A stretch of DNA of 64,000 bases, taken from NCBI GenBank assembly GCA_050182275.1, contig JBFXCK010000002.1:154202-218201 (forward strand). Reading direction: 5' to 3'. This document shows positions 1 to 64,000 of this stretch, piece after piece. The position numbers were made by a program, and so were the translations under genes. Source of the DNA: Dongiaceae bacterium. GTDB lineage: Bacteria; Pseudomonadota; Alphaproteobacteria; SHNJ01. The notes below the pieces were generated by a model. It had not been told where the DNA came from. It ran no database searches and worked only from the letters and a program-made list of their open reading frames with translations. How positions within the stretch are numbered: the stretch's first letter is position 1; each line of letters starts with the position of its first letter.

Positions 1-1
1 T

Positions 2-448
2 GCTGATGATCAAAAGGCTAGAGGTTACGTAGAGGATACCTCATGGAAAGATAGAGAAAAAGGCAATAAAGGCCTTATAGTATTTGGTAGAAGTGGAATG
101 GTGTGGGATAAAGATAAGAATAAAGCCGTTCCTGATCCCGATCCCAACTATAAAGATGGCTCACCTTATTTTACTGATGATGCTACGGTATTTGAAAGTC
201 ATGGAATAGCAAAGAATTTGTATGAACTCTTGCAAATGAAGAAGGATAAAACATTTGGATATAGAGAAGGAATAGATATGTATGTTCTAATAGAAGATGT
301 TCCAATTAAAGAAGGTGTTTGTGAGAACAATATTAAATTAGGAGCAGGTGGTGGTAAACAATATTATATAGCAGATCATCAGAAAGTTTTACGTCCATGT
401 CCTCATCGGATAGATTTATACCGTGATCCTCCAGAACAGGAGAGGTGA
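2..448 (+). CDS. 3' end of a larger protein (ORF open to window start); C-terminal ~90-aa domain paralogous to the product of 1010..1648; visibly AT-rich
   Basis: Frame of the 98..448 ORF has no stop back to position 2. Shares the motif YVLxEDxxI...G(A/E)GGGxxYYIxDxxKxL with the 1010..1648 protein. Composition is much more AT-rich than the flanking genes. Confidence 0.5.
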   Translation, partial: ADDQKARGYVEDTSWKDREKGNKGLIVFGRSGMVWDKDKNKAVPDPDPNYKDGSPYFTDDATVFESHGIAKNLYELLQMKKDKTFGYREGIDMYVLIEDVPIKEGVCENNIKLGAGGGKQYYIADHQKVLRPCPHRIDLYRDPPEQER

Positions 449-451
449 TTT

Positions 452-937
452 ATGCAAGAAGTTGACGATCTAATTAATACAGGAATGTGCATTGATAGAG
501 AAACTGGAGAGATTAAATTTCCTAATAATCTTATTAATCTTATTATTGCACCCAATTTGACATTGGATAACTTTCTTAGAAAATATTCCAACTTAGTTAT
601 CGAAAAATCAACAATGGGCCCACCATGGATAAGATGTTGGATTTTACAAGAAAGATACGCCATGATGATATACTTTCATGGACAGGAGTTGGGATTGATA
701 GATTTTGGAGTTAAGCAGTCCATTAAAAAACAAGATGAAGAGAATTATTCAAAGACAGAGGAAAAAAAACTAAATGACCATTTATTGTACAGATTGCTAG
801 GCGAGCCTGACCGTCGATGGGAAGATGGCGATATTTTTTATGATTTAGGGCAGGTAAAAATTAATAGCATAACTGATGACGATCATGGCGGTGGGCCTAG
901 TATATTAATTAGATATAAAGCCTATAAGAAGCAATAA
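452..937 (+). CDS. hypothetical 161-aa protein immediately downstream (4-bp gap) of the truncated C-terminal domain; candidate immunity/partner protein
   Basis: ORF starts 4 bp after the upstream stop. AT-rich. No recognisable family. Its first 21 bp are repeated at 943..963. Confidence 0.4.
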   Translation: MQEVDDLINTGMCIDRETGEIKFPNNLINLIIAPNLTLDNFLRKYSNLVIEKSTMGPPWIRCWILQERYAMMIYFHGQELGLIDFGVKQSIKKQDEENYSKTEEKKLNDHLLYRLLGEPDRRWEDGDIFYDLGQVKINSITDDDHGGGPSILIRYKAYKKQ

Positions 938-1009
938 ATTGTATGCAAGAAGTTGACGATCTATTACTGTTTAGAAACCAATCATGTAATTAGGAGTTAA
1001 AGAAAACGT

Positions 1010-1648
1010 ATGTCAACAGACCAATCCCCAAACTACGGAACCGTCTTCGGCGCTAGGCCGGGGCAGACGGCTTTTTATATGCCGCCTGAAACTTTTTTGG
1101 TGAACAGGGATGACCGTGAAAAATTATGGCGCAGCGTTCAGCAGGATGTGAGCGATTTTCATAAAAGGTTTCTTCCCACGGTGCGGCAATATGTGTTACT
1201 GGAAGATTTGGCCATACCGGTATCTGTTGCTAAAGCCAATCCTCAGCATGGGGAAGGCGGAGGTATGGTTTATTATATATCCGACTATAAAAAATTCTTA
1301 CAGCCGATTGTTGAGCGGCAGAATTTAGACCGCATCGAGCCGCCCAGCATGGATTTGCGCGAGGTAATAGATTTTGAAATGAATATGGGCAACAAGCTGG
1401 ATTATGTAGATCATTTGCCCAATGGCAGATTAATGGGCATTTATTTAATCCAGCCGCTGCATTTTAAGCAGATGGATGGGAAGCTGGCTTTTCCTCCAAC
1501 CGTCGAACATTTTTATTGCCAAGAAAACCGTTTTTTTGCCCCCGAAGCCGGCTTCCTATGCAGTAAAACCCGCCAATTCGTCACTGGCCCTATGCCCCAT
1601 CAATATCCTCCCGCAACGCCTGTTCCACCGCTTGGAAATAGGAATTAA
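1010..1648 (+). CDS. hypothetical protein with a domain homologous to the C-terminus of the 2..448 product
   Basis: Alignable block YVLLEDLAIPVSVAKANPQHGEGGGMVYYISDYKKFL vs YVLIEDVPIKEGVCENNIKLGAGGGKQYYIADHQKVL. Normal GC. The 3' end overlaps the convergent Hpt gene. Confidence 0.5.
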   Translation: MSTDQSPNYGTVFGARPGQTAFYMPPETFLVNRDDREKLWRSVQQDVSDFHKRFLPTVRQYVLLEDLAIPVSVAKANPQHGEGGGMVYYISDYKKFLQPIVERQNLDRIEPPSMDLREVIDFEMNMGNKLDYVDHLPNGRLMGIYLIQPLHFKQMDGKLAFPPTVEHFYCQENRFFAPEAGFLCSKTRQFVTGPMPHQYPPATPVPPLGNRN

Positions 1649-1955
1649 GGCGGGCGATTTTGTCTTCGAGGGTTTTTAATTGGGGGCCGCCGTCGATGAC
1701 GGCGCGGGTGAGGGTTTCGATTTCGCGCGCCAATTCCGATAATTGCAAAGCGCCCATTTGGCGGCTGGAGGATTTGAGGGTGTGGGCGGGAGCTAAAAGC
1801 TTGGCGGCGTTTTGTTCGCGGTAGGCGCTGCAAATCACTTGGATATAAGCATGCGCATCTTCCAAATAATATTCGACCATCATGGGGAATTTGCTTTTCA
1901 TCGCCTGTTTTGCTTCTTGCACTAATTCGGGGTCGATAACGGGGGGAACGCTCAT
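1590..1955 (-). CDS. Hpt (histidine phosphotransfer) domain protein
   Basis: [12 protein letters not shown] motif typical of Hpt (HxxKG). Internal Met start at 1955 gives an ATGA overlap with the upstream hybrid kinase stop. Confidence 0.7.
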
Positions 1956-4900
1956 GTAATGCTCCTGCGGGAAGGGGAAATTTTTTCGGGAACAGCTAAC
2001 CATTTTTCCAGGATTCTTTCAATATTTGGCCGCCAGCGCGGCCGCCAAAGGGATTTGGCGATGTAATCGTCCATTCCGGCTTCAAAACAGCGTTCGATAT
2101 CGCGCTCCTCCACATTGGCGGTGAGGGCGATAATGGGGATATCGGGGTAATTCACGCTCTGCCGCCAGCTTTTAATTTGCCGCGCCGCTTCATAGCCGTC
2201 CATTTCGGGCATTTGGCAATCCATTAAAATCAGGTCGAATTCCTGATGGCGGATTTTTTCAACCGCAACCCGGCCATTTTCGGCGATTTCCAGGGTGGCG
2301 TTCATGGGTTGCAAAATCGCGCTGATGAATTCTTGGTGAATTTTATCATCCTCGACGATCAAAATACGGTGATGGTGAGAGGAAGCGGATTTAAGCCGAT
2401 AAATCGAAGCGGGTTTGCGGCGTTTTTCCTCGGCCAGCCATTTGATCAGGATTTGCCCCAAATTTTGTTTGCGCACCGGTTTGCTTAGATAATCGCTCAT
2501 GCCGGCGGAAAGGCATTTTTCGCGGTCGCCCTCCATCGCGTTGGCGGTAATAGCGATAATGGGAGTAGCGGCCAATTCCAAATTGCTGCCGGCCAGGGCG
2601 CGGATGGCCTGGGTTGCTTGATAGCCGTCCATCTCCGGCATTTGGATATCCATCAAAATCAAGTCGCATTTGCTATTGCGCAATTTTTCCAGCGCAATTT
2701 TGCCGTTTTCGGCGGTGATAACTTTGCAGCCAAAGGAACTTAAAGTATCACTGGTAAATTCGCGGTTGACGCGGTTATCTTCCACCAGCATCACGCAAGT
2801 ATTTTCGAAGAATAATTCGTCAATATCGATAGAAATGCGGTCAAGCCGCTGTTTTTCGGCGGGCAGCCATTTTACCAGGGCCTGGATAATTTGCTGCTTG
2901 CGCATTGGCTTGGAAATAAAATCGCTCATGCCGGCGGCAAAGCATTGTTCTTTGTCTTCCTTCGTTGTACTAGCGGTTAAGGCGATGATCGGCAGATGAT
3001 GGCCCTGACGGCGTAAAGTTTCGGTTGCGGCAAAGCCATCTAATTCCGGAATTAAACAATCCATGAAAATCAAATCGAATTTTTCGGTATTGGCTTTGGC
3101 AAGCGCCTCGATGCCGTTGATGGCGATGGCGACTTTACAGCCGACGCTTTCCAGAATTTCGGTGGCGAAACCCTGATTCACGCGGTTGTCTTCGACCAAC
3201 AGAATATGCGTATTTTGAAAGTTATAACTTTCCAATTGCTCTTCGCGGCGGCGTAAAGTGAGTATCCCCTCGACCGTGATTAACCCCTCGGTTTTGCCAT
3301 TGGAATAGGCTTGCCATACTTGAGAAACCGTATCGATTAAATTTTGCGCGCGCACCGGTTTGGAGAGATAGCCCGATAATCCTGCTTCTTCGAAACGTTT
3401 GGCGTAACCCTGGCCGCCGGCGGAGGTAAGAATAATTAAAGCCGTGTCGCGAATAGCGGCGTCGCTTTTAATGGTTTTAGCCAGCAATTCGCCATTCATA
3501 TCGGGCATTAAATAATCCAAAATCGCCATGTGATAGGGGCGTTGCGCCTTGGCCGCTTGACGCAGCGTCGCTAGCAAGCCTTCCGCGCTTTGTGAAATAT
3601 GGCAATCCATGCCAAGCGTGGATAATTGTTCTTGGATGAGGGAGGAGTTTTCCGCAATATCATCCAAAATCGCCACTCGCACGCCATGGACCGCGGTAGC
3701 CGGGGCGGTTTTTGGCGCGGCCTCGCCCGCCTCGCCGGTTTTTAAACTCATGGTGAACCAGAAAGTCGAGCCTTTGCCTTCTTCGCTTTCCAGGCCAATG
3801 ACGCCGCCCATCATCCCGGCCAATTGCCGGCAAATCGCCAAGCCCAAGCCGGTGCCGCCATATTTACGGGTGGTGGAAGCATCGGCCTGCTCGAATTTTT
3901 CAAAAATCTTGTTTTGCAGGTTTTGAGGAATGCCAATACCGGTATCTTGCACCGAAATTTTGATATGATTGCTGCGCGATGGCGTTTGCGGCGTGCTGAT
4001 TTCTTCGATTGTGAGAAGAACATAGCCCTTATCGGTAAATTTAACCGCATTGCTTAAAAGATTGCTGATAATTTGGCGGATGCGGTTAGGATCGCCGATA
4101 AAATAGCGCTGGGCGCCGGGTTTATAATGCACAATCAATTCGACTGCCTTTTCACGCGCGCGGACCGACATCAGTTCGGCAATATCCTCGGCTAAATGCA
4201 ATAGATCGAATTGAATGGCTTCCAATTCCATGCGGCCGGATTCAATTTTTGAAAAATCCAGCACGTCGTTTAGAATATTCAGCAAAGAATCGGCCGAATT
4301 AATAACGGTGCGGGCATATTCATGCTGTTTTTTATCGAGTGAAGTTTCCAGCAAAAGCTCGGTCATGCCGATGATGCCATTCATCGGCGTACGGATTTCA
4401 TGGCTCATGGTGGCCAGGAAATCGGATTTCATCCGGTTGGCTTTTTCGGCCTCGGCGCGGGCCTGTTCGAGGGCCACCAGCATAGTATTCAAAGATTGCG
4501 CCAGTTGGCCGATTTCATCGTTATTTTGTACGTTGGCAAAAGCGTTGATATCCCCTTCAGCGCGGCGGTACATGGTTTTTTGAATGCCCAGAATAGGTTT
4601 GAAAACGGAATGCGCTAGAATGCCGAAAAACAACCCGATTAAAACGGCCCATAGCAGGATTTGCAGGACGAAAAGGCCGGCAAGCACATTATCGATTTCT
4701 TGATAAATATCCTCTGTATTCAGCTTGACATAGATCAGAAAGTGATGGTTTTCATGGGCGGAAAGCAAAGCCTCAACCGCCTTTACCGCCTCTAAAGATG
4801 ACTCGCCCTCTTGGAGGTAGAGGGGCCGCTCCTCAGCTTCCGCCTTATGCAGTTCGAGCATGAGACCGGGGGGTATGAGCATCTCCAGCGGCGCGTCAAT

Positions 4901-5218
4901 AAAAGCCGGGTTGCTTGAAGCAACAACGGTACGATCTTCTCCTTCGGCGATGAAAATCTCTTCAATATTTTCCTCACCGCTTAGGCTTTCGATAAATTTT
5001 TGGCGAGCTTGAGGGTCATCATTGGTTTTTAATTTCATTTCAAGCGCTTTGATTAAAACCGCGGCGCGTTGCTCTATTTGCTGCTGCATGCTTTGATTGA
5101 TATAAGAATCCATCACCCAGCTCAGCGCTCCTAAAATAACGATCGCCGCCAATATCATTTGCAGCAAGAGACGGCTAATGATGGAAGTTTTATATTTGTG
5201 AAATAATCCCATAATCAT
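1952..5218 (-). CDS. hybrid sensor histidine kinase (two TM segments, periplasmic sensor, HAMP, HisKA, HATPase_c) followed by four receiver domains
   Basis: H-box [20 protein letters not shown]-boxes DTGIGIP / GGTGLGLAI. Four REC blocks (ILDD..D.LMPDMNG; [20 protein letters not shown]; [20 protein letters not shown]; [20 protein letters not shown]). Confidence 0.9.
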
Positions 5219-6183
5219 TATCCAAGGGGCGCGGAAAAAGAAACAAAGGCGGTTACTTGATTGCCGCGCGGATTATAAGAAAGCCGGTCGAAGCTAACGA
5301 TATTGGCTTGTGCGATGCCGCGGCCATGATTGTCGCCTGCGCGTTTCGGGTCGAGATGAAGATAGGAATGCCAGTCAAAACCTTTGCCCTCGTCGGTAAT
5401 AACGATAGTGATGCCGCTGCTTTCCCTGGTAAAAACCACATTCACTTTGCGTTTGGAATATTCCGGCATTTCGCCGCGGCGCAGCACTTCTTCGCGCCAA
5501 ATACCGCGCTCAACCAAAAAACCTTTTGGCCCATAGCCGATTTCCAAATTGCCATGCTCCACCGCATTGATTAAAAGTTCGGCCAAGCCCGGCAATACCC
5601 GCGAAGGATTGGGGTAACAATTGGCTAAAAAGCACGCCAAATGTTCGGCTTCAATGAGAGTATGAAAATGCAGCGCGCAATGATCAATCAAGGTAAAACT
5701 GTTACGGTGTTTTTGCAGCTCGATGCTTAATAGGCGTTGCTGTTCAGTTTCACGCAAAGCCGCGGTCAAAACCGATTTCAATATTTCTGGCAGCACCGGC
5801 TTGGTGAGATAATAAAAAACCCCTGCGTCAATCCCTTCCTTGATCTGCTCCGGCTTATCCGATCCGGTTTGCATTACGACGGGAATCCTGGCAAGCCGGT
5901 GGTTCTTTTTTATTTTGGCAATCAACTGCAAACCGTCCATTTCCGGCATTTCATGGTCGAGCAGAATCACATCAACCGCGGTTAAATCTTTGGTAAGGTG
6001 ATCATAGGCCTCGCGGCCATTACGGGCTTCGATCACTTCATGATTCATCTCCGTTAGCATATGGCTTAGCATCATCATCAAAACGCGGTCGTCTTCCACC
6101 ACCATGATTTTGCTGCTTGGCTTTGGCGCCAGGGCAATTACCGCCGTGGAATCGGCGAAGGAAGATGAAACAGGGGCGATCAT
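5218..6183 (-). CDS. response-regulator receiver fused to an RsbW-like GHKL ATPase/serine-kinase domain
   Basis: MVVEDD...[11 protein letters not shown]...LTKP receiver. C-terminal HATPase_c_2-like block (INAVEHGN...ITDEGKGFD). Stop overlaps the hybrid kinase start. Confidence 0.75.
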
Positions 6184-6342
6184 TGTTTATGTACCTATCT
6201 TGAACCGGCTATGGCGGCATATCCGCGCGTTCAATCAGCAGTTGTAATACTTTTTGATGGTAGCGATTCGCGGCTTAAGAAAGAATTAAGCGGAAGGTGG
6301 GATAGGGGGTTTTATACTTATGGAAAGAAAGCGGGCCGGTTT

Positions 6343-6795
6343 TTATGCCATGGCTGGAAGAAGAAAGCGCCCGATTTCCGCTTGGCGCAAATAATCGCGG
6401 TACATATCGTTAATGCAAAACACCAATGCCGAGGGCATGACAAGAATATCGGCCTGGCCTTCGGCCACGGCTTCTAAATAATCGCCAACCGTGCCTTGCC
6501 GCGGCAAAGGAATGAAATGACTGTGCGATAAGCGCTTTTGCAATTCTTGATAAGGAGGGTAATGCAGCAAGGCCGCAATGCGCACATCATGTTGATCGAT
6601 GCGCGCGATGTTATAATCGAAACGGTGATCATCACGCCGGACAATAAGGGCGCAGACCATCATCGGCGATGAATTATCATTGGCCAGGCAATAAAAGCCG
6701 TTTGTTTTATTATTAAAAGATAGAAACGGGGCGATAGGGCATGCCCTTGCCCCAAAAACGGATTTCCCCTGATTGTTTTTAACAACTGCCCCCAT
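6343..6795 (-). CDS. hypothetical protein (weak call in an ~0.9-kb gene-poor stretch)
   Basis: Longest ORF in the 6184..7074 gap. No recognisable motifs. Overlapping ORFs occur in other frames. Confidence 0.2.
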   Translation of the reverse strand: MGAVVKNNQGKSVFGARACPIAPFLSFNNKTNGFYCLANDNSSPMMVCALIVRRDDHRFDYNIARIDQHDVRIAALLHYPPYQELQKRLSHSHFIPLPRQGTVGDYLEAVAEGQADILVMPSALVFCINDMYRDYLRQAEIGRFLLPAMA

Positions 6796-7074
6796 TTTTC
6801 CCTCTGTTCAACTCGGCCGGCCTGTATCAGGCGATTATTTGCGGTTTTTTTATAGCCGTAGCGGTTATTTTTTTGTACGCTGTTAATATTCGTTAAAGAT
6901 ATTTTAGTATCTTTATAAGGTATGAAGCTAATGCAGATCAGCCATGAAGTCAAGAGCTTTGACCAGCAAAATCGCATTTTTTTCTTCTAGCTAAAAACCG
7001 CTCTAAATTAGGGCAGGGAAAGTTAATTTGAGAGGCTGGTTTCTTCCTCTCATTCATAGTAAAAAGCTTTTTCC

Positions 7075-7971
7075 ATGCGGTTTTTGTATAGCTTAGCCCG
7101 CTTTCGCTTTTTACTCCGCCTGCTGGGAATGGCATTGGCCGCCTATGTTTTTGTGGGCGCATATTTGACCATTTTTCAGCGCGATTTTATTTATCTTCCC
7201 GATACAACCCCTCCCTCGCTTGCCGGCCTTAATGTGGCCGGAATGGAAGAGATTATTGTTCCTGTTACGGAACCAGATGGGACTGGACTTTTATTAAAAT
7301 CCTGGTATCATCCTCCCCGTGCGCCGGATAATCCGGTGGTTATGTATTTTCAGGGCAATGGCGGAAACATAGGTTGGCGCAATGAAAAAATTCGTTTCTT
7401 TGTTAATGCTGGGTATGGTGTTTTCATGGTGGGCTACCGCGGCTATGGCGCAAACCCAGGTCACCCCACCGAAGCGGGCCTACGCCGGGACGCCGCTCAC
7501 GCGCGCCTTATCCTCGACAATCTCTTACGGCGGGGGCAACGCCAATCAATGCGGCGGCCGCGTGTGGTGTGTTACGGCGAATCCCTCGGGGCCGGATTAT
7601 GCATACAAATCGCGGCTAGCGTACCGGACTTCGCCTTACTTTTACTTGAGGCTCCCTTCAAGTCGCTCGCTGACGTCGCCGCTCACCGATATCAATTATA
7701 CCCCCTTAATATCCTATCCTGGCTATTAAAGGATAAGTTCGATTCCATTCATAAAATCGCAGCGGTGCGAACGCCTATTTTATTTCTTCATGGCCAGAAA
7801 GACGCCATCACGCCGGTGGAGCATAGTTACGCCTTAATGGCCGCCGCCAATGAACCCAAAGAAGGCTGGTTCCCCGAAGATGGCGGGCATAATGATTTAT
7901 CGAAATTCGGCTCGCATGAACGCGCCCGTGAATTTATCGATAAATATTTACCGCCCAAGGTAAAGCCATGA
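7075..7971 (+). CDS. alpha/beta-fold hydrolase (membrane-anchored)
   Basis: N-terminal TM helix. GESLGAG nucleophile elbow (GxSxG). HGxxD near the C-terminus. Confidence 0.8.
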   Translation: MRFLYSLARFRFLLRLLGMALAAYVFVGAYLTIFQRDFIYLPDTTPPSLAGLNVAGMEEIIVPVTEPDGTGLLLKSWYHPPRAPDNPVVMYFQGNGGNIGWRNEKIRFFVNAGYGVFMVGYRGYGANPGHPTEAGLRRDAAHARLILDNLLRRGQRQSMRRPRVVCYGESLGAGLCIQIAASVPDFALLLLEAPFKSLADVAAHRYQLYPLNILSWLLKDKFDSIHKIAAVRTPILFLHGQKDAITPVEHSYALMAAANEPKEGWFPEDGGHNDLSKFGSHERAREFIDKYLPPKVKP

Positions 7972-8450
7972 AAACCAAACCGCCGCAATTGGGGCCGCTC
8001 TTAGCTATTGCTGTTTTGCTTGGTGTTCTTGGCGCCGGACTGTATTACCAATCCGACTCTGAGGCCACCGTTTTTCCAGTCACGCAAATTTCTGTTCACA
8101 CCGATCAAGGCCCGCAATTATTTCAAGTGGAATTGGCCTTAACGCCGCAAGCGCAGGCGCAAGGGTTGATGTTCCGCAAACAAGTAGAGGCGGGGAAGGG
8201 AATGCTGTTTGTTTTTCCGCAAAACCAGCCGCTGTATTTTTGGATGAAAAATACCTACCTGCCCCTTGATATGATTTTCATCGATGATAAATGGTTCATC
8301 CAACACATTCACCCCAACGCCAAACCGAAAGATGAAACTTTGGTGCCATCAATGGCGCCGGCAAAATACGTCCTTGAGATTGCCGGCGGGGAGAGTGAAA
8401 GATTGGGCATTAAAGAAGGCGATCGGGTGTTGCTGGATAGGGTGCCTTAG
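7968..8450 (+). CDS. DUF192 (COG1430) family protein with signal/anchor
   Basis: MLFVFPQNQPLYFWMKNTYLPLDMIFID matches the DUF192 core. 4-bp overlap with the upstream hydrolase. Confidence 0.75.
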   Translation: MKTKPPQLGPLLAIAVLLGVLGAGLYYQSDSEATVFPVTQISVHTDQGPQLFQVELALTPQAQAQGLMFRKQVEAGKGMLFVFPQNQPLYFWMKNTYLPLDMIFIDDKWFIQHIHPNAKPKDETLVPSMAPAKYVLEIAGGESERLGIKEGDRVLLDRVP

Positions 8451-8463
8451 AAGGCTAAGCTTT

Positions 8464-9171
8464 ATGGAGAATTTTATGGAGTGGTGTAGTTTAGTAATAA
8501 AATCAGTCTTTAATACCATTTGGAGGAATATAGAAGGCATATTTCAGAGTTGGTCAGTTTTTTCTGATGTTCTTACAGCTTTTGGTACTCTGGTATTAGT
8601 TATATTGGCATTGATAGGGTTTAATGCCTGGAAACAGCAAATTTCCATGCAAAGAAAGGCAACTTTTATTGATGAATTACTTCACACGATATATGAATAT
8701 ATAGATGCTATGGGGGGGCCAGTCCAATCTGTTAGATTTATTAAATATGGTTTTGAGGCATACTCCGACACAGAAAAACTAAGGCAAAATAATAATAAAC
8801 ATGCGGGCATAATTACTTATATTAAAAAAAATGGAGAAAATGATTCTAAGCGTTTATTTGAACGTCTTAGAAATGTTCGCCCTTTTAAATCTAGGCTGCA
8901 TTTTTTGATAATTAAAGGCGGATTATTTAAATTTGAAGATTATTCAACATGTGCTACTGCTTGTAGGTCATTAACAAGTTCTTATGATCAAATAGAAGCA
9001 TTAGCAGCTATGATAAGTAGTCCTCTTATGAATTGGGAAAATCCGAAAGTTAAGGAGATGTTAGATAAGTTAGCTCTGCTGGATGCCTTAAATATAGAAA
9101 ATAATTTATCCACTAACCTCGAAATACTTATTAAGTTTATAGAATCTATTTATGGTAAGTTATTTAAATAG
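8464..9171 (+). CDS. hypothetical single-pass membrane protein (235 aa), strongly AT-rich
   Basis: True start taken at MENFMEW (8464), since the upstream part of the 295-aa ORF overlaps the DUF192 gene in another frame. One TM helix (VLTAFGTLVLVILALIGFNAW). GC is roughly one third by eye versus >50% in neighbours. Confidence 0.55.
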   Translation: MENFMEWCSLVIKSVFNTIWRNIEGIFQSWSVFSDVLTAFGTLVLVILALIGFNAWKQQISMQRKATFIDELLHTIYEYIDAMGGPVQSVRFIKYGFEAYSDTEKLRQNNNKHAGIITYIKKNGENDSKRLFERLRNVRPFKSRLHFLIIKGGLFKFEDYSTCATACRSLTSSYDQIEALAAMISSPLMNWENPKVKEMLDKLALLDALNIENNLSTNLEILIKFIESIYGKLFK

Positions 9172-9961
9172 AATCACCAAGCTCTCGTTTAATGGTCGCT
9201 AATACATCACCATATGTCTCTCTTATATTTCCTTTGGAAAATCTAATTTGTTGAATGCCCTCTAAATTGGAGAATTTTTCAACGTCTGCTTCTAATAGTA
9301 CAATGGCGCGGCTAAAACCCAGCTTTCCTTGAAATAATCCGATTTCATGAATAACATTTTGTCGAGCGCGAGATTTACCATTTGGTTGCTCGTCTTCTGC
9401 AGTTAAGACAAGAAATGCTATTGAAGATTTTGAGGCCATTTCATCAAGGATATCTCTAATAGTGTGTCCAGCTCTTGTGCCAGTTTCGTATGCCTCGATA
9501 CAATAATGATGTTGCTCTTGCAGATGATCTTTCAAGTCTCGCCACTGTTTATCATGTCCATGGCCAATAAAAACAATAGGCGGTTTTTTAGGAGTGGGCG
9601 GCGGCTGAACTATAGAGTTGTTATGATGAGACTCAAAAATAGAAAAAATTCTTTGAATATCTTGCGTTTTTGTTCCTTTGACTAATACACGAGTAGTAAA
9701 AAACGCGTCACCTGTTATGCGAAATCTAGCATCATTAAAAATGATGTCGATTGTGAACCAACTCTTACTTTTTCTATAATCTTCAAAAAATTCGTCTTCA
9801 TTATCATGTTCCCAGGTTGAATCATCTATGTGAACACTAAGTTGAGCATAAGTTTTTTGAGAGCTATTAGGTTTTGGATAAAGACTTAAGAATAAATTAA
9901 TAGCTTCCTTTAGAACTTCTACTGAAAATCTAGTATTGTTGTAATCTTTAGATCTTTGCAT
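9164..9961 (-). CDS. two-domain protein: N-terminal unknown domain (~130 aa) plus C-terminal TIR-like nucleotide-binding domain (Pfam PF10137, CAP12/PycTIR-type)
   Basis: C-terminal block PIVFIGHGHD...IAFLVLTAEDE...SRARQNVIHEIGLFQGKLGFSRAIVLLE...NLEGIQQIRF. This matches the FIGxxxE...AIxLxTxDD...RARxNVxFELGxFxGxLGxxRVxxL...PSDLxG signature of the TIR-like family. AT-rich. 3' end overlaps the convergent membrane-protein gene by 8 bp. Confidence 0.6.
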   Translation of the reverse strand: MQRSKDYNNTRFSVEVLKEAINLFLSLYPKPNSSQKTYAQLSVHIDDSTWEHDNEDEFFEDYRKSKSWFTIDIIFNDARFRITGDAFFTTRVLVKGTKTQDIQRIFSIFESHHNNSIVQPPPTPKKPPIVFIGHGHDKQWRDLKDHLQEQHHYCIEAYETGTRAGHTIRDILDEMASKSSIAFLVLTAEDEQPNGKSRARQNVIHEIGLFQGKLGFSRAIVLLEADVEKFSNLEGIQQIRFSKGNIRETYGDVLATIKRELGDSI

Positions 9962-10008
9962 GATTCAAGACTGCTATAAGGTAAATTCTTTACAAGGGTG
10001 CTTAAAAA

Positions 10009-10085
<77 letters not shown>

Positions 10086-10178
10086 ACTGATTCTGCTATA
10101 GCACGCTTGATACCTATCACCAAGCATTGTTGCAGGGCGGGGCTTGGCCGGCGTCCGGCTGAGGGCTATAATGGCCCC

Positions 10179-10481
10179 ATGCAAGTACGAATTTACCGCC
10201 CCGCCAAAACCGCCATGCAAAGCGGAAGGCGTAAAACCAAGAATTGGCTGATTGAATTTCCGCCCTCGGATCCGTTAAAGCCGGAACCGTTAATGGGCTG
10301 GGTTTCATCAGAAGATACCCAAAAACAAATTCAATTGGAATTTGACAGCCAAGAAAACGCCATCGCCTATGCGATGGCCAAGGGCTATTCCTATGTGCTG
10401 GACAAGCCGGAGGAGCGTACCCCCAAAAACAAAAGCTACGCCGATAATTTCCGCTATAATAAGCCCGGAACAAACAACTAG
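10179..10481 (+). CDS. ETC complex I subunit family protein (NDUFS4-like, ~100 aa) typical of alphaproteobacteria
   Basis: MQVRIYRPAKTAMQSGRRKTKNWLIEF...YADNF matches the conserved NDUFS4-like region. Start placed at 10179 because the upstream part of the ORF overlaps tRNA-Pro. A TATAAT-like hexamer lies at 10165..10170. Confidence 0.6.
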   Translation: MQVRIYRPAKTAMQSGRRKTKNWLIEFPPSDPLKPEPLMGWVSSEDTQKQIQLEFDSQENAIAYAMAKGYSYVLDKPEERTPKNKSYADNFRYNKPGTNN

Positions 10482-10486
10482 AAAAT

Positions 10487-10563
10487 TGGCGTCCCCGATA
10501 CGATTCGAACGTACGACCTACTGCTTAGAAGGCAGTTGCTCTATCCAGCTGAGCTACGGGGAC
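10487..10563 (-). tRNA. tRNA-Arg (anticodon TCT)
   Basis: Reverse complement GTCCCCGTAGCTCAGCTGGATAGAGC..anticodon loop CTTCTAA..GGTTCGAATC..GGGGACGCCA. 77 nt. Confidence 0.85.
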
Positions 10564-10641
10564 AATGGTAATCGACTTCATCCTACTTATCATCCCCTAG
10601 TTCTTTAAGCTTACGCCAAAGTCTATCGACTTTGGCTAGGG

Positions 10642-10660
10642 CCAGCTGAGCTACGGGGAC
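10642..10660. repeat. 19-bp direct copy of the 5' end of tRNA-Arg (ccagctgagctacggggac), 78 bp beyond the gene
   Basis: Identical to 10545..10563. Confidence 0.7.
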
Positions 10661-10744
10661 AGCATAGGTACCTTATACGCAGATGATTGAAAGATTTCAA
10701 AGATTCCCCCCGCAGGCCCGCTTATTTTTCGGGTTTTTTAAGAC

Positions 10745-10779
10745 AAAAAAAAGCCGGAAGACCATAAGGCATCCGGCTT
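10745..10779 (-). terminator. Rho-independent terminator downstream of the sulfurtransferase gene
   Basis: On the minus strand: GCCGGATGCC..TTATGG..TCTTCCGGC stem followed by TTTTTTTT. Confidence 0.55.
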
Positions 10780-10919
10780 GGAGGTTACAGGAGGGTACGA
10801 GATGAACAGTTCGCCGTAGCGAACTGACCCTTGCAACTTATAACGCAGTGCAAAATAAAGCAAGGGAAAAATCTTATTTATCAACAGGATGCAGTGTTTG
10901 TTATAAGTGTTTGAAACTA

Positions 10920-11741
10920 TTAATGTTTGTTAATTTTTGCACCCCATTCGCTCCAGGCCCCATCATAGATAGGCGCCACAAATTTGCCTAAAACTGCCAA
11001 CCCTAGCGCTGGAATGCAGGCGGTGATGCCTGAACCGCAGCTCATAATCACGGGTTTTTCTAAATCAACGCCGGTTTTGGCAAAAATCTGCCGCAATTCT
11101 GCAGGGTTTTTAAAAGTTTGATCATCGCGCAGCATGGCGGAAAAAGGCAAATTACAGCTGCCGGGAATATGGCCGGAAGGCAAATTGGGGCGTGGTTCGG
11201 GAGCTTTTCCTTGGAATCTTTCCACGCTTCTGGCGTCGATTAATTGTGCGGCGCAAGATTTGATGTTGGCGGCGATTTGATCATAATCGCGCAGCAGAGC
11301 AGGATTTGGGCGGGCGGTAAATTCTTTTTCCGTAATTTGTGATTGGCCGGAATTAATTTTTCTTTTCTCCGCCCTCCATTTGGGCAGGCCGCCATCCAAG
11401 ACCGCCACCTTTTCATGGCCGAAATAGCGGAACATCCACCAAACCCTGGGGCTGGTGAAGATTCCTTGGGCATCGTAAATCACCACGGAGTCATCATTGC
11501 CGATGCCAAGCTTGCCCACATGCTCCGCAAAAACTTCAGGGGCGGGGAGCATGTTCGGTAAATCAGTATTTTTATCGCGGCAATTTTCCAGATCGAACGG
11601 GGCGGCGCCCGGAATATGGGCAATGGCGAACTCCGCCAAATTCTTGCCGCCTTGATAGCTTCCGGCATCTAAAATTTTAAGCGCGGGATCATCTAAATGA
11701 TCGGCCAGCCATCCGGTGGTGACCAAGGGAAGCGGCATCAT
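10920..11741 (-). CDS. sseA: 3-mercaptopyruvate sulfurtransferase (two rhodanese domains)
   Basis: Active-site CGSGITAC (CG[ST]G[IV]TA signature). Tandem rhodanese architecture. Start at MMPLPL abuts the stop of the upstream NUDIX gene. Confidence 0.8.
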   Translation of the reverse strand: MMPLPLVTTGWLADHLDDPALKILDAGSYQGGKNLAEFAIAHIPGAAPFDLENCRDKNTDLPNMLPAPEVFAEHVGKLGIGNDDSVVIYDAQGIFTSPRVWWMFRYFGHEKVAVLDGGLPKWRAEKRKINSGQSQITEKEFTARPNPALLRDYDQIAANIKSCAAQLIDARSVERFQGKAPEPRPNLPSGHIPGSCNLPFSAMLRDDQTFKNPAELRQIFAKTGVDLEKPVIMSCGSGITACIPALGLAVLGKFVAPIYDGAWSEWGAKINKH

Positions 11742-12340
11742 GCTTGCAGCTCCGTCAATATTTTTTCCTGGTTCAATAACAGCCACTGCACTGCGGCTAA
11801 CATTAAACCATTGCGCCATTTGGGGGTATAAAGATTGGCCGCTAAATTTTTAATCGGCACCGCATGCACGCGGATATTTTCCCCCTCATCGCTCTTGCCG
11901 TGAATGCCTCCGGCCTTGGCGCTATCCGCCAAAGCGGTAAAAACATGCGTGGTTTCATTAATCGCGCCGGGGCTGGGCATAAAGGTGATAGCATGGCGGA
12001 GCTTTTTAATTTCAAGCCCGCTTTCTTCCTTCATTTCCCGCGCGGCCACATTTTCCAAGCTTTCGCCATTTTCGATAAGGCCGGCCGGAATTTCCATTTG
12101 CCAGGGATCATGGCCGCTTAACTCGGCGGGCAGGCGGTATTGCTCAACCATAACAAGAGCTTTTCGATTCGTATCGATGGGAAGGATGCAAACCGAATCG
12201 CCGCGCACGCAAACTTCGCGGCTCATCACTTCGCTCCACCCGCCTTGGAACAGGGGCAGGCGCAATTGATAGCGGTAAATCTTTAAGTGCCCTTCCCACA
12301 GGGATTCTTTATTGATAAGCTGGGCCTTGGATTGGGTCAT
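11738..12340 (-). CDS. NUDIX hydrolase (ADP-ribose pyrophosphatase-like)
   Basis: Nudix box GLIENGESLENVAAREMKEESGL. Confidence 0.85.
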   Translation of the reverse strand: MTQSKAQLINKESLWEGHLKIYRYQLRLPLFQGGWSEVMSREVCVRGDSVCILPIDTNRKALVMVEQYRLPAELSGHDPWQMEIPAGLIENGESLENVAAREMKEESGLEIKKLRHAITFMPSPGAINETTHVFTALADSAKAGGIHGKSDEGENIRVHAVPIKNLAANLYTPKWRNGLMLAAVQWLLLNQEKILTELQA

Positions 12341-12368
12341 TGCCTATCCTTACTCCAGAATTGGACGC

Positions 12369-12857
12369 ATGAAAACCTTAACTTTATTACGCCACGCGAC
12401 CGCCGTGCAAAATGTGCAGATGGAAGACATCGACCGCGAGCTTGCGCCCCAAGCCGAGGACGAGGTCGCCTCGATCATTAATCAATGGGAAAACAAAGAT
12501 AAAATCGAGCGGGTGTTATGTTCAACCGCCAAACGCACCCGTCAAACCTATGAAATGATCAGAATGTTCCTGCCCGCCGAGCATAAGGCAATTTTTTTAC
12601 CCGAACTTTATAATGCGGGGGCGCAGCATATGCGCGATTTCATCGCCATCGAAGGGGAGGGCGCCGAGCATATTTTGACCATTGGCCATAACCCCGGCAT
12701 CCATCAATTGGCATTAAAGCTAAGCCATAACGCGCGGGCGATCGAACGCGGCTATCCGCCCGCCGCCCTAACCATCTTGGAATTCAAAGGTTCCAATTGG
12801 GGCGAACTCAACCGCCCCAATTGCCATTTGCTGCAGTTTATCGAGCCGCATTTGTAA
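12369..12857 (+). CDS. sixA: phosphohistidine phosphatase SixA-like (histidine phosphatase superfamily, branch 1)
   Basis: LTLLRHA catalytic motif near the N-terminus. ~160 aa. HNPG downstream. Confidence 0.65.
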   Translation: MKTLTLLRHATAVQNVQMEDIDRELAPQAEDEVASIINQWENKDKIERVLCSTAKRTRQTYEMIRMFLPAEHKAIFLPELYNAGAQHMRDFIAIEGEGAEHILTIGHNPGIHQLALKLSHNARAIERGYPPAALTILEFKGSNWGELNRPNCHLLQFIEPHL

Positions 12858-13476
12858 TAGATTCCGGCCATTCAATAGCAATGCGCTGCACTTCATTTTC
12901 TTCCAGCGACAAGAGATGGATTTGCCAGGGAAAACCGGCGCTTTTATTCAGCGGCTGAAAATGCAGCAATTGGGCATTACCGATTCTAGGGATTTTTTTT
13001 CCAAATAGACGGCCAAGGCTGTAAATCACGCCGCCATGAGTAACAACTAATACCGGCGCGGGCAGCGCCAATGCCTGGGCCAAGCCTTTTTTAATTCGCG
13101 CATCGAACTGGGCGTAAGTTTCTCCGCCTTTAGGATCGTAATTTAAATCGCCATATTCGGGAAAATCGCCCCAGGGCTTGCCTTCCCATTCACCGACAAA
13201 ATGTTCTTTGATATCGTCGTGCGCCGATAAAGGAAAAGAGCTTTCCAAATACTCATGGATCACCCGTGCAGTTTCCGCGGCGCGGATAAGAGGGCTATGG
13301 CATATATGATTTAAGCGGATCCCGGCAGTTTTAATAATTTTTCCCAACTGGGCGGCCTGCTCATAACCAAGCCGGGTCAAAGGCGAATCATGACCGCTGC
13401 CGGCCATGATCTGTTCGACGTTGGATTGACTTTGCCCATGACGGGTTAAGTAAAATTCAACGGCGGGCAGAGGCAT
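12838..13476 (-). CDS. histidine phosphatase family protein (phosphoglycerate mutase-like)
   Basis: YLTRHGQSQSN RHG motif. VVTHGGVI second His motif. Confidence 0.8.
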   Translation of the reverse strand: MPLPAVEFYLTRHGQSQSNVEQIMAGSGHDSPLTRLGYEQAAQLGKIIKTAGIRLNHICHSPLIRAAETARVIHEYLESSFPLSAHDDIKEHFVGEWEGKPWGDFPEYGDLNYDPKGGETYAQFDARIKKGLAQALALPAPVLVVTHGGVIYSLGRLFGKKIPRIGNAQLLHFQPLNKSAGFPWQIHLLSLEENEVQRIAIEWPESITNAAR

Positions 13477-13479
13477 GGA

Positions 13480-14106
13480 TTATCTCTGCAAAGCGAGGGT
13501 GTTTACTAATGTATAGCGGATAGAGCGATCGCGTAAATTGGGGGTATCGATGATCCATTCCTTGCCGCGTAAAATGAAGCGCAAGACAGCGCCATTATCG
13601 ACTTTAGTTTTAAGTTTATCAAAGCCGCAAAGCTCCAGCATTGCATCCAGCACGCGGCCATGAACAATGAGAAAAGGCGGCGCTTCGCGTGGCTTGGTGC
13701 GGCTTGCCACTTCGCTCATTCCTTCATTGATGCGTTCCACAAAATCGGGCCGCCATTTTTCGCCATTCGGCGGGTCTATGTCTTTCATTGCCAGCGGCAA
13801 TACTTCATCCAAAGGTTTTCCCGACCAATCGCCGGCTATTTGCTCTTTCAATTGAGGCACAGCGATAACAGGAACCGGGGCAACTTGACGAATGACATTG
13901 GCTGTTTGTTCGGTACGGATCATGCCGGTGTGAACGATCATCGAAGGGCAGGGCAGATGCGCAACCAATTGCGCCAAATTTTGCGCTTGTTCTAACCCTT
14001 TTTCGGTTAAAGGCGCGTCAAGCAATCCATCGGCCATGCGCTTTTCAGCGTTAGCAACGCATTCAGGGTGCCGCGCGGCATGAAAAAGAGAAAGGGCCAA
14101 AGACAT
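13480..14106 (-). CDS. histidine phosphatase family protein, divergent paralogue
   Basis: LFHAARHPE and LIVHGRVL motifs in the canonical positions. Lies adjacent to the paralogue. Confidence 0.6.
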   Translation of the reverse strand: MSLALSLFHAARHPECVANAEKRMADGLLDAPLTEKGLEQAQNLAQLVAHLPCPSMIVHTGMIRTEQTANVIRQVAPVPVIAVPQLKEQIAGDWSGKPLDEVLPLAMKDIDPPNGEKWRPDFVERINEGMSEVASRTKPREAPPFLIVHGRVLDAMLELCGFDKLKTKVDNGAVLRFILRGKEWIIDTPNLRDRSIRYTLVNTLALQR

Positions 14107-14159
14107 GGCCCAATACTAACAAAGGATGGAAGTTTGTAAACGGAAAAATATCTTAGCTT

Positions 14160-14426
14160 TTAGGCGATGATGTCGAGCAACTGATCGGTCATATCGCCGG
14201 CGGCTTTTAACACTTGGCCGGAAGCTTGGGCCGAAACGCCCGCTTCTTTGGCGGCGAGAAGCGCTTGAAATACATCGGGCTCGCTGACGCTTTGCGAAGC
14301 CTCAACATTAGCCGCGCGCACCACATCGGTAAGTTTTTCGCCGGCTCTTGCGAACGCGCCGACTGCAACACTGGCAATAGGTCCAAGCATGATACCCCCT
14401 CTGTAACCCCAGCTTGAGGATAGCAA
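14160..14426 (-). CDS. small hypothetical protein
   Basis: ORF only. Ala-rich. No motif. Confidence 0.25.
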   Translation of the reverse strand: MLSSSWGYRGGIMLGPIASVAVGAFARAGEKLTDVVRAANVEASQSVSEPDVFQALLAAKEAGVSAQASGQVLKAAGDMTDQLLDIIA

Positions 14427-14479
14427 TAAGTCGTTAAGAAGTGATGAAAGGGGCTAAGAGATAGAAAAATAAGGAAATT

Positions 14480-14572
14480 TGGCTCGCCTTTGATAGGGAT
14501 CGAACCAGCTAAGCAAAGCCGAAGGCTTTGTTAGCAAATAAGACGTGGGTTCGCTAGAAATTGAGAGAAATT
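14480..14572. repeat. 93-bp tRNA-linked repeat unit: 27-nt copy of a tRNA-Asn-like 3' end (T-arm + acceptor + CCA) plus a conserved hairpin module; abuts tRNA-Asn
   Basis: tggctcgcctttgatagggatcgaacc mimics tggctccctgggtagggatcgaacc of tRNA-Asn. The module agctaagcaaagccgaaggctttgttagc...gtgggttcgctagaaat is about 80% identical to the module repeated at 45665..45935. Confidence 0.7.
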
Positions 14573-14647
14573 TGGCTCCCTGGGTAGGGATCGAACCTAC
14601 GACCAAGCGATTAACAGTCGCTTGCTCTACCGCTGAGCTACCAGGGA
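14573..14647 (-). tRNA. tRNA-Asn (anticodon GTT)
   Basis: Reverse complement TCCCTGGTAGCTCAGCGGTAGAGC..loop CTGTTAA..GGTTCGATCC..CCAGGGAGCCA. 75 nt. Confidence 0.85.
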
Positions 14648-14712
14648 ATCAGAAGCCAGAGTCAATATCAGATGTCGCTATAAGAAATCAATAGGCTTTC
14701 TGATAGTGCAAT

Positions 14713-14786
14713 TGGAGGCCTGGAGCGGAATCGAACCGCTATACAAGGATTTGCAATCCTCTGCATCACCACTCTGCCACCAGGCC
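14713..14786 (-). tRNA. tRNA-Cys (anticodon GCA)
   Basis: Reverse complement GGCCTGGTGGCAGAGTGGTGATGC..loop TTGCAAA..GGTTCGATTCCGC..CCAGGCCTCCA. 74 nt. Confidence 0.8.
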
Positions 14787-14868
14787 GCCCCGATGTTTTG
14801 GCAGAGGATGGGCGTAAAAGCAAGACGGCCTGTTGTCATCCCACCTAAAAACCGCTAGGAATAAGGGC

Positions 14869-15546
14869 ATGTCGCAAACTTTACCTTCCGCAAATATTTA
14901 CGAAACCGCCCGCCAAAATATGGTTGATGGCCAGGTTCGCACCAATAAAGTCGCCGATCAGCGCCTTTTGGCGGGGCTGCGCGCCCTGCCGCGCGAAGAA
15001 TTTTTACCGGCCGATTTGCGCGCCAAAGCTTATATTGATGATGATATTATTTTGCCCCAAGGGCGCTTTCTATTAGAGCCGTTGGTATTAGCGCGCCTTA
15101 TTCAGGCGCTTGAAATAGCGCCCAGCGACCGGGTTTTAGATGTGGGATGCGCCAGCGGTTATGCGGCATGTTTACTAAAAATGTTGGCAAGTGAAGTCGT
15201 TGCCTGCGAAGAAAATCCCGACCTAGCCGCTGCAGCCCAAGTCAACACCGCCCGTTTTGCGGGGGCAGGGGTGATGGCGCTTAAAGCGCGGCCGAATGAA
15301 GGGTTTCCTTCCCAGGCGCCTTATGACGCTATTTTAGTGGAGGGCGCTTGCGTCAGCGTGCCTACCCCTTTGCTCGACCAATTGGCGGAAGGCGGGCGTT
15401 TGACAACGGTCATTCGCACCGGCAAAGGCCTGGGCAAGGCGATGCTGTATAAGCGCCAATATAAAAATATTTCCGGACGGGTCTTGTTCGATGCCGGCGT
15501 TCCCTATCTCATTCCGCCGGCGAATGAAGATAAGTTCGTTTTTTGA
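14869..15546 (+). CDS. protein-L-isoaspartate O-methyltransferase family protein (Pcm-like paralogue)
   Basis: SAM-MTase motif LDVGCASGY. Pcm-like fold. The canonical pcm with the GQTISQP motif is at 34472..35125. Confidence 0.7.
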   Translation: MSQTLPSANIYETARQNMVDGQVRTNKVADQRLLAGLRALPREEFLPADLRAKAYIDDDIILPQGRFLLEPLVLARLIQALEIAPSDRVLDVGCASGYAACLLKMLASEVVACEENPDLAAAAQVNTARFAGAGVMALKARPNEGFPSQAPYDAILVEGACVSVPTPLLDQLAEGGRLTTVIRTGKGLGKAMLYKRQYKNISGRVLFDAGVPYLIPPANEDKFVF

Positions 15547-15567
15547 CGCGCGCTTAAAAATAGTAAA

Positions 15568-15906
15568 ATGGAAATCATCCGCGATCCGGAAATTCAAATC
15601 ACCTGCCAAGTCTTGCAAGAATGGCTGAAAGAAAAGCCTATGCTGCTATTGCTGGATGTGCGGGAAAATTGGGAGTTGGATATTTGTAAAATGCCGGGCG
15701 CGGTTCACATTCCGCTTGGCAATTTGCCAACGCGCTTTGAAGAATTGCCCAAAGACCGGTCAATCGTGGTGTTTTGCCATCATGGCATGCGCTCGCTGAA
15801 GGGAGCCGCTTTCTTGCGCGCTCAAGGACTAAGCCAGGCGGTCAGCCTTAGCGGCGGCATTGATAAATGGGCGCGGGAGGTCGATTCCAGCCTTAAAACC
15901 TATTGA
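15568..15906 (+). CDS. single-domain rhodanese-like sulfurtransferase
   Basis: Active-site loop FCHHGMRS. Confidence 0.8.
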   Translation: MEIIRDPEIQITCQVLQEWLKEKPMLLLLDVRENWELDICKMPGAVHIPLGNLPTRFEELPKDRSIVVFCHHGMRSLKGAAFLRAQGLSQAVSLSGGIDKWAREVDSSLKTY

Positions 15907-16049
15907 AATTGTTTCCCTAACAGGGGGAATAGGGCAACTAATCCACCGTTTTTTTACGCAAATACTTGATAAGCCTTGTAAGTTTTGGCGCTTTCCCATA
16001 CAAAATGTGAAAATCATCTTTTTGGCACCAATTTGTATATATCATCATC

Positions 16050-16943
16050 ATGACGCCGGCTGATAAAGCACAAGAACCTTCGATGGAAGAAATCCTTGCT
16101 TCCATCCGGCGTATTATTGCCGAAGAAGACGACGGCGATGGCACGGCCAAAGCTAAAATCGTTGAAGCTGTTGCACAGGCTGATGGCGCACCGCCACCGC
16201 CGCCTGCCGCTCCGGCTGCGCCCGCTACTCCTGATGCTCCAGCTCCGGCTGCAGTTTCTCCTGCCGCACCTGCAGCGCCAAATGCACCTTCGGCGCCTCC
16301 TGCTGCGGCTCCGCCGCCTGCGGCAGGAAAAGCACCGCCGCCGCCACCGCCTTCAGCACCGAAAGCGCCACCGGCTCCGGCAGCACCTGAAGGCCCATTG
16401 GTTCTAACAAAAGTGGTTGCTGATACGCCAGCGCCGCCGCCATCTGCTCCCAATCAGCCGCCGCAAGCGCCTCCTGATGCTCCGCCGCCAGCCCCTGAAG
16501 CGGCGGCCGAAAAATTAGCCGAACAAATTTTAGCCGATCCCGCTGTCGTTGAAGCGGCGGCCGAACAACCTGCTCCAACCCCCGCTCAAGAAACGCCCCC
16601 CCAGACCGCCGTTGCACCCACCCCGCAGCCGGCGAAGGAGAATAAACCTATGGCCGATGAAATTCCCGAAAATTTCGATGCAAGCGCTGACCGCAAAATT
16701 GTTTCGCCGCCTACCGCTTCCAAGGCCACTTCCTCTTTCGAGGAATTGGCGGGCGCCGTGCATGCGCGTGGCGCAGCGCTGGGCAATGTTAACCAGACTT
16801 TGGAAGATTTGGTGAAAGAGCTGATCCGTCCGCACCTTAAAGCTTGGCTAGATCAGCATCTGCCGGGAATCGTCGAAAAATTGGTCCGCGCCGAAGTGGA
16901 GCGGATGGGCCGCGAAGCCGAAGAACGCCGTTCCCTGCTCTAG
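16050..16943 (+). CDS. popZ: PopZ-like pole-organising protein (DUF2497) with long Pro/Ala-rich linker
   Basis: N-terminal QEPSMEEILASIRRII and C-terminal LEDLVKELIRPHLKAWLDQHLPGIVEKLV match the conserved ends of Caulobacter PopZ. The middle is a low-complexity PA-rich region. Confidence 0.7.
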   Translation: MTPADKAQEPSMEEILASIRRIIAEEDDGDGTAKAKIVEAVAQADGAPPPPPAAPAAPATPDAPAPAAVSPAAPAAPNAPSAPPAAAPPPAAGKAPPPPPPSAPKAPPAPAAPEGPLVLTKVVADTPAPPPSAPNQPPQAPPDAPPPAPEAAAEKLAEQILADPAVVEAAAEQPAPTPAQETPPQTAVAPTPQPAKENKPMADEIPENFDASADRKIVSPPTASKATSSFEELAGAVHARGAALGNVNQTLEDLVKELIRPHLKAWLDQHLPGIVEKLVRAEVERMGREAEERRSLL

Positions 16944-17009
16944 AGAAATCTTTTATAGTAAGGCAGCGAAACGGGGCCAGGCAGGCTGCCGTAAATAAGG
17001 GTTTTTGGG

Positions 17010-19655
17010 ATGCTTGATAAAACATATAATCCGGCCGAGATCGAAGAAAAATTCTACGCCGCCATGGAAAAAAGCGGCGCTTTCGCCGCGCATCCTGAAT
17101 CAATCAAGCCGCCTTTCACCATTATGATGCCGCCGCCTAATGTGACCGGCAGTTTGCATATTGGGCATGCGCTGACATTCACTTTACAAGATGTTTTAAT
17201 CCGCTATCAGCGCCGTTTGGGCAAAGATGCATTATGGCAGCCCGGAACCGATCACGCCGGTATCGCAACCCAAATGGTGGTCGAGCGCCAATTGGCCGAA
17301 CAAAAAATTAGCCGCCACGATTTAGGCCGGGAAAAATTCCTGGAAAAAGTTTGGCAATGGAAAGAGGAATCGGGCGGGACAATCACCAAACAGCTCCGCC
17401 GCCTTGGCGCTTCGGCCGATTGGGGGCGGGAGCGCTTTACCATGGATGAGGGCCTTTCGGCCGCGGTGCGGAAAGCCTTTGTTGAGTTGTTCAAGGCCGG
17501 TTTAATTTACCGCGCCAAGCGCCTGGTTAATTGGGATCCGAAACTTCATACCGCGATTTCCGATATTGAAGTCGAGCAGCGCGCGGTGCAAGGCAGCCTG
17601 TGGTATTTTAAATATCCAATCGAAAATTCCGATCAATTCATTACCATCGCCACCACGCGCCCCGAAACCATGTTGGGCGATGTGGCGGTTGCCGTTCATC
17701 CGAAAGATTCGCGCTATAAAGATTTGGTTGGAAAATTCGTTATAATGCCCATTACCGGGCGTAAAATCCCCATCATCGCCGATGATTATGTCGATCAAAC
17801 CAAGGGTTCGGGCGCGGTCAAAATCACTCCGGCGCATGATTTCAACGATTTTGAAGTTGGCAAACGCCACAAGCTGGAATCAATCAATATATTCGATAAA
17901 AACGCCGCCATTATCGCAGGCCCCGGCGTGCCCGCCGAGTATGTGGGAATGGACCGCTTTAAAGCCCGCGCCAAAATTGTCGCGCAAATCGAAGAGCTGG
18001 GGCTGCTGGAAAAAATCGAAAAAAATTCCATGACCGTGCCGCATGGCGACCGTTCGGGCGTGGTGATTGAGCCCTGGCTTACCGATCAATGGTTTTGCGA
18101 CGTCAGCACCATGGCCGCGCGCGCCATTAAAGCGGTAGAAGATGGCGATATTAAATTCGTTCCTGAAAAATGGGCCAATACCTATTACAATTGGATGAAC
18201 AATATCCAGCCCTGGTGCATTTCGCGCCAATTATGGTGGGGCCATCAAATTCCCGCCTGGTTTGACGAGCAGGGCAATTATTTTGTGGCGCTGGATGAAA
18301 AAGACGCCGTAAGCCAGGCCGGGAAGAAACACGGCAAGCCCGTCAAGCTTACGCGCGATTCTGATGTGTTGGATACCTGGTTTTCTTCGGCCCTTTGGCC
18401 CTTCTCCACGCTGGGCTGGCCGCAAGATACAACCGAGCTTCGCCGCTATTATCCGACCGATGTGCTGGTGACCGGCTTTGACATTATTTTCTTCTGGGTC
18501 GCCCGTATGATTATGATGGGATTGCATTTCACTAATGAGGTCCCCTTTAAGACAATTTACATGCATGCCTTGGTGCGCGATGCGCAGGGGCAAAAAATGT
18601 CGAAATCCAAGGGCAATGTGATGGATCCTTTGGCCTTGATCGATAAATTCGGCGCCGATGCTTTGCGCTTTACCTTAAGCGCTTTGGCCGCGCCTGGGCG
18701 CGATATCAAGCTTTCCGAAGACCGTATCGCCGGTTACCGCAACTTCGCCACCAAATTATGGAATGCAACGCGTTTTTGTGAAATGAATGGCTGTGTGTTC
18801 GATCCCAAATTCGATCCGGCCCAAGTCAAGGGCACTTTGAACCGCTGGATTATCCAGGAAGTCGTGATGATGAAGGCGGAATTCGAGCGGGCGATGGAAG
18901 AATACCGCTTTGATGAAGCGGCGCGCCTTCTATACAAAACCGCCTGGAATGATTTTTGCGATTGGTATATCGAACTATCAAAGCCGGTGTTGCAGGCCGA
19001 AAACCATCCTGAAAAACTAGAAACGCAAAACACCGCCGCCTGGATGCTGGCGCAATTGATTAGTTTGCTGAATCCCTTGATGCCTTTTATCACCGAAGAA
19101 TTGGCTGAAAAACTTGGCACCAATGGCGGCAAGCTTTTAATCACAGCCTCTTGGCCCGATTATTCGGCCATTAAAAAAGATCAAGCGGCTATTGATGAAA
19201 TCCGCTGGTTAATTGAGCTTATTTCCAATATCCGCTCGGTACGCAGTGATTTGAAAATCCCGCATACTGAAAAGCTAACCCTTTTGCTGCGCGGGACTAA
19301 TGCCATTTCCAAACAGCGTTTTGCAACGCATATGAACGCGATTCTGCGTCTATCTAATTTGGGCAAGGTGGAAGAGGGCAATGCCAGCGGCAGCGGCGTT
19401 GAGATTCCCTATCAAGAATTAAGCATGTTTTTAGTAACCAACAATTTGGTTGACCTGAACGAAGTTCGCGCAAAACTGAATAAAGAAATTAAAGAGGTCG
19501 ATGCCGAGATTGAAAAAATTAAAGTGCGTTTATCCAATCCCGATTTCACGGCCAAAGCACCCGAAGAGGTGGTTGATGAAATTAACGAACGCCGCGAACA
19601 GTTTTTAAATACCAAAGATAAGCTGGAACAAGCATTAAAACGCTTGGCGGGTTAA
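17010..19655 (+). CDS. valS: valine--tRNA ligase
   Basis: HIGH-type motif PPPNVTGSLHIGHAL, KMSKS motif, 881 aa with C-terminal coiled coil. Confidence 0.95.
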   Translation: MLDKTYNPAEIEEKFYAAMEKSGAFAAHPESIKPPFTIMMPPPNVTGSLHIGHALTFTLQDVLIRYQRRLGKDALWQPGTDHAGIATQMVVERQLAEQKISRHDLGREKFLEKVWQWKEESGGTITKQLRRLGASADWGRERFTMDEGLSAAVRKAFVELFKAGLIYRAKRLVNWDPKLHTAISDIEVEQRAVQGSLWYFKYPIENSDQFITIATTRPETMLGDVAVAVHPKDSRYKDLVGKFVIMPITGRKIPIIADDYVDQTKGSGAVKITPAHDFNDFEVGKRHKLESINIFDKNAAIIAGPGVPAEYVGMDRFKARAKIVAQIEELGLLEKIEKNSMTVPHGDRSGVVIEPWLTDQWFCDVSTMAARAIKAVEDGDIKFVPEKWANTYYNWMNNIQPWCISRQLWWGHQIPAWFDEQGNYFVALDEKDAVSQAGKKHGKPVKLTRDSDVLDTWFSSALWPFSTLGWPQDTTELRRYYPTDVLVTGFDIIFFWVARMIMMGLHFTNEVPFKTIYMHALVRDAQGQKMSKSKGNVMDPLALIDKFGADALRFTLSALAAPGRDIKLSEDRIAGYRNFATKLWNATRFCEMNGCVFDPKFDPAQVKGTLNRWIIQEVVMMKAEFERAMEEYRFDEAARLLYKTAWNDFCDWYIELSKPVLQAENHPEKLETQNTAAWMLAQLISLLNPLMPFITEELAEKLGTNGGKLLITASWPDYSAIKKDQAAIDEIRWLIELISNIRSVRSDLKIPHTEKLTLLLRGTNAISKQRFATHMNAILRLSNLGKVEEGNASGSGVEIPYQELSMFLVTNNLVDLNEVRAKLNKEIKEVDAEIEKIKVRLSNPDFTAKAPEEVVDEINERREQFLNTKDKLEQALKRLAG

Positions 19656-19976
19656 TAACTAAGCGCATATTACCCTATGCTTTGTACTTAAAATAAGCTT
19701 TTGGTCAGCTTAAAACTTGCCCCAAAAATGCGTAATATTTTCAAGGCGGGGTTTCTTGTAATCTATTGAAAATAAAGGACTATCCGGCTTAAAAAATTAG
19801 ATAAAATTGTCGGCAAATAGTGCTATTTCGTAAACGGATACTCAACTTTAGCCCCGTAAGATGGCTCCATAAGCGGCTTGATAGGTAAACAAAAGCAAAG
19901 CCGCAAGGATGCAATCGCGAAATGAACAGGCTGGCCCATATAAAGCCCGTCATCCGCGCAAAAGTAGGGGGCAAAA

Positions 19977-20393
19977 ATGATCGGCTTTAAATTATCGAAT
20001 ATTCTTTTTATGGCCTTGGGCGGCGTCGTTGTCGAATTGGTGAGGTTGATTTTCGCTTTAGCAATTTGGCCGGTGCGTTTGGTCTTAAAAATCGTTACCG
20101 AGGTTTTAAGTTTCATCGGTCTTTGCGTAGTAAGCCTGATGCAGGCGATTGGCATGCTGCTGGGCTTTGGGCCTAAGACCCGCTATTTCGTGCGCGATGA
20201 AGAAGTGCTGGATGTTATCAACCCATCTTTATTGCCGGTAACGGCGAACGGGCCGCGGTTGAATCACTATAAGACGGCCGGAGAAATGATTGCCGCACGT
20301 AGTATCGATCCGCGTTTATTAGCGGCGGTGCGGCAGAAACATCAGCGGGCGGTATTCGTTCATACCTTTAAGAACGAGATTGTTGCCCGTTAA
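19977..20393 (+). CDS. hypothetical membrane protein
   Basis: Two hydrophobic helices at the N-terminus. No motif. Confidence 0.35.
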   Translation: MIGFKLSNILFMALGGVVVELVRLIFALAIWPVRLVLKIVTEVLSFIGLCVVSLMQAIGMLLGFGPKTRYFVRDEEVLDVINPSLLPVTANGPRLNHYKTAGEMIAARSIDPRLLAAVRQKHQRAVFVHTFKNEIVAR

Positions 20394-20396
20394 AAG

Positions 20397-21185
20397 TTAG
20401 TTAGAGTGAGCAGGGAAAGAGAGCCGGGCGGTCACGGGTGCGTGATCGCTCGGTTTTTCCATTTTGCGGGGTTTTAAATCGATAGCGCTTGCCTCAAGAA
20501 GATCGGCAGCCTGGGGCGATAGCAATAAATGATCTATCCGCAAGCCGTCATTCCGTTCAAAGGCGCCTTGGCGGTAATCCCACCAGGAATATTCCTCCGC
20601 CTTTGGGTTGGCGGCGCGCCAGGCATCCAGCATCCCTAAATGAAAGAGAGAACGTAAAGCGGCGCGTTCGGGTTGGCTGAACAGCACTTCGCCTTGCCAG
20701 GCGCCGGGGTTATGAACATCGATTTCTTCCGGCGCTACGTTGAAATCGCCGCCTAGCACGAAAACTTCTTCTTTTTGCAGCAGGTATTTCACATGCTCAT
20801 ACAGGCGGCGATAGAATTTTAATTTATAGGCATAGGCATCGCTGCCAACGCTTTGGCCATTTGGCACATAGACGCTTGCCACCCGCACGCGGCCCGGCAA
20901 AGTCACTTCGATATAGCGCGCATGATCATCGGCCGGATCGCCGGGCAAAGCGGTTAGTTCAACCGTGATAGGAGTTTTCGATAAAACCGCAACGCCATTA
21001 TAGGTTTTTTGGCCCGCAACCGCGCTGTGATAACCCAGTTTTTTTACTTCCTCGGTTGGAAAGTTTTCATTGACGCACTTTAATTCCTGCAACAGTGCCA
21101 CATCAGGCTTGGCCTCTTTCAGCCAAGCTTGAAAAATATCCCATCTGGCTTTAATGGAATTGACATTGAAAGTGGCGATTTGCAT
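20397..21185 (-). CDS. xthA: exodeoxyribonuclease III
   Basis: MQIATFNVNSIKAR...LQELK, GDFNVAP, DHAPV motifs of the EEP/Xth family. Confidence 0.9.
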   Translation of the reverse strand: MQIATFNVNSIKARWDIFQAWLKEAKPDVALLQELKCVNENFPTEEVKKLGYHSAVAGQKTYNGVAVLSKTPITVELTALPGDPADDHARYIEVTLPGRVRVASVYVPNGQSVGSDAYAYKLKFYRRLYEHVKYLLQKEEVFVLGGDFNVAPEEIDVHNPGAWQGEVLFSQPERAALRSLFHLGMLDAWRAANPKAEEYSWWDYRQGAFERNDGLRIDHLLLSPQAADLLEASAIDLKPRKMEKPSDHAPVTARLSFPAHSN

Positions 21186-21204
21186 GAGAAAACCTTTAAC
21201 ATTC

Positions 21205-21284
21205 TGTCACCCCCGCGAAAGCGGGGGTCCATTGTTCCGACAACGGAGGGGTTGAAGGATGGATTCCCGCTTTCGCGGGAATGA
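21205..21284. repeat. small palindromic (MITE/REP-like) element with ~20-bp imperfect terminal inverted repeats
   Basis: gtcacccccgcgaaagcgggggt at the left end and attcccgctttcgcgggaatgac at the right end are reverse complements (one CC/TT difference). Each arm is itself a GC hairpin. Confidence 0.6.
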
Positions 21285-21329
21285 CGAAAAGATTACTAAA
21301 GCGTTCCTCCTCCCTAGAAGGGGAATATA

Positions 21330-21686
21330 TTATTGCGGGGAGAAAGAACCGCCGCAGCCGCAGGATGATTTCGCCTGCGGATTGCGGATTTGGAAGAAGG
21401 AACCCGATAATTCTTCGACATAATCAATTTCCGAGCCGGCCAAATAGGGCAGGGACATGGTATCGATCACCATTTCCACGCCATCGCGGCTGAAAACTTT
21501 ATCGTCTTCGCCCACCTGATCATCAAAGCTTAATTGATATTGAAAGCCGGAACAGCCGCCGGTTAGCACGGTTACGCGCAGGCGTAAATCGGGGTTGGCG
21601 TCTTTCTGGCGCAATTGCGCAATGCGCTTGGCGGCGTTTTGGCTTAAGGTAAGGCTTAGATTTTCTTGCATGGACTCAATCCTCAA
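21330..21686 (-). CDS. erpA: iron-sulfur cluster insertion protein (HesB/IscA/ErpA family)
   Basis: C-terminal CGCGGSF motif. ~110 aa. Confidence 0.85.
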   Translation of the reverse strand: MRIESMQENLSLTLSQNAAKRIAQLRQKDANPDLRLRVTVLTGGCSGFQYQLSFDDQVGEDDKVFSRDGVEMVIDTMSLPYLAGSEIDYVEELSGSFFQIRNPQAKSSCGCGGSFSPQ

Positions 21687-21752
21687 TGGTTGTTTCTTTA
21701 AATATAGCGTTGAAGTTATTGATATTCAAGCCCGGCCCGGCTAGGTTGTGGC

Positions 21753-22910
21753 ATGAGTTTTTCTTATGCCCCCTATGCCTGTAATCCGGCCCAAAGCCGC
21801 GGCCGCTTCTTAAAAGAACCTGCCCCCAAAGACCGCAGCGAATTTCAGCGCGACCGCGACCGCATCATTCATTCGGCGGCCTTCCGCAAGCTTGAATATA
21901 AAACCCAAGTTTTTGTCAATCATGAAGGCGATTATTACCGCACGCGGCTGACGCATTCTTTAGAGGTCGGCCAAATCACCCGCAGCATTTGCCGGGCGCT
22001 GGAATTAAACGAAGATTTGGCTGAGGCGATTGCGCTGGCGCATGATTTGGGCCACACGCCCTTTGGCCATGCCGGCGAAGAAGCGCTGAACGAGGCGATG
22101 CAGCCCTTCGGCGGATTCGATCACAATGATCAAACTTTACGTGTGCTGACCTATTTAGAAAGCCGCTATGCCCAGTTTCATGGCTTGAATCTCACTTGGG
22201 AAACATTAGAGGGTGTCGTTAAACATAACGGCCCCAAGACCGGCAAATTGCCGCCAACCATCAAAGCCTTCAATGAAAAATATGATTTGGCGCTCAGCAC
22301 CTTCCCAAGCCTAGAGGCGCAAGTGGCGGCCCTGGCCGATGACATCGCCTATTGCAATCATGATATTGATGATGGGTTGAATGCAGGTTTGTTTAGCCTT
22401 GAAGATTTAAAAGGCATTAAATTTATTCGCGGCATGGTCGAGGCAATTCAAAAACGCCATCCCAAAATCGAAGAAAAACTTTTAATCGCCGAATTGGTGC
22501 GCGATTTAATTGGCGTGATGGTGAATGATGTGCTGGCCGAAACCCGCATGCGCCTGAAAGCCACGGGCGCCGATAATGTGGAAAAGGTGAGGCACGCTAA
22601 AAAACTCTTAGTCGATTTTTCACCGCAGCAGGCGGAAAATAATCAAATCTTAAAAGAATTTTTGATGAAAAACATGTACCGCCATTGGCGCGTCAACCGC
22701 ATGACCAGCAAGGCAAGGCGCATTGTGAAAGATTTATTCGGCCTGCTTATTAAAGAACCCGAATGTATGCCAACCGAATGGCGCGCCCGCATTGATGAAC
22801 CAACCCCCGCCCAAACCGCCCTGGTCGTCGCCGACTACATCGCCGGCATGACCGACCGCTTTGCGATCGAGGAGCATCAAAGGTTGTTTGATTTGTATAA
22901 GAGATCGTAA
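21753..22910 (+). CDS. dgt: dGTP triphosphohydrolase-like HD-domain protein
   Basis: RTRLTHSLEVGQI...AHDLGHTPFGHAGE HD motif. 385 aa. Confidence 0.85.
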   Translation: MSFSYAPYACNPAQSRGRFLKEPAPKDRSEFQRDRDRIIHSAAFRKLEYKTQVFVNHEGDYYRTRLTHSLEVGQITRSICRALELNEDLAEAIALAHDLGHTPFGHAGEEALNEAMQPFGGFDHNDQTLRVLTYLESRYAQFHGLNLTWETLEGVVKHNGPKTGKLPPTIKAFNEKYDLALSTFPSLEAQVAALADDIAYCNHDIDDGLNAGLFSLEDLKGIKFIRGMVEAIQKRHPKIEEKLLIAELVRDLIGVMVNDVLAETRMRLKATGADNVEKVRHAKKLLVDFSPQQAENNQILKEFLMKNMYRHWRVNRMTSKARRIVKDLFGLLIKEPECMPTEWRARIDEPTPAQTALVVADYIAGMTDRFAIEEHQRLFDLYKRS

Positions 22911-22913
22911 ATT

Positions 22914-24665
22914 ATGAACATCTTCGCCGAAATCCGCACCAAAGTTATTGCCGCTGTTGATGCCTTGGTTAAAGAAGGCAAACTGCCATCGGGTTTGGAT
23001 ACTTCCAAAATCACCGCCGAGCCGCCGCGTGATGCTAGCCATGGGGATGTGGCGACCAATGCGGCGATGGTGTTGGCGAAGCCGGCCAATCAAAATCCGA
23101 AGGCGTTGGCGGAATTGTTGGTGGCGAAATTGCAGGGGGATAAGGATATTGTTTCCGCCACTGTTGCAGGCCCGGGTTTTATCAATTTAACTTTGCAGGG
23201 CGATTTGTGGCTGAAAATTTTACCGACCATTTTGCGGGAAGGCGCCGAATACGGTTCCTCTAAAGTCGGGCAGGGGCGGCAGGTGAATGTGGAGTTTTGT
23301 TCGGCCAATCCCACAGGGCCAATGCATGTGGGGCATGGGCGCGGCACGGTGGTGGGAGATGCGCTTTCATCCCTGCTGCAAAAAGTTGGATATAAAGTCA
23401 CGCGCGAATATTACATCAATGATGCGGGCGGGCAGATTGAAACGGTGGTGCGCTCGGCCTTCATGCGCTACCGCGAGGCCTTGGGCGAGAATATCGGCGA
23501 GATTCCAAAGGGGCTTTATCCGGGTGAATATTTAATTCCGGTTGGCCAGGCGCTGGTTAAAAAATATGGCGATAGCTTGAAAAATAAAGCGGAGGAAGAA
23601 TGGTTTCCGCTGGTGCGTCCCTTTGTTATCAACGCAATGATGGATGAAATTAAAAATGATTTGGCGCTTTTGGGCGTTAAGCATGATGTTTTTACCTCGG
23701 AACTGGCCATGCTTGAATCCGGCGCGGTTGATAAGATGATGGAGCAGTTAGAGAAAAAAGATTTGATTTATGTCGGCGTGCTGGAGCCGCCTAAGGGCAA
23801 AGCGCCCGATGATTGGGAGCCGCGCCCGCAGACTTTGTTCAAAGCCAGCCAGTTCGGCGACGATATTGACCGCCCTTTAAAGAAGGCCGATGGCTCCTAC
23901 ACCTATTTTGCCAAGGACATCGCCTATCACTACGATAAATATAAGCGGGGCAGTGATACGCTAATTGATATTCTGGGCGCCGATCATGGCGGCTATGTCA
24001 AGCGTATGGCGGCGGCGGTGAAGGCGTTTAGCGATGGCAAATGCGGCTTTGATGCCAAAGTGTGCCAGCTTATTAAACTGACTAAAGATGGCGAGCCGGT
24101 GAAAATGTCAAAACGCGCCGGAACTTTTGTGACCTTGCAGGAAGTTATTCAAGAGGTCGGCAAAGATGTTTTCCGCTTTATTATCATGACCCGCAAAAAC
24201 GATATGCCGATGGATTTTGATTTGGCCAAGGCGGTCGAGCAATCGAAAGATAACCCGGTATTCTATGTGCAATATGCCCATGCCCGCACCCATTCGGTTT
24301 TGCGCCATGCCGCCGAGATGTTCAAGGGCGAGGATTTAAGCATAAACGCGCTGGCCGAGGCCGATTTGAGCTTATTAAAAGACCCGGAAGAATTGGCTTT
24401 GCTTAAAACCATGGCCTCTTGGCCGCGGCAGGTGGAATTGGCGGCCGAGGCGCATGAGCCGCACCGCCTGGCATTTTTCTTATCCGAATTAGCAGCGTGC
24501 TTTCACGCCCTGTGGAATAAAGGTAATGAAAATACCCAATTAAGGTTTTTGATTGAGGGAAATAAACCACTTTCCCTTGCCCGTTTGGCGTTAATTCAAG
24601 GAATGGCCTTGGTAATCGCCTCGGGTTTGCGTATATTTGGGGTCCAGCCCTTGCAGGAGATGTAA
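22914..24665 (+). CDS. argS: arginine--tRNA ligase
   Basis: [15 protein letters not shown] class-I motif. 583 aa. Confidence 0.95.
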
Positions 24666-24666
24666 C

Positions 24667-25425
24667 ATGAGTAATTTGCCCTTCGATAATTATGAACCCT
24701 TGCCTTCAACCGCGCAGCCGCGCCGCAATATGTTTAAAACCGCCATCGCTTTGGTGGTGTTGGTCGGCTTTTTAAGCGTGGTGTGGATGGCGTATCAAGA
24801 TACCTCGCCCTCGACTGGCGTAACACCGTTAATCACCGCCGATGCGGGCCAAATCAAAACCCGCCCCGATCAGCCGGGCGGAATGGAAATTCCGAATCAA
24901 GACAAGCTGGTATACAACCAGCTTTCCGGCAATGCCCCGAAAATGGAAGAGCGTTTAATGCCGGCCTCCGAAAAGCCCTTGGCTGAACTGGCGGCTATGA
25001 CCACCGCTGAAGGCGAAGAAATGGATTCTTCCGCCAATGTTAAGGTCGAAAAGTTGGATCCGCTGCCGGCTGATGAAGCCGCCGCTGCTGCTGCTCCAGC
25101 CGCCCCTCTGCCGGAAGCTGCGCCGGTGAAAAAAGAAACCGCGCACACCGAAACGCCGAAGCAAGAAAAAAAGGCCAACGGGAAATCAACTTATATTCAG
25201 CTGGCCTCTTTCCGTTCGGAGGCCGAGGCGCAAGCCGCCTGGAAAAGGCTGCAAAAGAAATACGCCGAACTGGCCACTTTCAATTCGCGCATCGTTAAGG
25301 CCGATTTGAAAGACAAGGGCACCTATTACCGCTTGCAGGCGGCTATGCCCAGCAAAGACGCCGCCACCACCCAGTGCGAAGCGCTTAAAGCCAAAGGCCA
25401 AGCTTGCTTGATGGTAGGCCGGTAA
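24667..25425 (+). CDS. SPOR-domain protein (peptidoglycan-binding, septal)
   Basis: TM anchor plus C-terminal SPOR block YIQLASFRSEAEAQAAWKRLQKKYAELA...YRLQAAM. Confidence 0.75.
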   Translation: MSNLPFDNYEPLPSTAQPRRNMFKTAIALVVLVGFLSVVWMAYQDTSPSTGVTPLITADAGQIKTRPDQPGGMEIPNQDKLVYNQLSGNAPKMEERLMPASEKPLAELAAMTTAEGEEMDSSANVKVEKLDPLPADEAAAAAAPAAPLPEAAPVKKETAHTETPKQEKKANGKSTYIQLASFRSEAEAQAAWKRLQKKYAELATFNSRIVKADLKDKGTYYRLQAAMPSKDAATTQCEALKAKGQACLMVGR

Positions 25426-25429
25426 GCTT

Positions 25430-26380
25430 TTGCCGTCTGCCCCATTAAAGCCTGTTGTTTTCGGACTTTCCGGTCCGCAATTAACGCCCGAAGAACGGGC
25501 GTTTTTTGCCGAACATAATCCGCTGGGATTTATCTTATTCGCCCGTAATATCCAAAATCTGGATCAGGTCGCGCGCCTGTGTGCGGAGTTACGTATGGCG
25601 GTGAATAATCCGCAAGCCTTTATTTTCATCGACCAGGAAGGCGGGCGGGTGCAAAGGATTAAAGAACCGTTGCTTCCCAATTATCCTTCCATGCGCGAAT
25701 TGGTAAGCCAGGCCAGGGGCGATGAGGGTTTTATCGCCGCGCATTTCAAAAAACTGGGAACCGATTTATCGAAGCTGGGCATTAATGTCGATTGCGCGCC
25801 GGTGTTGGATGTGCCCATTCCCGGCAGCCATGATGTGATCGGCGACCGCGCTTTTGGCGTTCATGCCGATGATATTATCAAATATGCCGCCGCGGCGGTG
25901 AAGGGGCTGAATCAGGCCAAAATATTTCCGGTGATCAAGCATATCCCAGGACACGGCCGCGCGATGGTCGATAGCCATTTGGAATTGCCAATCGTCGATA
26001 CGCATCTCGATGAATTAAGAAAAACCGATTTCGCGCCGTTTAAGGCCCTGAACGATGCGCCTTTTGCTATGACCGCGCATGTGGTTTACCGCGCGATCGA
26101 TCCCCATTTATGCGCTACTTTATCGCCTAAGGTGATTGCCCTTATCCGCCATGAAATCGGCTTTCAAGGCTTACTGTTGACCGATGATTTAGGCATGAAG
26201 GCTTTAAAGGGCGATTTTGCTGGGCTGGCCCATGCTTCTTTAGAGGCCGGCTGCGATATTGTTTTGCACTGTTCCGGTAAGATGGAGGAGATGCTTCAAG
26301 TAGCTAAAGGCTTACCCACAAGCCTCTCGCCCCTTACCCAGGCAAGGCTAGCCAAATTAGGCTTGAGCAGCTATAAATAG
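25430..26380 (+). CDS. nagZ: beta-N-acetylhexosaminidase (GH3)
   Basis: IFIDQEGGRVQR, KHIPGHG motifs. Confidence 0.9.
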   Translation: MPSAPLKPVVFGLSGPQLTPEERAFFAEHNPLGFILFARNIQNLDQVARLCAELRMAVNNPQAFIFIDQEGGRVQRIKEPLLPNYPSMRELVSQARGDEGFIAAHFKKLGTDLSKLGINVDCAPVLDVPIPGSHDVIGDRAFGVHADDIIKYAAAAVKGLNQAKIFPVIKHIPGHGRAMVDSHLELPIVDTHLDELRKTDFAPFKALNDAPFAMTAHVVYRAIDPHLCATLSPKVIALIRHEIGFQGLLLTDDLGMKALKGDFAGLAHASLEAGCDIVLHCSGKMEEMLQVAKGLPTSLSPLTQARLAKLGLSSYK

Positions 26381-26397
26381 CAGGAATTTCAAGGATT

Positions 26398-27111
26398 TTG
26401 AGGGCGGGGTTTATGCTATCTCTGAACGACATTCTGGCGGGCTTATCGGTATGGCTGTTGCCGGTGATTTTTGCCGTCTCTTTGCATGAGGTGGCGCATG
26501 GCTATGTTGCTTGGCGCTTGGGCGACGATACTGCCAAGCGCTTGGGGCGTTTAAGCGTTAATCCTATCAAACATATCGATCAGTTTGGCACCATTATCCT
26601 GCCGTTGATGCTGGTCTTATTCCGCTCGCCGGTTTTATTCGGCTATGCCAAGCCGGTGCCGGTGAATTTTTCAAGGCTAAGACGGCCGCGCCAAGACATG
26701 ATGTGGGTGGCGTTGGCGGGGCCGGCGATGAATATTTTCCTGGCCTTTTTCAGCGCGGCGATGCTGCATCTTATCCCTTTTATTCAAGATGGGAAGTTCG
26801 CCCTTTGGCTGCAAGAAAACTTAACCAATTCGGTAATGATTAACCTGGTTTTGGCGGTATTTAACATGACGCCGATTCCGCCATTAGATGGCGGGCGGAT
26901 CGTAACCGGCATTTTACCGCTGCATTTAGCCATCCCTTACGCCAAAATCGAGCGTTATGGGTTGTTGCTGGTTATCGGGATTTTGTTTATTCTGCCGATG
27001 CTGGGAAATGCGGTGGGAATCGATTTAAATTTTTTCACCGAATATCTATTCAGAACGGTGCAATTTATGCTGCGCCTGATTTTAATGACGGTAGGGGTTC
27101 ATAATGTCTGA
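26398..27111 (+). CDS. site-2 protease family (M50) membrane metalloprotease
   Basis: LHEVAHGYVA HExxH within a TM helix. Polytopic membrane protein. Confidence 0.8.
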   Translation: MRAGFMLSLNDILAGLSVWLLPVIFAVSLHEVAHGYVAWRLGDDTAKRLGRLSVNPIKHIDQFGTIILPLMLVLFRSPVLFGYAKPVPVNFSRLRRPRQDMMWVALAGPAMNIFLAFFSAAMLHLIPFIQDGKFALWLQENLTNSVMINLVLAVFNMTPIPPLDGGRIVTGILPLHLAIPYAKIERYGLLLVIGILFILPMLGNAVGIDLNFFTEYLFRTVQFMLRLILMTVGVHNV

Positions 27112-27895
27112 GACATGGCCGGCCAATGACGATCAACCCGCTTATAGCGGGGATGACGTTTTGCACGTTGAACTTGGCGCCTATGAAGGGCCGCTGGATA
27201 TATTATTGCAATTGGCCCGGCAGCAAAAGGTGGATTTGGCGCAGCTTTCCATCTTAACCTTGGCCGATCAATATTTAGCTTTCATGCAGGAACTAAAAAC
27301 CCGCAAATTGGAAATCGCCGCCGATTATTTGGTGATGGCGGCGTGGCTGGCTTATTTGAAATCGCGGCTTTTGCTGCCGCCGGAAGAAGTTCCAAATGAT
27401 GAGCCTTCGGCCGAGGAATTATCGATTTTCCTGCAATGGCAATTAAAACGCTTGGCGGCGATGCAAGAAGCCGGGCAGAAAATTATGAACCTGCCGCGTT
27501 TCGGTTTTAATGTGTTCGCGCGCGGCAATCCGGAAGGGATCGCGCTAATTAAAACACCCCTTTATCAAGCCGATTTATACGAATTGCTGTCGGCTTACGG
27601 CGCGATTCAAAAGCAAAAACAGGCCGGCACTATGCGGATCGCCGTCGATCAGCTATTCACCGTCGATGAGGCTTTGGACCGCCTTCGCCACCGGTTGAGC
27701 CATTTGCCCAATTGGGAATCTTTAAGCCAGTTTTTGCCCGCCGAATTGAGGGAAGGGACAGTGGGCCGTTCCGGCATAGCCGCTACTTTTGTCGCCAGCC
27801 TGGAATTGGCCCGCCAAGGCGAGGCGCAATTGCGTCAATTGCAGCCCTTTGGCCCAATTTATATTCGCCGCAAACCTAAGGGAGCAGAGGAATGA
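27104..27895 (+). CDS. scpA: segregation and condensation protein A
   Basis: LEAYEGPLDILLQLARQQKVDL motif. Confidence 0.9.
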   Translation: MSETWPANDDQPAYSGDDVLHVELGAYEGPLDILLQLARQQKVDLAQLSILTLADQYLAFMQELKTRKLEIAADYLVMAAWLAYLKSRLLLPPEEVPNDEPSAEELSIFLQWQLKRLAAMQEAGQKIMNLPRFGFNVFARGNPEGIALIKTPLYQADLYELLSAYGAIQKQKQAGTMRIAVDQLFTVDEALDRLRHRLSHLPNWESLSQFLPAELREGTVGRSGIAATFVASLELARQGEAQLRQLQPFGPIYIRRKPKGAEE

Positions 27896-28566
27896 GCGCC
27901 GTGAAAAAAAACAATCATGCAACCGAGCAGGCGGAAAATTTACGGGTGCTGGAAGCCCTGATTTTCGCCGCCGAAAAACCGCTTTCATTAAAAGATTTAG
28001 AGGGCTTAATGCCGGAAGGCGTTGAAATCGAATCGTTGTTGGAAATTTTGCAGGAACGTTATAAAGGCGGCGGTTTTCATTTGGTGGAATCGGCCAATCG
28101 TTGGTCGTTCCGCACCGCATCCGATATGGCGGCCTATTTGAAAAAAGAAAAACCGGTGCAGCGCAAACTTACCCGCGCCACCATCGAAACTTTGGCGATT
28201 GTCGCCTATCACCAGCCCGTCACCCGCGCCGATATCGAGCAAATCCGTGGCGTCAGTGTTGCGCAAGGCACGCTGGATATTTTGTTAGAGGCTGGCTGGG
28301 TTAAGCCCGGCCCCCGCCGCGAAACTCCGGGCCGCCCCATGACTTGGCTTACCACCGATGATTTCCTGCACCATTTCGGCCTGGCCGGTTTAGAGGCGCT
28401 GCCTGGATTCGAGGAACTCAAAGCCAGCGGCTTGCTCAATTCCGCCCCGCCCCCCGGCATTGCCATACCCGAAGCTTCAGGTGGGCAGGGTGCTTTGCCT
28501 TTGATATCCGAGGCTTTGGCTATGCCGGAATTGAGCGAAGATAGCGCAGGCGACGAAGAAATTTAG
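27892..28566 (+). CDS. scpB: segregation and condensation protein B
   Basis: LEALIFAAEKPLSL and winged-helix repeats. 4-bp overlap with scpA. Confidence 0.9.
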   Translation: MSAVKKNNHATEQAENLRVLEALIFAAEKPLSLKDLEGLMPEGVEIESLLEILQERYKGGGFHLVESANRWSFRTASDMAAYLKKEKPVQRKLTRATIETLAIVAYHQPVTRADIEQIRGVSVAQGTLDILLEAGWVKPGPRRETPGRPMTWLTTDDFLHHFGLAGLEALPGFEELKASGLLNSAPPPGIAIPEASGGQGALPLISEALAMPELSEDSAGDEEI

Positions 28567-28625
28567 CGGCTTCATGCAGGGCTGTTTGCAGCCACCCGCA
28601 ATTTCTGCCAAAATAGGAAAGAATT

Positions 28626-28694
28626 AGCTCATCCTGAGCCTGTCGAAGGATGAGCTTGGCCGTTGGCTCATGGTTCGACAGGCTCACCATGAGC
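28626..28694. repeat. palindromic intergenic element (two adjacent hairpins with mutually complementary loops); family member 1 of 3
   Basis: gctcatcc[tgagcctgtcgaa]ggatgagc then gctcatggt[tcgacaggctc]accatgagc. Related copies lie at 42295..42371 and 47272..47344. Confidence 0.65.
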
Positions 28695-28717
28695 GAGTTT
28701 GATGGAGGAGAGATTCC

Positions 28718-28909
28718 ATGGGTTTCGGCAGTATGTGGCATTGGGTGTTGGTGGTTTTGGTGATCCTGATTTTGTTCGGGGCCGGCAAGCTGCCCAAGGT
28801 AATGGGCGATATGGGCAAGGGCATTAAAAGCTTTAAAAAAGGCCTGAATGAAGAGGACGATCCCAAATCGATCGAGGCCAATAAGAACAACGACAGCAGC
28901 AAAGTATAG
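28718..28909 (+). CDS. tatA: twin-arginine translocase subunit TatA
   Basis: [27 protein letters not shown]. Confidence 0.9.
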
Positions 28910-28918
28910 GTTCTTTCC

Positions 28919-29200
28919 ATGCTCGATATCGGCTGGGTGGAATTTGTATTAATCGCCGTTATCGCTCTTCTTGTTTTAAAGCCGGAAGATTTGCCCAAAG
29001 TTATGCGCATAGCGGGGCAGTGGGCGCGGAAAATCCGCGGCCTGATGAAAGACGTTCAGCGCCAAATCGATCAGGCGGTTCAGGCCGATGAAGTGAAAAA
29101 AATCCGCGAGGAATTGGATGCGTCTGGTCTGCGCGATCAAATCGATCCGAATCAGTTGATCGATCCGCGTGATAAAAAACCGCCGGAAGGCAGGGCTTAA
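28919..29200 (+). CDS. tatB: twin-arginine translocase subunit TatB
   Basis: MLDIGWVEFVLIAVIALLVLKPEDLPK. Confidence 0.85.
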   Translation: MLDIGWVEFVLIAVIALLVLKPEDLPKVMRIAGQWARKIRGLMKDVQRQIDQAVQADEVKKIREELDASGLRDQIDPNQLIDPRDKKPPEGRA

Positions 29201-29204
29201 CATC

Positions 29205-29978
29205 ATGGGCCCGATTGACCCCAGCCAAAATTCCGCCATGCCTTTGCTCGACCATTTACGGGAATTGCGCAACCGCTTGATGTGGGTGGCGGCGTTTTTC
29301 ATTGCGGTATTTTTCGCTGCTTTTAATTTTGCGCCGCATATTTATGCGTTTTTGGTCGAGCCTTTAGCGCATGCGCTGGAAGGCGAAAACCGCCGCCTTA
29401 TTTATACCGGCCTGACCGAGGCGTTTTTCACTTATGTAAAATTGGCGGGCTGGACCGCGTTCATTTTCACCCTGCCTTTGGCGATGATTCAATTATGGGG
29501 CTTTATCGCGCCTGGCCTTTATAATCATGAGCGCCGCGCCTTCTTGCCATTCTTAATCGCCACGCCGGTTTTATTCCTGCTGGGTGCGGCGATGGCTTAT
29601 TATTTCGTGTTTCCCATCGCCTGGAAGTTTTTTCTAAGCTATGAAATGCCGCTTCAATCCGGCGGCCTGCCGATCGAGGCGGAGCCGCGGGTCGCCGAAT
29701 ATTTATCGCTGGTGATGGGTTTGATTTTCGCCTTTGGTTTATGTTTTGAACTGCCGGTCTTGCTGACTTTGCTGGCCAAAATCGGTTTGGTGACGCCACA
29801 GCAATTGGCCAAGGGAAGGCGCTATGCGGTTGTGGTCATTTTAATTATCGCCGCAATTTTGACCCCGCCCGATGTGATCAGCCAAGTTTTATTAGCGACC
29901 CCGATGTATATATTGTACGAAATTTCCATTTTTATGGCGCGGATGGTGGCGCCGAAAGAAAATGAACAAGACAGTTAA
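29205..29978 (+). CDS. tatC: twin-arginine translocase subunit TatC
   Basis: LLDHLRELRNRL start motif, six TM helices. Start placed at 29205 just after the tatB stop. Confidence 0.9.
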   Translation: MGPIDPSQNSAMPLLDHLRELRNRLMWVAAFFIAVFFAAFNFAPHIYAFLVEPLAHALEGENRRLIYTGLTEAFFTYVKLAGWTAFIFTLPLAMIQLWGFIAPGLYNHERRAFLPFLIATPVLFLLGAAMAYYFVFPIAWKFFLSYEMPLQSGGLPIEAEPRVAEYLSLVMGLIFAFGLCFELPVLLTLLAKIGLVTPQQLAKGRRYAVVVILIIAAILTPPDVISQVLLATPMYILYEISIFMARMVAPKENEQDS

Positions 29979-30711
29979 AATATTTTTGATCATTTTACTA
30001 ATCCTGCTGCCTGTTTTTGCTCAGGCGGCGGTGGTGCGGCAAGTGATTCCTCCGGAATTAAGCTTCCGCGGCGTCAATGTGTTTTGCGCCAACGATTTAT
30101 CGCGCGCCGAATTTTCCTTCAAAAAGGCGGCCGATTTGATCATTATTCCCAAAGGCGGCGCGGTATTTTTCACCCGCGAGGAAATTATGGAAACCGCACG
30201 GCTGTTGCCGCGTTTGCCGCTTTATAGTTTGGATATTTCCGGTTTAACCATTGTTGAACCGCAAGCGCCCTATACCATGATCCGCCGCAATAAAAATTCA
30301 TATGAAGCCGAAGTGCCGGCGCGGGTCATTAAAATCGCCGCCGATGATGCGGCGGGCTTAAGCCAGGCGCTGAATAATATGGTGATTCAGCAAAACCGGC
30401 TTGACCAGTTTGCCGATTTTCTTTTTTTATTGCAGCGTCCGGGCCTAAGCAAGAATCAGCAGCGGGCAGGAGCCGAAGTTTTGCGGCAATTGGAGCAAAG
30501 CCGGTGTTATAAAACCGTATCCGACACAATGCCTTCTTCCGGCCTGCCTTTAGTGCAGCGTAAAGGGAAGGATAATTTTCAAATTCCCCGCGTAACGCCT
30601 CTTGCAGCTGTCGAAATGCCTGGCGCTTTCAAAGCAGCGGCAGACAGGCTAAAATCCCAGGCAACTTATATCGGGCGGCAAATACGCGCTTTAGAAGCCG
30701 TTAAAAGCTAA
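29962..30711 (+). CDS. exported hypothetical protein (Sec signal peptide)
   Basis: MNKTVKIFLIILLILLPVFAQA signal peptide. Shares an SFKxKKAADLI block with the next gene. Confidence 0.6.
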   Translation: MNKTVKIFLIILLILLPVFAQAAVVRQVIPPELSFRGVNVFCANDLSRAEFSFKKAADLIIIPKGGAVFFTREEIMETARLLPRLPLYSLDISGLTIVEPQAPYTMIRRNKNSYEAEVPARVIKIAADDAAGLSQALNNMVIQQNRLDQFADFLFLLQRPGLSKNQQRAGAEVLRQLEQSRCYKTVSDTMPSSGLPLVQRKGKDNFQIPRVTPLAAVEMPGAFKAAADRLKSQATYIGRQIRALEAVKS

Positions 30712-30790
30712 GATAGCCCCTAGTATTTTACCCTTGTGAGGCTTTAGCCTTTTAGGATATACTATTACAACATTCAAAGGGGATAGGGCC

Positions 30791-32113
30791 ATGGCCGAAC
30801 CACGTTTTAGAAATACCGCCGCCGCTTTTTTGGGGGCTTTAGTAGGGGTTAACAGCACCTTGGCGCAAAGCTCGGCGCCTGGCATGGAACGCCCTATCCG
30901 CCCTGGTAATACCCCCGTTACTCCACAAGCGCCCGCGCTTGGCGATCCCGGCCTTGCGCCGCCGGCCTATAACCGCTTTATCCGCCAGGAAGCGACGCTG
31001 GAGGGCGGGCCGTTTTTTCTGGGCAAAAATGATTACAGCCAGCTCAGTTTTAAAGTTAAAAAAGCCGCCGATTTAATTCGGGTGACGCTTTTAGACGCAA
31101 CGCCGTTCGATGCCAATCTGCTGCAGCAAGCGGTGCTGGGTTTAAAAAATCTTCCCCTGGTTGGTTTGCGCCAGGATGGCATCGAGATCATCCGTCCCGG
31201 CCAGGGCGGCCCAACCGTGAACGGCTTGCGCGGCGTTTATACGGTTCGGCAAACCGGCAGCTATGAATATATTCCCTATAGCGACGCCAACCGCATCCAG
31301 GGTGTTTTGAATGAATTAATCGGGAAACAAGAGCAATATGAACAACTGCTTCGTTTATTCAGTGTGCGCGCCAATCCCCGCTCCGATAATAAATTGGCCC
31401 AGCAGGCGGTCGAGGCGGTACAGGATTTAAAAGAAGAATTAGCGCGTACCGGAATTTACCGTGTGCCGGTAGGCGGGCTGGTCAGCTTGCCGAACAGCGC
31501 CGATCCCAACCCCAATTTCCCGATCGAGGCAAGAAACACCGAAGAAGTGCGGGTAAGCGAACGTGTGTTACAGGAAATTTTTGGCCGCTATGGCGCGATT
31601 GTGCGTACCGCCAACGAATATATGCGTAATAACGATATCCGCGATAATGCGCAGCCCCTGCCGGCCGAGCCGCAACCGCAGCAGCCCGCGCCGCAACTCG
31701 ATCCGTTGGCCAAGGAACGCTATCAAAACGCCTATACCGAATATAAAGAAAGATATAAAAACTTAACGCTGGCGCAATTAACATCCGAAATGGCCGAGGC
31801 GCAAAGGGAAGTTTTAAAGCGCATTGAAGTATTGATTCACAATGATTCGGTGCCGGTTTTGCGCCGGGAATTGGGCGATAATAATCTTGATCCGCTTTAT
31901 GCGCTGGTTGATTTCAGAAACGGCAAGGATTTAACCCCGGCGCAAATGAACGCGGCTTACAGCTTGTTGAAAAATTCCAGATCCACCAGCTTGGATTTGG
32001 TGCGCGCTTTCAAGGGGGCTAATAACGAGCCCACCACCGTAGCGCGGATGGATGTGATTAATTTAAATATTGCGGCGATGCGAACCAAGGAAAGACAAAA
32101 TGAAGGCAAATAA
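30791..32113 (+). CDS. exported hypothetical protein, paralogous N-terminal region to the previous gene, Q/P-rich segment
   Basis: Signal-like N-terminus. LSFKVKKAADLIRVTL vs FSFKKAADLIIIP in the upstream protein. Confidence 0.6.
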   Translation: MAEPRFRNTAAAFLGALVGVNSTLAQSSAPGMERPIRPGNTPVTPQAPALGDPGLAPPAYNRFIRQEATLEGGPFFLGKNDYSQLSFKVKKAADLIRVTLLDATPFDANLLQQAVLGLKNLPLVGLRQDGIEIIRPGQGGPTVNGLRGVYTVRQTGSYEYIPYSDANRIQGVLNELIGKQEQYEQLLRLFSVRANPRSDNKLAQQAVEAVQDLKEELARTGIYRVPVGGLVSLPNSADPNPNFPIEARNTEEVRVSERVLQEIFGRYGAIVRTANEYMRNNDIRDNAQPLPAEPQPQQPAPQLDPLAKERYQNAYTEYKERYKNLTLAQLTSEMAEAQREVLKRIEVLIHNDSVPVLRRELGDNNLDPLYALVDFRNGKDLTPAQMNAAYSLLKNSRSTSLDLVRAFKGANNEPTTVARMDVINLNIAAMRTKERQNEGK

Positions 32114-32927
32114 TTTAAAGGCGATTGCAGCGGGTGTTGGAACTTTATCGGCGGCTACCCTTACCGGCTGCCATTTAACCTCGGAAAAAACCTATACCGC
32201 CGGCAATCTGGCGGTGGAATCCACCGGCACCACTCAAACCACTATGTTCGCCAGCGTGCCGCAGGCTTTAGATCAAATCGGCCCTATCGATATCGCGGTG
32301 CGCGATTTGGACGGCAATGTGCGCACTGGCGTCATGACCTTTATTATCGATCAGCAAAAATTTCAAAGCGCTGAAAATCTGCGCAATATTTTTGGCGCAA
32401 GCGGCCGTCATCCCATCGGGCAGGGAACTTTGCCGGGCTTGGCCAGCCAGTTTGTGGCGATTCAGCAATTCGATCAACAACCTTCCGAGACGCGCCTGGC
32501 CAATTTATGGCGCTTTTGGGACGGGATGGAGCAATCGGTCAAAACTTACGGCCCCGACCGTGATTTCCGCAATGTAATCGCCTATAAAATTTATGCGGTT
32601 GAGATTGTGCAAAATTTCGGCAATTACGGTTATGGCGGCACTATCACCAGCAATTATGTCGATCAGCGGATTCACGCCAATATCACCAGCCATGATTTGC
32701 GCCATATTGCCCTGGACGTTTGCCGGCATCAAAAGAATTTATTTTCACAAATGTTTATACAAGTGGCCGATCAAAATGTGCAGGATTACCTGCAGCAGAC
32801 AGAAGTCGCGCCGCCTGCCGTTCAGCCAGAGCAACCAGCGCCCGTTATTGAGCCGCCGCAGCCTGAAGAAAATGGCATCCCTTCGGTGAATGCCAGGGGT
32901 ATCGCGTTTAAAGTCCGCCACCGCTAA
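32100..32927 (+). CDS. hypothetical lipoprotein with Pro-rich C-terminus
   Basis: Lipobox LTGC after MKANNLKAIAAGVGTLSAAT. Start overlaps the upstream stop by 14 nt. Confidence 0.6.
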   Translation: MKANNLKAIAAGVGTLSAATLTGCHLTSEKTYTAGNLAVESTGTTQTTMFASVPQALDQIGPIDIAVRDLDGNVRTGVMTFIIDQQKFQSAENLRNIFGASGRHPIGQGTLPGLASQFVAIQQFDQQPSETRLANLWRFWDGMEQSVKTYGPDRDFRNVIAYKIYAVEIVQNFGNYGYGGTITSNYVDQRIHANITSHDLRHIALDVCRHQKNLFSQMFIQVADQNVQDYLQQTEVAPPAVQPEQPAPVIEPPQPEENGIPSVNARGIAFKVRHR

Positions 32928-33009
32928 TAAACACAACAATTCCGGCGCTTTTCCCCCTCCCAAGCAGGATTTTCTGGATATTTCATATCGCGCGTGCTTT
33001 AGTTGAACA

Positions 33010-34470
33010 ATGCACGATCTTGATTTTATCCGCCAGCATTCAGCCGAATTTGATAAAGGTTTAAGCCGCCGCGGCCTTGAACCGTTAAGCGCCGCTTTAT
33101 TGTCGCTGGATAAAAAGCGTAAAAACGTTCAAACCGAGCTGCAGCAAAGCTTGGCCAACCGTAATGATTTATCGCGCCAAATCGGCGAGATCAAAAAAAA
33201 TAAAGGCAATGCCGATGTGTTGATGGCGCAAGTCGCGGCGCTGAAAACCCGCATTCCGGAATTAGAGGCGGAGGAGCAATCAATCCTCGGCCAAATCAAC
33301 GCCCAGCTTGAAACTTTGCCCAATTTGCCAGCCGCGGAAGTTCCCGATGGCGAGGATGAAACTTGCAACAAAGAAATACGCAAATTTGGCGAGCCGAAAA
33401 ATTTTTCGTTTACGCCAAAGGCGCATTTTGAAATCGGCGAAGGCGGGCAATTAATGGATTTTGAACGCGCCGCTAAATTATCGGGCGCGCGTTTCGTGAT
33501 ATTGAAGGGTGAAATCGCACGCCTCGAACGGGCGCTGGCGCAATTCATGCTGGATATCCACACCAAGGAATTCGGTTATCAGGAAATTTCTCCGCCTTAT
33601 ATGGTGAAAGACAGCGCTATGTTCGGGACCGGCAATTTACCTAAATTCGCCGCCGACTCTTTCAGCCTTGATATGAACACAGCATCGGCGCCGAATACCG
33701 AAACGCTGGAAGGGCAAATTTTCGCAAGGCTGAAACGCGATTTGCAGGATAAAAATCCGGAATTGCTGAATTACATTTCCGGCGGCAAAGACGAGGCCGA
33801 GGCCTTCGCCAAATTATTGCAGGCCGCCGAACGCAGTATGGCCTCGCAAAGCGCCGATAACCGCCGCTGGTTGATTCCAACCGCCGAGGTGCCACTGACC
33901 AATTTGGTGGCCGATGAAATTTTAAAGGAAGAAGAATTGCCGTTGCGCTTCACCGCCTTTACACCCTGTTTCAGGTCCGAGGCCGGATCTGCGGGCCGCG
34001 ATACGCGCGGCATGCTGCGCCAGCATCAATTTTCGAAGGTCGAATTGGTGAGCATTGCGCATCCCGATAAATCGGCGGAAGAACATGAGCGTATGACTTC
34101 CGCCGCCGAAACCATTTTAAAGCGCTTGGAATTGCCTTACCGCGTAATGCTGCTATGCTCGGGCGATATGGGTTTTGCTTCTCAAAAAACCTATGATCTG
34201 GAAGTTTGGCTGCCCGCGCAAAACATGTACCGGGAGATTTCCAGCTGTTCCAATTGCGGCGAGTTTCAGGCCCGCCGGATGAAGGCGCGCTTTAAAGGAC
34301 GCCAAGATAAATCAACCCGCTTTGTGCACACCTTAAACGGTTCGGCCTTGGCGGTTGGGCGAACTTTGATTGCAGTTTTAGAAAATTACCAAGAAGCAGA
34401 TGGCTCGGTAACGATCCCCTTGGTTTTGCGGCCCTATATGGACGGCAAACAGAAAATTCTGGCGGCATAA
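33010..34470 (+). CDS. serS: serine--tRNA ligase carrying a ~50-aa insertion in the catalytic domain
   Basis: N-terminal coiled-coil arm, [20 protein letters not shown], class-II motifs. 486 aa versus ~425 typical. Confidence 0.9.
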
Positions 34471-34471
34471 A

Positions 34472-35125
34472 ATGAACAATGCGCCGCGCCAAATCCGCTT
34501 ATTGATGGAATTGCGCGGCCAGGGGGTTCACGATGTCCCTATTTTATCGGCGATAGAACGCATCCCGCGCGAAATTTTTGTCCCGCCCCAATTTCAAGAC
34601 CAGTCTTATGAAAATATCCCCTTGCCGATTGGCCATGGGCAAACCATCAGCCAGCCCTCGATCGTGGCGTTGATGCTGCAGGCGCTGGAGATTAATAAGC
34701 GGCATAAAGTGTTGGAAATCGGCACCGGCTCTGGGTATCAAACCGCGTTGTTGGCGCTGCTATGCCGGCGGGTTTATACTATCGAGCGCATCCCGGAATT
34801 GGCAAAATCCGCCGAAGAGATTTTTAAAAAGCTGCAAATGAATAATATCACCACCAAAATCGGCGATGGCGCCAAGGGCTGGCCCGAACAAAAACCCTTT
34901 GACCGCATTATCGCCGCGGCGGTAGCGGACGAAGCCCCGCCTTCCTGGTTCGATCAATTGGCCGAAGGCGGTATAATGATTTTGCCTCTGGGCGAGCAGG
35001 GCGGGGATCAGCATGTGGTTAAAATCACTAAAAAGAACGGTGAAATGCTTAAGCAGCAGCTATGGCCGGTGCGCTTTGTCCCCTTGGTTACCGAAGAAAA
35101 CCCGGCTTTGCGGAAAAGTGGATAA
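34472..35125 (+). CDS. pcm: protein-L-isoaspartate O-methyltransferase
   Basis: GQTISQP, LEIGTGSGYQTA motifs. Confidence 0.9.
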   Translation: MNNAPRQIRLLMELRGQGVHDVPILSAIERIPREIFVPPQFQDQSYENIPLPIGHGQTISQPSIVALMLQALEINKRHKVLEIGTGSGYQTALLALLCRRVYTIERIPELAKSAEEIFKKLQMNNITTKIGDGAKGWPEQKPFDRIIAAAVADEAPPSWFDQLAEGGIMILPLGEQGGDQHVVKITKKNGEMLKQQLWPVRFVPLVTEENPALRKSG

Positions 35126-35201
35126 GCCCGCTTTGACGGTTGCATTTCCTGGCCCAATGGCTATAGTTGCTTCAATTCTTAATAATAGTTGAGGTATATC
35201 C

Positions 35202-35549
35202 ATGTTTTCTACCGCTTTCGCTCAAACCGCCGACACGGCCGCCGGCAGCTCGAATTTTTTGGTGCAAATGGCGCCGATTTTTCTGATCTTTTTGGTGTTC
35301 TATTTCTTGCTTATCCGTCCACAGCAAAAAAAGCTGCAGGCGCATCAGGCCATGGTCAAAAATTTGCGCCGCGGCGATAAGGTCGTGCTGGGCGGGGGCA
35401 TTCTTGGCACCATCGAGCGTGTGGTCGATGATAAAGAAATCATCGTCAAAATCGCCGAGGGCACCGAGGTGCGGGCGTTAAAGGAAAGTGTCGCCACCGT
35501 TCTGGCCAAACCCGGTGTAAGCGACGCCATCACCAAAGACGCCGCGTAA
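35202..35549 (+). CDS. yajC: preprotein translocase subunit YajC
   Basis: Single TM plus LRRGDKVVLGGGILGTI. Confidence 0.85.
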   Translation: MFSTAFAQTADTAAGSSNFLVQMAPIFLIFLVFYFLLIRPQQKKLQAHQAMVKNLRRGDKVVLGGGILGTIERVVDDKEIIVKIAEGTEVRALKESVATVLAKPGVSDAITKDAA

Positions 35550-35564
35550 GCGTTTTTAATTTTC

Positions 35565-37142
35565 ATGCGCTGGAACGTTAAAAATATCATTATATGGGCG
35601 GTTTGCCTTTTGGGCGTGCTGTTTGCGCTGCCTAATTTATTCAGCCCCGCCACGGTTGCTAAATGGCCAGGCTTTATACCCAAGCAGCAAGTTACGCTGG
35701 GCTTGGATCTGCAGGGCGGCTCCTACCTGTTGCTGGAAGTTGAAACCGATAAAGTTATCGAAGAAACCCTGAATAATACGCTGGACAGCGTGCGTAAAGT
35801 TTTGCGCGACCAACGGGCCGGCTATACCGAGCTGAATGTTAAAAATAAAGTCATCCAGTTTCAGCTGCGCGATATCAGCAGCGAAACCAACCGTGACCTC
35901 AATAAAATCAGCGAATTGCAAAATTCCTTACGCCAGGAGTTGGGAAATGATTACGGTATTATGCAGGAAGGAAAAAGCACTTTCCGCATCGAGTTTGATC
36001 CTGCGGCCGAAACGGTAAGGCGTTCAAAGACCATCGATCAATCAATCGAAGTGGTGCGCCGCCGGGTGGATGAAACCGGCGTGCGCGAGCCTACCATTCA
36101 GCGCCAGGGCGAAAACCGCATTATGGTGCAATTGCCCGGCGAGGGTGATCCAAGCCGTATTAAAGCGCTGTTGGGCAAAACCGCTAAACTGACTTTTCAA
36201 CTGGTCGATAGCGCCGTCAGTGTTGAAGAGGCGCGGCGCGGCAATTTGCCCATTGGCTCGATGATTGTGCCGGGCGATCATGGGGGCGAATTCGTGGTGC
36301 GCCGCCAGGCCATCATTACCGGCGACATGCTGGTCGATGCGCAGCCCACTTTTCAAGATAACCAGCCGGTCGTTTCCTTCCGTTTCGATGCGCGCGGCGC
36401 TAAACGTTTTGCCCAAACCACCACCGAAAATGTCGGCAAGCCTTTTGCGATTATCTTAGACGGCAAAGTCATCAGTGCGCCGGTTATCCGCCAGCCGATT
36501 ACCGGCGGATCGGGCGTTATCAGCGGCTCCTTCACCACTCAAAGCGCGCATGAATTAGCCGTTCTCTTGCGGGCAGGGGCATTGCCGGCGCCGCTTACGG
36601 TATTGGAAGAACGCAGCGTCGGCCCTGAATTAGGCCGGGATTCAATTGCAGCAGGTTTAAAGGCATCGCTGGTTGGCTTTGGCTTGGTTGCGGCTTTTAT
36701 GATCATTTGCTATGGGCTGTTCGGCATTTTTTCGGTGATAGCCCTTATTATCAATGTGATTTTGATTTTTGCGGTATTGTCATTTTTCGGGGCGACTTTA
36801 ACTTTGCCGGGCATTGCCGGGATTATTTTAACTATCGGCATGGCGGTTGACGCCAATGTGCTGATTTTCGAGCGCATGCGCGAAGAAACCGATTTGGGAC
36901 GCACGCCGATGGCGGCAATCGAGGCGGGGTATAAACAAGCGATGGGCACCATTACCGACGCCAATTTAACCACGTTGATTGCAACTATTATGCTTTACAT
37001 TTTTGGCTCTGGGCCGGTGCGGGGTTTCGGCGTAACCTTGACCATCGGGATTATCGCCTCGATGTTCACCGCGATTATTGTCACCCGTCAAATTGTCAAT
37101 GCCTGGGCGCGTAAAAAGCGCCCGGCAGCGCTGCCGCTTTAA
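35565..37142 (+). CDS. secD: protein translocase subunit SecD
   Basis: Large periplasmic domain, six TM helices, LGLDLQGG motif. Confidence 0.9.
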   Translation: MRWNVKNIIIWAVCLLGVLFALPNLFSPATVAKWPGFIPKQQVTLGLDLQGGSYLLLEVETDKVIEETLNNTLDSVRKVLRDQRAGYTELNVKNKVIQFQLRDISSETNRDLNKISELQNSLRQELGNDYGIMQEGKSTFRIEFDPAAETVRRSKTIDQSIEVVRRRVDETGVREPTIQRQGENRIMVQLPGEGDPSRIKALLGKTAKLTFQLVDSAVSVEEARRGNLPIGSMIVPGDHGGEFVVRRQAIITGDMLVDAQPTFQDNQPVVSFRFDARGAKRFAQTTTENVGKPFAIILDGKVISAPVIRQPITGGSGVISGSFTTQSAHELAVLLRAGALPAPLTVLEERSVGPELGRDSIAAGLKASLVGFGLVAAFMIICYGLFGIFSVIALIINVILIFAVLSFFGATLTLPGIAGIILTIGMAVDANVLIFERMREETDLGRTPMAAIEAGYKQAMGTITDANLTTLIATIMLYIFGSGPVRGFGVTLTIGIIASMFTAIIVTRQIVNAWARKKRPAALPL

Positions 37143-37154
37143 AGGGAATTTACT

Positions 37155-38060
37155 ATGTCTTTGCGTTTCATTCCTTCCAATACCAACATTAATTTTTTCC
37201 GCTATAAATGGATTGCGATCGGCTTTTCGGTTTTGCTGACTATTATTTCGATCGTCTCATTGGCGGGGCAGGGGCTTAATTTTGGGATCGATTTCCGCGG
37301 CGGGATTTTGCTGGAAGTGGATCCCCAGCAGCCTGTTGAGTTGAGTGCTTTGCGCCAGCAATTAAACAATTTAAATTTGGGCGAAGTTGCCTTGCAGGAA
37401 TTCGGCGAACAAAAAAACCTTCTTATCCGCGTGCAACAGCAAGCCGGCGGCGAAGCGGCGCAAATGGCCGCGGTTAATCAAATCAAAGAATCATTAGGCG
37501 CAAGCTATGATTACCGCCGGGTTGAATTGGTTGGCCCCAAGGTGGGCAAAGAGCTGATTCAGGCGGGCGCTTTGGCCACTGGCCTTTCGATTTTGGGAAT
37601 CGTGTTGTACATTTGGTTCCGCTATGAATGGCAATTCGGCTTGAACGCGATGCTGGCGACCGTGCATGATGTGCTGACCACTTTGGGTTTATTTTCAATT
37701 TTGCAGTTGGAATTTAACCTAACTTCCGTGGCGGCGATTTTAACTTTGGCGGGCTATTCAATTAATGACACGGTCGTGGTCTATGACCGCATCCGTGAAA
37801 ACAGGCGCAAATACCGCTCGATGCCGCTGGAAGAATTAATGAACCAGGCGGTCAACCGCACGCTGTCGCGCACGCTGATGACCAGTTTAACGGTGTTTTT
37901 ATCGGTGCTGGCGATTTACTTTTTCGGCGGCGAAGTTTTAGCCGGTTTTGCGCTGGCGATATTATGGGGGATTTTTGTGGGCACCTATTCATCCATCTAT
38001 GTCGCATCGCCCTTGCTGCTGTTTTTCATGCCCAGCCAGCCAAAAGCCGAGGCCGCTTAA
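37155..38060 (+). CDS. secF: protein translocase subunit SecF
   Basis: FGIDFRGG motif. Follows secD. Confidence 0.9.
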   Translation: MSLRFIPSNTNINFFRYKWIAIGFSVLLTIISIVSLAGQGLNFGIDFRGGILLEVDPQQPVELSALRQQLNNLNLGEVALQEFGEQKNLLIRVQQQAGGEAAQMAAVNQIKESLGASYDYRRVELVGPKVGKELIQAGALATGLSILGIVLYIWFRYEWQFGLNAMLATVHDVLTTLGLFSILQLEFNLTSVAAILTLAGYSINDTVVVYDRIRENRRKYRSMPLEELMNQAVNRTLSRTLMTSLTVFLSVLAIYFFGGEVLAGFALAILWGIFVGTYSSIYVASPLLLFFMPSQPKAEAA

Positions 38061-38671
38061 GCCGCTTGTTTTAACCCCTGGCTTAACAGCGATGCCACAT
38101 ATTCCCAATTGACCATGCTTTCCAAGAACGCCTTTAAGTAATCGGGGCGGCGGTTGCGGTAATCGATGTAATAAGAATGTTCCCATACATCGCAGCCCAA
38201 TAAGGCTGTTTGGCCAAAGCAAAGCGGATTCACGCCATTGGGGGTTTTGGTGATTTTCAATTTTCCCTTGTCCAATACCAGCCAGCACCAGCCGCTGCCG
38301 AATTGAGTAACGCCGGCCTGGGTGAAATCTTCCTTGAATTTATCGATGCCGCCCAAATCAGAGGTGATTTTCTTTTCTAATTCACCGGGCAGGCTTCCGC
38401 CGCCGCCCTTTTTCATCATTTTCCAGAATTGAATATGATTCCAGTGCTGCGAGGCGTTGTTGAAAATTCCGGCCTTTGTTTCATCGCCATAAGTTTTGGT
38501 GATAATTTCTTCCAAGCTGGCATTGGCAAGCGGCGAGTCCTTTAGCAAATTATTTAAATTGGTGACATAGGCCTGGTGATGCTTGCCATGATGATATTCC
38601 AAAGTTTCCTGTGACATATAGGGCGCTAGCGCATCTTTTGCATAGGGCAGGGGGGGAAGTTCAAAAGCCAT
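38057..38671 (-). CDS. sodB: Fe/Mn superoxide dismutase
   Basis: LPYAKDALAPYMSQETLEYHHGKHH and DVWEHSYY motifs. Confidence 0.9.
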   Translation of the reverse strand: MAFELPPLPYAKDALAPYMSQETLEYHHGKHHQAYVTNLNNLLKDSPLANASLEEIITKTYGDETKAGIFNNASQHWNHIQFWKMMKKGGGGSLPGELEKKITSDLGGIDKFKEDFTQAGVTQFGSGWCWLVLDKGKLKITKTPNGVNPLCFGQTALLGCDVWEHSYYIDYRNRRPDYLKAFLESMVNWEYVASLLSQGLKQAA

Positions 38672-38737
38672 GGAAGCCTCCGGGAATGGGTTTAAGAAGG
38701 CCTGACTTTAGCACAGATGCTGAATGAAAAAAAGCCG

Positions 38738-41602
38738 TTAGGCGCGTTTGATTTTTTTGGGGGCCTGCAAATAGGGCGCTAAAAACTGGCCGGTATAGCT
38801 GGCTTTGGCCTTGATAATTTCCTCCGGCGTGCCGGATGCCACAATTTCACCGCCGCCCGTGCCGCCCTCGGGGCCTAAATCAATAATCCAATCGGCGGTT
38901 TTGATGACATCTAGATTATGTTCAATGACTACTACGGTATTTCCCTGATCGACTAGCGAATGAAGCACTTCCAAGAGTTTGTGAATATCGGCCATATGCA
39001 GGCCGGTGGTGGGTTCATCCAAAATATAAAGCGTTTTGCCGGTGGCGCGTTTGGATAATTCCTTTGCCAGCTTCACGCGCTGCGCCTCGCCGCCCGACAA
39101 GGTAGTCGCCTGTTGGCCAATGTGAATATAGCCAAGGCCCACACGTTGCAGGGTTTCCAGCTTATCGCGGATAATAGGCACGGCTTTGAAAAATTCGGCG
39201 CCTTCATCAACCGTCATATCCAGCACATCGGCGATGGATTTTTCCTTGAATTTCACTTCTAAAGTTTCGCGGTTATAGCGTTTGCCTTTGCACACATCGC
39301 AGGGCACAAAAATATCGGGCAAAAAATGCATCTCGATTTTAATAACGCCATCGCCCTCGCACGCCTCGCAGCGCCCGCCTTTGACGTTAAAAGAAAAACG
39401 CCCCGGGCCATAACCGCGCGCTTTTGATTCCGGCAAATTGGCGAACCAATCGCGGATATGGGTGAAGGAGCCGGTATAAGTCGCGGGATTCGAGCGGGGC
39501 GTGCGGCCAATCGGCGATTGATCGATATCAATCACCTTATCGATATATTCCAAGCCTTTGATTTTTTGGCAAGGGGCGGGCTGTTCCCGGCTGCCGTAAA
39601 AATGCTTGGCAAGATTTTTATACAGCGTTTCGATCACCAAAGTCGATTTTCCGCCGCCCGAAACGCCGGTCACGCAGGTGAAAGCGCCTAAGGGAAATTC
39701 CACCGATACATTTTTTAAATTATTGCCGCTGGCTTTAACAACCTCAATGCTTTGCCCCTTTTTTCCAGGGCGGCGGCTGGCGGGAATGGGGATTGATTTA
39801 ATGCCGCTTAAATATTGCCCCGTAATGCTGCGCGGATTTTTGAAAACTTTTTCCGGCAAATCGGCCGCGATAATCTCCCCGCCATGGCGGCCGGCGCCTG
39901 GGCCCATATCAACCAGGTAATCGGCGTTGCGAATGGCGTCTTCATCATGTTCAACCACAATCACCGTATTACCCAAATCGCGCAGGCGTTTTAGGGTGGT
40001 TAGAAGGCGTTGATTATCACGTTGATGCAAACCGATCGAAGGTTCATCCAACACATATAAAACGCCGGTTAAACCCGAACCGATTTGCGAAGCCAGGCGA
40101 ATGCGCTGGCTTTCCCCGCCCGATAGAGTGCCGGAATTACGGCTTAAAGTTAAATATTCAAGACCTACGTCATTTAAAAAGCGCAAACGCTCTAAAATCT
40201 CTTTTAAAATCCGCTGGGCAATCGCGCCCTGTTTAGCATTCAGCTTTTTAGGCAGCGCCTCGATCCATTGATAGGCGTCGGTGATGGATTTTTCGGTGAC
40301 CTGGCCGATATGCAAATGATCTATTTTAACGCATAAAGCCTCAGGTTTTAGGCGGTAGCCATTACAGGCTTCGCATGGTTTGCTAGCTTGGTATTTTTCA
40401 ATTTCGCCCCGCATCCATTCGCTTTCGGTTTGCAAATAGCGGCGTTCCAAATTTGGAATAACGCCTTCGAAAGCCTTGTGGCTGGTATAGGGGCGGTTGC
40501 CATCATGATAACGGATAGAGATTTCATCATCGCCTGAGCCATAGAGCAAAACTTCTTTTACCGTTTTATGCAAATCGCGCCATCTGTCATGCAGCGAAAA
40601 ACGGTAATGCTTGGCCAGGCCTTCTAAAGTTTGAGTGTAGTAAGGTGAGGTGCTATTGGCCCAGGGAGCAATCGCGCCCTCGGCCAGGGTTAATTCTTCA
40701 TCATGCACTACCAGCGCCGGATCGATATAAAGCTTCACGCCCAACCCATCACAGGCCGGGCAGGCGCCAAAGGGATTATTGAAGGAAAATAATCGTGGCT
40801 CAATTTCAGGAATGGTAAAACCAGAGACCGGACAGGCGAATTTTTCGGAGAAGGTTAAGCGCTCTTCATTATCGGCGTTTTCGGCATACACCAGCCCTTC
40901 GGCCAATTTTAATGCGGTTTCTAAACTATCGGCCAGGCGGGTTTTGATGTCATCTGCTACAACCAAACGGTCAACCACCACCTCGATATCGTGCTTTTTA
41001 TTTTTATCAAGGGCCGGGGTTTTATCGAGCGTATAAAGTTTTCCATCAATCTTCACGCGCTGAAAGCCGCGTTTTTGTAAATCTTGCAATTCCTTTTTAT
41101 ATTCGCCTTTCCGCCCGCGCACGATAGGGGCCAAGATATAAAACCGGGCGCCTTCTTTTTGCTCCATAATCCTATCCACCATTTGGCTGACCGTTTGGGC
41201 CGTAATCGGCAAACCGGTGGCGGGCGAATAGGGGACGCCGACGCGGGCATAGAGCAAGCGCAAATAATCGTAAATCTCGGTAACCGTACCCACGGTTGAA
41301 CGCGGGTTGCGCGAGGTGGTGCGCTGTTCAATTGAAATAGCGGGGGAAAGGCCCTCAATCACATCGACATCGGGTTTATTGGTCATTTCCAGGAATTGGC
41401 GGGCATAGGCCGACAGCGACTCGACATAGCGCCTTTGCCCTTCGGCATAGATGGTATCAAACGCCAGGGATGATTTACCCGAGCCGGAAACCCCGGTAAT
41501 CACGGTTAAGGTATTCCTTGGAATATCGAGGGAAATGTTCTTTAAATTATGTTCCCTGGCCCCTTGGATGTGAATATGGTCGGTATCGGGCTTGTTTGTC
41601 AT
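38738..41602 (-). CDS. uvrA: excinuclease ABC subunit A
   Basis: Two ABC ATPase modules (GVSGSGKSS; GVSGGGKST) plus Zn-finger Cys pairs. 954 aa. Confidence 0.95.
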
Positions 41603-41829
41603 TAACCCAATATAGGGGGAGGGTGCTTTAATGCCTAGAGTTAGTTAACGATTTAGATGGGGAAAAGCCTTATTTCTCTATAAGAACATTTAGCTAACAT
41701 TGTTACCAGGCAAAGCGGGGGATAAGCCCTAAAAAGCTTGAAAAATAGGCGTTTTTTGCTAGTATGAGGCCTCTAAAATGGCTAGAAATAACTCGGCTAT
41801 TTTATCGGCTACACAAAGGAGCATTTCGC

Positions 41830-42282
41830 ATGGCTGGCAGTATCAATAAAGTTATTTTGGTCGGCAATTTGGGCCGCGATCCCGAATCCCGCACCATGAA
41901 TAATGGCGGCAAGGTGGTGAATTTATCAATTGCGACTTCCGAATCCTGGAAAGACAAAGCCAGCGGCGAACGCAAAGAAAAAACCGAATGGCACCGCGTC
42001 GTCATTTTCAACGACCGTTTGGGCGAAGTCGCCGAAAAATATTTGAAAAAAGGCTCGAAGGTTTATATCGAGGGCCAATTGCAAACCCGCAAATATCAGG
42101 ACAAAGACGGTCAGGAAAAATACACGACCGAAGTTGTCTTACAAAACTTCCGCGGCGAATTAACGATGCTGGATGGTAAAAGCAGCGCCGGCGGCGGTGA
42201 AACCAATGATAATAGCGGTTATCAGGCCCCCCAACGCGCAGCCTCCGGCGGCGGCGGGATGGATGATGATATTCCGTTCTAA
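41830..42282 (+). CDS. ssb: single-stranded DNA-binding protein
   Basis: [21 protein letters not shown] fold. Gly-rich tail ending DDDIPF. Confidence 0.9.
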
Positions 42283-42294
42283 CCCTTTCTACCT

Positions 42295-42371
42295 AGCTCA
42301 TGGTTCGACTGGCTCACCATGAGCTAATTTTTCTAGTATTAAGTTCATCCTGAGCCCGTCGAAGGATGAGC
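42295..42371. repeat. palindromic intergenic element, family member 2 of 3 (hairpin order swapped, longer spacer)
   Basis: agctcatggttcgactggctcaccatgagct ... tcatcctgagcccgtcgaaggatgagcg. Confidence 0.65.
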
Positions 42372-42387
42372 GTCTTTAAAGAAGATC

Positions 42388-45075
42388 ATGACCACCAGCC
42401 CAATCCCTCCTAGCCTCGACATCACCTCCATCACGATTGAGGAGGAGATGAAGCGCTCCTATCTCGATTACGCGATGAGCGTTATTGTCTCGCGCGCGCT
42501 GCCCGATGTGCGCGACGGATTAAAGCCGGTGCATCGCCGCATTCTATTCGCCATGAAAGAAGGCGGGTATGATGCGGGCAAGCCGTTCCGCAAATCGGCC
42601 CGTATCGTCGGGGATGTTATGGGTAAATACCATCCGCACGGCGACACGGCGATTTATGACGCCATGGTGCGGATGGCCCAAGATTTCTCGATGCGCCTGC
42701 CCCTCATCGAAGGCCAGGGCAATTTTGGCTCGATGGATGGCGATGCGCCGGCCGCAATGCGGTATACCGAGGCTAGGCTTGATTGGTCGGCTGAGGCCCT
42801 GATTGCCGATATTGATAAAGACACCGTCGATTTTCAGCCCAATTACGATGGTTCGGAAAAAGAACCGCAAGTATTGCCGGCGCAATATCCCAACCTGTTG
42901 GTGAATGGCGCAAATGGCATTGCGGTGGGTATGGCCACCAACATTGCCCCCCATAATTTGGGCGAAGTGATTGACGCATGTTTGCGCTGTCTCGATAACC
43001 CTGAAGTTAGCATTGAAGAATTGATTGAAATCGTGCCGGGGCCTGATTTTCCGACCGGCGCCAGCATCATTGGCCGCGGCGGCGCGATTAGCGCCTTTAA
43101 AACCGGGCGTGGCAGCATCATTATGCGGGCTAAGCACCATATCGAGGAATTAAAGGGCGGACGCGAGGCTATCGTGTTCACCGAGATTCCTTATCAGGTG
43201 AATAAATCGAAATTATTGGAGCGTATCGGCGAAATCGCCCGCGAAAAAATCATCGAGGGCATTTCCGACATGCGCGACGAATCCGACCGCGATGGCGTGC
43301 GGGTCGTGGTCGAAACCAAAAAAGATGTTGATGCAAATGTGTTGCTGAACCAGCTTTACAAACATACGCCGTTGCAAACTTCGTTCGGGATTAACAATTT
43401 GGCCCTTAATGAGGGCCGTCCGGAACAAATGAATTTGAAGCAAATGCTTCAAGCGTTTCTTACTTTCCGCGAAGAAGTTATTACGCGGCGCAGCGAATTT
43501 GATTTGGGCAAGGCGCGGGACAGGGCGCATATTTTGCTGGGCCTTGCCATCGCCGTCGCCAATATTGACGCGGTGATCGAGTTAATCCGCAAGGCCGCCG
43601 ATCCGAATGTGGCGCGCGAACAATTAATGGCCAAAGCCTGGCCTTTTGCCGATGTGGCGGCATTGCTGGAACGTATCGGCGATCCGAAAAGCCAGATCGA
43701 AGGTAAAAACTATAAACTAACCGAGGCTCAAGCCAAGGCGATTTTAGACTTGCGCCTGCAGCGTTTAACGGGATTAGAGCGCGATAAAATCGCGAATGAA
43801 TTAGATGAATTATCGGCCAACATTACAGGCCTGCTTGAAATTTTGCGCAACCGCGCCCGGCGCCTTGATGTAATGCGGGAAGAATTGCGTTTGATCAAAC
43901 AAAAATTCGCCACCCCGCGCCGCAGCGTGATTGAAGACAGCGAAGTCGATCAAGACATCGAAGATTTGATCCAGCGCGAAGACATGGTGGTTACGGTTTC
44001 GCACGCCGGCTATATCAAGCGCGTGCCGCTTTCCACTTACCGCGCGCAGCGCCGGGGCGGCAAGGGCCGCAGCGGCATGAGCACCAAGGAAGAAGATTTT
44101 GTCACCACCATTTTCCCGGCCAATACCCATACGCCCATTCTGTTTTTCTCGACCAAGGGCAAGGTTTATGAACTAAAAACCTACCGCCTGCCGCTGGGCA
44201 ACCCCCAGGCGCGCGGCAAGCCCATGATTAATATGCTGCCGCTTGAAGCCGGTGAAACTATTTCCACCGTTTTGGTCTTGCCGGAAGATGAGGCTAGCTG
44301 GCCAAGCTTGAATATTATGTTCGCCACTTCCGAGGGCAATGTACGGCGCAATACTTTGAATGATTTCTTGAACATCAAGGCTAATGGCAAAATCGCCATG
44401 AAGCTCGAAGGCGATGAGCGCTTGATTTCGGTTAAAACCTGCACCGAGGATCAGGATATTTTGCTCTCCACCGCCCATGGCAAGGCGATCCGCTTTAATG
44501 TGAATGAGGTGCGGGTGTTTTCTTCGCGCAATTCCACCGGCGTGCGCGGCATCAAGCTTGCCAAAAATGACTTGGTCATCGGCATGACCGTGCTGAAGTC
44601 GATGGATGCCTTGGCCGATGAGCGCGAGGCCTATGTCCGCATGTCGAAGGCTGAACGGCGCAGCGATGATGAAGTAATCGAGGCCGAGGAAAAAACCACC
44701 GATCTAACTTTAACGCCGGAACGCTATCAGCAATTGGCGGTGCAAGAGGAATTTATTTTAACCGTGACCGCCAAGGGTTTCGCCAAGCGCACTTCGGCCT
44801 ATGAATACCGTACCACAGGGCGCGGCGGATCGGGCATTGCGGCGGTGGAATTGACCGGCAAAAACGGCTGGGTGGTTAATTCCTTCCCGGTTGAAAATAA
44901 AGATCAAATCATGCTGGTGACCAATGGCGGCAAATTGATCCGCTGCCCGGTCAAGGATATCCGCATCGCCGGCCGCCGCACGCAGGGCGTTACCGTGTTA
45001 AAGGTCGAGGAGGGCGAACACGTGGTTTCCGCCGCCCATTTAGCCGAAGAAAATGAAGAGGCCGGGGCGGAATAA
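42388..45075 (+). CDS. gyrA: DNA gyrase subunit A
   Basis: [18 protein letters not shown], active-site [11 protein letters not shown]-terminal beta-pinwheel repeats. Confidence 0.95.
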
Positions 45076-45077
45076 GC

Positions 45078-45611
45078 ATGGGAAAAATGCTTCATCCCCG
45101 CATCGCCGTATACCCTGGAACCTTCGATCCCATCACCTTCGGCCATGCCGATGTTATTCAGCGCGCTTGCAAATTGGTGGATAAATTGGTGATTGGCGTT
45201 GCCGCCAATGCGGGGAAAGATCCGTTATTTTCCTTAAATGAACGGGTTGATTTAATCCGTGGGGAAATTAAGGCCATGCGGCTTTCTTGCGAAATCGCGG
45301 TTAAGCCTTTCGATAATTTATTAATGGATTTTGCGACCGAAGAACATGCAACCGTTTTGATCCGGGGTTTGCGCGTGGTATCGGATTTTGAATATGAATT
45401 TCAAATGGCCGGCATGAACGCCAAGCTTAACCCCGATATCGAGGCAGTCTTTTTAATGGCCGATGCCAAGCTGCAGCTTATTTCCTCCCGCTTCGTCAAG
45501 GAAATCGCCAGGCTCGGCGGGGATGTCACCCATTTCGTCAGCGAGGCGGTGGCCCATGCCTTATGGCAGAAATTCTTTCCCGGCGCGGTCGCGGGTAAGC
45601 GGAAGATATAA
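45078..45611 (+). CDS. coaD: phosphopantetheine adenylyltransferase
   Basis: YPGTFDPITFGH motif. Confidence 0.9.
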   Translation: MGKMLHPRIAVYPGTFDPITFGHADVIQRACKLVDKLVIGVAANAGKDPLFSLNERVDLIRGEIKAMRLSCEIAVKPFDNLLMDFATEEHATVLIRGLRVVSDFEYEFQMAGMNAKLNPDIEAVFLMADAKLQLISSRFVKEIARLGGDVTHFVSEAVAHALWQKFFPGAVAGKRKI

Positions 45612-45664
45612 CATAAATGATTAAATGGCCTGCCATCCGAAGCTTGGCAAAGCCAAGCGCAGGA

Positions 45665-45935
45665 TGGTGAGTGAGAGCGGTTGAGGATCGAACCAGCCAA
45701 GCAAAGCGAAGCTTTGTTGGCGCAAAAATGGTGGGTTCGCTAAAGATCTCGGAAAACTGGTGAGAGCGGTTGAGGATCGAACCAGCCAAGCAAAGCGAAG
45801 CTTTGTTGGCACAAAAATGGTGGGTTCGCTAAAGATCTCGGAAAACTGGTGAGAGCGGTTGAGGATCGAACCAGCCAAGCAAAGCGAAGCTTTGTTGGCA
45901 CAAAAATGGTGGGTTCGCTAAAGATCTCGGAAAAC
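45665..45935. repeat. three tandem ~89-bp units (93, 89, 89 bp), each a diverged 26-nt tRNA-Lys 3'-end copy plus a conserved hairpin module; abuts the genuine tRNA-Lys
   Basis: Unit: tggtgagagcggttgaggatcgaacc + agccaagcaaagcgaagctttgttggcacaaaaatggtgggttcgctaaagatctcggaaaac. Units 2 and 3 are identical. Unit 1 carries an extra gtga and a g/a difference. The same module architecture occurs at 14480..14572. Confidence 0.85.
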
Positions 45936-46010
<75 letters not shown>

Positions 46011-46048
46011 ATTGGAAGGGGCTGTTTTACTGGGCTTTCGGATAAAGG

Positions 46049-47257
46049 TCAACCGTTTATTGGACGGGCTTGCGGACGCCAGCGTTGCCAGGCGAAATCG
46101 ATTAAGCAACCCACCACCACCGCAAAAATCAGATTAACCAGCACGGTTAGAATCATGACAATTGCCATTAATATCCGATCGAATTTAGGCATCGGCTCAG
46201 AAGGTTTAAAATAGTGCCACTCAATAATATTCCAGCCTACCACCAGCAATATTCCGGCCAAGACCGCATGCGGAATATGCGAGGCCAGGGGCCCAAGCCC
46301 CAGCACTAAAGATAATAAAACCAACGCATGAATCATGCCCGATAAGGGCGTGCGCCCGCCGGCTTTAATGTTGGTGATAGTGCGCATGATCGCGCCCGAA
46401 CCTACCAGCCCGCCAAAAAAACCGGCCAGCATATTGCCAATGCCTTGGCCGATTAGTTCACGGTCGGAATTATGTTTATCGCCGGTGGCGCGGTCGGCGA
46501 TGCTGGCGGTTAAGAGACTGTCGATATTGCCGATTAAGGCTAGCACCAGCGCTGAAAAAATAATTACCGGCGCTGTTTGCCAACTCCAGCCGGGCAGGAT
46601 GAATTTCGGCAGGCCTTCCGGAATGGCGCCCAGGGTTGGAATATCAAAGAAAAAATAAGCCAGTAACGTTCCCGCAATCAATGCTAGCAGTGGCGCGGGA
46701 TAGCGCGGGTTGGGCAATTTGATGGCCGAAATAACCAGCGCCGCCAAACCCACTATCAAGGAGGGGATGCTAATTTCCTGCAAAAAGCCGGGCAGGGCCC
46801 GGATTGCGGCCATTACATGATGAGGCGATTCATGGCCCAGAATATCGCCCAGTTGCAGAGCAATAATAATTATTCCAACCCCGCTCATAAAACCGGAAAT
46901 CACCGGATCCCTGACCCATTCGATATATTTGCCCAGCTTTAATAGGCCGGTGCCGATTTGAATGGCGCCCGCCAGCACGATCACAGCCAAGGCTGCTTTC
47001 AAATCGTGCAGCTGCGCGACGACGCCGGCCATCACCACCACCATCGGGCCGGTTGGCCCCGATATTTGTGCGGGCGAGCCGCCGAAGGCCGAGGCGAAAA
47101 ACCCTAGAAAAATCGCACCATATAATCCGGCGATCGCCCCCATGCCCGACGCGACGCCGAACGCTAAGCACAAGGGCAGGGCCACGACCGCCACGGTAAT
47201 GCCGCCTATAATATCGCCATGGAGATTTTTGAGGCTAAGATTGGAAAAGATTTTCAT
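46049..47257 (-). CDS. SulP-family anion permease, short form without a STAS domain
   Basis: GITVAVVALPLCLAFGVASG and PTGPMVVVMAGV SulP motifs. Only 402 aa. Confidence 0.75.
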   Translation of the reverse strand: MKIFSNLSLKNLHGDIIGGITVAVVALPLCLAFGVASGMGAIAGLYGAIFLGFFASAFGGSPAQISGPTGPMVVVMAGVVAQLHDLKAALAVIVLAGAIQIGTGLLKLGKYIEWVRDPVISGFMSGVGIIIIALQLGDILGHESPHHVMAAIRALPGFLQEISIPSLIVGLAALVISAIKLPNPRYPAPLLALIAGTLLAYFFFDIPTLGAIPEGLPKFILPGWSWQTAPVIIFSALVLALIGNIDSLLTASIADRATGDKHNSDRELIGQGIGNMLAGFFGGLVGSGAIMRTITNIKAGGRTPLSGMIHALVLLSLVLGLGPLASHIPHAVLAGILLVVGWNIIEWHYFKPSEPMPKFDRILMAIVMILTVLVNLIFAVVVGCLIDFAWQRWRPQARPING

Positions 47258-47271
47258 GAGCCTTTAAAGGT

Positions 47272-47344
47272 AGCTCATGGTGAGCTTGTCGAACCATGAG
47301 CGGATAGAATTGTTAGATCATCCTTCGACAAGCTCAGGATGAAC
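47272..47344. repeat. palindromic intergenic element, family member 3 of 3 (stems retained, loops exchanged relative to member 1)
   Basis: agctcatggt[gagcttgtcgaa]ccatgagcg ... catcc[ttcgacaagctca]ggatg. Confidence 0.65.
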
Positions 47345-47351
47345 ATAAAGT

Positions 47352-48467
47352 TTAAGCAACTAATTTAGTAAGCGGCGTATAGGGCAAATTCAAATCTTCG
47401 GCGACGGCAGGGTAGGTGAGTTTGCCCAGGCATACATTCAAGCCATTGGCCAAATGCGCATCATCTTGGCAAGCTTTTTTCCAGCCCTTATTCGCCAGCG
47501 CCATAGTGAAAGGCAGGGTCGCATTATTCAGCGCGAAAGACGAAGTGCGCGAAACCGCGCCTGGCATGTTGGTCACGCAATAATGCACGACATCATGTTT
47601 AACAAAAGTCGGATTCTGATGGCTGGTCGGCTGGCTGGTTTCAAAACAGCCGCCTTGGTCGATCGCCACATCCACCACCACCGCGCCGGGATGCATGGAT
47701 TTAATCATGGCTTCGGACACCAATTTAGGCGCCGCCGCGCCATGCACCAATACCGCGCCAATGACCAAATCAGCGCTTTTGACATTTTCTTCGATCGCCT
47801 CGTAGGTGGAATAAAGCGTGGTGACCGCGCCGCGGTATTGCGCATCGATGTAATGGAGGCGTTCAACGCTTTTATCAATAACGGTCACGCGCGCGCCCAT
47901 GCCGGTCGCCATCCATAAAGCGTTAGTTCCAACCACGCCGCCGCCGATAATAACGACACGGGCAGGGGCCACGCCCGGCACGCCGCCCAATAACATTCCG
48001 GCGCCGCCTTGGGGCTTTTCCAGGCAGCGGGCGCCAACTTGAATCGACATTCTTCCCGCCACTTCGCTCATTGGGGCAAGCAGGGGAAGTCCGCCCTTAG
48101 CGTCGGTTACGGTTTCATAGGCAATCGCCACACAGCCGGAATCCATCAAGGCCTTGGTTTGTTTTAAGTCGGCGGCCAGGTGCAAATAGGTAAAAAGGAT
48201 TTGGCCTTCGCGTAACAATTTATATTCCGATTCTTGCGGTTCTTTGACCTTAACGATCATATCGGCTTTAGCGAAAATTTCTGCGGCAGTGGGAAGGATT
48301 TTAGCGCCGGCGGCTTCATATTCCCGGTTCTCTTTGCCGATGCCGATACCGGCATTGTTTTCGACGAAAACTTCATGGCCGGCCCGCACCAATTCTTTGA
48401 CACTGCCAGGGATCATTCCCACCCGGTATTCATGATTTTTGATTTCACTTGGAACGCCGATACGCAT
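47352..48467 (-). CDS. ald: alanine dehydrogenase
   Basis: 371 aa. [40 protein letters not shown] and PTF.HD..HYCV.NMP blocks match Ald rather than PntA. Confidence 0.85.
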
Positions 48468-48680
48468 GACAACCCTCTTGCTAAAAAACGATTAACGGAT
48501 CGTTAACCGTATAGGCCTTTTGCCGCTTTAATGCCAATGGAAAGCCGTGCAGTGCAAAAAAAGAGGGCCAAAAAAGGTAAAATTATAGGCTTCGTAAAGG
48601 GTGCCGTAACCTTCTCCACGTAAACTGAACCTATAAGACATTAAAAAATAAAAAAAACACACAGGGAAAGGGTTCGGCAG

Positions 48681-49400
48681 ATGGTAGTGCGCGCAGTGCC
48701 TCTAGGGGGGCTTAAGCGGGTTTTTTCTACTCTATTTTTGGCGATTTTAACGGCTTTTCTCTTGGGCGTAATGAATGCCCGGGCCGAAGAAAACCTGACC
48801 AGCACTTATTCACAACTTTTTAACACGCTTGAAATTCGTGTGGGCAAGCCGGTACAGCACGTGCCGCGCGCCGCTATTTTATCGGTGGCTTTGCGTCAAT
48901 TAAATGATCAAAGCCTGCAATCTTCCGGCATGCAGGAATGGCGCGCCTTGGTGGCGGCTTTGCAGGGAAAACCCGCTTATGAGCAAGTGAATAAGGTTAA
49001 TGCTTTTTTCAACCGCATCCGCTATGTGGCGGACGGCGCTAATGGCGGGCCCAGCGATGATTGGGCGCCGCCTTCGCAATTCCTGGCAAAAGGCGGGGAT
49101 TGTGAGGATTATGCGATTGCCAAATTCGCCACTTTGCGGGCGCTTGGCTTTACCGCCGATCAAGTGCGTTTGGTGCTGGTTGAAAATACCATCACCAATA
49201 AAAAACACGCTATCGGCGCGATTTATTTAAATGGCCAAACGCTGCTCATGGATAATATGAGCCAGTCTTTGCGCACCCCTGAGCAGGTGGATTATTACCG
49301 TCCGATCGCTTCCTTAGATGAAAACCGTCTATGGGTTCACATCCGTCCCCAATCGCCGCGGAACGTTGCTGCCCTGCAGCGGACAGATAAACAGGGATAA
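48681..49400 (+). CDS. periplasmic transglutaminase-like cysteine protease (BTLCP / LapG-like)
   Basis: Signal peptide plus GGDCEDYAIAKFATLRALG Cys-His-Asp core typical of BTLCP. Confidence 0.7.
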   Translation: MVVRAVPLGGLKRVFSTLFLAILTAFLLGVMNARAEENLTSTYSQLFNTLEIRVGKPVQHVPRAAILSVALRQLNDQSLQSSGMQEWRALVAALQGKPAYEQVNKVNAFFNRIRYVADGANGGPSDDWAPPSQFLAKGGDCEDYAIAKFATLRALGFTADQVRLVLVENTITNKKHAIGAIYLNGQTLLMDNMSQSLRTPEQVDYYRPIASLDENRLWVHIRPQSPRNVAALQRTDKQG

Positions 49401-49564
49401 CTAAAAGACCTCTAGCCAAATCCTCCATCTTTTGCTAAAAAAGCTATACGTCCAGAAAGCTTTGTAGCCTCTATAGATAAGGGGTTGACCTTCCTGGCCG
49501 TTAAGGGTTTATTTTCATTTGTTCCCCTATCTTATTCATTTCAAGCGATGAACGGGCTTTTATT

Positions 49565-50887
49565 ATGAAAAAATTATACGTCGCGATTTTTAGCATTCTC
49601 TTTATCGGCCTGACCCCTGGCGCCATGGCCGCCTCGCTCGGCAGCGCGGTACAGCAAGCCATCAGCACTAACCCCGATATCGGGGTGGTGTTAAGCGATA
49701 AAGATGTCGCTGAAGGCGATTTAAGCGAGGCGCGCGCCGGTTTCTATCCTTCTGTCGATTTACAGGCCAATGCCGGCCGTGAACATACCGATTCGCCCAG
49801 CACGCGCTCTAACGCCAGTGATCCTGATCCCAGCTTGAACCGCAAAGAAGCTTCGCTGACTTTGCGTCAATTATTATTCGATGGTTTTGGGGTGTGGAAC
49901 GAAGTCAAGCGCCGTAAAGCCTTGCTCGCATCTTCCGAAAACCGCGTGAAAGAACGTTCGGAACAAATCGCTTTGGATGCGATCGAAGCCTATCTCGAAG
50001 TTTTGCGCCGTAACCGCTTGGTGCAATTGGCCGAAGAAAATCTTGCCCGCCATGAATCGACTTTGGATATGGTGCAACGCCGCGCTGAAGGCGGCGGCGG
50101 CAGTGTGGCCGATGTGCGTCAAGCCGAGGCGCGGCTTGGAAATGCCCAAACCATTCTAACCCAGGTCGAACAAAATTTAAGCGATGCCGAAGCTACTTAT
50201 CAACGCGTGGTTGGCGTCAGGCCCGACGAATTAACGCGCCCCAATTTGGAAGGGGGGGCATTGCCATCTTCCCTGGATGCCGCCATCGCCCGGGCGATTG
50301 ATAATAATCCCAGCGTTTTAAGCGCTAAAACCGATTTAGACGCAGCCGATGCAGCGGTATCCGCTTCCAATGCGCCTTTCTCGCCGCGTTTTGATTTGGA
50401 ATTGCGCGGCCGCACCGGCAGCGATCTTGACGGATTACGCGGCGATAATGACCAAACCGCTGCCTTAGTGGTGGCGCGGTGGAATCTTTTCCGCGGCGGC
50501 GCCGATGCGGCGCGCAAGCGTTCAAACATCGCCCGTCAAATGCGGGCCAAAGACGTCATTGCCCGCACCCAGCGTGTAGCGGCCGAGCAAAGCCGCTTGG
50601 CTTGGAATGCTTTGACTTCGGCCCGCGGCCGGGTCGCCAGCTTGCGCAACGTGGTCGAGGCCAATGAGCGGGTGCGTGAAGCCTATGGCCAACAATTTGA
50701 ATTGAGTCAGCGCAGCCTGCTTGATTTGCTGGATTCGGAAAACGAGCTTTTCTTATCGCGCAGCGATTTGGTGACCGCGGAATATACCGCTTTATTCGGC
50801 GGCTACCGTTTGCTGGGGGCGATGGGGGCGTTATTGAACCATTTGAATATCCCCGTGCCGGCGGACAAACAAGTGGCGGCGCGGTAA
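49565..50887 (+). CDS. TolC-family outer-membrane efflux/type I secretion protein
   Basis: Signal peptide, two internal TolC repeats, 440 aa. Confidence 0.85.
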   Translation: MKKLYVAIFSILFIGLTPGAMAASLGSAVQQAISTNPDIGVVLSDKDVAEGDLSEARAGFYPSVDLQANAGREHTDSPSTRSNASDPDPSLNRKEASLTLRQLLFDGFGVWNEVKRRKALLASSENRVKERSEQIALDAIEAYLEVLRRNRLVQLAEENLARHESTLDMVQRRAEGGGGSVADVRQAEARLGNAQTILTQVEQNLSDAEATYQRVVGVRPDELTRPNLEGGALPSSLDAAIARAIDNNPSVLSAKTDLDAADAAVSASNAPFSPRFDLELRGRTGSDLDGLRGDNDQTAALVVARWNLFRGGADAARKRSNIARQMRAKDVIARTQRVAAEQSRLAWNALTSARGRVASLRNVVEANERVREAYGQQFELSQRSLLDLLDSENELFLSRSDLVTAEYTALFGGYRLLGAMGALLNHLNIPVPADKQVAAR

Positions 50888-50899
50888 GGCCGATCTTAT

Positions 50900-51889
50900 T
50901 TATTTAACCAGGCCTCTTTCCATTAATTTTTTGGCGATCATCTCTATCACCGATTTATTTTCGGGGGGCGGCGCTTTATCCAGGGCCATCAGCGCGCCTA
51001 GATGCCAAAAGGAATGGTTAATTACTTGGGCTAATTGCATCATCCAAAGTGCAGCGCCAAAGCGGGCGTCGTTTTCAATAGGGTTGTGAAAATAAGCGGC
51101 TGGATAGTGGCGCGCGTTAAAATAAAGGCGGTAATTGCCCAATAAAATGGCCCTTGTTTCTACATCAATCGCTGTCCCTTCTTTTGCAGCCGGCGGATTT
51201 TTGCCCCAGCAATATTGCAAATGGTGGCAATTTTCATGAAGCAAAATGACGATGTCGTTGAGCAGTAAATCGGGATCGTTATAGCCGCCCCTTTTTTTAT
51301 TGACGGTTATTTCGGTTTTTCCGCACTTATAATGGCCGCCTACGGAACCCGCCGAAGTTTTTTTGCGGATTCTTCTTACCTGCAGGCCGGGCAGGGAAAC
51401 TCCGCAAGCCTCGGCCAGCAAGCGGTTCATTTTTTGTAAGACTTTGAGCCTAAGTTCGCCGGTATAAGGAATTTCCCGGTCGGTGATTTTTCTTAAACAA
51501 TCCAGGAATTCGGGCTGTTGCCGCAGCAAATCCGCCAGCCGGAGCGCTTTTTGGCGGTATAATTTTAGCAGCGCCGATAAAAAATTTTGCCGTGAACGGT
51601 GCAGCCTTTGCAGGGCGGCGGTTTCCTCCGGGTATTTTTTCTCGATGCTTTTAAATGAAATACTGCTGTCGTAGGAATGAAGGGGCAAATTATAAAGCCG
51701 CGCCACCAGCCGCCGCGCTTGCTCGACGGGCATAGCTGATAAATCCTCATCCGATATTTTTTTCAATTGTTCGATCACCAGGCGCCTATCGGCGGCGGCT
51801 GCCTCTTCAGCGCGGCTAACGCGCCGTTTTTGCGGCGGTAAAACCGCCAAAGCTGCCTCGGCGATGATGGGATAGGTTTGCAGAACCAT
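50900..51889 (-). CDS. hypothetical protein with HExxH motif (putative Zn-metallopeptidase), co-directional and downstream of the cI-like repressor
   Basis: ILLHENCHHLQY is the only recognisable motif. 329 aa. Confidence 0.5.
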   Translation of the reverse strand: MVLQTYPIIAEAALAVLPPQKRRVSRAEEAAAADRRLVIEQLKKISDEDLSAMPVEQARRLVARLYNLPLHSYDSSISFKSIEKKYPEETAALQRLHRSRQNFLSALLKLYRQKALRLADLLRQQPEFLDCLRKITDREIPYTGELRLKVLQKMNRLLAEACGVSLPGLQVRRIRKKTSAGSVGGHYKCGKTEITVNKKRGGYNDPDLLLNDIVILLHENCHHLQYCWGKNPPAAKEGTAIDVETRAILLGNYRLYFNARHYPAAYFHNPIENDARFGAALWMMQLAQVINHSFWHLGALMALDKAPPPENKSVIEMIAKKLMERGLVK

Positions 51890-51953
51890 TTTTTATTGCA
51901 CCCTCTGGCCGGCACATTATTATTTTGTATCCCTAAAGTCAACGAGTTTGGGG

Positions 51954-52676
51954 CTAAAAATATTCTTGCACCCCGATCACCCGGTAAATGCTTTTAACTC
52001 TATTCCGGGGAATAGTGATTTCCTGGGCGGGGTTGAATTGTTTTAAAATAAGGGCGGCGCCTTCTTCCTTTAGATATTGCTTGACCAGGCCCTGACCGTC
52101 TTTCAGCTCGACTACCACAAAGCAGTTTTTGGACAGGGGGCGGTTAGGGTTGATGTAGAGCACTTCGCCGGGAAAGAAGCGCGGTTCCATGCTTTCGCCA
52201 TTCACATAGACCGCAAAGGCGTTTTTGACCCCATTGAGAGAGGAAGGCCGTTCAATCATTTCATGAATATCGCCATTTGATAAGAAAAACCCTTCTTTGC
52301 CGCCCTTGGCTGCGCCTAAAACCGGCAAATCACGCGAAAACTGCTTGGAAAGCGGTGAAAAATCGGTTTTTTCCGCTAAAAGATGCGGCGGGATGGAAAT
52401 GGATTTTTCCGGTAGCGCGGTAGTATTTTGGGCGGTTTCAGGAAGTAGTTCGCTAATATCGCAACCCAAACCGGCAGCGATTCTGCGCATCCAATCAACC
52501 GTTAGACGCCGTTCGCCTTTTTCGAGTTTATCAATTTGCGCCTTGCTGGTGCCGATACGGTCGGCCAGCTCTTGCATCGTGAGATCAAGACCGAGGCGGA
52601 TGTCGCGAATGCGGTTGATGGAGGGCTCCATAATCAAGGCAGCATAGACCGGCTGTTTAGTGGCGTAAATATACAA
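51954..52676 (-). CDS. phage cI/LexA-like repressor: XRE-family HTH plus S24 self-cleaving peptidase domain
   Basis: HTH LTMQELADRIGTSKAQIDKLEKGER. C-terminal FAVYVNGESMEPRFFPGEVLYINP...GLVKQY (S24 Ser/Lys dyad context). Alternative start MEPSIN at 52631. Confidence 0.8.
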   Translation of the reverse strand: MYIYATKQPVYAALIMEPSINRIRDIRLGLDLTMQELADRIGTSKAQIDKLEKGERRLTVDWMRRIAAGLGCDISELLPETAQNTTALPEKSISIPPHLLAEKTDFSPLSKQFSRDLPVLGAAKGGKEGFFLSNGDIHEMIERPSSLNGVKNAFAVYVNGESMEPRFFPGEVLYINPNRPLSKNCFVVVELKDGQGLVKQYLKEEGAALILKQFNPAQEITIPRNRVKSIYRVIGVQEYF

Positions 52677-52678
52677 AA

Positions 52679-52693
52679 GTATACAAATTGTAT
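52679..52693. promoter_or_regulatory. perfect palindrome TATACAAATTGTATA in the divergent promoter region (candidate operator)
   Basis: Lies between the divergently transcribed repressor and HTH genes. AT-rich context carries TATA-like hexamers. Confidence 0.5.
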
Positions 52694-52729
52694 ATTTTGT
52701 GGATAATTGGATACCAAATCTTGTTAAAA

Positions 52730-52746
52730 GTAACCAGAATGGTTAC
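52730..52746. promoter_or_regulatory. perfect palindrome GTAACCAGAATGGTTAC (candidate operator) just upstream of the Cro-like gene
   Basis: 6-5-6 inverted repeat located 10 bp upstream of the ATG at 52757. Confidence 0.5.
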
Positions 52747-52756
52747 TACACTAACT

Positions 52757-53182
52757 ATGGACAACTTACGCGAGTATCTAGAATTCCATGGATTAAGCGC
52801 AGCCGAATTCGCACGGCGTATCGGGATTAAAAGCCGCAGCACCATTTTCCGTTATTTGCGGGGCCGCCGCCCAAGGGCCGATTATAAATCAAAAATATCT
52901 ATTTATATAAATGGTTTAAGTAATAATATTCATATTCAAGATAAATATAATCGCCAACAGGATGCCTCCCTTCATTGGCAAATAGCTTTGATGATCTTAG
53001 GCGCGCGCGTTAAAAAGGGGGGCAAATCCGGCCTTTATACGCTGGATGGGCGCCCTTGCGGAGGAAAAGGCCTCATTCAAGCGGCAAACGCCGAATTGCG
53101 TTGTAAGGGCTTCCCTTTGCTGTTCTATCCAGGTTTAAGGCCTTTACCGGAAAAATCGCCGCCGCGCTGGCGGCCTTATTAG
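52757..53182 (+). CDS. Cro/XRE-like small HTH protein (HTH within the first ~45 aa; remainder low-confidence)
   Basis: LSAAEFARRIGIKSRSTIFRYLRG HTH. Transcribed divergently from the cI-like repressor. Confidence 0.45.
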   Translation: MDNLREYLEFHGLSAAEFARRIGIKSRSTIFRYLRGRRPRADYKSKISIYINGLSNNIHIQDKYNRQQDASLHWQIALMILGARVKKGGKSGLYTLDGRPCGGKGLIQAANAELRCKGFPLLFYPGLRPLPEKSPPRWRPY

Positions 53183-53277
53183 CCCGTAAAGTCTTAATTT
53201 TGTTCAAGCTACGTAAAATTAGGATAAAATGGGGTATACTAAGACTAAGGAAACCATCTTGTAAAACAGGAAAAATA

Positions 53278-53925
53278 GTGAATAAACCTTCATCTTCCGG
53301 CTTTGCTTTAGGCACGATTATTTTGGTGATCGCGCTTTTGGCTGCTGTTACCACGGCCTTTTCGCTGGCCAGCCGCAGCAACCTTTTTACCAATACCGAT
53401 CCTTTGCAGCGCAATGAACTTATACCGGTGCGTGATGGCATGCTGCAAATCGCCGCCGCCACGCGGCGTATTATTAACAGCTGTCCGGCCGATCCTGTCG
53501 AATATAGCGCATGTTTGGACCGGATTAATGTCAATCCAGAATGCCCGGAATGCGCGAATGATGAAACCGCGGCGCGGCATTGGGTGTATCAACCAATTTA
53601 TGGGGGCGCTTCGCTTTTTCACATCCGCCCGCGCTATTTGGCCGATATACAAGTTCCGGTCAGCTGGGTTCTCGCGCGCAATGTCCGCCCGGCGCGCGGC
53701 GGGGCTTTAATCCCGGTGGTGATATATGCCGAAGGTTTTTCCAGCCATGCCTGCCGCTTGCTTAACGAGATTATCAGTCTGCGCCCGCTTGCTGCAACCT
53801 TTACCGCTCCGGCTTTACAATCTTTTGGCACTTTGCCATACGATGCGGTAGAAGGATGCTTCGTGGTATCGGGAACAAATGGAATGCGCACTCAATATTT
53901 TTATGTCGTCGGAGGGCGTCAATGA
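53278..53925 (+). CDS. pilin/pseudopilin-like protein A: short basic leader, N-terminal hydrophobic helix, Cys-rich periplasmic domain
   Basis: GTG start preceded by AGGA. MNKPSSSG|FALGTIILVIALLAAVTTAF resembles a prepilin leader but lacks Glu5. Cys cluster CPADPVEYSAC...CPECAND. Confidence 0.5.
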   Translation: MNKPSSSGFALGTIILVIALLAAVTTAFSLASRSNLFTNTDPLQRNELIPVRDGMLQIAAATRRIINSCPADPVEYSACLDRINVNPECPECANDETAARHWVYQPIYGGASLFHIRPRYLADIQVPVSWVLARNVRPARGGALIPVVIYAEGFSSHACRLLNEIISLRPLAATFTAPALQSFGTLPYDAVEGCFVVSGTNGMRTQYFYVVGGRQ

Positions 53926-54614
53926 GTCATCATAAGTTTTTCAGCCGGGGTTTCGCCATCGGCACTGTATTGCTGGTCATTGTCTTGATGGCCTCCACCA
54001 TGATGGCGTTTTCCGCCCTTCGCGGCGATCAAACCAGTATGGTGATGGATGATAAATACCGCAGCCTGGCTGGCGTTGTGCGCGCCCAAGCCAGCGATAT
54101 TCAGCGCATTTACCTGCGTGTTCATGATGGAATGCCGGAACCAGAAAAATCTGATCCGACCGCCAATATCCGCGTTTGCATTCCCAATGCGGGCTGCACT
54201 TGTTCGCCGCCGGCTCAGCCTTGCGTCTTTGGATCAACCGGCGGCGCCTTAATTCAGCCAACCTTGCGCCGCGATATTTTCGCCGATAGCGTCAGCGACA
54301 CCAGTTATTTCACTGACCCTTGGCGCGTGGCCAAAATCCAAGTTCCCATCGGGCGCCATACCGCGGAAGGCGAAACAACCGACTGGGCTATCATGCTTTA
54401 TTTGCGCGCGCCGGTGCGCCAGGAAGTATGTGAAAAAATCAATTTTTATGCCGCGCGGGGGCGCACCTATCCAACGGTAGCGCCGCAATATTTCACCGAT
54501 CTTATCGCCGGAAGCCAGGTTTTGGACATGGCGCAAAGCGCCGATTTTTGCATTCCGGTTAATACTTCGCCACCGGCCGGGCGTTATGTTTTGATCATCG
54601 GCTCTCATCCTTAA
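53922..54614 (+). CDS. pilin/pseudopilin-like protein B, paralogue of A
   Basis: MSHHKFFSRG|FAIGTVLLVIVLMASTMMAF. Cys cluster CIPNAGCTCSPPAQPC. Shared IQVP block. ATGA overlap with gene A. Confidence 0.5.
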   Translation: MSHHKFFSRGFAIGTVLLVIVLMASTMMAFSALRGDQTSMVMDDKYRSLAGVVRAQASDIQRIYLRVHDGMPEPEKSDPTANIRVCIPNAGCTCSPPAQPCVFGSTGGALIQPTLRRDIFADSVSDTSYFTDPWRVAKIQVPIGRHTAEGETTDWAIMLYLRAPVRQEVCEKINFYAARGRTYPTVAPQYFTDLIAGSQVLDMAQSADFCIPVNTSPPAGRYVLIIGSHP

Positions 54615-54624
54615 AAATTTTGTT

Positions 54625-55137
54625 ATGCGTTTTTGGTTTTTCCTTTTTCTTCTTGGTTCGGTGCTGGCGGCTTGCAACCGCGGCAACCATTCGCCCGAAG
54701 CCGGCTTTTGCCGCGCCGTGGTGGAAGATGTGTTTGTAAGCAATCAGGACCTTGATATTCAAGAAGTGGCCGTTAACGCGAAAAATCCCAAAGGCCAAGT
54801 GACGGTGATTTACAGCGTGCTGGATACCACCGGACGGCGGGTAAATGATAAAGCTGTTTGTTCCTTCAATCCCGATCTGGGAGCGAAGGGCGGTTTACTG
54901 TCGCTTCACCAGCTAGGCGCCGATATTCCCGCGATTCATGTGGCGTTTTTAAATCAGCGCTTGGGCGGAAAATTCGGCTACCGGGCCCCGCCGCTGGTTT
55001 CCCGTAAAGCGGCGGCTCCGCCTGCCGAAGCGCCTAAGATAAATCCGCCGCCTGCGCCCGCGCCCGAGGCGGAGACGCCCAAGCCTAAAGACAGCTCGGT
55101 GCCCGACGATACGCCGGCGCCCGATATGGGCGACTAG
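54625..55137 (+). CDS. hypothetical lipoprotein with Pro-rich C-terminal tail
   Basis: Lipobox LAAC after MRFWFFLFLLGSV. Confidence 0.55.
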   Translation: MRFWFFLFLLGSVLAACNRGNHSPEAGFCRAVVEDVFVSNQDLDIQEVAVNAKNPKGQVTVIYSVLDTTGRRVNDKAVCSFNPDLGAKGGLLSLHQLGADIPAIHVAFLNQRLGGKFGYRAPPLVSRKAAAPPAEAPKINPPPAPAPEAETPKPKDSSVPDDTPAPDMGD

Positions 55138-55146
55138 GCTTTAAGC

Positions 55147-55692
55147 TTAAGCCGCTTTTTTACCGGGCATTACTTTCGGGAAATCAACATCGGTTTGCGC
55201 GACGTGATTAAAGAAATTGGTATAAAAATTAATCGCAATGCAAGCGACTACCTCGGCGATTTCGCCTTCGCTTAATTGCTGTTTGGCCGATTGCAAATCG
55301 GTGTCGCTGATATTGCCCTTGGTCTGAATAATAGTTTTAGTCAGTTTCAGCGCCGCCGCGGTTTTAGCATCGGTTGATTGATAATTGCGCGCCGATAGGG
55401 CGGCTTCATCGGTTAGCCCCGCTTTCTTGCCGATAGCGGTATGTGCCGATAAACAATATTGGCAGGAATTTTCTTCGGCAACCGCCAAGGCAATGGCTTC
55501 ACGCGCCGCGGGAGTTAAGCTGGCTTCGCTTAGAGCCGCGCTCATCCCTTGATATGCGCCAAGAGCGGCTGGCGAATTGGCGAGCGCTTTAAAAATATTC
55601 GGAATGGTTCCAAGCTTCGCTTGAACGGCGTTCAGCATGTCTTTGCTTTTGCCGGGAGCAGTGGCGGGTTCGAGATAGGAAAGACGGGCCAT
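55147..55692 (-). CDS. AhpD-like carboxymuconolactone decarboxylase family protein
   Basis: CQYCLSAH (CxxCxxxH) AhpD core motif. Confidence 0.75.
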   Translation of the reverse strand: MARLSYLEPATAPGKSKDMLNAVQAKLGTIPNIFKALANSPAALGAYQGMSAALSEASLTPAAREAIALAVAEENSCQYCLSAHTAIGKKAGLTDEAALSARNYQSTDAKTAAALKLTKTIIQTKGNISDTDLQSAKQQLSEGEIAEVVACIAINFYTNFFNHVAQTDVDFPKVMPGKKAA

Positions 55693-56100
55693 GGAAAATC
55701 TCCTTTTGTTTGAAAGATAGGGTCAGGGTTAAAGGTAGGAGATTGGAAGCAAAACACAAGCGAAATATTTGTGACTATCCACCGGCTTGACAATAAGCTT
55801 ATGGGTAGTAGGATGCCGGACGAATAAAAACTCAACAATTAAAAGAGGGTATAACAATGCGTCATCGTAAATTAGCAAGCCGGCGGGCTGCGGTTGCCGT
55901 CAGAACAAGTTTGCCATTAGTCAAGGCCGCCGTTTTATGTTGCGTTGCTATAGATGAAGTTGCCGGCGCCCAAAAGGCGCGCGAAATTGCAGAATTGGCC
56001 GCCAGCAAAGTAGAAAAAATAAAGGGTAAAAGCGGCCGGAAACTTTTTTTGCAGCGCTTAAAAGCACTAGGCCTTCACCACTCTCTTTAAAAGGATATTT

Positions 56101-58899
56101 TTAAGCAATCCGGCGGATTTCAGCGGTGGGTTTAATCACCCGCTCGGCCGGGAAAATGGCGGTGATGGTGGTGCCTTCGCCCTCCACGCTTTGCAATTCC
56201 AAGCGCCCGCCATGCAGTTCAACCAATGATTTTGTCACAGGGATGCCAAGGCCGGTGCCTTGTGCATCGCTTTGCTTGGTTTTGCTGGAACGCACATAGC
56301 GCTGCATTACTTTGTCAATTTCTTCCGCCGGAATCCCGACACCGGTGTCAATCACCGCGATCGCCAATTCTTTTTCTTTCATTGCCGCGGTAATCGTAAC
56401 CTTGCCGCCGGGCAGGGTGAACTTCACCGCGTTGGAAAGCATATTGAGAATAATCTGCCTGAGCTTGGTTTCATCGCCTTTGAGATCGGGCAGCTTATCG
56501 GCGATTTCCACCTGCAGTTTGACTTTGCCTTTTTGCGCCGCTTCGCGCACCAGCGCCAGGCAGTGACGGATAATCGGTTCGATTTTCACTTCCGCGTCAT
56601 TCAATTCCAGCATGCCGGCTTCCATGCGTGAAAGATCAAGCGTGTTATTGACCAAGTCAAATAAATGCTTGCCGCTTTCATGAATGTCTTCGGCATAAGA
56701 GAGGTAGCGTTCATGGCCAAGCGGGCCGAACAATTCGCGTTTTAAAACATCGGCGAAACCGATAATCGCGTTTAACGGCGTGCGCAATTCATGGCTGATT
56801 TCGGCCAGGAAGTCGGATTTGGCGCGGCTGGCTTGCACCGCTAAATCTTTGCTCGATTCCAAATCTTGCTGGAATTCTTTGCGCCCCGTAATGTCGCGCA
56901 AAATCACCAGCCAGCTCATATGGCGGCCCGCCATGTCGTTGACCGGCACGAGGCTGACCTCGGCCCAGAAATGCCCGCCTTCTTTGCGGCGGTAGCGGAT
57001 TTCGAAATTGCTGTTTTCCCGCTTTTTCATTTGCTGGCGGATGTCTTGCACCTTATCCAGATTGGTTTCTTCGCCCTCGAACATTAACAGAGTTTGATCG
57101 ACAATTTCTTCGATTTCATAGCCGGTGATTTTGGCGGCGGCGGCATTGGCGAAAACGATGCGGGGGCCGGCGCCATCAATCGGCCCGGCTTCGGTAATCA
57201 GAATGCCATCATTGGCGTTAATCGCGGCCAGTTGGAATAATTTCAGGCTTGATTCAACTTGCTTGCGTTCGGTGATGTCTTCAACGGTGGTGACGCGCAG
57301 CATGCTGCCATCGGCGCGGCGCAGGCGCCCGGCGGTTAAGTGAATATCGATCGGGCGGCCATCGCGGTGAATGCCGATACCTTCGCCCGGCGATTCCAAG
57401 CCATCCATCAGGAAATTGCGGTACGCATCGCGCGCCAATTGATGATCGGTCGAGGGCATTAAAATGGTGAATTCGCGGCCCAGTAATTCTTTCGGCTCAT
57501 AGCCATAAATGCGGCAGAAGGCCTGATTGACGCGTACAAAACGGCCGCTTTCATCGCTAACGCCGATGCCGATTTGGGCGGAATCCAGAATCGAGGAAAG
57601 CAAGCGTTCGCTGTCCCGAAGCGCGATTTCCGCTTTGACGTTTTTAATGGCGTTGGCGATAATGTCGGCGGCCGATTGCAGAAATTGCACCGCAGCTTTG
57701 GAATAAAGGCGGGCCTCGCTGCTTTGCACGCTTAACACGCCGTACGGGCCGTTCAAGCCCGAAATTACCAGGGTAACGCCGCTTTTGATATTATGCTCCG
57801 CCTCCAGGGCGGTTGAGGTAAAACGTTTTTCCTGCTCGATATTTTCCACCACCACCGGCTGCAAGGTTTTCAGCGCGATCGAAGATTGCGAGCTTTCCCA
57901 AATCGATTCGGCATGGTTGCCGATTTTATGGCCGTCTATGCCGGTTGCAGCGCGAAGAAGCAGAATTTGTTCGGTGCTTAAATATTCTTCGATTTTACAA
58001 AAGGGGACATTCAGCGCCCGGGCGATGGTGTCGGCGGCGCGCTGCAGCAAGGGCTGCAGTTCAAGCTGGGAAAGGGCCAATTGCCCCAAATCGGCGATTG
58101 CGCGCTGTTCCTTGATTTTTTCTTCTAATTCAATATCGGAAATTTTTTGGTCGGTAATGTCGATCGAAGCGCCAACCAATTCCAGCACTTGCCCATCGGC
58201 GGCCAAAGCCGGCTGTAAAAGAGTGCGGAAAGAACGGCGGCCGCCTTGCGGCATATCAAGCGTGACTTCATAGGTCATCGCTTGTTTGGTGCGGTAGCAT
58301 TGCTGGTATTTTTTGACCAGGTCGGCGGCTTGATCGGAAGGGTAAAGGTCGGCCGGTTTTTTCCCGTCACGCTGGGTATTGCTGATGCCGATAAGCAATT
58401 CATGGGCGCGGTTCTGGCCGGCATAAATAAACTCGCCCTCGGCATTCATAGCGATACGGAATAAAGCGGCTGGCGACTGCGCGAAAATATTTTCAAAATA
58501 GCCCGGAGGCGAGATGCCGGGCGCCGCCTGGACGGGGGTAAAGGCCGCCAAATAATAGGCGTTTTGCAAAGTTTGCGCGACCGGTACAATGGTGAAATCC
58601 ACCGGCGCGGTTTTGTTGAGGCCGGTGCGTAATAGTACGGTTTCCTGCCAGCGGTTACCGGCGGAAGCGAGCAATTGATTCCACGCGGCGTCAAGCAGCG
58701 CAGCATTGCTTTCCAGCACCGAGATAATTTTTTGCCCCTCCAAAAATTGGGCGGAGATTTGCCAGAATTCGAGAGCGGCTTGATTGAGCGAGATAATGCG
58801 CGCTTGGCTGACGGGCGTATCCTTGGCCTGCTCAAGCAGCAACATAGGTTCGCGGCAGAGCTGCGCTATCTGCTGAAAATAATCCTGTGGTGTTGCCAT
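56101..58899 (-). CDS. cytoplasmic multi-sensor histidine kinase (several PAS domains, GAF domain, HisKA, HATPase_c)
   Basis: H-box ISHELRTPLNAIIGFADVL. G-boxes DTGVGIP / GTGLGIP. No TM segments. 932 aa. Confidence 0.85.
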   Translation of the reverse strand: MATPQDYFQQIAQLCREPMLLLEQAKDTPVSQARIISLNQAALEFWQISAQFLEGQKIISVLESNAALLDAAWNQLLASAGNRWQETVLLRTGLNKTAPVDFTIVPVAQTLQNAYYLAAFTPVQAAPGISPPGYFENIFAQSPAALFRIAMNAEGEFIYAGQNRAHELLIGISNTQRDGKKPADLYPSDQAADLVKKYQQCYRTKQAMTYEVTLDMPQGGRRSFRTLLQPALAADGQVLELVGASIDITDQKISDIELEEKIKEQRAIADLGQLALSQLELQPLLQRAADTIARALNVPFCKIEEYLSTEQILLLRAATGIDGHKIGNHAESIWESSQSSIALKTLQPVVVENIEQEKRFTSTALEAEHNIKSGVTLVISGLNGPYGVLSVQSSEARLYSKAAVQFLQSAADIIANAIKNVKAEIALRDSERLLSSILDSAQIGIGVSDESGRFVRVNQAFCRIYGYEPKELLGREFTILMPSTDHQLARDAYRNFLMDGLESPGEGIGIHRDGRPIDIHLTAGRLRRADGSMLRVTTVEDITERKQVESSLKLFQLAAINANDGILITEAGPIDGAGPRIVFANAAAAKITGYEIEEIVDQTLLMFEGEETNLDKVQDIRQQMKKRENSNFEIRYRRKEGGHFWAEVSLVPVNDMAGRHMSWLVILRDITGRKEFQQDLESSKDLAVQASRAKSDFLAEISHELRTPLNAIIGFADVLKRELFGPLGHERYLSYAEDIHESGKHLFDLVNNTLDLSRMEAGMLELNDAEVKIEPIIRHCLALVREAAQKGKVKLQVEIADKLPDLKGDETKLRQIILNMLSNAVKFTLPGGKVTITAAMKEKELAIAVIDTGVGIPAEEIDKVMQRYVRSSKTKQSDAQGTGLGIPVTKSLVELHGGRLELQSVEGEGTTITAIFPAERVIKPTAEIRRIA

Positions 58900-59062
58900 T
58901 ATTCCTTACCCGCGCCTTACATCTTTTAGATGTCTTTTAGCTTTAGCCTTTATGCCCTATTTTCCAGTTTTATCTTTGCTGAGGAAATATATCATATCCT
59001 TAAAGATTATGCTTGTTATTTTTGAGAATTAACCATTTTTACTCCACATTGATTGTTAACGG

Positions 59063-59767
59063 TTATGAATTAATCCAATTTTTCCAATATTTAGCAAGGG
59101 TTTTTGGGCTTTCCAGTGGCGTTAAATGCCCCGCCTGTGCTACCTGGAAAAATTCTGAATTGGGGATAATTTGGGCCATCTCCTGCATTGCCGGCGCAGG
59201 GGTTAAAACATCTTCTTCTCCCGCAATAACTAGAGCAGGGCAAGTAATATGGGGTAATAAGGGGCGGCTATCGACACGGCCAATAATTGCTTTTTGGTGG
59301 CGGATATAAACGTCTTTTCCCGCCTCCATAGCCATTTTTTTAACAGTTTTAACAAGATTTTGATCCTGTAAGCTGGTTTTACTCAAAAAGCGCGGTAAAA
59401 GACGGCTGAAAAAAGTGGAAAATTCAATTTTCTGGGCTAAATCGATCATTTCTAGCCTGAATTTGGTTTGTTCAGGGGTGTCGGGCAGGGCGGTAGTGTT
59501 AAATAAAGCTAGTTTTTTAACGCGGTCAGGCGCTTGGCGCAGGATTTCAAATGCTACATAACCACCCATTGATAAAGCCCCAAGATAAAATGCCCCTTCC
59601 ACTTGTTTTAGTATCGCTTTAGCCATATCTTCTATAGTGCTGTAATCATTGATATTTAAAATAACAACAGCGCTAGATGGCCGGGCTATTTCCAATAGCG
59701 GCTCCCAAAGCTTGGCATTGCATAAAAGGCCGGGGATAAGAATAAGGGCGGGCTGTAAAATCGGCAA
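59063..59767 (-). CDS. alpha/beta-fold hydrolase
   Basis: GALSMGG nucleophile elbow. AGHL catalytic His region. Confidence 0.8.
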   Translation of the reverse strand: MPILQPALILIPGLLCNAKLWEPLLEIARPSSAVVILNINDYSTIEDMAKAILKQVEGAFYLGALSMGGYVAFEILRQAPDRVKKLALFNTTALPDTPEQTKFRLEMIDLAQKIEFSTFFSRLLPRFLSKTSLQDQNLVKTVKKMAMEAGKDVYIRHQKAIIGRVDSRPLLPHITCPALVIAGEEDVLTPAPAMQEMAQIIPNSEFFQVAQAGHLTPLESPKTLAKYWKNWINS

Positions 59768-59849
59768 AATTCTTTCCTGTTTCGTTTAAAGTGGTTCTAT
59801 GATAAGAGCGAAAGCTAATAAATACTAGAGAGAGAAAAAACAACAACAT

Positions 59850-61292
59850 ATGTCCTTCACCGATCTTGGTTTAAGCGAAGACGTCTTAAAAGCCGTCGCT
59901 GATACCGGCTATACCACGCCGACCCCTATTCAAGAGCAAGCCATCCCGCAAGTTTTATACGGAAGGGATTTGGTGGCCTGTGCGCAAACCGGCACCGGCA
60001 AAACGGCATCCTTTATTTTGCCGATGATCGATATTTTATCCTCCGGCCGCCCCAAAGCGCGCATGCCGCGTTCTTTGATTTTAGAGCCAACCCGTGAATT
60101 AGCCGCCCAAGTGGCCGAAAATTTTCAAACTTACGGCAAATATCACCCGTTAAGCATGGCGCTTCTTATCGGCGGCATGGCGTTTGAAGAGCAAGAAAAA
60201 GCGCTGGAGCGCGGCGTTGATGTGTTGATCGCCACGCCGGGCCGTTTGCTGGATCATTTCAATAACGGCAAAGTTCTATTGAATGACGTGAAAATTTTCG
60301 TTCTCGATGAAGCCGACCGCATGTTGGATATGGGCTTCATTCCCGATATTGAGGAGATTGTTAAAAAGCTTCCCACCATCCGCCAAACCTTGATGTTTTC
60401 GGCCACTATGGCGCCGGAAATCCGCCGCCTGGCCAGCGCCTTTTTAATGAATCCGCGGGAAATTCATATTGCGCCCCAGACATCGACCGCCACCACGGTT
60501 ACGCAATATCAGGTAAAGGCTCCGTCTTTTCACAAGGCCAAGCGCGATACCTTGCGGGCGATTTTACGCCATGTTGAATGGCAAAATGCGATGATTTTTT
60601 CCAACCGCAAAACCGAAGTCGATGTCATCGCCAAATCCTTGCAAAAACATGGATTCAAGGCGGCGGCGATGCATGGCGATATGCCGCAATCGGCGCGTAA
60701 CGCTACCCTGGAAAAATTCAAGCAAAATGAAATCACGCTTTTGGTATGCAGCGATGTTGCGGCGCGGGGCCTTGATATCGACGATTTAAGCCTGGTTATT
60801 AATTACGACGTGCCTTTTAATGCCGAGGATTATGTCCATCGCATTGGCCGCACGGGCCGCGCCGGCAAAGAGGGCACGGCGATTATGATTGTCACCCGCG
60901 ATGATGACAAAACTTTAAGCGCGGTCACCAGCTTGATTAAAAAAGAAATTCCGCTTTTGCCCAATTTTGAATCAGAGGCATCGGAAAATTCCGAAGAAAT
61001 GGATGCGCCGCATGCCCGCGCCGGGCGCTATGGCCGCCGCAACCGCCATCAAGGCGGACGCAACCGTTTTGGAAAGAAAGCGGCGCCGCAACAAGATGCA
61101 CCGCCGGCATCATCCGCGCCTCCTGCTCCGCGTGAGAAAAAATTCACTCCGCCGAAACACTCCCAACGCCGCCAAGAAGAAAGAAGAGGGGAACAGCCCC
61201 GTCCGCGCCATTCGCCTAAACCGGCCAAGGGTGAAAAAGCCCCGGTTGCTTTCGGCGAGCATGTGCCGTCTTTTATGGCAAGAAAGCCTTAA
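59850..61292 (+). CDS. DEAD-box ATP-dependent RNA helicase with basic C-terminal tail
   Basis: Q-motif, AQTGTGKTASF, DEAD, SAT, HRIGRTGRAG motifs. Arg/Pro-rich tail. Confidence 0.9.
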   Translation: MSFTDLGLSEDVLKAVADTGYTTPTPIQEQAIPQVLYGRDLVACAQTGTGKTASFILPMIDILSSGRPKARMPRSLILEPTRELAAQVAENFQTYGKYHPLSMALLIGGMAFEEQEKALERGVDVLIATPGRLLDHFNNGKVLLNDVKIFVLDEADRMLDMGFIPDIEEIVKKLPTIRQTLMFSATMAPEIRRLASAFLMNPREIHIAPQTSTATTVTQYQVKAPSFHKAKRDTLRAILRHVEWQNAMIFSNRKTEVDVIAKSLQKHGFKAAAMHGDMPQSARNATLEKFKQNEITLLVCSDVAARGLDIDDLSLVINYDVPFNAEDYVHRIGRTGRAGKEGTAIMIVTRDDDKTLSAVTSLIKKEIPLLPNFESEASENSEEMDAPHARAGRYGRRNRHQGGRNRFGKKAAPQQDAPPASSAPPAPREKKFTPPKHSQRRQEERRGEQPRPRHSPKPAKGEKAPVAFGEHVPSFMARKP

Positions 61293-61914
61293 TACGCTTT
61301 ATCACATCCTTAAACATCTCGGCCGTCAACCGTTTGGTTTGCGTATTATAGCGCGAGCAATGATAGGAATCGAACAGCGTAATTTTTTCAGTCAATGGAT
61401 GTACCGCGCCGTGGGCGAAGCGGTTGGCGGACAGTTTTTTATCAAAGGCGCGCAAGACGGCTTGGTGGGAAACGCCGCCCAAGGACAGGATGGCGCGCAA
61501 ATTCGGCATCGCCGCGATTTCGGATTTTAGAAAATTGCCGCAAGTATGCGTCTCTTCCGGCGTTGGTTTGTTTTCCGGCGGCACGCAACGCACGGCGTTG
61601 GTGATGCGGCAATTTTGCAAAATCAGGCCGTCGTCATTCGCGGCGCCATAAGCGCCTTTAGCGAAGCCCGATTCGATCAAACTTTCATACAGCAGCACAC
61701 CCGCATAATCGCCGGTAAAAGGCCGCCCGGTTTGGTTAGCGCCTTTTAAACCCGGCGCCAGGCCGACAATCAAGAAAGACGCTTCCAGCCCGCCAAAGCC
61801 GGGCACAGCGCCATTGAAAAAGGTGGGGAATTTCTTTTGGTTTTGGCAGCGGAATTCCACCAAGCGCGGACATAAGTTGCAGGATGGAGCGGGAAGGGCG
61901 GCTTGGGCTTTCAT
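61273..61914 (-). CDS. uracil-DNA glycosylase superfamily protein (family 4/5-like, Fe-S type)
   Basis: CNLCPRL Cys pair, GLAPG motif-A variant, HP.. motif B. 20-bp 3' overlap with the convergent helicase. Confidence 0.7.
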   Translation of the reverse strand: MKAQAALPAPSCNLCPRLVEFRCQNQKKFPTFFNGAVPGFGGLEASFLIVGLAPGLKGANQTGRPFTGDYAGVLLYESLIESGFAKGAYGAANDDGLILQNCRITNAVRCVPPENKPTPEETHTCGNFLKSEIAAMPNLRAILSLGGVSHQAVLRAFDKKLSANRFAHGAVHPLTEKITLFDSYHCSRYNTQTKRLTAEMFKDVIKRIKAFLP

Positions 61915-62022
61915 TCCCCTCCTTTAGCAAAGAATGCCTAAAAACGGTATAAAATCCTTGCTTTTCACAAAAATTCATTCTATTTAAACGGTTTAGAGGT
62001 AGAGGTATTAAGGAGAAAACAC

Positions 62023-62442
62023 ATGGCACGCGTCACAGTTGAAGATTGCATTGAACTAATTCCTAACCGGTTCGACCTGGTATTGGTCGCGGCGCAGCGC
62101 GCGCGCGATATTTCGGCCGGTTCGGTTTTAACCATCGAGCGCGATGGCGAAAAAAACCCGGTTTTAGCTTTGCGCGAAATCGCCGCTGAAACCATCAATA
62201 TTGATGAGCTAAAAGAATCCCTGATCCATAACTTCCAAAAGATTCCGCAAGTGGAAGAGGAGAAGGAGGAATTAACCGATTTGATCATTTCCGAAGAAGG
62301 TTTTGGCCTTGGCGCTGAAACCGCTTCCGGGGATGACGACGATGATGATGAAGGTGACGAGGAACTAGCCGGCGAATCATTTGAAGACATGATCAACGCC
62401 GAGGAGCCAGCGCCCGCCGCCGATCCCGCGGAAGAAATCTAA
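62023..62442 (+). CDS. rpoZ: DNA-directed RNA polymerase subunit omega with acidic C-terminal extension
   Basis: [28 protein letters not shown]. Confidence 0.9.
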
Positions 62443-62477
62443 TTTTAGCCCTTTAAGGGGGTAAAGCGTAGGCGAAC

Positions 62478-64000
62478 GTGATTCGGCAATATGAACTGGT
62501 TGAACGCGTTAAATCCTACGACCCCAATCTTGACGAAGCGGGCCTTAACCGCGCTTATGTTTTCGCTTTAAAAGCCCATGGTTCGCAGCGCCGCGAATCG
62601 GGCGACCCGTATTTTTCCCATCCCCTCGAAGTCGCCGGCATGCTGGCCGATATGCGGCTTGATGGCTCATCCATCATCACCGCGCTTTTGCATGACACGG
62701 TTGAAGACACCTCGATTAATTTAAAAGACATCAAAGGCATGTTCGGCGAGGAGATCGCCAAGCTGGTTGATGGCGTCACCAAGCTCTCGCGGCTTGAGCT
62801 GCAATCCGACCACACCAAACAGGCTGAAAATTTCCGCAAACTTGTCATTGCGATGTCGGAAGATATTCGCGTGCTGCTGGTCAAATTGGCTGACCGCACC
62901 CATAATATGCGCACGCTGCATTTCAAAAATGATCCGGAAAAACGCCGCCGTATCGCCATGGAAACCATGGAAATCTATGCGCCCTTGGCCGAGCGCATCG
63001 GCATGCAGGCGATCAAGGATGAATTGGAGGATTTGGCGTTTCAGGAATTATATCCCGAAGCGCGGCAATCCATTATCACCCGCCTTGATTTCTTGCGCGC
63101 GCAAGGCACCAATTTGGTTGGGCGCATTATCGATGAATTAAAAGAAGTTTTAAGCAAGGCCAGCTTGCCGGCTATTGTGATTGGCCGCGAAAAATCGCCT
63201 TATTCGATTTGGCGCAAAATGCAGCGCCGCAATGTTGAGTTTGAACAATTATCCGACATCATGGCTTTCCGCGTGAATGTCGATTCGGTCGAGCAATGTT
63301 ATCAAGCTTTGGGCGTGATTCATGCGCGCTATCCGGTCGTGCCGGGCCGCTTTAAGGATTATATTTCAACGCCGAAACCGAACGGTTACCAATCGCTTCA
63401 TACCACCGTGATCGGGCCGGAGCGCCAGCGCATCGAAATTCAAATCCGCACCAAAGATATGCATGATGTTTCCGAGCGCGGAGTGGCCGCGCACTGGCAA
63501 TATAAGCAAGGCGAGGGGCTTAAAGAGGGCAAGCAATATCGCTGGCTGCGCCATCTATTGGATATTTTAGAGCAAGCCTCGAACCCCGAAGAATTTTTAG
63601 AGCATACCAAGCTTGAAATGTATCAAGACCAGGTGTTTTGTTTCTCGCCCAAGGGCGATTTGATCGCTTTGCCGCGCGGCGCGACACCGGTTGATTTCGC
63701 CTATGCGGTGCACAGCCAAGTCGGCGATTCTTGCGTTGGCGCCAAAATCAATGGCCGGATCATGCCGCTTCGCACCGTTTTGCAAAACGGCGATCAGGTT
63801 GAAATCATCACCAGCAAGGCGCAAACGCCATCGCCGACTTGGGAAGAATTTGTGGTTACCGGCAAGGCTAAAGCGCGGATCCGCCGTTTTGTCCGCACCC
63901 AAAAGCGCGAGCAATATTTAAGTTTGGGCCGCAGCATTCTGCAAAAGGTTTTCCGCCAGGAAGGCCAAAACTTTGCCGACAAAGCCTTGGAGCCGCTCCT
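62478..64000 (+). CDS. spoT: bifunctional (p)ppGpp synthetase/hydrolase RelA/SpoT homologue, 5' part (runs off window end; GTG start)
   Basis: Frame open from GTG 62478 to the window end. HD domain HPLEVAGMLADMRLD...ALLHDTVEDT, synthetase motifs RxKxxxSIxxK / YxSxH. Not in the ORF track because no stop occurs within the window. Confidence 0.85.
   Translation, partial: MIRQYELVERVKSYDPNLDEAGLNRAYVFALKAHGSQRRESGDPYFSHPLEVAGMLADMRLDGSSIITALLHDTVEDTSINLKDIKGMFGEEIAKLVDGVTKLSRLELQSDHTKQAENFRKLVIAMSEDIRVLLVKLADRTHNMRTLHFKNDPEKRRRIAMETMEIYAPLAERIGMQAIKDELEDLAFQELYPEARQSIITRLDFLRAQGTNLVGRIIDELKEVLSKASLPAIVIGREKSPYSIWRKMQRRNVEFEQLSDIMAFRVNVDSVEQCYQALGVIHARYPVVPGRFKDYISTPKPNGYQSLHTTVIGPERQRIEIQIRTKDMHDVSERGVAAHWQYKQGEGLKEGKQYRWLRHLLDILEQASNPEEFLEHTKLEMYQDQVFCFSPKGDLIALPRGATPVDFAYAVHSQVGDSCVGAKINGRIMPLRTVLQNGDQVEIITSKAQTPSPTWEEFVVTGKAKARIRRFVRTQKREQYLSLGRSILQKVFRQEGQNFADKALEPL

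Follow-up and report, generated by a model that had tools for sequence, protein, structure and literature searches.

Does the AT-rich stretch at the left end of the window, the 64-kb piece of DNA from an uncultured alphaproteobacterium analysed here, encode a polymorphic toxin with its own immunity gene, and if so, what kind of toxin is it and what carries it? The first-pass annotation had read this region as the C-terminus of a large truncated protein, followed by a tightly coupled immunity gene and a native paralogue of the toxin domain. The toxin and immunity part of that reading is supported by sequence homology to the toxin chain of a characterized complex (PDB 6XTD, chain A) and by the C-terminal placement of the same domain on varied carrier proteins. 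We consider it highly probable that positions 1-1648 are the 3′ end of a polymorphic-toxin-type operon, made up of an ankyrin-repeat protein tipped with an NADase domain (Ank-NADase), its cognate immunity protein (ImmA), an exchanged cassette and a selected gene in which a non-catalytic NADase-like domain is joined to a second domain, X. The features to which we refer are the following.

Positions 2-448, plus strand: 3′ end of the carrier gene (the toxin ORF), comprising the last 148 codons and the stop codon of a 1407-residue ankyrin-repeat protein, with the toxin domain at about nucleotides 8-418.
Positions 359-361, plus strand: CAA codon of the predicted catalytic Gln, which is Q120 of the tail, Q1379 of the full-length protein and the equivalent of Gln1452 in Rhs1-CT.
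Positions 438-445, plus strand: Shine-Dalgarno-like AGGAGAGG, as read from the sequence, within the end of the toxin gene and 6 nt 5′ of the ImmA ATG.
Positions 451-472, plus strand: first copy of the direct repeat, the exact 22-mer TATGCAAGAAGTTGACGATCTA, covering the ImmA start codon and first 7 codons (MQEVDDL).
Positions 452-937, plus strand: ImmA ORF, 161 residues, candidate cognate immunity protein, beginning 3 nt (TTT, 449-451) after the toxin stop.
Positions 942-993, plus strand: second copy of the direct repeat (942-963) and stump, a remnant ImmA-type 5′ end with a 16-codon ORF at 943-993.
Positions 1010-1345, plus strand: NADase-like N-terminal half of a 212-residue protein, N-terminally truncated by phmmer, AF2 and Foldseek comparison with 6XTD_A.
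Positions 1346-1648, plus strand: domain X half of the 212-residue protein, with X at about residues 113-200 followed by a disordered 12-residue tail.

The ankyrin carrier and its C-terminal domain

The carrier reading frame runs without interruption from the window edge to a TGA at 446-448. Extension upstream bore out the expectation of a large ORF cut by that edge: the full-length gene (L001:5774-9997) encodes 1407 residues. The carrier types that had been anticipated (Rhs, CdiA, MafB or T6SS) did not materialize. A Pfam scan of the whole protein detected ankyrin families only, with no PAAR, RHS, TPS, LXG or other trafficking domain, and the N-terminus has no obvious signal peptide. The ankyrin repeats are followed by a conserved region of ~270 residues, then by a linker and, at the extreme C-terminus, by the NADase domain. 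When an alignment of the Ank pre-toxin region was scanned against genome and metagenome collections, this architecture was found in only about three lineages, and only the L003 and L007 organisms were recovered in either kind of collection. Word-index homologue searches returned just 1-3 close relatives, and tblastn against plasmids gave zero matches.

The C-terminal tail encoded in the window has no match in Pfam, NCBIfam or PADLOC scans. The tail alone matches 6XTD_A by phmmer (E = 4.1e-6), a three-lineage Ank profile does so at E = 9e-12, and a 70-sequence family profile searched against the PDB has 6xtd_A as its sole match (E = 1.4e-45). PDB 6XTD is the complex of Rhs1-CT(Db10) with RhsI1, for which NAD(P)+ glycohydrolase activity has been proven experimentally, and the Rhs1-CT of Serratia marcescens Db10 has been proposed as a 'Tne3' NADase effector (PMC10539506). 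The AF2 model of the tail (pLDDT 89.8, pTM 0.84) also has 6xtd_A as its top Foldseek match (E = 7e-10, TM 0.67/0.75). Ranks 2-18 are likewise all NADases, the best 18 matches including Rhs1-CT, Tse6, AfNADase and Tne2, which have the palm-domain fold. The profile and structure searches place the carrier tip, as judged from sequence and model, among the TNT-like NAD(P)+ glycohydrolases and within the Rhs1-CT(Db10) subgroup, whereas the first-pass annotation had been unable to assign the domain to a known toxin fold. Once delivered, a domain of this kind would hydrolyse NAD+ and NADP+ and halt the metabolism of the target cell.

The resemblance to Rhs1-CT, evident in sequence and predicted fold, extends to the strictly conserved Gln and to most of the substrate-binding residues. 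Gln1354, Tyr1359, Ser1384 (S54 of the tail), Gln1408 (Q78), Arg1418 (R88) and Gln1452 (Q120) are all kept, and an aromatic residue, Y56, stands at Phe1386. Unlike the Serratia enzyme, the tail has a 19-residue insertion, Thr at Asp1363 (with an Asp adjacent) and Asp at His1412, a position that is His in just 56% of the family; the PGQ motif is missing.

The toxin domain has 397 relatives at E < 1e-3. Its end lies no more than 15 residues from the C-terminus in 144 of 146 relatives (98.6%), and Gln1452 is kept in 146 of the 147 toxins of the family. Besides the ankyrin protein, its carriers include proteins with RHS repeats, one with a RES domain and one of PKD/SprB type. One relative lies on a 1.2-kb contig and has no gene context. 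Two other catalytic motifs that had been considered, an ADP-ribosyltransferase R-S-E motif and a 'CENN' Cys-Glu pair that would have been lost in the 212-residue protein, were abandoned because the positions concerned are not conserved across the 147-member family, where the consensus is A-x-A-N. The match of one relative to ADPRTs_Tse2 was weak (E = 0.0035, under the cutoff) and was set aside.

The candidate immunity gene and the exchanged block

The 161-residue ORF follows the toxin gene as closely as had been described, although the gap is 3 nt and not 4. The location of AGGAGAGG inside the toxin gene end, just ahead of the ImmA start codon, suggests that ImmA is translationally coupled to the toxin gene. 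Homologues of ImmA are found after the Ank-NADase genes in L002, L003 and L007; in L014 a more distant relative comes after an RHS-NADase, a weak link obtained in a small six-frame set (E = 4.6e-5). The sister strain L002 has three tandem ImmA paralogues, which are 35-48% identical to the window copy.

ImmA has no match in Pfam, NCBIfam or PADLOC and no sequence match in the PDB, and its relatives gave nothing above threshold in Pfam. At the sequence level, comparison of the 161-residue protein and two ImmA profiles with the PDB yielded only chance matches at E ≤ 10 and no similarity to any known immunity protein, RhsI1 (6XTD chain B) included. By these comparisons ImmA is a previously undescribed protein family. 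Its place in the gene order makes it the likely cognate immunity protein of the NADase, in which case it would bind the toxin inside the producer and block the active-site cleft. One candidate for the active-site plug is a conserved loop that precedes the last strand and would play the part that His131 plays in RhsI1. The four Ank-locus copies have His there (His145 in ImmA); the decayed L007 locus has Tyr, the relative linked to an RHS gene has Lys, and one of the two L017 repeats has Arg. A relationship between ImmA and X was ruled out by hhalign (probability 0.4%).

The arrangement is like that of Rhs1 and RhsI1 in that the toxin lies at the extreme C-terminus and the gene immediately after it is small, encoding 161 residues here and 163 in the case of RhsI1. 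Unlike that pair, however, the carrier here is an ankyrin protein lacking a PAAR domain, an RHS shell and a T6SS context, ImmA has no detectable sequence similarity to RhsI1, and the operon includes an extra gene for the apparently dead NADase-X protein.

The direct repeat that had been reported ahead of the 212-residue gene exists, but it is an exact 22-mer (451-472 and 942-963) rather than 21 nt long. When the window was shuffled 100 times with its dinucleotides preserved, no such match arose, even if 3 mismatches were tolerated. The suspicion that a further copy had been truncated here is borne out by the sister strain, in which the three-copy array of small ORFs closes with an identical stump (~5381-5431), and the 942-993 stump is precisely where the blastn junctions of the two strains, L001 and L002, overlap. 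Positions 942-993 are the 5′ remnant of a lost further immunity-gene copy and the right boundary of the exchanged AT-rich block. The AT-richness of the first ~1 kb was also seen correctly: GC content is 0.32-0.35 in positions 1-1000 against 0.50 for the whole window, and by gene it is 0.37 in the tail, 0.34 in the 161-residue ORF and 0.47 in the 212-residue gene. The AT-rich island begins at a tRNA-Glu gene.

Synonymous divergence between L001 and L002 changes sharply across this block. When the overlapping part of the Ank gene is divided into 100-codon blocks, three of the first four have a dS of 0-0.015 and the other has 0.26. The last 300 codons of the gene give 0.9-2.3 and ImmA gives 0.46 (dN/dS 0.19), after which dS falls to 0.015 in the 212-residue gene and to 0.08 in the kinase gene that comes next. 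Throughout, dN/dS is 0.07-0.24. The jump in dS across the toxin end and ImmA, with low values in the next genes, indicates that this segment was replaced by recombination. Because the L001 and L002 alleles belong to the same toxin family, no change to a different toxin type is seen between the two strains. The toxin end and ImmA would form an AT-rich block that is swapped by recombination, for which the conserved 5′ ends of immunity genes would supply the homology, and the 22-nt repeat with its stump would be the scar left by a lost downstream copy.

The NADase-like fusion protein

The tail domain does recur in the 212-residue protein, as had been noticed. The two are 39% identical over 62 residues (BLASTP E = 4e-11), the family HMM extends the homology to residues 3-139 of the tail and 14-105 of the 212-residue protein, and the latter matches 6XTD_A by phmmer (E = 3.7e-7). 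It is not an independent housekeeping paralogue, however, but the product of a conserved last gene of the operon, combining an apparently inactive NADase-like domain with a second immunity-type domain. The last 59 nt of the gene overlap a convergent Hpt gene. The ORF has no match in Pfam, NCBIfam or PADLOC scans. Its AF2 model has two domains (pLDDT 84.8, pTM 0.73) and is aligned by Foldseek with 6xtd_A at E = 1.6e-6 (rmsd 2.2 over 97 columns).

The NADase-like domain has Leu56 in place of Arg1418 and Val87 (GTT at 1268-1270) in place of Gln1452, and it lacks the segment containing Gln1354, Tyr1359 and Asp1363. Gln1452 is substituted in all six X-fused proteins. With these residues altered, the domain is probably catalytically dead. 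Domain X also occurs by itself in unrelated loci. A separate gene for it (L012:3813-4109) lies immediately 3′ of an RHS-NADase, and in L015/L016 one comes right behind a different NADase toxin, where X was detected at E = 6.6e-22 with a profile from which that sequence had been left out. Neither Pfam nor the PDB holds a match to X, and no similarity to a known immunity protein was detected: a profile of X was compared with the PDB, RhsI1 included, and X relatives gave nothing above threshold in Pfam. We regard X as an undescribed alpha+beta domain of putative immunity type, a role that rests on its gene position.

A gene with this composition could be a decaying orphan toxin-immunity module that has lost its stop codon and is functionless by itself. 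Orphan modules are common (PMC10539506), the 212-residue gene stands at the 3′ end of the locus, and its NADase-like domain is N-terminally truncated in the manner of orphan toxin fragments and has shed catalytic residues. More broadly, the locus shares with the orphan modules and immunity arrays of Rhs and CDI systems the tandem divergent immunity paralogues, the stump, a 3′ truncated toxin-like fragment and recombination at a conserved junction. Unlike those modules, however, the toxin-like fragment here lacks catalytic residues and continues in frame into an immunity-type domain, and the NADase-X fusion is conserved across lineages, whereas Rhs and CDI orphans are strain-specific. A gene of the 212-residue type is the last gene after Ank-NADase in three intact lineages (L001/L002, L003 and L017) and in the decayed L007 locus. 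Its architecture, truncation point and gene position recur in lineages that are just 37-57% identical, and the ORF is intact in all copies seen. Conservation between lineages is as strong in the apparently dead domain as in X (identities of 54-56% versus 55-57%, and of 40-44% versus 33-37%), and the two-domain structure is predicted with confidence. We therefore consider decay improbable.

The 212-residue protein would most likely be a selected combination of a non-catalytic NADase-like domain and X that adds a further layer of immunity or toxin binding regardless of the allele. More tentatively, and at somewhat less than even chance, its family may constitute a new class of toxin-derived pseudoenzyme, retained by purifying selection as the last gene of Ank-NADase operons and unchanged through cassette exchange as an allele-independent safeguard. 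If so, the protein could poison NADase, whether incoming or the cell's own, by serving as a decoy or by forming heterodimers with it, or it could be a broad-spectrum immunity factor or a toxin-binding export adaptor; ImmA and X would then represent two more unrelated ways to inhibit TNT-like NADases.

Export, target and relation to known systems

No secretion genes were found in the 64-kb window or its flanks, and T6SS genes are absent from the flanks. The neighbourhood consists of ordinary-chromosome genes, among them two-component systems, Tat and tRNA synthetases. At a distance of 8 kb from the toxin locus there is a distinct TIR defence islet. The array of divergent immunity paralogues in the sister strain slightly favours bacteria as the target.

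The toxin could instead be directed at a host, its ankyrins engaging host proteins and its NADase depleting host NAD+, with ImmA and X only protecting the producer before export. Mycobacterium tuberculosis TNT depletes host NAD+, and IFT shields the producer before export. No interbacterial delivery machinery lies near the locus studied here, and the toxins of endosymbionts and of bacteria living inside cells are typically carried on ankyrin arrays (Zhang et al. 2012, PMC3482391). Moreover, NADases attack a cofactor common to all cells, which makes protection of the producer necessary regardless of what is attacked (PMC10539506). The ankyrin-borne polymorphic toxins that endosymbionts produce, with domains such as Tox-REase-8 and latrotoxin-CTD, are likewise giant alphaproteobacterial proteins with a central ankyrin array and a C-terminal toxin, but they are described as host-directed and devoid of immunity genes (Zhang et al. 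2012, PMC3482391). The locus studied here differs in having immunity-type genes, an NADase as its toxin domain and, in the sister strain, an immunity array. Three divergent immunity paralogues would be expected for protection against the non-self variants of competitors, and the surroundings resemble an ordinary chromosome rather than that of a reduced endosymbiont. On balance we regard host targeting as unlikely, although it carries appreciable weight.

A toxin with no secretion signal or apparatus, whether in the carrier, the 64-kb window or the flanks, might also never leave the cell. It would then belong to a toxin-antitoxin or abortive-infection module in which ImmA or X restrains the NADase until a trigger is perceived, for example phage sensed through the ankyrins. 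NAD+ depletion is a common effector mechanism of abortive infection (PMC10539506), and the location of the locus in a tRNA-adjacent AT-rich island, with the TIR islet nearby, would fit such a module. However, none of the three proteins (tail, ImmA and the 212-residue protein) matches a PADLOC-DB model at E ≤ 1, the carrier has no NTPase or other sensor-switch module, and members of the domain family overwhelmingly sit at the C-terminus of RHS proteins and other carriers of the export type. Tandem immunity arrays and stumps are, in addition, typical of polymorphic toxin loci. We consider a non-exported module very improbable, and an exported polymorphic toxin is the reading that we retain.

As an exported toxin, the Ank-NADase can be set beside the pairs Tse6-Tsi6, Tne2-Tni2 and CpnT(TNT)-IFT. 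It shares with them the palm-domain fold (Foldseek probability 1.0 for Tse6 and Tne2, TNT not being among the matches) and the predicted chemistry and, by analogy, a small unrelated immunity protein that would plug the cleft with a basic residue. Sequence identity to these toxins, however, is only 9-14%, the immunity families are unrelated, and the carriers and secretion routes of the known pairs (T6SS PAAR, T7SS and an outer-membrane channel) differ from what is seen at the Ank locus.

Because the toxin domain belongs to a characterized NADase family, its basic biology is already known. What is new is an ankyrin carrier of an NADase toxin that has no recognizable secretion module and yet is accompanied by immunity genes. 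The Ank-NADase locus could help to show the export route and the prey of Ank-borne toxins, which have been thought to be host-directed and free of immunity genes. ImmA and X, both absent from Pfam and the PDB, would add to the repeated evolution of unrelated plugs for the NADase cleft, and the 22-nt junction offers a concrete recombination substrate for the gain and loss of cassettes. The conserved fusion of an apparently dead toxin with an immunity-type domain is unusual, and it provides a testable case in which a toxin may have become a pseudoenzyme whose function is protective or accessory.

Toxin domain and candidate immunity gene

The window opens inside the 3′ end of a large gene, the last 148 residues of which (the tail) share a domain with a 212-aa protein encoded downstream.

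Features at the start of the window
2-448, forward strand: truncated upstream open reading frame (ORF) encoding the tail, with a TGA stop at 446-448
438-445, forward strand: AGGAGAGG motif within the end of the upstream gene
451-472 and 942-963: exact 22-mer direct repeat
452-937, forward strand: 161-aa ORF (ImmA family), 3 nt after the upstream stop
943-993: immunity-gene stump, reading ATGCAAGAAGTTGACGATCTA and then TTACTG...
1010-1648, forward strand: 212-aa ORF, comprising an NADase-like domain and a domain X

The first-pass annotation had proposed a polymorphic-toxin C-terminal domain with a coupled immunity gene. The elements it described are real, because the ORFs, the repeat, the shared domain (39% identity over 62 aa, E = 4e-11) and the contrast in composition (GC 0.32-0.35 across the first kilobase versus 0.50 for the whole window) are all present. 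The sole correction is to the gap: the small ORF does lie directly 3′ of the toxin gene, but after 3 nt and not 4. The exact length of the repeat, noted as 21 nt, is 22, and 100 shuffled windows yielded no match, even when three mismatches were allowed.

A profile made with the tail, the 212-aa protein and two close homologues of the latter returned 397 relatives at E < 1e-3 from 1.84 billion representative proteins. The domain ends at most 15 residues from the protein C terminus in 144 of 146 relatives (98.6%), whose lengths range from 95 to 5016 aa; among the carriers sampled are three proteins with RHS repeats, one with a RES domain and one PKD/SprB protein. A 70-sequence family profile matched exactly one PDB chain, 6XTD_A (E = 1.4e-45), which is also matched by the tail alone (E = 4e-6) and by the 212-aa protein (E = 3.7e-7). 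This structure is the Rhs1-CT/RhsI1 complex of Serratia marcescens Db10; Rhs1-CT has been shown to have NAD(P)+ glycohydrolase activity and was placed among the TNT-like NADases, with the name 'Tne3' proposed (PMC10539506). AlphaFold2 models the tail with confidence (pLDDT 89.8, pTM 0.84), and the model's top structural match is again 6xtd_A (E = 7e-10, TM 0.67/0.75), with the next 17 being Tse6, fungal NADases and Tne2. The domain, which the first-pass annotation could not assign to a known toxin fold, can thus be assigned to the TNT-like NADases.

The residues discussed in PMC10539506 were mapped onto a 147-sequence alignment (PDB position + 1318 = Rhs1 numbering). Rhs1 Gln1354, Tyr1359, Ser1384, Gln1408, Arg1418 and the strictly conserved Gln1452 are kept in the tail as Q4, Y9, S54, Q78, R88 and Q120, and the aromatic character of Phe1386 is kept as Y56. 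In contrast to Serratia Rhs1, the Asp1363 position is Thr with an Asp adjacent, and the His1412 position is Asp; His occurs there in only 56% of the family. Judged from its sequence, the tail is most likely an active NADase. The homology to 6XTD_A, the C-terminal position and the immunity-gene context together support the proposed toxin and immunity pairing.

Candidate immunity array and probable cassette exchange

The 161-aa ORF has no match in Pfam, NCBIfam, PADLOC or PDB sequences, and RhsI1, Tsi6, Tni2 and IFT were not found with ImmA family profiles. It is a candidate immunity protein on the basis of gene context. The ImmA gene lies immediately 3′ of the toxin gene, and homologues follow ankyrin-repeat (Ank)-NADase genes in a sister strain (L002), in a second lineage (L003), where the homologue is fused to domain X, and in a decayed locus (L007). 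In L014, an unrelated RHS-NADase gene is followed first by a weaker relative (E = 4.6e-5). In L017, a third Ank-NADase gene is followed by two similar ~145-aa repeats in tandem, which were aligned by eye and with MAFFT and escaped the ImmA HMM. A D-x-[H/K/R]-G loop precedes the last ImmA strand; at its variable position the four copies from Ank loci have His, the decayed locus has Tyr, the relative linked to RHS has Lys, and one L017 repeat of the two has Arg. Because RhsI1, Tsi6 and Tni2 insert a basic residue into the NADase cleft (PMC10539506), this loop is, by analogy, a candidate plug of the cleft.

The sister strain carries three tandem ImmA paralogues, with 86%, 35% and 48% identity to the copy in the window. 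A stump identical to window 943-993 closes this array, which supports the suspected truncated second cassette copy; the stump lies directly 5′ of the 212-aa gene both there and in the parent contig (L001; GCA_050247815.1, labelled a Dongiaceae MAG, matched by the exact 161-aa sequence and 99.9% identical to the window). The blastn segments between the two strains overlap exactly at the stump junction, with 950 additional bases between the repeat copies in the sister strain. The shared stump and this overlap indicate that the 22-nt repeat represents the conserved 5′ end (MQEVDDL) of immunity genes, and in the window strain the array is down to one copy and the stump. Recombination between immunity-gene 5′ ends would explain the gain and loss of copies. 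At L002:4393-5377, a 19-nt tandem duplication (CTCCTGCTGATGCAAGCAA twice) shifts the frame of the second paralogue, which would otherwise run into the third as a two-domain protein; the duplication either arose recently as an inactivating mutation or reflects an error in the assembly.

Synonymous divergence between the parent contig and the sister strain, compared codon-wise (Ank gene, overlapping part only)
Ank gene, first 300 codons of the overlap: dS 0-0.015
Ank gene, codons 300-400: dS 0.26
Ank gene, codons 400-600: dS 0-0.015
Ank gene, codons 600-900: dS 0.11-0.41
Ank gene, last 300 codons: dS 0.9-2.3
ImmA: dS 0.46
212-aa gene: dS 0.015
Histidine kinase gene: dS 0.08

ImmA diverges along with the toxin end, and dN/dS is 0.07-0.24 in all regions compared. 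The rise in dS, flanked by low values, points to the 3′ third of the toxin gene and ImmA being a much older allele than their surroundings, under purifying selection. Such a pattern is indicative of recombinational replacement, as expected of polymorphic toxin loci, although here the two alleles do not differ in toxin family. The divergence within the immunity array speaks for a bacterial competitor as the possible target.

The exchanged block is AT-rich in all lineages (GC 0.34-0.38 versus 0.44-0.50). In the parent contig it belongs to an AT-rich island of ~7 kb. The exact left edge of this island is marked by a tRNA-Glu gene (L001:3574-3649, some 5.9 kb before window position 1), a typical insertion site for genomic islands, and the AT-rich sequence starts immediately beyond it. 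Besides the Ank-NADase gene and ImmA, the island contains two ORFs of 295 and 211 aa that match nothing in Pfam and lack homologues in the other loci.

The 212-aa protein and domain X

The 212-aa protein had been taken for a native paralogue, but it is the conserved last gene of Ank-NADase loci: homologues in L003, L007 and L017 (55%, 55% and 40% identical) always come last, after the Ank-NADase gene and small ORFs. The N-terminal half forms an NADase-like domain, which Foldseek aligns with 6xtd_A (E = 1.6e-6, rmsd 2.2 Å over 97 columns) and which begins after the Gln1354/Tyr1359/Asp1363 segment and has Leu at the Arg1418 position and Val at the Gln1452 position. Gln1452, kept in 146 of 147 C-terminal toxins, is replaced in all six proteins of this dead-NADase-X architecture (V, V, V, M, K, K). 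When lineages are compared, this probably catalytically dead domain is no less conserved than X, which argues that it is maintained by selection and is not decaying.

Domain X, the C-terminal half (alpha+beta, about 85 aa), has no Pfam, PDB sequence or Foldseek match and no relation to ImmA. As a separate gene it directly follows an RHS-NADase in L012 and a further NADase toxin in L015/L016 (E = 6.6e-22, a match independent of the profile), and it occurs four times in L003, as ImmA-X, X-X and dead-NADase-X. The 212-aa gene lies outside the exchanged block, and from these sequence patterns we read its product as an allele-independent immunity or toxin-binding accessory protein.

In the decayed locus (L007/L008/L011; GCA_013558375.1, GCA_013565695.1) the large gene survives only as a fragment of 342 aa, with neither ankyrin repeats nor an NADase domain, and part of the gene is present twice; the ImmA-X, stand-alone X and dead-NADase-X genes all remain intact. 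Immunity genes appear to outlive the toxin. Elsewhere, a 694-aa protein (P0008; L013:3001-5085) has two NADase domains, one internal and one C-terminal after a repeated ~300-aa unit; the next gene encodes an 88-aa protein with no relationship to ImmA or X.

Ankyrin carrier, neighbouring genes and target

The upstream ORF proved large, as the first-pass annotation had anticipated: it is the end of a 1407-aa protein, complete in the parent contig. Its carrier part, however, consists of ankyrin repeats, the only Pfam matches (about residues 200-750), with no PAAR, RHS, TPS or LXG domain found by Pfam and no obvious signal peptide. The repeats are followed by ~500 residues that include a conserved ~270-aa stretch, and then by a variable linker and the C-terminal domain. 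This 'pre-toxin' stretch (full-length residues about 970-1240; L001:8051-9300, outside the window) is very strongly conserved and common to L001, L002, L003 and the decayed L007, with the motifs ELTESLHDTLVG, TETDRIMKEY, NIPDFxKLP and GGCxxxNGFT; it has no Pfam or PDB match and could be a processing or translocation module. Across one genome per GTDB species and JGI metagenomes, the Ank architecture is rare, being found only in the L003 and L007 organisms. The ankyrin repeats, by contrast with the immunity array, favour a eukaryotic host as the possible target; a role in abortive infection, with the protein not exported, is less likely. Neither a secretion system nor a trafficking domain was found across the 64-kb window and its flanks, where the genes are housekeeping ones (recJ, two-component systems, tRNA synthetases, scpAB and tat).

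Neighbouring features
1590-2003, reverse strand: Hpt-domain gene, in convergent 59-nt overlap with the 3′ end of the 212-aa gene
1952-5218, reverse strand: 1088-aa hybrid histidine kinase, upstream of the Hpt gene, with three internally repeated receiver domains (98-nt DNA repeats, 426-429 nt apart)
5218-6183, reverse strand: response regulator with a HATPase_c_2-like domain, likewise upstream of the Hpt gene
8449-10006: 1.56-kb AT-rich insertion (GC 0.31-0.36), absent from the sister strain and abutting a tRNA-Pro gene at about 10009-10085
8464-9171, forward strand: 235-aa ORF in the insertion, no family match
9164-9961, reverse strand: 265-aa TIR-domain protein in the insertion (Pfam CAP12-PCTIR_TIR; PADLOC candidate defence family PDC-S35, E = 3e-18)

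Nothing evident links the first three, which are ordinary signalling genes, to the toxin locus, and the insertion is probably a small strain-specific defence islet.

Taken together, the sequence comparisons support a region composed of a Serratia Rhs1-CT-type NADase toxin, carried here, in contrast to Rhs1-CT, on an ankyrin protein, together with two immunity-type families and a conserved fusion of a probably dead toxin domain with an immunity-type domain. The toxin type is already known; the two immunity-type families, ImmA and X, are undescribed.

What the first reader, a model, noticed from the sequence alone, without database searches (positions are those of the whole stretch)
14455..14572. 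tRNA-linked repeat module downstream of tRNA-Asn (same family as the tandem array at tRNA-Lys)
Directly abutting the CCA end of tRNA-Asn is a 93-bp unit made of a 27-nt imitation of the tRNA-Asn 3' end (T-arm, acceptor, CCA) followed by a hairpin (agctaagcaaagcc-gaa-ggctttgttagc) and a conserved tail (gtgggttcgctagaaat...). A further fragment of the tail (ggctaagagatagaaaaataaggaaattt) precedes it, hinting at an older copy. The hairpin and tail are about 80% identical to the unit repeated three times next to tRNA-Lys at 45665..45935, whereas the tRNA-like part matches the local tRNA in each case. That is the signature expected from an element that integrates at tRNA 3' ends and regenerates them, but the unit is only ~90 bp and carries no coding capacity. 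It could be a non-autonomous integrative mini-element, stacked att-site scars, or a co-transcribed tRNA-like small RNA.
Basis: seen in the sequence. Interest (0 to 1): 0.6.

Follow-up and report, generated by a model that had tools for sequence, protein, structure and literature searches.

The report
tRNA-linked repeats behind two tRNAs
Right after two tRNA genes of an uncultured alphaproteobacterium sit one and three copies of a ~90-base module (a hairpin-bearing core followed by a copy of that tRNA's own 3' end), an independent, non-homologous counterpart of the long-known but still unexplained "tRNA-linked repeats" of E. coli.

Summary
On the tRNA (minus) strand, tRNA-Asn is followed at once by a 93-nt unit (14572..14480). 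tRNA-Lys is followed by three 89-nt units (45935..45669). Each unit has four parts: a short trailer, the block TAGCGAACCCAC, a 12-bp bulged hairpin, and a copy of the resident tRNA's T-loop, acceptor strand and CCA. The cores are 83% identical between the two loci. The 3' copies match the local tRNA (85% and 92%) better than other tRNAs (59-70%).

The architecture is that of the E. coli tRNA-linked repeats (TLR/RtT). There is no sequence homology: Rfam RtT does not hit these units but does hit the E. coli control.

I found no copy elsewhere. I searched 185,579 reference genomes, JGI metagenomes, IMG/VR, plasmids, phages, called ORFs among 5.8 billion protein clusters, and the rest of the window. 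The window encodes no integrase.

A near-identical assembly has two Lys units instead of three. This is either copy-number change or repeat collapse in assembly.

Best reading: a lineage-specific TLR-like trailer module, co-transcribed with the tRNA and bounded by repeated 3'-processing signals, with arrays that grow by unequal recombination. Transcription, processing and function are inferred, not shown. A mini integrative element is not supported but not excluded.

The parts
14573..14647 (-). tRNA-Asn (GTT), the resident tRNA. Its 3' CCA (14575..14573) abuts the unit.
   Evidence: ARAGORN; Rfam tRNA 70.1 bits.
14480..14572 (-). Asn tRNA-linked unit, 93 nt, single copy.
   Evidence: Sequence; alignment to the Lys units; covariance model hit of 91.6 bits; identical in 5 assemblies.
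14545..14556 (-). Conserved block TAGCGAACCCAC ('anti-T-arm'). CGAACC pairs with GGUUCG of the T-loop copy. CGAACCCAC(G) is the reverse complement of the tRNA-Lys T arm GTGGGTTCG.
   Evidence: Exact in all 4 units; consensus fold; match to the reverse complement of tRNA-Lys, p about 0.003-0.016 uncorrected; duplex energies.
14508..14535 (-). Hairpin GCUAACAAAGCC-UUCG-GGCUUUGCUUAGC: 12 bp with a conserved bulged C.
   Evidence: Folds. One compensatory pair, U-A (Asn) versus C-G (Lys).
14480..14507 (-). Copy of the tRNA-Asn 3' end (T-loop, acceptor 3' strand, CCA): TGGTTCGATCCCTATCAAAGGCGAGCCA.
   Evidence: 85% identical to tRNA-Asn, 63-70% to other tRNAs; GCTGGTTCGATCC block.
14462..14479 (-). 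18 nt after the imitation CCA that repeat the 18 nt after the true CCA (13/18). The duplicated segment extends past CCA.
   Evidence: The rest of the flank is not unit-like.
14713..14786 (-). tRNA-Cys (GCA), 65 nt upstream on the same strand. Probably the same transcription unit as tRNA-Asn and the module.
   Evidence: No terminator-like site on the minus strand.
45936..46010 (-). tRNA-Lys (TTT), the resident tRNA of the array.
45847..45935 (-). Lys unit 1 (89 nt): trailer, TAGCGAACCCAC, hairpin GCCAACAAAGC-UUC-GCUUUGCUUGGC, then TGGTTCGATCCTCAACCGCTCTCACCA.
   Evidence: covariance model 116.3 bits.
45758..45846 (-). Lys unit 2, identical to unit 1. This is the unit missing from assembly GCA_050247815.1.
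45669..45757 (-). Lys unit 3: one substitution (TGCGCC for TGTGCC) and an irregular end, ...CGCTCTCAC-TCAC-CA (4-nt duplication).
   Evidence: covariance model 112.9 bits.

Best explanation
This is a lineage-specific family of tRNA-linked repeats (TLR-like trailer modules) in an uncultured Dongiaceae-like alphaproteobacterium.

Each unit is a 62-65-nt payload followed by a copy of the resident tRNA's T-loop, acceptor 3' strand and CCA. The payload is a short trailer, an 'anti-T-arm' block and a 12-bp hairpin. The anti-T-arm block pairs with the T-loop copy, so each unit closes into one extended stem-loop and leaves the acceptor-like ...CCA tail single-stranded.

Shown:
- the anatomy;
- the exact abutment to CCA at two different tRNAs;
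- the shared core with locus-specific 3' ends;
- the same orientation as the tRNA;
- the absence of a predicted terminator in between;
- the restriction to tRNA 3' flanks in all sequence available;
- the identity of the Asn unit in every assembly.

Inferred:
(i) The units are transcribed as the tRNA's 3' trailer.
(ii) Every unit ends with the same 3'-end determinants as the tRNA. The nucleases that trim the tRNA 3' end (RNase E-type cleavage just past the repeat, then exonucleases) would therefore cut the trailer into unit-length, hairpin-stabilised RNAs ending in CCA. This has been proposed for E. coli RrB and RtT.
(iii) A single unit is the primary state. Arrays arise and change size by unequal recombination or slippage between the 25-45-nt direct repeats formed by the tRNA 3' end and its copies.
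(iv) The first unit arose by duplication of the T-loop-to-CCA segment (plus a few trailer bases) around the hairpin core. The core then spread between the two tRNAs by recombination through their identical T-loops (GGTTCGATCC).

Whether the released RNA has a function, for example as a sponge, decoy or processing buffer, is unknown.
For: - Anatomy and significance.
- Consensus structure: a 6-bp closing helix CGAACC/GGUUCG around an 11-12-bp hairpin, with one compensatory U-A/C-G pair. The tRNA-strand RNA folds better than shuffles (z = -3.0 and -2.3), whereas the opposite strand does not (z = -1.3 and -1.6).
- No terminator-like site on the tRNA strand between tRNA and units.
- Precedent. The E. 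coli TLRs number 22, at 10 tRNA/rRNA loci, with 1-5 per locus. Their last 18-19 nt equal the 3' end of the upstream gene. RrB ends were mapped next to the repeats and attributed to RNase E (PMC8144298).
- The E. coli tyrT-tyrV locus shows the same layout. The Rfam RtT consensus closes the unit by pairing an internal segment with the tRNA-derived AUCCuuCcC, leaving ccaCCACCA free. That is the same logic as here.
- Array size differs (3 versus 2 units) between two assemblies that are 99.98-100% identical elsewhere.
- Only four copies, all directly 3' of a tRNA, in the window and about 13 kb of further sequence.
- All five tRNAs encode CCA, and the units end in CCA.
Against: - There are no expression data. 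Transcription and processing rest on position and on analogy with a gammaproteobacterium.
- There is no homology to E. coli TLRs, so the analogy is architectural only.
- The 3' copies are not exact over 18-19 nt as in E. coli. Lys has 13 contiguous nt plus the T-loop decamer. Asn has only GAGCCA plus the T-loop block.
- With only two independent sequence variants, the single compensatory pair is weak. Template-switch repair within a quasi-palindrome could also produce it.
- The 3 versus 2 difference may be collapse of two identical 89-bp units in a short-read assembly.
- Only two loci in one species are known, and the rest of the genome could not be scanned.
- How the same core reached two different tRNAs is not explained by simple local duplication.
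Confidence: 0.55

Rival explanations
1. Miniature integrative element or stacked att scars. A tyrosine-integrase-type system encoded elsewhere in the genome recombines at the T-loop or 3' end of tRNA genes. The element supplies a new 3' end and pushes the old one downstream. The 47-62-nt payload is either all that is left of the element, or a non-autonomous mini-element mobilised in trans. Repeated integration or unequal exchange stacks the units.
For: - The direct repeat begins in the T-loop and runs to CCA, and at the Asn locus about 18 nt further. This is the size and placement that tRNA-targeting integrases typically leave (general knowledge of tRNA att sites; not tested here).
- The same payload sits at two tRNAs that share the T-loop GGTTCGATCC.
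- The tRNA-distal copy is the more degenerate one.
- tRNA 3' flanks are insertion points in this genome. A strain-variable 1,554-bp insertion begins 2 nt after the tRNA-Pro CCA and is flanked by an imperfect 16-bp repeat.
Against: - No integrase, recombinase or transposase family was reported for any called gene across the window.
- The payload has no inverted core sites around the T-loop copy.
- An 89-93-bp circle is too small to be a recombination substrate.
- The module is absent from IMG/VR, phage and plasmid collections, 185,579 reference genomes and JGI metagenomes.
- All three Lys copies share the same 'degenerate' CTCAA variant. This fits amplification of one unit better than serial integrations.
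- The Asn site shows no polymorphism in any assembly.
Confidence: 0.2
2. Genomic fossils. The units are decayed tandem duplicates of the tRNA genes (period = tRNA of 75 nt plus a 14-18-nt spacer). Only the 3' part is still recognisable. They have no present function and are propagated passively by unequal crossing-over.
For: - The periods of 89 and 93 nt equal the tRNA length plus a short spacer.
- tRNA-Arg in the same window has a 19-nt exact copy of its 5' end 97 nt upstream, followed by a hairpin and a GGGGAT that could pair with it. This looks like a decayed tandem tRNA copy.
- The E. coli RtT unit visibly retains variable-arm and T-arm remnants of tRNA-Tyr.
Against: - The payloads have no detectable similarity to the 5' two-thirds of their tRNAs (p = 0.6-0.96). 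The tRNA covariance model gives no hit to the units even at E <= 10.
- Yet the payloads of the two loci are 83% identical to each other in the core. Independent decay of tRNA-Asn and tRNA-Lys copies would not produce this.
- The hairpin keeps pairing through a double change.
Confidence: 0.2
3. Assembly or binning artefact. The repeats would be chimeric joins created by the shared T-loop k-mers of tRNA genes.
For: - One Logan contig starts inside the tRNA-Asn T arm (L057).
- The Lys array length differs between assemblies.
- One MAG has an N-gap with duplicated tRNA-Cys flanks.
Against: - The Asn unit with both flanks is identical in five assemblies from at least two read sets.
- The payload sequence exists nowhere else in the window from which it could have been borrowed.
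- The Lys units carry their own variant (unit 3) and a unique distal junction.
Confidence: 0.03

Closest known systems
E. coli tRNA-linked repeats (TLRs; Egan & Landy 1978; Rudd 1999), including RtT/rttR at tyrT-tyrV (Rfam RF00391) and rrA/rrB/rrF behind 5S rRNA
   Same: - They lie directly downstream of a tRNA or rRNA gene in the same orientation, with 1-5 units per locus.
- Each unit ends with a copy of the 3' end of the upstream gene.
- The family is shared between loci, with locus-specific 3' ends.
- Units close by pairing an internal segment with the tRNA-derived segment, leaving the ...CCA tail free.
- No accepted function for the tRNA-linked members.
(PMC8144298.)
   Different: - No sequence or covariance-model similarity in either direction.
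- Units are half the size (89-93 versus 178 bp at tyrT).
- The copy of the tRNA end is longer but imperfect, running from T-loop to CCA at 85-92%, rather than 18-19 nt exact.
- The T-loop copy is contiguous with the acceptor copy, whereas in RtT they are separated by about 70 nt of GC-rich hairpins.
- The host is an uncultured alphaproteobacterium.
- Transcription and processing are not shown here.
3' external transcribed spacer RNAs of tRNA operons (3'ETS-leuZ of glyW-cysT-leuZ)
   Same: An RNA released from a tRNA trailer by the tRNA-processing nucleases, and able to act in trans (as summarised in PMC8144298).
   Different: 3'ETS-leuZ is a single spacer ending in a terminator, with no copy of the tRNA end and no tandem repetition. 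Any sponge function for the present units is pure conjecture.
att sites of integrative elements in tRNA genes (direct repeats of the tRNA 3' part flanking islands and prophages; cis-mobilisable or degenerate elements bounded by att sites)
   Same: A direct repeat of the T-loop-to-CCA segment, with an intact tRNA on one side and an imperfect copy on the other. Tandem stacking is possible.
   Different: The payload between the repeats is only 47-62 nt. There are no genes, no recombinase nearby and no relatives in phage, plasmid or virus collections. Such elements are normally kilobases long. This comparison rests on general knowledge and was not tested here.
REP/BIME, REPIN and MITE-type intergenic hairpin repeats
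   Same: Short, non-coding, hairpin-forming, and repeated.
   Different: Those families are dispersed at many intergenic sites and are not tied to tRNA ends. Here, all four copies abut a tRNA 3' end. No further copy exists in about 77 kb, and there are no target-site duplications or terminal inverted repeats beyond the 6-bp CGAACC/GGTTCG.

Membership tests
tRNA-linked repeats (TLR) as an architectural class | Located immediately downstream of a tRNA/rRNA gene, in the same orientation, within the operon. | tested here: met
   The units start at the base after CCA of tRNA-Asn and tRNA-Lys, on the same strand. No terminator-like site lies between them.
tRNA-linked repeats (TLR) as an architectural class | The 3' end of each unit repeats the 3' end of the upstream gene (18-19 nt identical in E. 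coli). | tested here: met
   Met in kind, not to the letter. Lys: 13 contiguous nt plus the T-loop decamer, 24/26 overall. Asn: 23/27, with only 6 contiguous nt at the very end. Both match the local tRNA better than any other tRNA.
tRNA-linked repeats (TLR) as an architectural class | One to five units per locus; several loci share a family. | tested here: met
   One unit at Asn and three (or two) at Lys. The core is 83% identical between loci.
tRNA-linked repeats (TLR) as an architectural class | Transcribed with the tRNA and processed to discrete RNAs. | not testable with these tools
   No expression data for this MAG. Shown in E. coli only for RtT and RrA/B/F (PMC8144298).
RtT RNA (Rfam RF00391), i.e. 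homology to the E. coli TLRs | Match to the RtT covariance model. | tested here: not met
   No RtT hit at E <= 10 on either locus. The positive control gave four hits of 133-137 bits in E. coli L062. The reciprocal search with model R1 found nothing in L062.
Integrative element or att-scar at a tRNA gene | Direct repeats of the tRNA 3' part bounding the insert. | tested here: met
   T-loop-to-CCA repeated; at the Asn locus the repeat runs 18 nt further.
Integrative element or att-scar at a tRNA gene | A cognate integrase/recombinase in or near the element, or relatives of the insert in mobile elements. | tested here: not met
   No recombinase family among the called genes of the window. No match in IMG/VR, phages or plasmids. 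An integrase elsewhere in the genome could not be checked.
Integrative element or att-scar at a tRNA gene | Occupied versus empty sites among related strains. | tested here: inconclusive
   The Asn site is occupied and identical in all assemblies. The Lys array has 3 versus 2 units. The 97.5%-identical strain has no contig across either array that is truly divergent. The relative with 64% CoaD identity lacks the module but is too distant to serve as an empty site.
Dispersed hairpin repeats (REP/REPIN/MITE) | Many copies at unrelated intergenic sites. | tested here: not met
   Only the four tRNA-linked copies in 64 kb (covariance model with filters off; blastn-short). None in 13 kb of further sequence. 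The whole genome was not available.
tRNA pseudogene (decayed tandem tRNA copy) | Residual similarity to the tRNA outside the 3' end, or a weak tRNA-model hit. | tested here: not met
   Payload versus direct tRNA sequence: p = 0.6-0.96. No tRNA-model hit on the units at E <= 10.

The most novel reading that the evidence does not exclude
The module is not a passive trailer repeat but an active device aimed at the T arm. It could be one of two things.

(a) A non-autonomous element, or RNA-templated insertion, that homes to the universally conserved T-loop GGTTCGATCC and duplicates the T-loop-to-CCA segment when it inserts.

(b) A cis-acting regulator. Its anti-T-arm block (9/9 complementary to the tRNA-Lys T arm, 8/9 to tRNA-Asn), together with a spare acceptor strand, would let the precursor switch between a maturable cloverleaf and a locked alternative fold. 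This would tune the output of mature tRNA.
Probability: 0.12. Interest if true: 0.75.

Novelty: new variant of a known kind. Interest (0 to 1): 0.4.

Why it matters
tRNA-linked repeats were first seen in E. coli in 1978 and are still, for the tRNA-linked members, without a function or an agreed origin.

A second family now turns up in a distant, uncultured alphaproteobacterium. It is unrelated in sequence but built on the same logic: a hairpin core closed by pairing with a copy of the resident tRNA's 3' part, a CCA tail left free, and tandem amplification. This suggests that a general process produces the architecture repeatedly, rather than an enterobacterial accident. That process could be selection for reusable 3'-processing signals, or a mutational mechanism at tRNA 3' ends.

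The units here are half the size of RtT and have a simple predicted fold, so they would make a compact test object.

In practice, gene callers annotate a spurious 85-aa 'hypothetical protein' across the array, and short-read assemblies disagree on its length.

Tried and rejected
- Reference-genome scan for GCGAACCCN{20,50}GCTGGTTCGATCC: 25 loci, all chance matches inside coding sequence (many in a gene that encodes ...SWFDP), none with the hairpin. The source MAG itself is apparently not in that collection.
- JGI metagenome scan for AGCGAACCCACN{20,45}GGTTCGATC: 28 loci, all chance.
- IMG/VR scans with two different anchors: 0 hits. blastn against plasmids and phages: no match.
- Protein search with the translated array, to catch arrays that gene callers had turned into ORFs elsewhere: it returned only the window's own spurious ORF.
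- Rfam at gathering and at E <= 10: only tRNAs and noise.
- Payload as a decayed direct tRNA copy: rejected.
- Flank after the units as an older decayed unit: not above shuffles, apart from the first 18 nt at the Asn locus.
- Hairpin as an intrinsic terminator: no U-tract on either strand and no terminator call.
- Strain comparison:
  - Exact-protein look-ups for CoaD as translated from the window, and for P0121, failed.
  - The roughly 97.5%-identical MAG GCA_050174445.1 is too fragmented to cover the Lys array. Its Asn contig is 100% identical to the window, so it is not an independent strain sample.
  - The extra 130 bp in that contig is an N-gap with duplicated flanks, not an extra unit.
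- Relatives' tRNA-Lys locus (CoaD 64% identical): the tRNA is in a different orientation and there is no module.
- Extending the window by about 13 kb found no further tRNA and no further copy.

Full report
**What is there**

ARAGORN and Rfam place five tRNA genes in the window, all on the minus strand: Pro 10009-10085, Arg 10487-10563, Asn 14573-14647, Cys 14713-14786 and Lys 45936-46010.

Read on the tRNA strand, the CCA of tRNA-Asn is followed without a gap by a 93-nt unit (14572..14480). It consists of:
- AATTTCTCTCAATTTC
- TAGCGAACCCAC
- GTCTTATTT
- a hairpin GCTAACAAAGCC/UUCG/GGCTTTGCTTAGC
- TGGTTCGATCCCTATCAAAGGCGAGCCA.

The CCA of tRNA-Lys is followed by three 89-nt units of the same build (45935..45669). 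Tandem Repeats Finder reports period 89, 3.3 copies and 98% matches, with the tRNA's own 3' part as the extra 0.3 copy.

**Is it more than chance?**

Yes.
- The Asn and Lys units share 59 invariant columns of 93, including exact blocks of 12, 8, 9 and 13 nt.
- The payload 5' of the T-loop copy is 75% identical, and the core from TAGCGAACC onward is 83% identical.
- The 3' parts follow the local tRNA. The Asn copy is 85% identical to tRNA-Asn and the Lys copy 92% to tRNA-Lys, against 59-70% to any other tRNA of the window.
- Eleven- and twelve-mers from the tRNA ends recur 4 and 2 times, where shuffles give 0.01-0.02.
- The Asn unit with its flanks is identical in three NCBI MAG assemblies and two Logan assemblies, so it is not an assembly chimera.

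The first 18 nt after the imitation CCA repeat the first 18 nt after the real CCA (13/18). Further out, the flank is no more unit-like than shuffled sequence.

**Structure**

The RNAalifold consensus is a 6-bp helix between CGAACC of the conserved block and GGUUCG of the T-loop copy. This helix encloses the 11-12-bp hairpin with a conserved bulged C. One hairpin pair is U-A in the Asn unit and C-G in the Lys units.

The tRNA-strand RNAs fold better than shuffles (z = -3.0 and -2.3). The opposite strand does not (z = -1.3 and -1.6).

The block CGAACCCAC is also the exact reverse complement of the tRNA-Lys T arm GTGGGTTCG, and it has one mismatch to tRNA-Asn. Predicted duplexes with the genuine T arms (-17.1 and -12.5 kcal/mol) are stronger than with the imitations (-12.3 and -9.2). 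The predicted minimum-energy fold of tRNA-Lys plus one unit uses that pairing and pairs the tRNA's 5' acceptor strand with the downstream copy of the 3' strand. This is a thermodynamic prediction only.

**What it is not**

- Not a known RNA family. No Rfam family, including tRNA and RtT, matches the units even at E <= 10.
- Not a recognisably decayed tRNA copy. The payload is not detectably similar to the 5' two-thirds of either tRNA.
- Not a terminator. The hairpin has no U-tract, and no terminator-like site lies between the tRNAs and the units on their strand.
- Not next to a recombinase. The gene tables obtained for nearly the whole window report no integrase, recombinase or transposase family.

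**Distribution**

The source is a MAG labelled Dongiaceae bacterium. The neighbouring CoaD is 100% identical to an NCBI MAG protein, and the next-best homologue is only 64% identical, so there are no close relatives in the databases.

Searches beyond the window:
- Pattern scans anchored on the two most conserved blocks gave only chance hits in 185,579 reference genomes and in the JGI metagenome contigs.
- IMG/VR gave none with two different anchors.
- blastn found nothing in plasmids or phages.
- A protein search with the translated array, meant to catch arrays that gene callers had turned into ORFs, returned only the window's own spurious 85-aa 'hypothetical protein'.

Searches within available sequence of this genome and relatives:
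- A covariance model built from the four units, run without filters, finds only those four copies in the window.
- It finds none in about 13 kb of additional sequence of the same genome, in the tRNA-Lys loci of the 64% relative, or in the E. coli RtT locus.

As far as can be seen, the family is confined to this species and to tRNA 3' flanks. The rest of the genome could not be scanned.

**Strain comparison**

Assembly GCA_050247815.1 is 99.98-100% identical to the window. It carries two Lys units instead of three, and the missing unit is one of the two identical ones. This could be real copy-number change. It could equally be collapse of a 178-bp perfect repeat in a short-read assembly.

The Asn locus is invariant in every assembly. 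A third MAG, about 97.5% identical in other contigs, is too fragmented to cover the Lys array. Its Asn contig is 100% identical to the window, so it gives no independent evidence.

**Closest known**

The literature search led to the E. coli tRNA-linked repeats. According to PMC8144298:
- There are 22 TLRs at ten tRNA or rRNA loci, with one to five per locus.
- In each, the last 18-19 nt are identical to the 3' end of the gene immediately upstream.
- They were first seen by Egan and Landy in 1978 and catalogued by Rudd in 1999.
- They have no known function, except that the three copies behind 5S rRNA are processed sRNAs binding Hfq and CsrA.
- The authors propose that the repeated 3' end is what RNase E recognises to form the RNA's 3' end.

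I fetched the tyrT-tyrV locus of E. coli K-12. It has a 178-bp unit repeated 3.1 times, each ending in AATCCTTCCCCCACCACCA, with an internal imitation of the T arm. Rfam RtT hits it four times, which serves as a positive control. In the RtT consensus structure an internal GgGaaGGAU pairs with the tRNA-derived AUCCuuCcC to close the unit, leaving ccaCCACCA unpaired.

The present module has the same logic. An internal segment complementary to the tRNA-derived part closes a hairpin-bearing unit and leaves an acceptor-like CCA tail. It differs in sequence, in size, in how much of the tRNA is copied, and in host.

**Interpretation**

I file this as a TLR-like module by architecture and not as a member of the RtT family, since homology was tested and not met.

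The most likely mechanism (confidence about 0.55) has three inferred steps:
- The units are transcribed as the 3' trailer of the tRNA.
- The repeated 3'-end determinants let the tRNA 3'-processing nucleases cut the trailer into unit-length hairpin RNAs.
- Arrays expand and contract by unequal exchange between the 25-45-nt direct repeats.

Position, orientation, structure and the possible copy-number difference are shown. Transcription, processing and any function are inferred by analogy.

How the same core came to lie behind two different tRNAs remains open. Recombination through the identical T-loops (GGTTCGATCC in both tRNAs) is the simplest route.

The integrative mini-element reading (about 0.2) keeps the attraction of the T-loop-anchored direct repeat, but it lacks any recombinase, mobile relatives or empty sites. 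The decayed-tRNA-copy reading (about 0.2) is encouraged by the period and by a 5'-end duplication at tRNA-Arg. It fails to explain why the two payloads resemble each other and not their tRNAs.

**Novelty and interest**

This is a new, non-homologous variant of a kind known since 1978. It shows that the TLR architecture is not an enterobacterial peculiarity, and it offers a compact model. The evidence is sequence-only and comes from two loci in one uncultured species. I score interest at 0.4.

The most novel reading still open is a T-arm-directed device: either a homing mini-element, or a cis-regulator of tRNA maturation acting through the anti-T-arm. I give it about 0.12.

Noticed in passing
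window 10564-10660 (minus strand), upstream of tRNA-Arg(TCT) 10487-10563: This is a mirror image of the finding. The first 19 nt of tRNA-Arg (GTCCCCGTAGCTCAGCTGG) are repeated exactly 97 nt upstream. They are followed by a 9-bp hairpin (GCCAAAGTC-GATA-GACTTTGGC) and a CTAGGGGAT that can pair with the copied acceptor strand (predicted -33 kcal/mol). It is not homologous to the Asn/Lys payload and gets no tRNA-model hit. It is conserved, with 1 substitution, in the 97.5%-identical strain. It may be a decayed tandem tRNA copy or a 5'-side analogue of the TLR-like units.
   Followed up: partly
window 8453-10006: A 1,554-bp strain-variable insertion begins 2 nt after the tRNA-Pro CCA. It is present in the window and in GCA_050247815.1 and absent from GCA_050174445.1 (L064), which has 4 nt there. 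It carries a CAP12-PCTIR_TIR-domain gene (9164-9961, minus strand) and a convergent 235-aa gene with no Pfam hit. It is flanked by an imperfect direct repeat of about 16 bp (TTTTTAAGCACCCTTG / CTTCTAAGGCACCCTAT). It has no integrase. It looks like a small defence islet at a tRNA flank.
   Followed up: partly
window 45621-45878 (minus strand): The Lys array is open in all three frames for up to 85-89 codons. In the NCBI record it is annotated as a hypothetical protein (AB7O99_02465, 85 aa). This is a spurious ORF made of repeat units.
   Followed up: yes
window 45612-45680 (minus strand): The distal end of the Lys array is irregular. The last copy reads CGCTCTCAC-TCAC-CA (a 4-nt duplication). 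It is followed by a nested hairpin, CCATCC...GCTTGGC-TTT-GCCAAGC...GGATGG, just before the convergent coaD stop codon. That hairpin shares AAGCTTCG and GCTTTGC with the unit hairpin, but the similarity is not above shuffles (p about 0.07-0.11).
   Followed up: partly
L070 (GCA_050174445.1 JBFXJX010000199.1) 1128-1228; L064, L073: That MAG contains a run of N with duplicated tRNA-Cys flanks, which is a scaffolding artefact. It also mixes contigs that are 100% and about 97.5% identical to the window, which suggests a bin assembled from two strains.
   Followed up: yes
window 50900-55137: A cluster comprising an HTH_3/Peptidase_S24 repressor-like gene, a divergent small HTH_3 gene and four genes without Pfam hits lies about 5 kb on the 5' side of tRNA-Lys. 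It may be a prophage remnant or defence cassette. No integrase was seen.
   Followed up: no
L064 1-3907 (same genome lineage, just beyond the window's left end): A 1,301-aa protein made almost entirely of ankyrin repeats, unusual for a free-living alphaproteobacterium. Together with the 50% GC and the lack of close relatives, it hints at a host-associated lifestyle.
   Followed up: no

What the first reader, a model, noticed from the sequence alone, without database searches (positions are those of the whole stretch)
50900..55137. cI/Cro-type switch controlling an operon of two paralogous pilin-like Cys-rich proteins and a lipoprotein, with an HExxH protein behind the repressor
Between tolC and an AhpD-like gene lies a self-contained module. 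A LexA/cI-like repressor (XRE HTH plus S24 autoprotease) is transcribed leftward together with a 329-aa HExxH protein, reminiscent of ImmR/ImmA-type repressor-metalloprotease pairs. A small Cro-like HTH gene is transcribed rightward, followed by two translationally coupled paralogues and a lipoprotein. The paralogues have short basic leaders ending in Gly followed by a 20-residue hydrophobic helix (SSG|FALGTIILVIALLAAV; SRG|FAIGTVLLVIVLMAST), which is prepilin-like but lacks Glu5. Each has a downstream cysteine cluster typical of a pilin disulfide region. No phage structural, integrase or pilus-assembly genes are present. A damage-inducible switch driving pseudopilin-like proteins is not an arrangement I recognise. 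It may be a prophage remnant (superinfection-exclusion or receptor-masking genes) or a novel inducible envelope system.
Basis: partly seen in the sequence, partly recalled or inferred. Interest (0 to 1): 0.65.

Follow-up and report, generated by a model that had tools for sequence, protein, structure and literature searches.

The report
Conserved repressor switch driving unknown envelope proteins
This is a real five-gene cassette, fixed at one chromosomal site in a group of uncultured alphaproteobacteria, in which a phage-type repressor switch sits in front of three exported proteins of unknown family; they are not demonstrable pilins, and the cassette is not a recent prophage.

Summary
All six genes are there as described. 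The repressor B has an XRE helix-turn-helix, an S24 domain and the Ser/Lys catalytic pair, but Gly-Gly where LexA and cI have the Ala-Gly cleavage site.

Related metagenome loci change the reading. B, C, D, E and usually F occur in the same order in at least five other lineages. They always lie beside the same housekeeping block (PAS kinase, hydrolase, DEAD helicase, UDG, rpoZ, relA). In a close pair of loci dN/dS is 0.06-0.25. Every B-C intergenic region carries two or three 17-bp palindromes (GTAWMCA-N3-TGKWTAC). The switch is therefore real and the cassette is vertically inherited.

D and E are true paralogues (profile comparison E 9e-18). Each is a single-pass membrane protein with an invariant G-F-A-x-G start to its membrane helix and an even number of cysteines. 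Pilin membership fails: no Glu5, no significant pilin profile, no fold match and no pilus genes nearby.

The HExxH protein is an orphan absent from every relative, so an ImmR/ImmA-type pairing is not supported. D, E and F have no relatives in phage, plasmid, PDB or family libraries.

Best reading: a domesticated cI/Cro-type inducible switch controlling a lineage-specific envelope complex whose function is unknown.

The parts
51954..52631 (-). B: cI/LexA-type repressor, XRE HTH plus Peptidase_S24, 225 aa
   Evidence: Pfam HTH_3 1e-11 and Peptidase_S24 1e-12; phrog_4 3e-36. The N-terminal domain is closest to the phage 434 repressor in the PDB. Ser147 and Lys184 align with the catalytic pair, but the scissile position reads K-G|G rather than A|G. 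It is 45-57% identical to orthologues in L006, L009-L014; dN/dS 0.06.
52632..52756 (.). Divergent control region between B and C
   Evidence: GC falls to 0.43 here. A sigma-70-like hexamer pair for rightward transcription, TATACA-16-GATAAT at 52680-52707, overlaps O1. There is no alphaproteobacterial LexA box (GTTC-N7-GTTC) in this region.
52679..52695 (.). Operator-like palindrome O1, GTATACAAATTGTATAT, with an extra direct half-site at 52669-52676
   Evidence: Perfect 7-1-7 palindrome. Matches GTAWMCA-N3-TGKWTAC with 1 mismatch. An equivalent site is present in the B-C spacer of all related loci.
52730..52746 (.). Operator-like palindrome O2, GTAACCAGAATGGTTAC, 51 bp from O1 and just upstream of the likely C start
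   Evidence: Zero mismatches to the consensus; O1 and O2 are the only good matches in 64 kb. The site is conserved in position in L006, L009-L014. Sites of this kind occur at 0.12 per shuffled region against 2-3 observed.
52757..53182 (+). C: second HTH regulator in the Cro position, two domains, ~141 aa (annotated start 52739)
   Evidence: HTH_3 1.5e-6. Orthologues lie in the same position in 7 loci. They share a C-terminal domain (WQA...LDG...AAN..L...G..LI.YPG) with no known family. dN/dS 0.25.
53278..53925 (+). D: single-pass membrane protein, 215 aa, GTG start, basic leader, G-F-A-L-G membrane helix, periplasmic domain with 6 Cys
   Evidence: Finds only itself in the 5.8e9-protein search. 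Orthologues were recovered through synteny. AF2 with 12 sequences gives pLDDT 69 and pTM 0.64: membrane helix 9-31, then helices and a 4-stranded sheet. No PDB or viral fold match. dN/dS 0.09.
53922..54614 (+). E: paralogue of D, 230 aa, start overlaps the D stop codon (ATGA)
   Evidence: The exhaustive HMMER search found a single remote homologue, P0004 (E 6.8e-4). The E-family alignment is. hhalign of the D family against the E family gives E 8.6e-18. dN/dS 0.16.
54625..55137 (+). F: lipoprotein, 170 aa (lipobox VLAA|C), ~95-aa domain with 2 conserved Cys and a Pro-rich tail
   Evidence: The lipobox and FCR..EDVF / C.F / FLN.R motifs are conserved in 5 lineages. F is absent in the L014/L089 lineage. 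No family or PDB match. dN/dS 0.12.
55137..55163 (+). Terminator-like hairpin plus T-run between the convergent ends of F and the CMD/AhpD-like gene
   Evidence: GGCTTTAAGCTTAAGCC GCTTTTTTAC
50900..51889 (-). A: 329-aa orphan protein with HENCH, downstream of B; not part of the conserved cassette
   Evidence: No Pfam, PHROG, NCBIfam, PADLOC or PDB match. Finds only itself among 5.8e9 proteins. No phage match. Absent from every related locus. Codon score is positive in frame.

Best explanation
The core of the finding is a five-gene chromosomal cassette, B | C-D-E-F. It is inherited vertically in a clade of uncultured alphaproteobacteria. The window comes from a MAG labelled Dongiaceae.

How it most likely works:
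1. B is a phage-type XRE/S24 repressor. It binds as a dimer to the two or three 17-bp palindromes (GTAWMCA-N3-TGKWTAC) between the divergent genes. This shuts off rightward transcription and probably regulates B's own gene.
2. When B is inactivated, C is made. Inactivation is most likely by S24 self-cleavage triggered by RecA* or another stress. C is a two-domain HTH protein in the Cro position, and it either locks the switch or activates the D-E-F promoter.
3. The translationally coupled D, E and F are then exported. D and E are paralogous N-in/C-out single-pass membrane proteins. Their invariant GxxxG-type membrane helix (G-F-A-x-G) probably pairs them as a heterodimer, and their periplasmic alpha/beta domains are disulfide-bonded.
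4. F is a lipoprotein with a Pro-rich tail that probably joins D and E in an envelope complex.

By analogy with lexA-yneA and lexA-sosA, the complex may modify or check the envelope or cell division under stress.

Shown here by computation: gene reality and constraint, synteny, the domain content of B, operator conservation, D/E paralogy, the lipobox, and the absence of any known family for D, E and F. Inferred: DNA binding by B, the inducing signal, the role of C, membrane topology, disulfides, complex formation and physiological function.

The regulatory pair probably derives from an ancient prophage immunity region, as proposed for IrvR/IrvA and for the non-canonical LexA of Bacteroidetes. 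The HExxH gene A is a lineage-specific addition with no demonstrated link to the cassette.
For: - Synteny. The same gene order lies beside [CMD]-PAS kinase-hydrolase-DEAD-UDG-rpoZ-relA in L006, L010/L011, L012, L014/L089/L090 and, partially, L009. Window against L006: RelA is 80% and UDG 67% identical, B 53%, F 34%, D 31%, C 29%.
- Constraint. dN/dS between L010 and L011 is 0.06-0.25 for all five genes, similar to the neighbouring kinase (0.06) and hydrolase (0.12).
- Repressor. B has HTH_3, S24 and the Ser/Lys pair.
- Operators. There are two or more palindromes per B-C spacer in 8 loci against 0.12 expected. They are confined to that spacer, and the window has only these two good sites.
- Cargo. 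D and E are paralogues. G-F-A-x-G is invariant in all 13 family members and found nowhere else in the window. Leaders are basic, cysteine counts are even, and D and E overlap. The F lipobox is conserved.
- Precedents for domesticated cI/Cro-type pairs that control host surface functions: PMC7101444 (IrvR/IrvA) and PMC8565304 (non-canonical LexA).
Against: - The scissile site is Gly-Gly, not Ala-Gly or Cys-Gly, throughout this repressor subfamily, so RecA-stimulated cleavage is unproven.
- One lineage (L014/L089) has Thr/Arg in place of the catalytic Ser/Lys yet keeps C, D and E. Self-cleavage therefore cannot be essential everywhere.
- A 95-117-bp gap lies between C and D, with TATAAT-like boxes in L006 and L014. 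D-E-F may therefore be a separate transcription unit that is not directly under B.
- There are no expression data.
- The function of D, E and F rests on analogy alone.
Confidence: 0.55

Rival explanations
1. D and E are Glu5-less minor pseudopilins of the GspK/PilX kind. A prepilin peptidase cuts them at G|F, and they are incorporated into, or cap, a pilus or pseudopilus whose machinery is encoded elsewhere. The switch makes this inducible.
For: - The leader ends in Gly, followed by Phe and ~20 hydrophobic residues. This segment is invariant across both paralogues and six lineages while the rest has drifted.
- Sub-threshold, in-register hits to the first 40 positions of the NCBIfam GspK, GspH and prepilin N-terminal models occur in 3 of 12 family members (E 0.06-0.17).
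- The D model has a long helix plus a 4-stranded sheet.
- From established knowledge: prepilin peptidases need mainly Gly at position -1.
Against: - No Glu5, and Ala2 and Gly4 depart from the PS00409 pattern.
- No significant Pfam or NCBIfam pilin hit for any of 12 members. Equally weak hits go to unrelated membrane-anchored families.
- Foldseek returns no pilin or pseudopilin among the top PDB matches.
- A Ser/Thr/Gly/Pro linker of low model confidence separates the membrane helix from the next helix, so there is no continuous alpha-1.
- There are no secretin, ATPase, platform or peptidase genes in the 64 kb or in the flanks of relatives, and no canonical prepilin motif anywhere in the window.
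Confidence: 0.1
2. The region is a decayed prophage or mobile element. D, E and F are superinfection-exclusion or receptor-masking genes.
For: - B matches the phage repressor family phrog_4 and the 434 repressor.
- A B homologue lies in one IMG/VR contig.
- In L013 the B-C pair is followed by a DUF6362 protein instead of D-E-F, which suggests a modular regulatory pair.
- Module genes have lower codon-usage scores than housekeeping genes.
Against: - No integrase, att repeats, adjacent tRNA, or replication or structural genes.
- No tblastn match of A, D or E to 50,697 phage records, and no D, E or F relatives in 2.9 million viral contigs.
- The cassette occupies the same chromosomal site in lineages as divergent as 80% RelA identity and is under purifying selection.
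- Exclusion genes are normally expressed together with the repressor, not on the repressed side (established knowledge of lambda rex and P22 sie).
Confidence: 0.12
3. A and B form an ImmR/ImmA-type or DdrO/IrrE-type pair, in which the HExxH protein A cleaves the repressor to induce the operon.
For: A lies 64 bp downstream of B on the same strand and contains HENCH. B's HTH weakly matches CapH-type regulators in PADLOC.
Against: - A matches no Peptidase_M78/COG2856 or any other model.
- A finds only itself in the 5.8e9-protein search.
- A is missing from all related cassettes, where a DnaJ-like gene or an M17 peptidase gene follows B.
- B carries its own S24 domain.
- By my own rough estimate, a bare HExxH motif arises by chance in about 1% of proteins of this length.
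Confidence: 0.03
4. B is a plain autoregulated, non-cleaving repressor. The cassette is expressed constitutively or in response to an unrelated signal, perhaps through C or the neighbouring PAS kinase, so there is no damage-inducible switch.
For: - Gly-Gly replaces Ala-Gly at the scissile position in the whole subfamily, and several members have lost Ser or Lys.
- There are possible separate -10 boxes in front of D.
- IrvR shows that LexA-like proteins can work independently of RecA (PMC7101444).
Against: Ser147 and Lys184, together with the GxSMxP and VK motifs, are retained in the window and in most orthologues under strong constraint. Gly at P1' is invariant.
Confidence: 0.2

Closest known systems
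Lambda/434-type cI-Cro immunity switch
   Same: An XRE-HTH plus S24 repressor is transcribed divergently from a second HTH gene. Several palindromic operators lie in a ~105-bp spacer and overlap promoter-like hexamers.
   Different: It is not in a prophage. The Cro-position protein has two domains and 141-200 aa. The scissile site is Gly-Gly. The genes on the 'lytic' side encode exported envelope proteins rather than replication or lysis functions.
IrvR/IrvA of Streptococcus mutans (PMC7101444) and the non-canonical LexA of Bacteroidetes (PMC8565304): domesticated cI-type S24 repressors in core genomes
   Same: A phage-derived cI-like (and Cro-like) regulator is fixed in the core chromosome and controls host functions. 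For IrvR the end target is a surface protein.
   Different: There is no sequence relationship beyond the shared domains. Here the cargo is adjacent and co-oriented with the Cro-like gene. The inducing signal and cleavage have not been tested.
lexA-yneA (Bacillus), lexA-sosA (Staphylococcus) and lexA-chiZ (Mycobacterium): damage-induced division inhibitors (recalled from established knowledge, not tested here)
   Same: An S24 repressor is transcribed divergently from genes for N-in/C-out single-pass membrane proteins.
   Different: B is not LexA, and its operators are not SOS boxes. D and E are three times larger, rich in cysteine, lack LysM, and come with a lipoprotein.
T2SS/T4P minor pseudopilins without Glu5 (GspK, PilX)
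   Same: A basic leader ends in Gly, followed by a hydrophobic residue, Ala-Leu and a hydrophobic helix. There are faint in-register HMM hits.
   Different: No significant profile match, no GspK or pilin fold, no machinery nearby, and a flexible linker after the helix.
Phage spanins Rz/Rz1 (analogy only)
   Same: A single-pass inner-membrane protein with periplasmic cysteines is paired with a Pro-rich lipoprotein, and both are expressed from the derepressed side of a cI switch.
   Different: There is no holin or endolysin. There are two paralogous membrane proteins with a globular alpha/beta domain rather than a coiled coil. F has a ~95-aa folded domain. There are no PHROG hits.

Membership tests
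LexA/cI-type self-cleaving repressors (HTH + Peptidase_S24) | N-terminal DNA-binding HTH domain | tested here: met
   HTH_3 1.2e-11; 434 repressor 2e-4
LexA/cI-type self-cleaving repressors (HTH + Peptidase_S24) | C-terminal S24 domain with the Ser/Lys catalytic pair | tested here: met
   Peptidase_S24 1e-12. Ser147 (GESM) and Lys184 (VKQ) align with LexA S119/K156, cI S149/K192 and UmuD S60/K97.
LexA/cI-type self-cleaving repressors (HTH + Peptidase_S24) | Ala-Gly (or Cys-Gly) scissile bond about 35 residues before the Ser | tested here: not met
   The aligned position reads K-G|G. The P1' Gly is conserved but P1 is Gly, and 40+ subfamily members show [KR]-G-G.
LexA/cI-type self-cleaving repressors (HTH + Peptidase_S24) | RecA*-stimulated or alkaline autocleavage | not testable with these tools
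   Needs biochemistry.
Lambda-type cI/Cro switch | Divergent repressor and second HTH gene with multiple shared operators | tested here: met
   O1 at 52679-52695 and O2 at 52730-52746. The motif is conserved in 8 loci, with 2-3 sites per spacer against 0.12 expected.
Lambda-type cI/Cro switch | Embedded in a prophage (integrase, replication, lysis and structural genes) | tested here: not met
   Flanks are housekeeping genes in the window and in relatives. No att or tRNA. No phage DNA or protein matches.
Type IV pilin / T2SS pseudopilin (class III signal) | Gly at -1 followed by a hydrophobic +1 residue and a ~20-residue hydrophobic helix | tested here: met
   SSG|FALGTIILVIALLAAV and SRG|FAIGTVLLVIVLMAST, invariant in 13 family members
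Type IV pilin / T2SS pseudopilin (class III signal) | Glu at +5 and the PS00409 / N_methyl / TIGR02532 signature | tested here: not met
   +5 is Thr, Leu or Met. No N_methyl or TIGR02532 hit even at E<=10. The pattern scan of the window is empty.
Type IV pilin / T2SS pseudopilin (class III signal) | Significant match to any (pseudo)pilin profile | tested here: not met
   The best hit is GspK N-terminal positions 2-40, E 0.06-0.17 and 11-13 bits against a cut-off of 130, in 3 of 12 members.
Type IV pilin / T2SS pseudopilin (class III signal) | Pilin fold (continuous alpha-1 packed on an antiparallel sheet) | tested here: inconclusive
Type IV pilin / T2SS pseudopilin (class III signal) | Genomic association with assembly ATPase, platform, secretin or prepilin peptidase | tested here: not met
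   None in the 64-kb window or in the +/-10 kb flanks of relatives. The rest of the genome was not examined.
ImmR/ImmA, DdrO/IrrE, CapH/CapP repressor-metalloprotease pairs | COG2856 / Peptidase_M78 zincin domain in the partner protein | tested here: not met
   A matches no Pfam, NCBIfam, PADLOC or PDB entry. Only the bare HENCH motif is present.
ImmR/ImmA, DdrO/IrrE, CapH/CapP repressor-metalloprotease pairs | Protease gene conserved together with the repressor | tested here: not met
   A is absent from all 6 related cassettes.
Bacterial lipoproteins (F) | Signal peptide ending in the lipobox [LVI][ASTVI][GAS]C | tested here: met
   VLAA|C in the window; LSAC, LVGC and LAAC in orthologues
Known anti-phage defence systems (PADLOC) | Match of cargo proteins to a defence-system model | tested here: not met
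   No hit for A, D, E or F at E<=0.1

The most novel reading that the evidence does not exclude
D, E and F form a previously unknown envelope apparatus that is switched on by stress. Two paralogous membrane-anchored proteins have an invariant, pseudopilin-like (GspK-type, Glu5-less) N-terminus and are joined by a Pro-rich lipoprotein. A domesticated phage immunity switch drives them. The apparatus could be a damage-induced checkpoint on the envelope or on cell division, or a minimal periplasmic pseudopilus-like structure that borrows a prepilin peptidase encoded elsewhere. It would be specific to an uncultured alphaproteobacterial clade.
Probability: 0.15. Interest if true: 0.7.

Novelty: new variant of a known kind. 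Interest (0 to 1): 0.45.

Why it matters
This is a clean example of a phage cI/Cro-type immunity switch that has been captured by the host. It has been kept at one chromosomal site across a clade, operators intact, and wired to three constrained exported proteins that belong to no described family.

If the cargo turns out to be a stress-induced envelope or division module, two things would follow. It would extend the recurring arrangement of an S24 repressor next to a single-pass membrane effector (lexA-yneA, lexA-sosA, lexA-chiZ) to alphaproteobacteria with quite different proteins. It would also define new protein families: D/E, F, and the C-terminal domain of C.

There is a methodological point too. 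Three 'orphan' genes in a search of 5.8 billion proteins became a 13-member family only after an exhaustive HMM search and a synteny-guided search anchored on the repressor.

Tried and rejected
- Pfam, PHROGs, NCBIfam and PADLOC scans of A, D, E and F, also at relaxed E-values and on N-terminal fragments: nothing significant.
- Word-indexed homologue searches for A, D and E: each found only itself.
- tblastn of A, D and E against phages, and blastn of the module against plasmids: nothing.
- PDB sequence and profile searches for A and for the D, E, F and C families: only the HTH of C matched.
- Single-sequence AF2 of E: unusable, pLDDT 42.
It worked after the family members were registered through the listing of cluster members.
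- Synteny search via TolC in genome contigs: only distant TolC proteins in Marinobacter and Syntrophorhabdus, so uninformative.
- att repeats, tRNA and Rfam searches around the module: nothing.
- Viral-contig scans with the D, E and F alignments: nothing. The C alignment was too variable to scan.
- LexA-box scan: matches at chance level and none in the control region.
- Spurious ORFs: rejected because of conservation and dN/dS.
- My by-eye impression that the periplasmic domains of D and E align within the window alone: rejected by the shuffle test, then recovered only at family-profile level.

Full report
**Observation.** They coincide with the public gene calls for this contig, a MAG labelled 'Dongiaceae bacterium' (GCA_050247815.1).
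- B (51954-52631, minus strand) matches HTH_3 and Peptidase_S24, the PHROG repressor family phrog_4 at 3e-36 and the phage 434 repressor in the PDB.
- Aligned with LexA, lambda cI and UmuD, B keeps the catalytic Ser (GES147M) and Lys (VK184Q). At the scissile position it reads K-G|G instead of A|G or C|G.
- C is an HTH_3 protein. D and E overlap in ATGA. F has a lipobox. A contains HENCH.
- All six genes score best in their annotated frame with a codon model trained on housekeeping genes of the window, but lower (0.13-0.34 against 0.38-0.60).
- There is no tRNA, integrase, flanking repeat or Rfam element at the borders. The module ends 12 bp and 9 bp from the convergent tolC and CMD genes.

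**First-pass identity of A, D, E and F.** None matches Pfam, PHROGs, NCBIfam or PADLOC, even at relaxed thresholds. Word-indexed searches of 5.8 billion proteins returned only the query itself for A, D and E. tblastn against 50,697 phage records and blastn against plasmids found nothing. Within the window, D and E are significantly similar only over the leader and membrane helix. In a shuffle test, z is 9 for the full length and -0.3 for the part after the helix.

**The turning point.** An exhaustive HMMER search with E against 1.84 billion representatives found one remote relative, P0004 (E 6.8e-4, residues 1-65). Its contig (L006, GCA_964458615.1) carries an S24/HTH repressor, a divergent HTH gene, a 267-aa protein, P0004 and a 164-aa protein. 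These are followed by PAS kinase, hydrolase, DEAD helicase, UDG, rpoZ and relA, the same right-hand neighbours as in the window. Each of the five proteins is the orthologue of B, C, D, E or F.

A metagenome scan anchored on the B alignment gave 79 loci. phmmer and jackhmmer over their ORFs recovered the full cassette in L010, L011 and L012, in L014 without F, and partially in L009. Wherever the flank is present on the contig, the cassette lies next to the same [CMD]-kinase-hydrolase-DEAD block. L089 and L090 confirm this for the L014 lineage out to relA.

Identity between the window and L006 is 80% for RelA, 67% for UDG, 62% for the DEAD helicase, 53% for B, 47% for the kinase, 34% for F, 31% for D and 29% for C. 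E aligns only near its N-terminus. Between the close pair L010 and L011, dN/dS is 0.06 (B), 0.25 (C), 0.09 (D), 0.16 (E) and 0.12 (F), comparable with the neighbouring kinase and hydrolase. The cassette is therefore real, constrained and vertically inherited, and it is not a recent insertion. A, TolC and the BTLCP peptidase are not found in any relative. There a DnaJ-like gene or an M17 peptidase gene lies beyond B.

**The switch.** The B-C spacer of the window contains a perfect palindrome, TATACAAaTTGTATA, and a second one, GTAACCAgaaTGGTTAC. Aligning the spacers of eight loci shows a shared 17-bp motif, GTAWMCA-N3-TGKWTAC. Each spacer has two or three sites scoring at least 11-12 of 14, against 0.12 per shuffled spacer. 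In whole-locus scans, sites scoring 12 or more fall almost exclusively in the B-C spacer. In the 64-kb window only O1 (52679-52695) and O2 (52730-52746) match with one mismatch or fewer.

O1 overlaps a sigma-70-like hexamer pair for rightward transcription. O2 sits just upstream of the start codon that is conserved among C orthologues, which moves the likely start of C to 52757. There is no alphaproteobacterial LexA box in the spacer. This is comparative support for a cI/Cro-type control region. Which protein binds which site remains inference.

**The repressor subfamily.** All 51 B-like proteins collected have [KR]-G-G (or a degenerate form) at the scissile position. Most keep GxSMxP and the Lys. 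Several have lost Ser or Lys, including the L014 lineage, which has Thr/Arg and still keeps C, D and E. Self-cleavage is therefore plausible for the window's B but unproven, and it cannot be universal in the clade.

**C.** All orthologues have an N-terminal HTH, a variable middle and a conserved C-terminal domain (WQA...LDG...AAN..L...G..LI.YPG). This domain has no Pfam or PDB relative. C is in the Cro position but is not a Cro-sized protein. In L013 a B-C pair is followed by a DUF6362 protein instead of D-E-F. That fits a modular, probably phage-derived regulatory pair.

**D and E.** The family alignments show a basic leader of 7-25 residues and an invariant G-F-A-x-G, followed by about 18 hydrophobic residues. 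Then come a Ser/Thr/Gly/Pro-rich linker, an amphipathic helix, a cysteine cluster, and a C-terminal strand-helix(Cys)-strand unit ending in [ED]GC...Y[FY]x[IV][IV].

Profile-profile comparison of the two families gives probability 99% and E 8.6e-18 over 190 columns. Without the leader and membrane helix it still gives E 1.3e-4 over the C-terminal 74 columns. D and E are therefore genuine paralogues. Cysteine counts are even (6 and 6 in the window). Together with the positive-inside leaders, this fits a disulfide-bonded periplasmic domain on an N-in/C-out anchor, which is inference.

G-F-A-x-G is a GxxxG motif. I read it as the helix-packing interface of a D-E heterodimer. That would explain why the helix is invariant while the rest has drifted, but it is also inference.

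**Is it a pilin?**
- *Features met:* Gly at -1, Phe at +1 and a hydrophobic helix.
- *Features not met:* there is no Glu5, and the PS00409 pattern fails at +2, +4 and +5.
- *Profiles:* no N_methyl, TIGR02532, PilX_N or Tad hit for any of 12 members. Three E-family members give faint in-register hits to positions 2-40 of the NCBIfam GspK model (E 0.06-0.17, 11-13 bits against a cut-off of 130). These sit beside equally faint hits to unrelated membrane-anchored families.
- *Context:* no pilus, T2SS or Tad genes, and no canonical prepilin motif, occur in the window or in the flanks of relatives.

Membership is not supported. A GspK-like, Glu5-less signal cut at G|F is not excluded, and I carry it as the novel case.

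**F.** The lipobox, two further cysteines, the motifs FCR..EDVF and FLN.R, and (in three lineages) a Pro-rich tail are conserved. There is no family or PDB relative. One lineage lacks F.

**A.** This HExxH protein is an orphan with no family or PDB match and no counterpart in any related cassette. The ImmR/ImmA reading therefore rests on a bare four-residue motif and on position, and I reject it.

**Origin and analogues.** No D, E or F relatives occur in 2.9 million viral contigs, and only one B homologue was found there. The regulatory pair looks like an ancient capture of a phage immunity region. The same has been argued for IrvR/IrvA of S. mutans, a cI/Cro-like pair in the core genome that controls a surface lectin independently of RecA (PMC7101444). 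It has also been argued for the cI-type 'non-canonical LexA' of Bacteroidetes (PMC8565304). The arrangement of an S24 repressor divergent from genes for single-pass membrane proteins recalls lexA-yneA, lexA-sosA and lexA-chiZ. That is established knowledge and an analogy only.

**Verdict.** It is not supported for pilins, ImmA or a recent prophage.

The most likely mechanism is a domesticated, operator-controlled cI/Cro-type switch. When its S24 repressor is inactivated, it turns on a D-E heterodimer and the F lipoprotein in the envelope. The physiological role is unknown.

I rate it a new variant of a known kind: a known type of switch driving a cargo that belongs to no described protein family. 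Interest is moderate.

Noticed in passing
window 29962-32927 (+): Three consecutive genes (249, 440 and 275 aa) directly downstream of tatA/B/C have no Pfam family on record, although their codon usage is normal.
   Followed up: no
window 9164-9961 (-): A 265-aa CAP12-PCTIR TIR-domain protein lies next to tRNA-Pro (10009-10085) and tRNA-Arg (10487-10563), amid housekeeping genes. This may be a small defence islet.
   Followed up: no
window 48681-50887 (+): A BTLCP/Peptidase_C93 (LapG-like) gene is followed by a TolC-type outer-membrane factor. Like A, this pair was not found in any related locus, so the left flank of the cassette has been remodelled in this lineage.
   Followed up: partly
window 41684-41698: GTTAGCTAAATGTTC, one mismatch from the alphaproteobacterial LexA box GTTC-N7-GTTC, lies in the uvrA-ssb intergenic region. 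This hints that the organism has a canonical LexA regulon separate from B.
   Followed up: no
L014 6989-7603; L089/L090 7956-8567: The B orthologue of this lineage has Thr and Arg in place of the catalytic Ser and Lys. The same lineage lacks the lipoprotein F but keeps C, D and E.
   Followed up: partly
L009-L056 (B homologues): A large subfamily of XRE/S24 repressors from soil, peat and freshwater metagenomes carries [KR]-G-G instead of A-G at the LexA/cI scissile position. Their cleavage chemistry and partners appear to be uncharacterised.
   Followed up: partly
L013 5684-7684: A B-C regulatory pair with the same operator-like motif is followed by a DUF6362 protein rather than D-E-F. The switch may therefore be a portable module.
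   Followed up: partly
window 53183-53277; L006 4460-4576; L014 6245-6293: The 95-117-bp gap between C and D contains -10-like boxes (TATAAT in L006 and L014, TATACT in the window). In L006 it also contains a 31-nt palindrome. D-E-F may have their own regulated promoter.
   Followed up: partly
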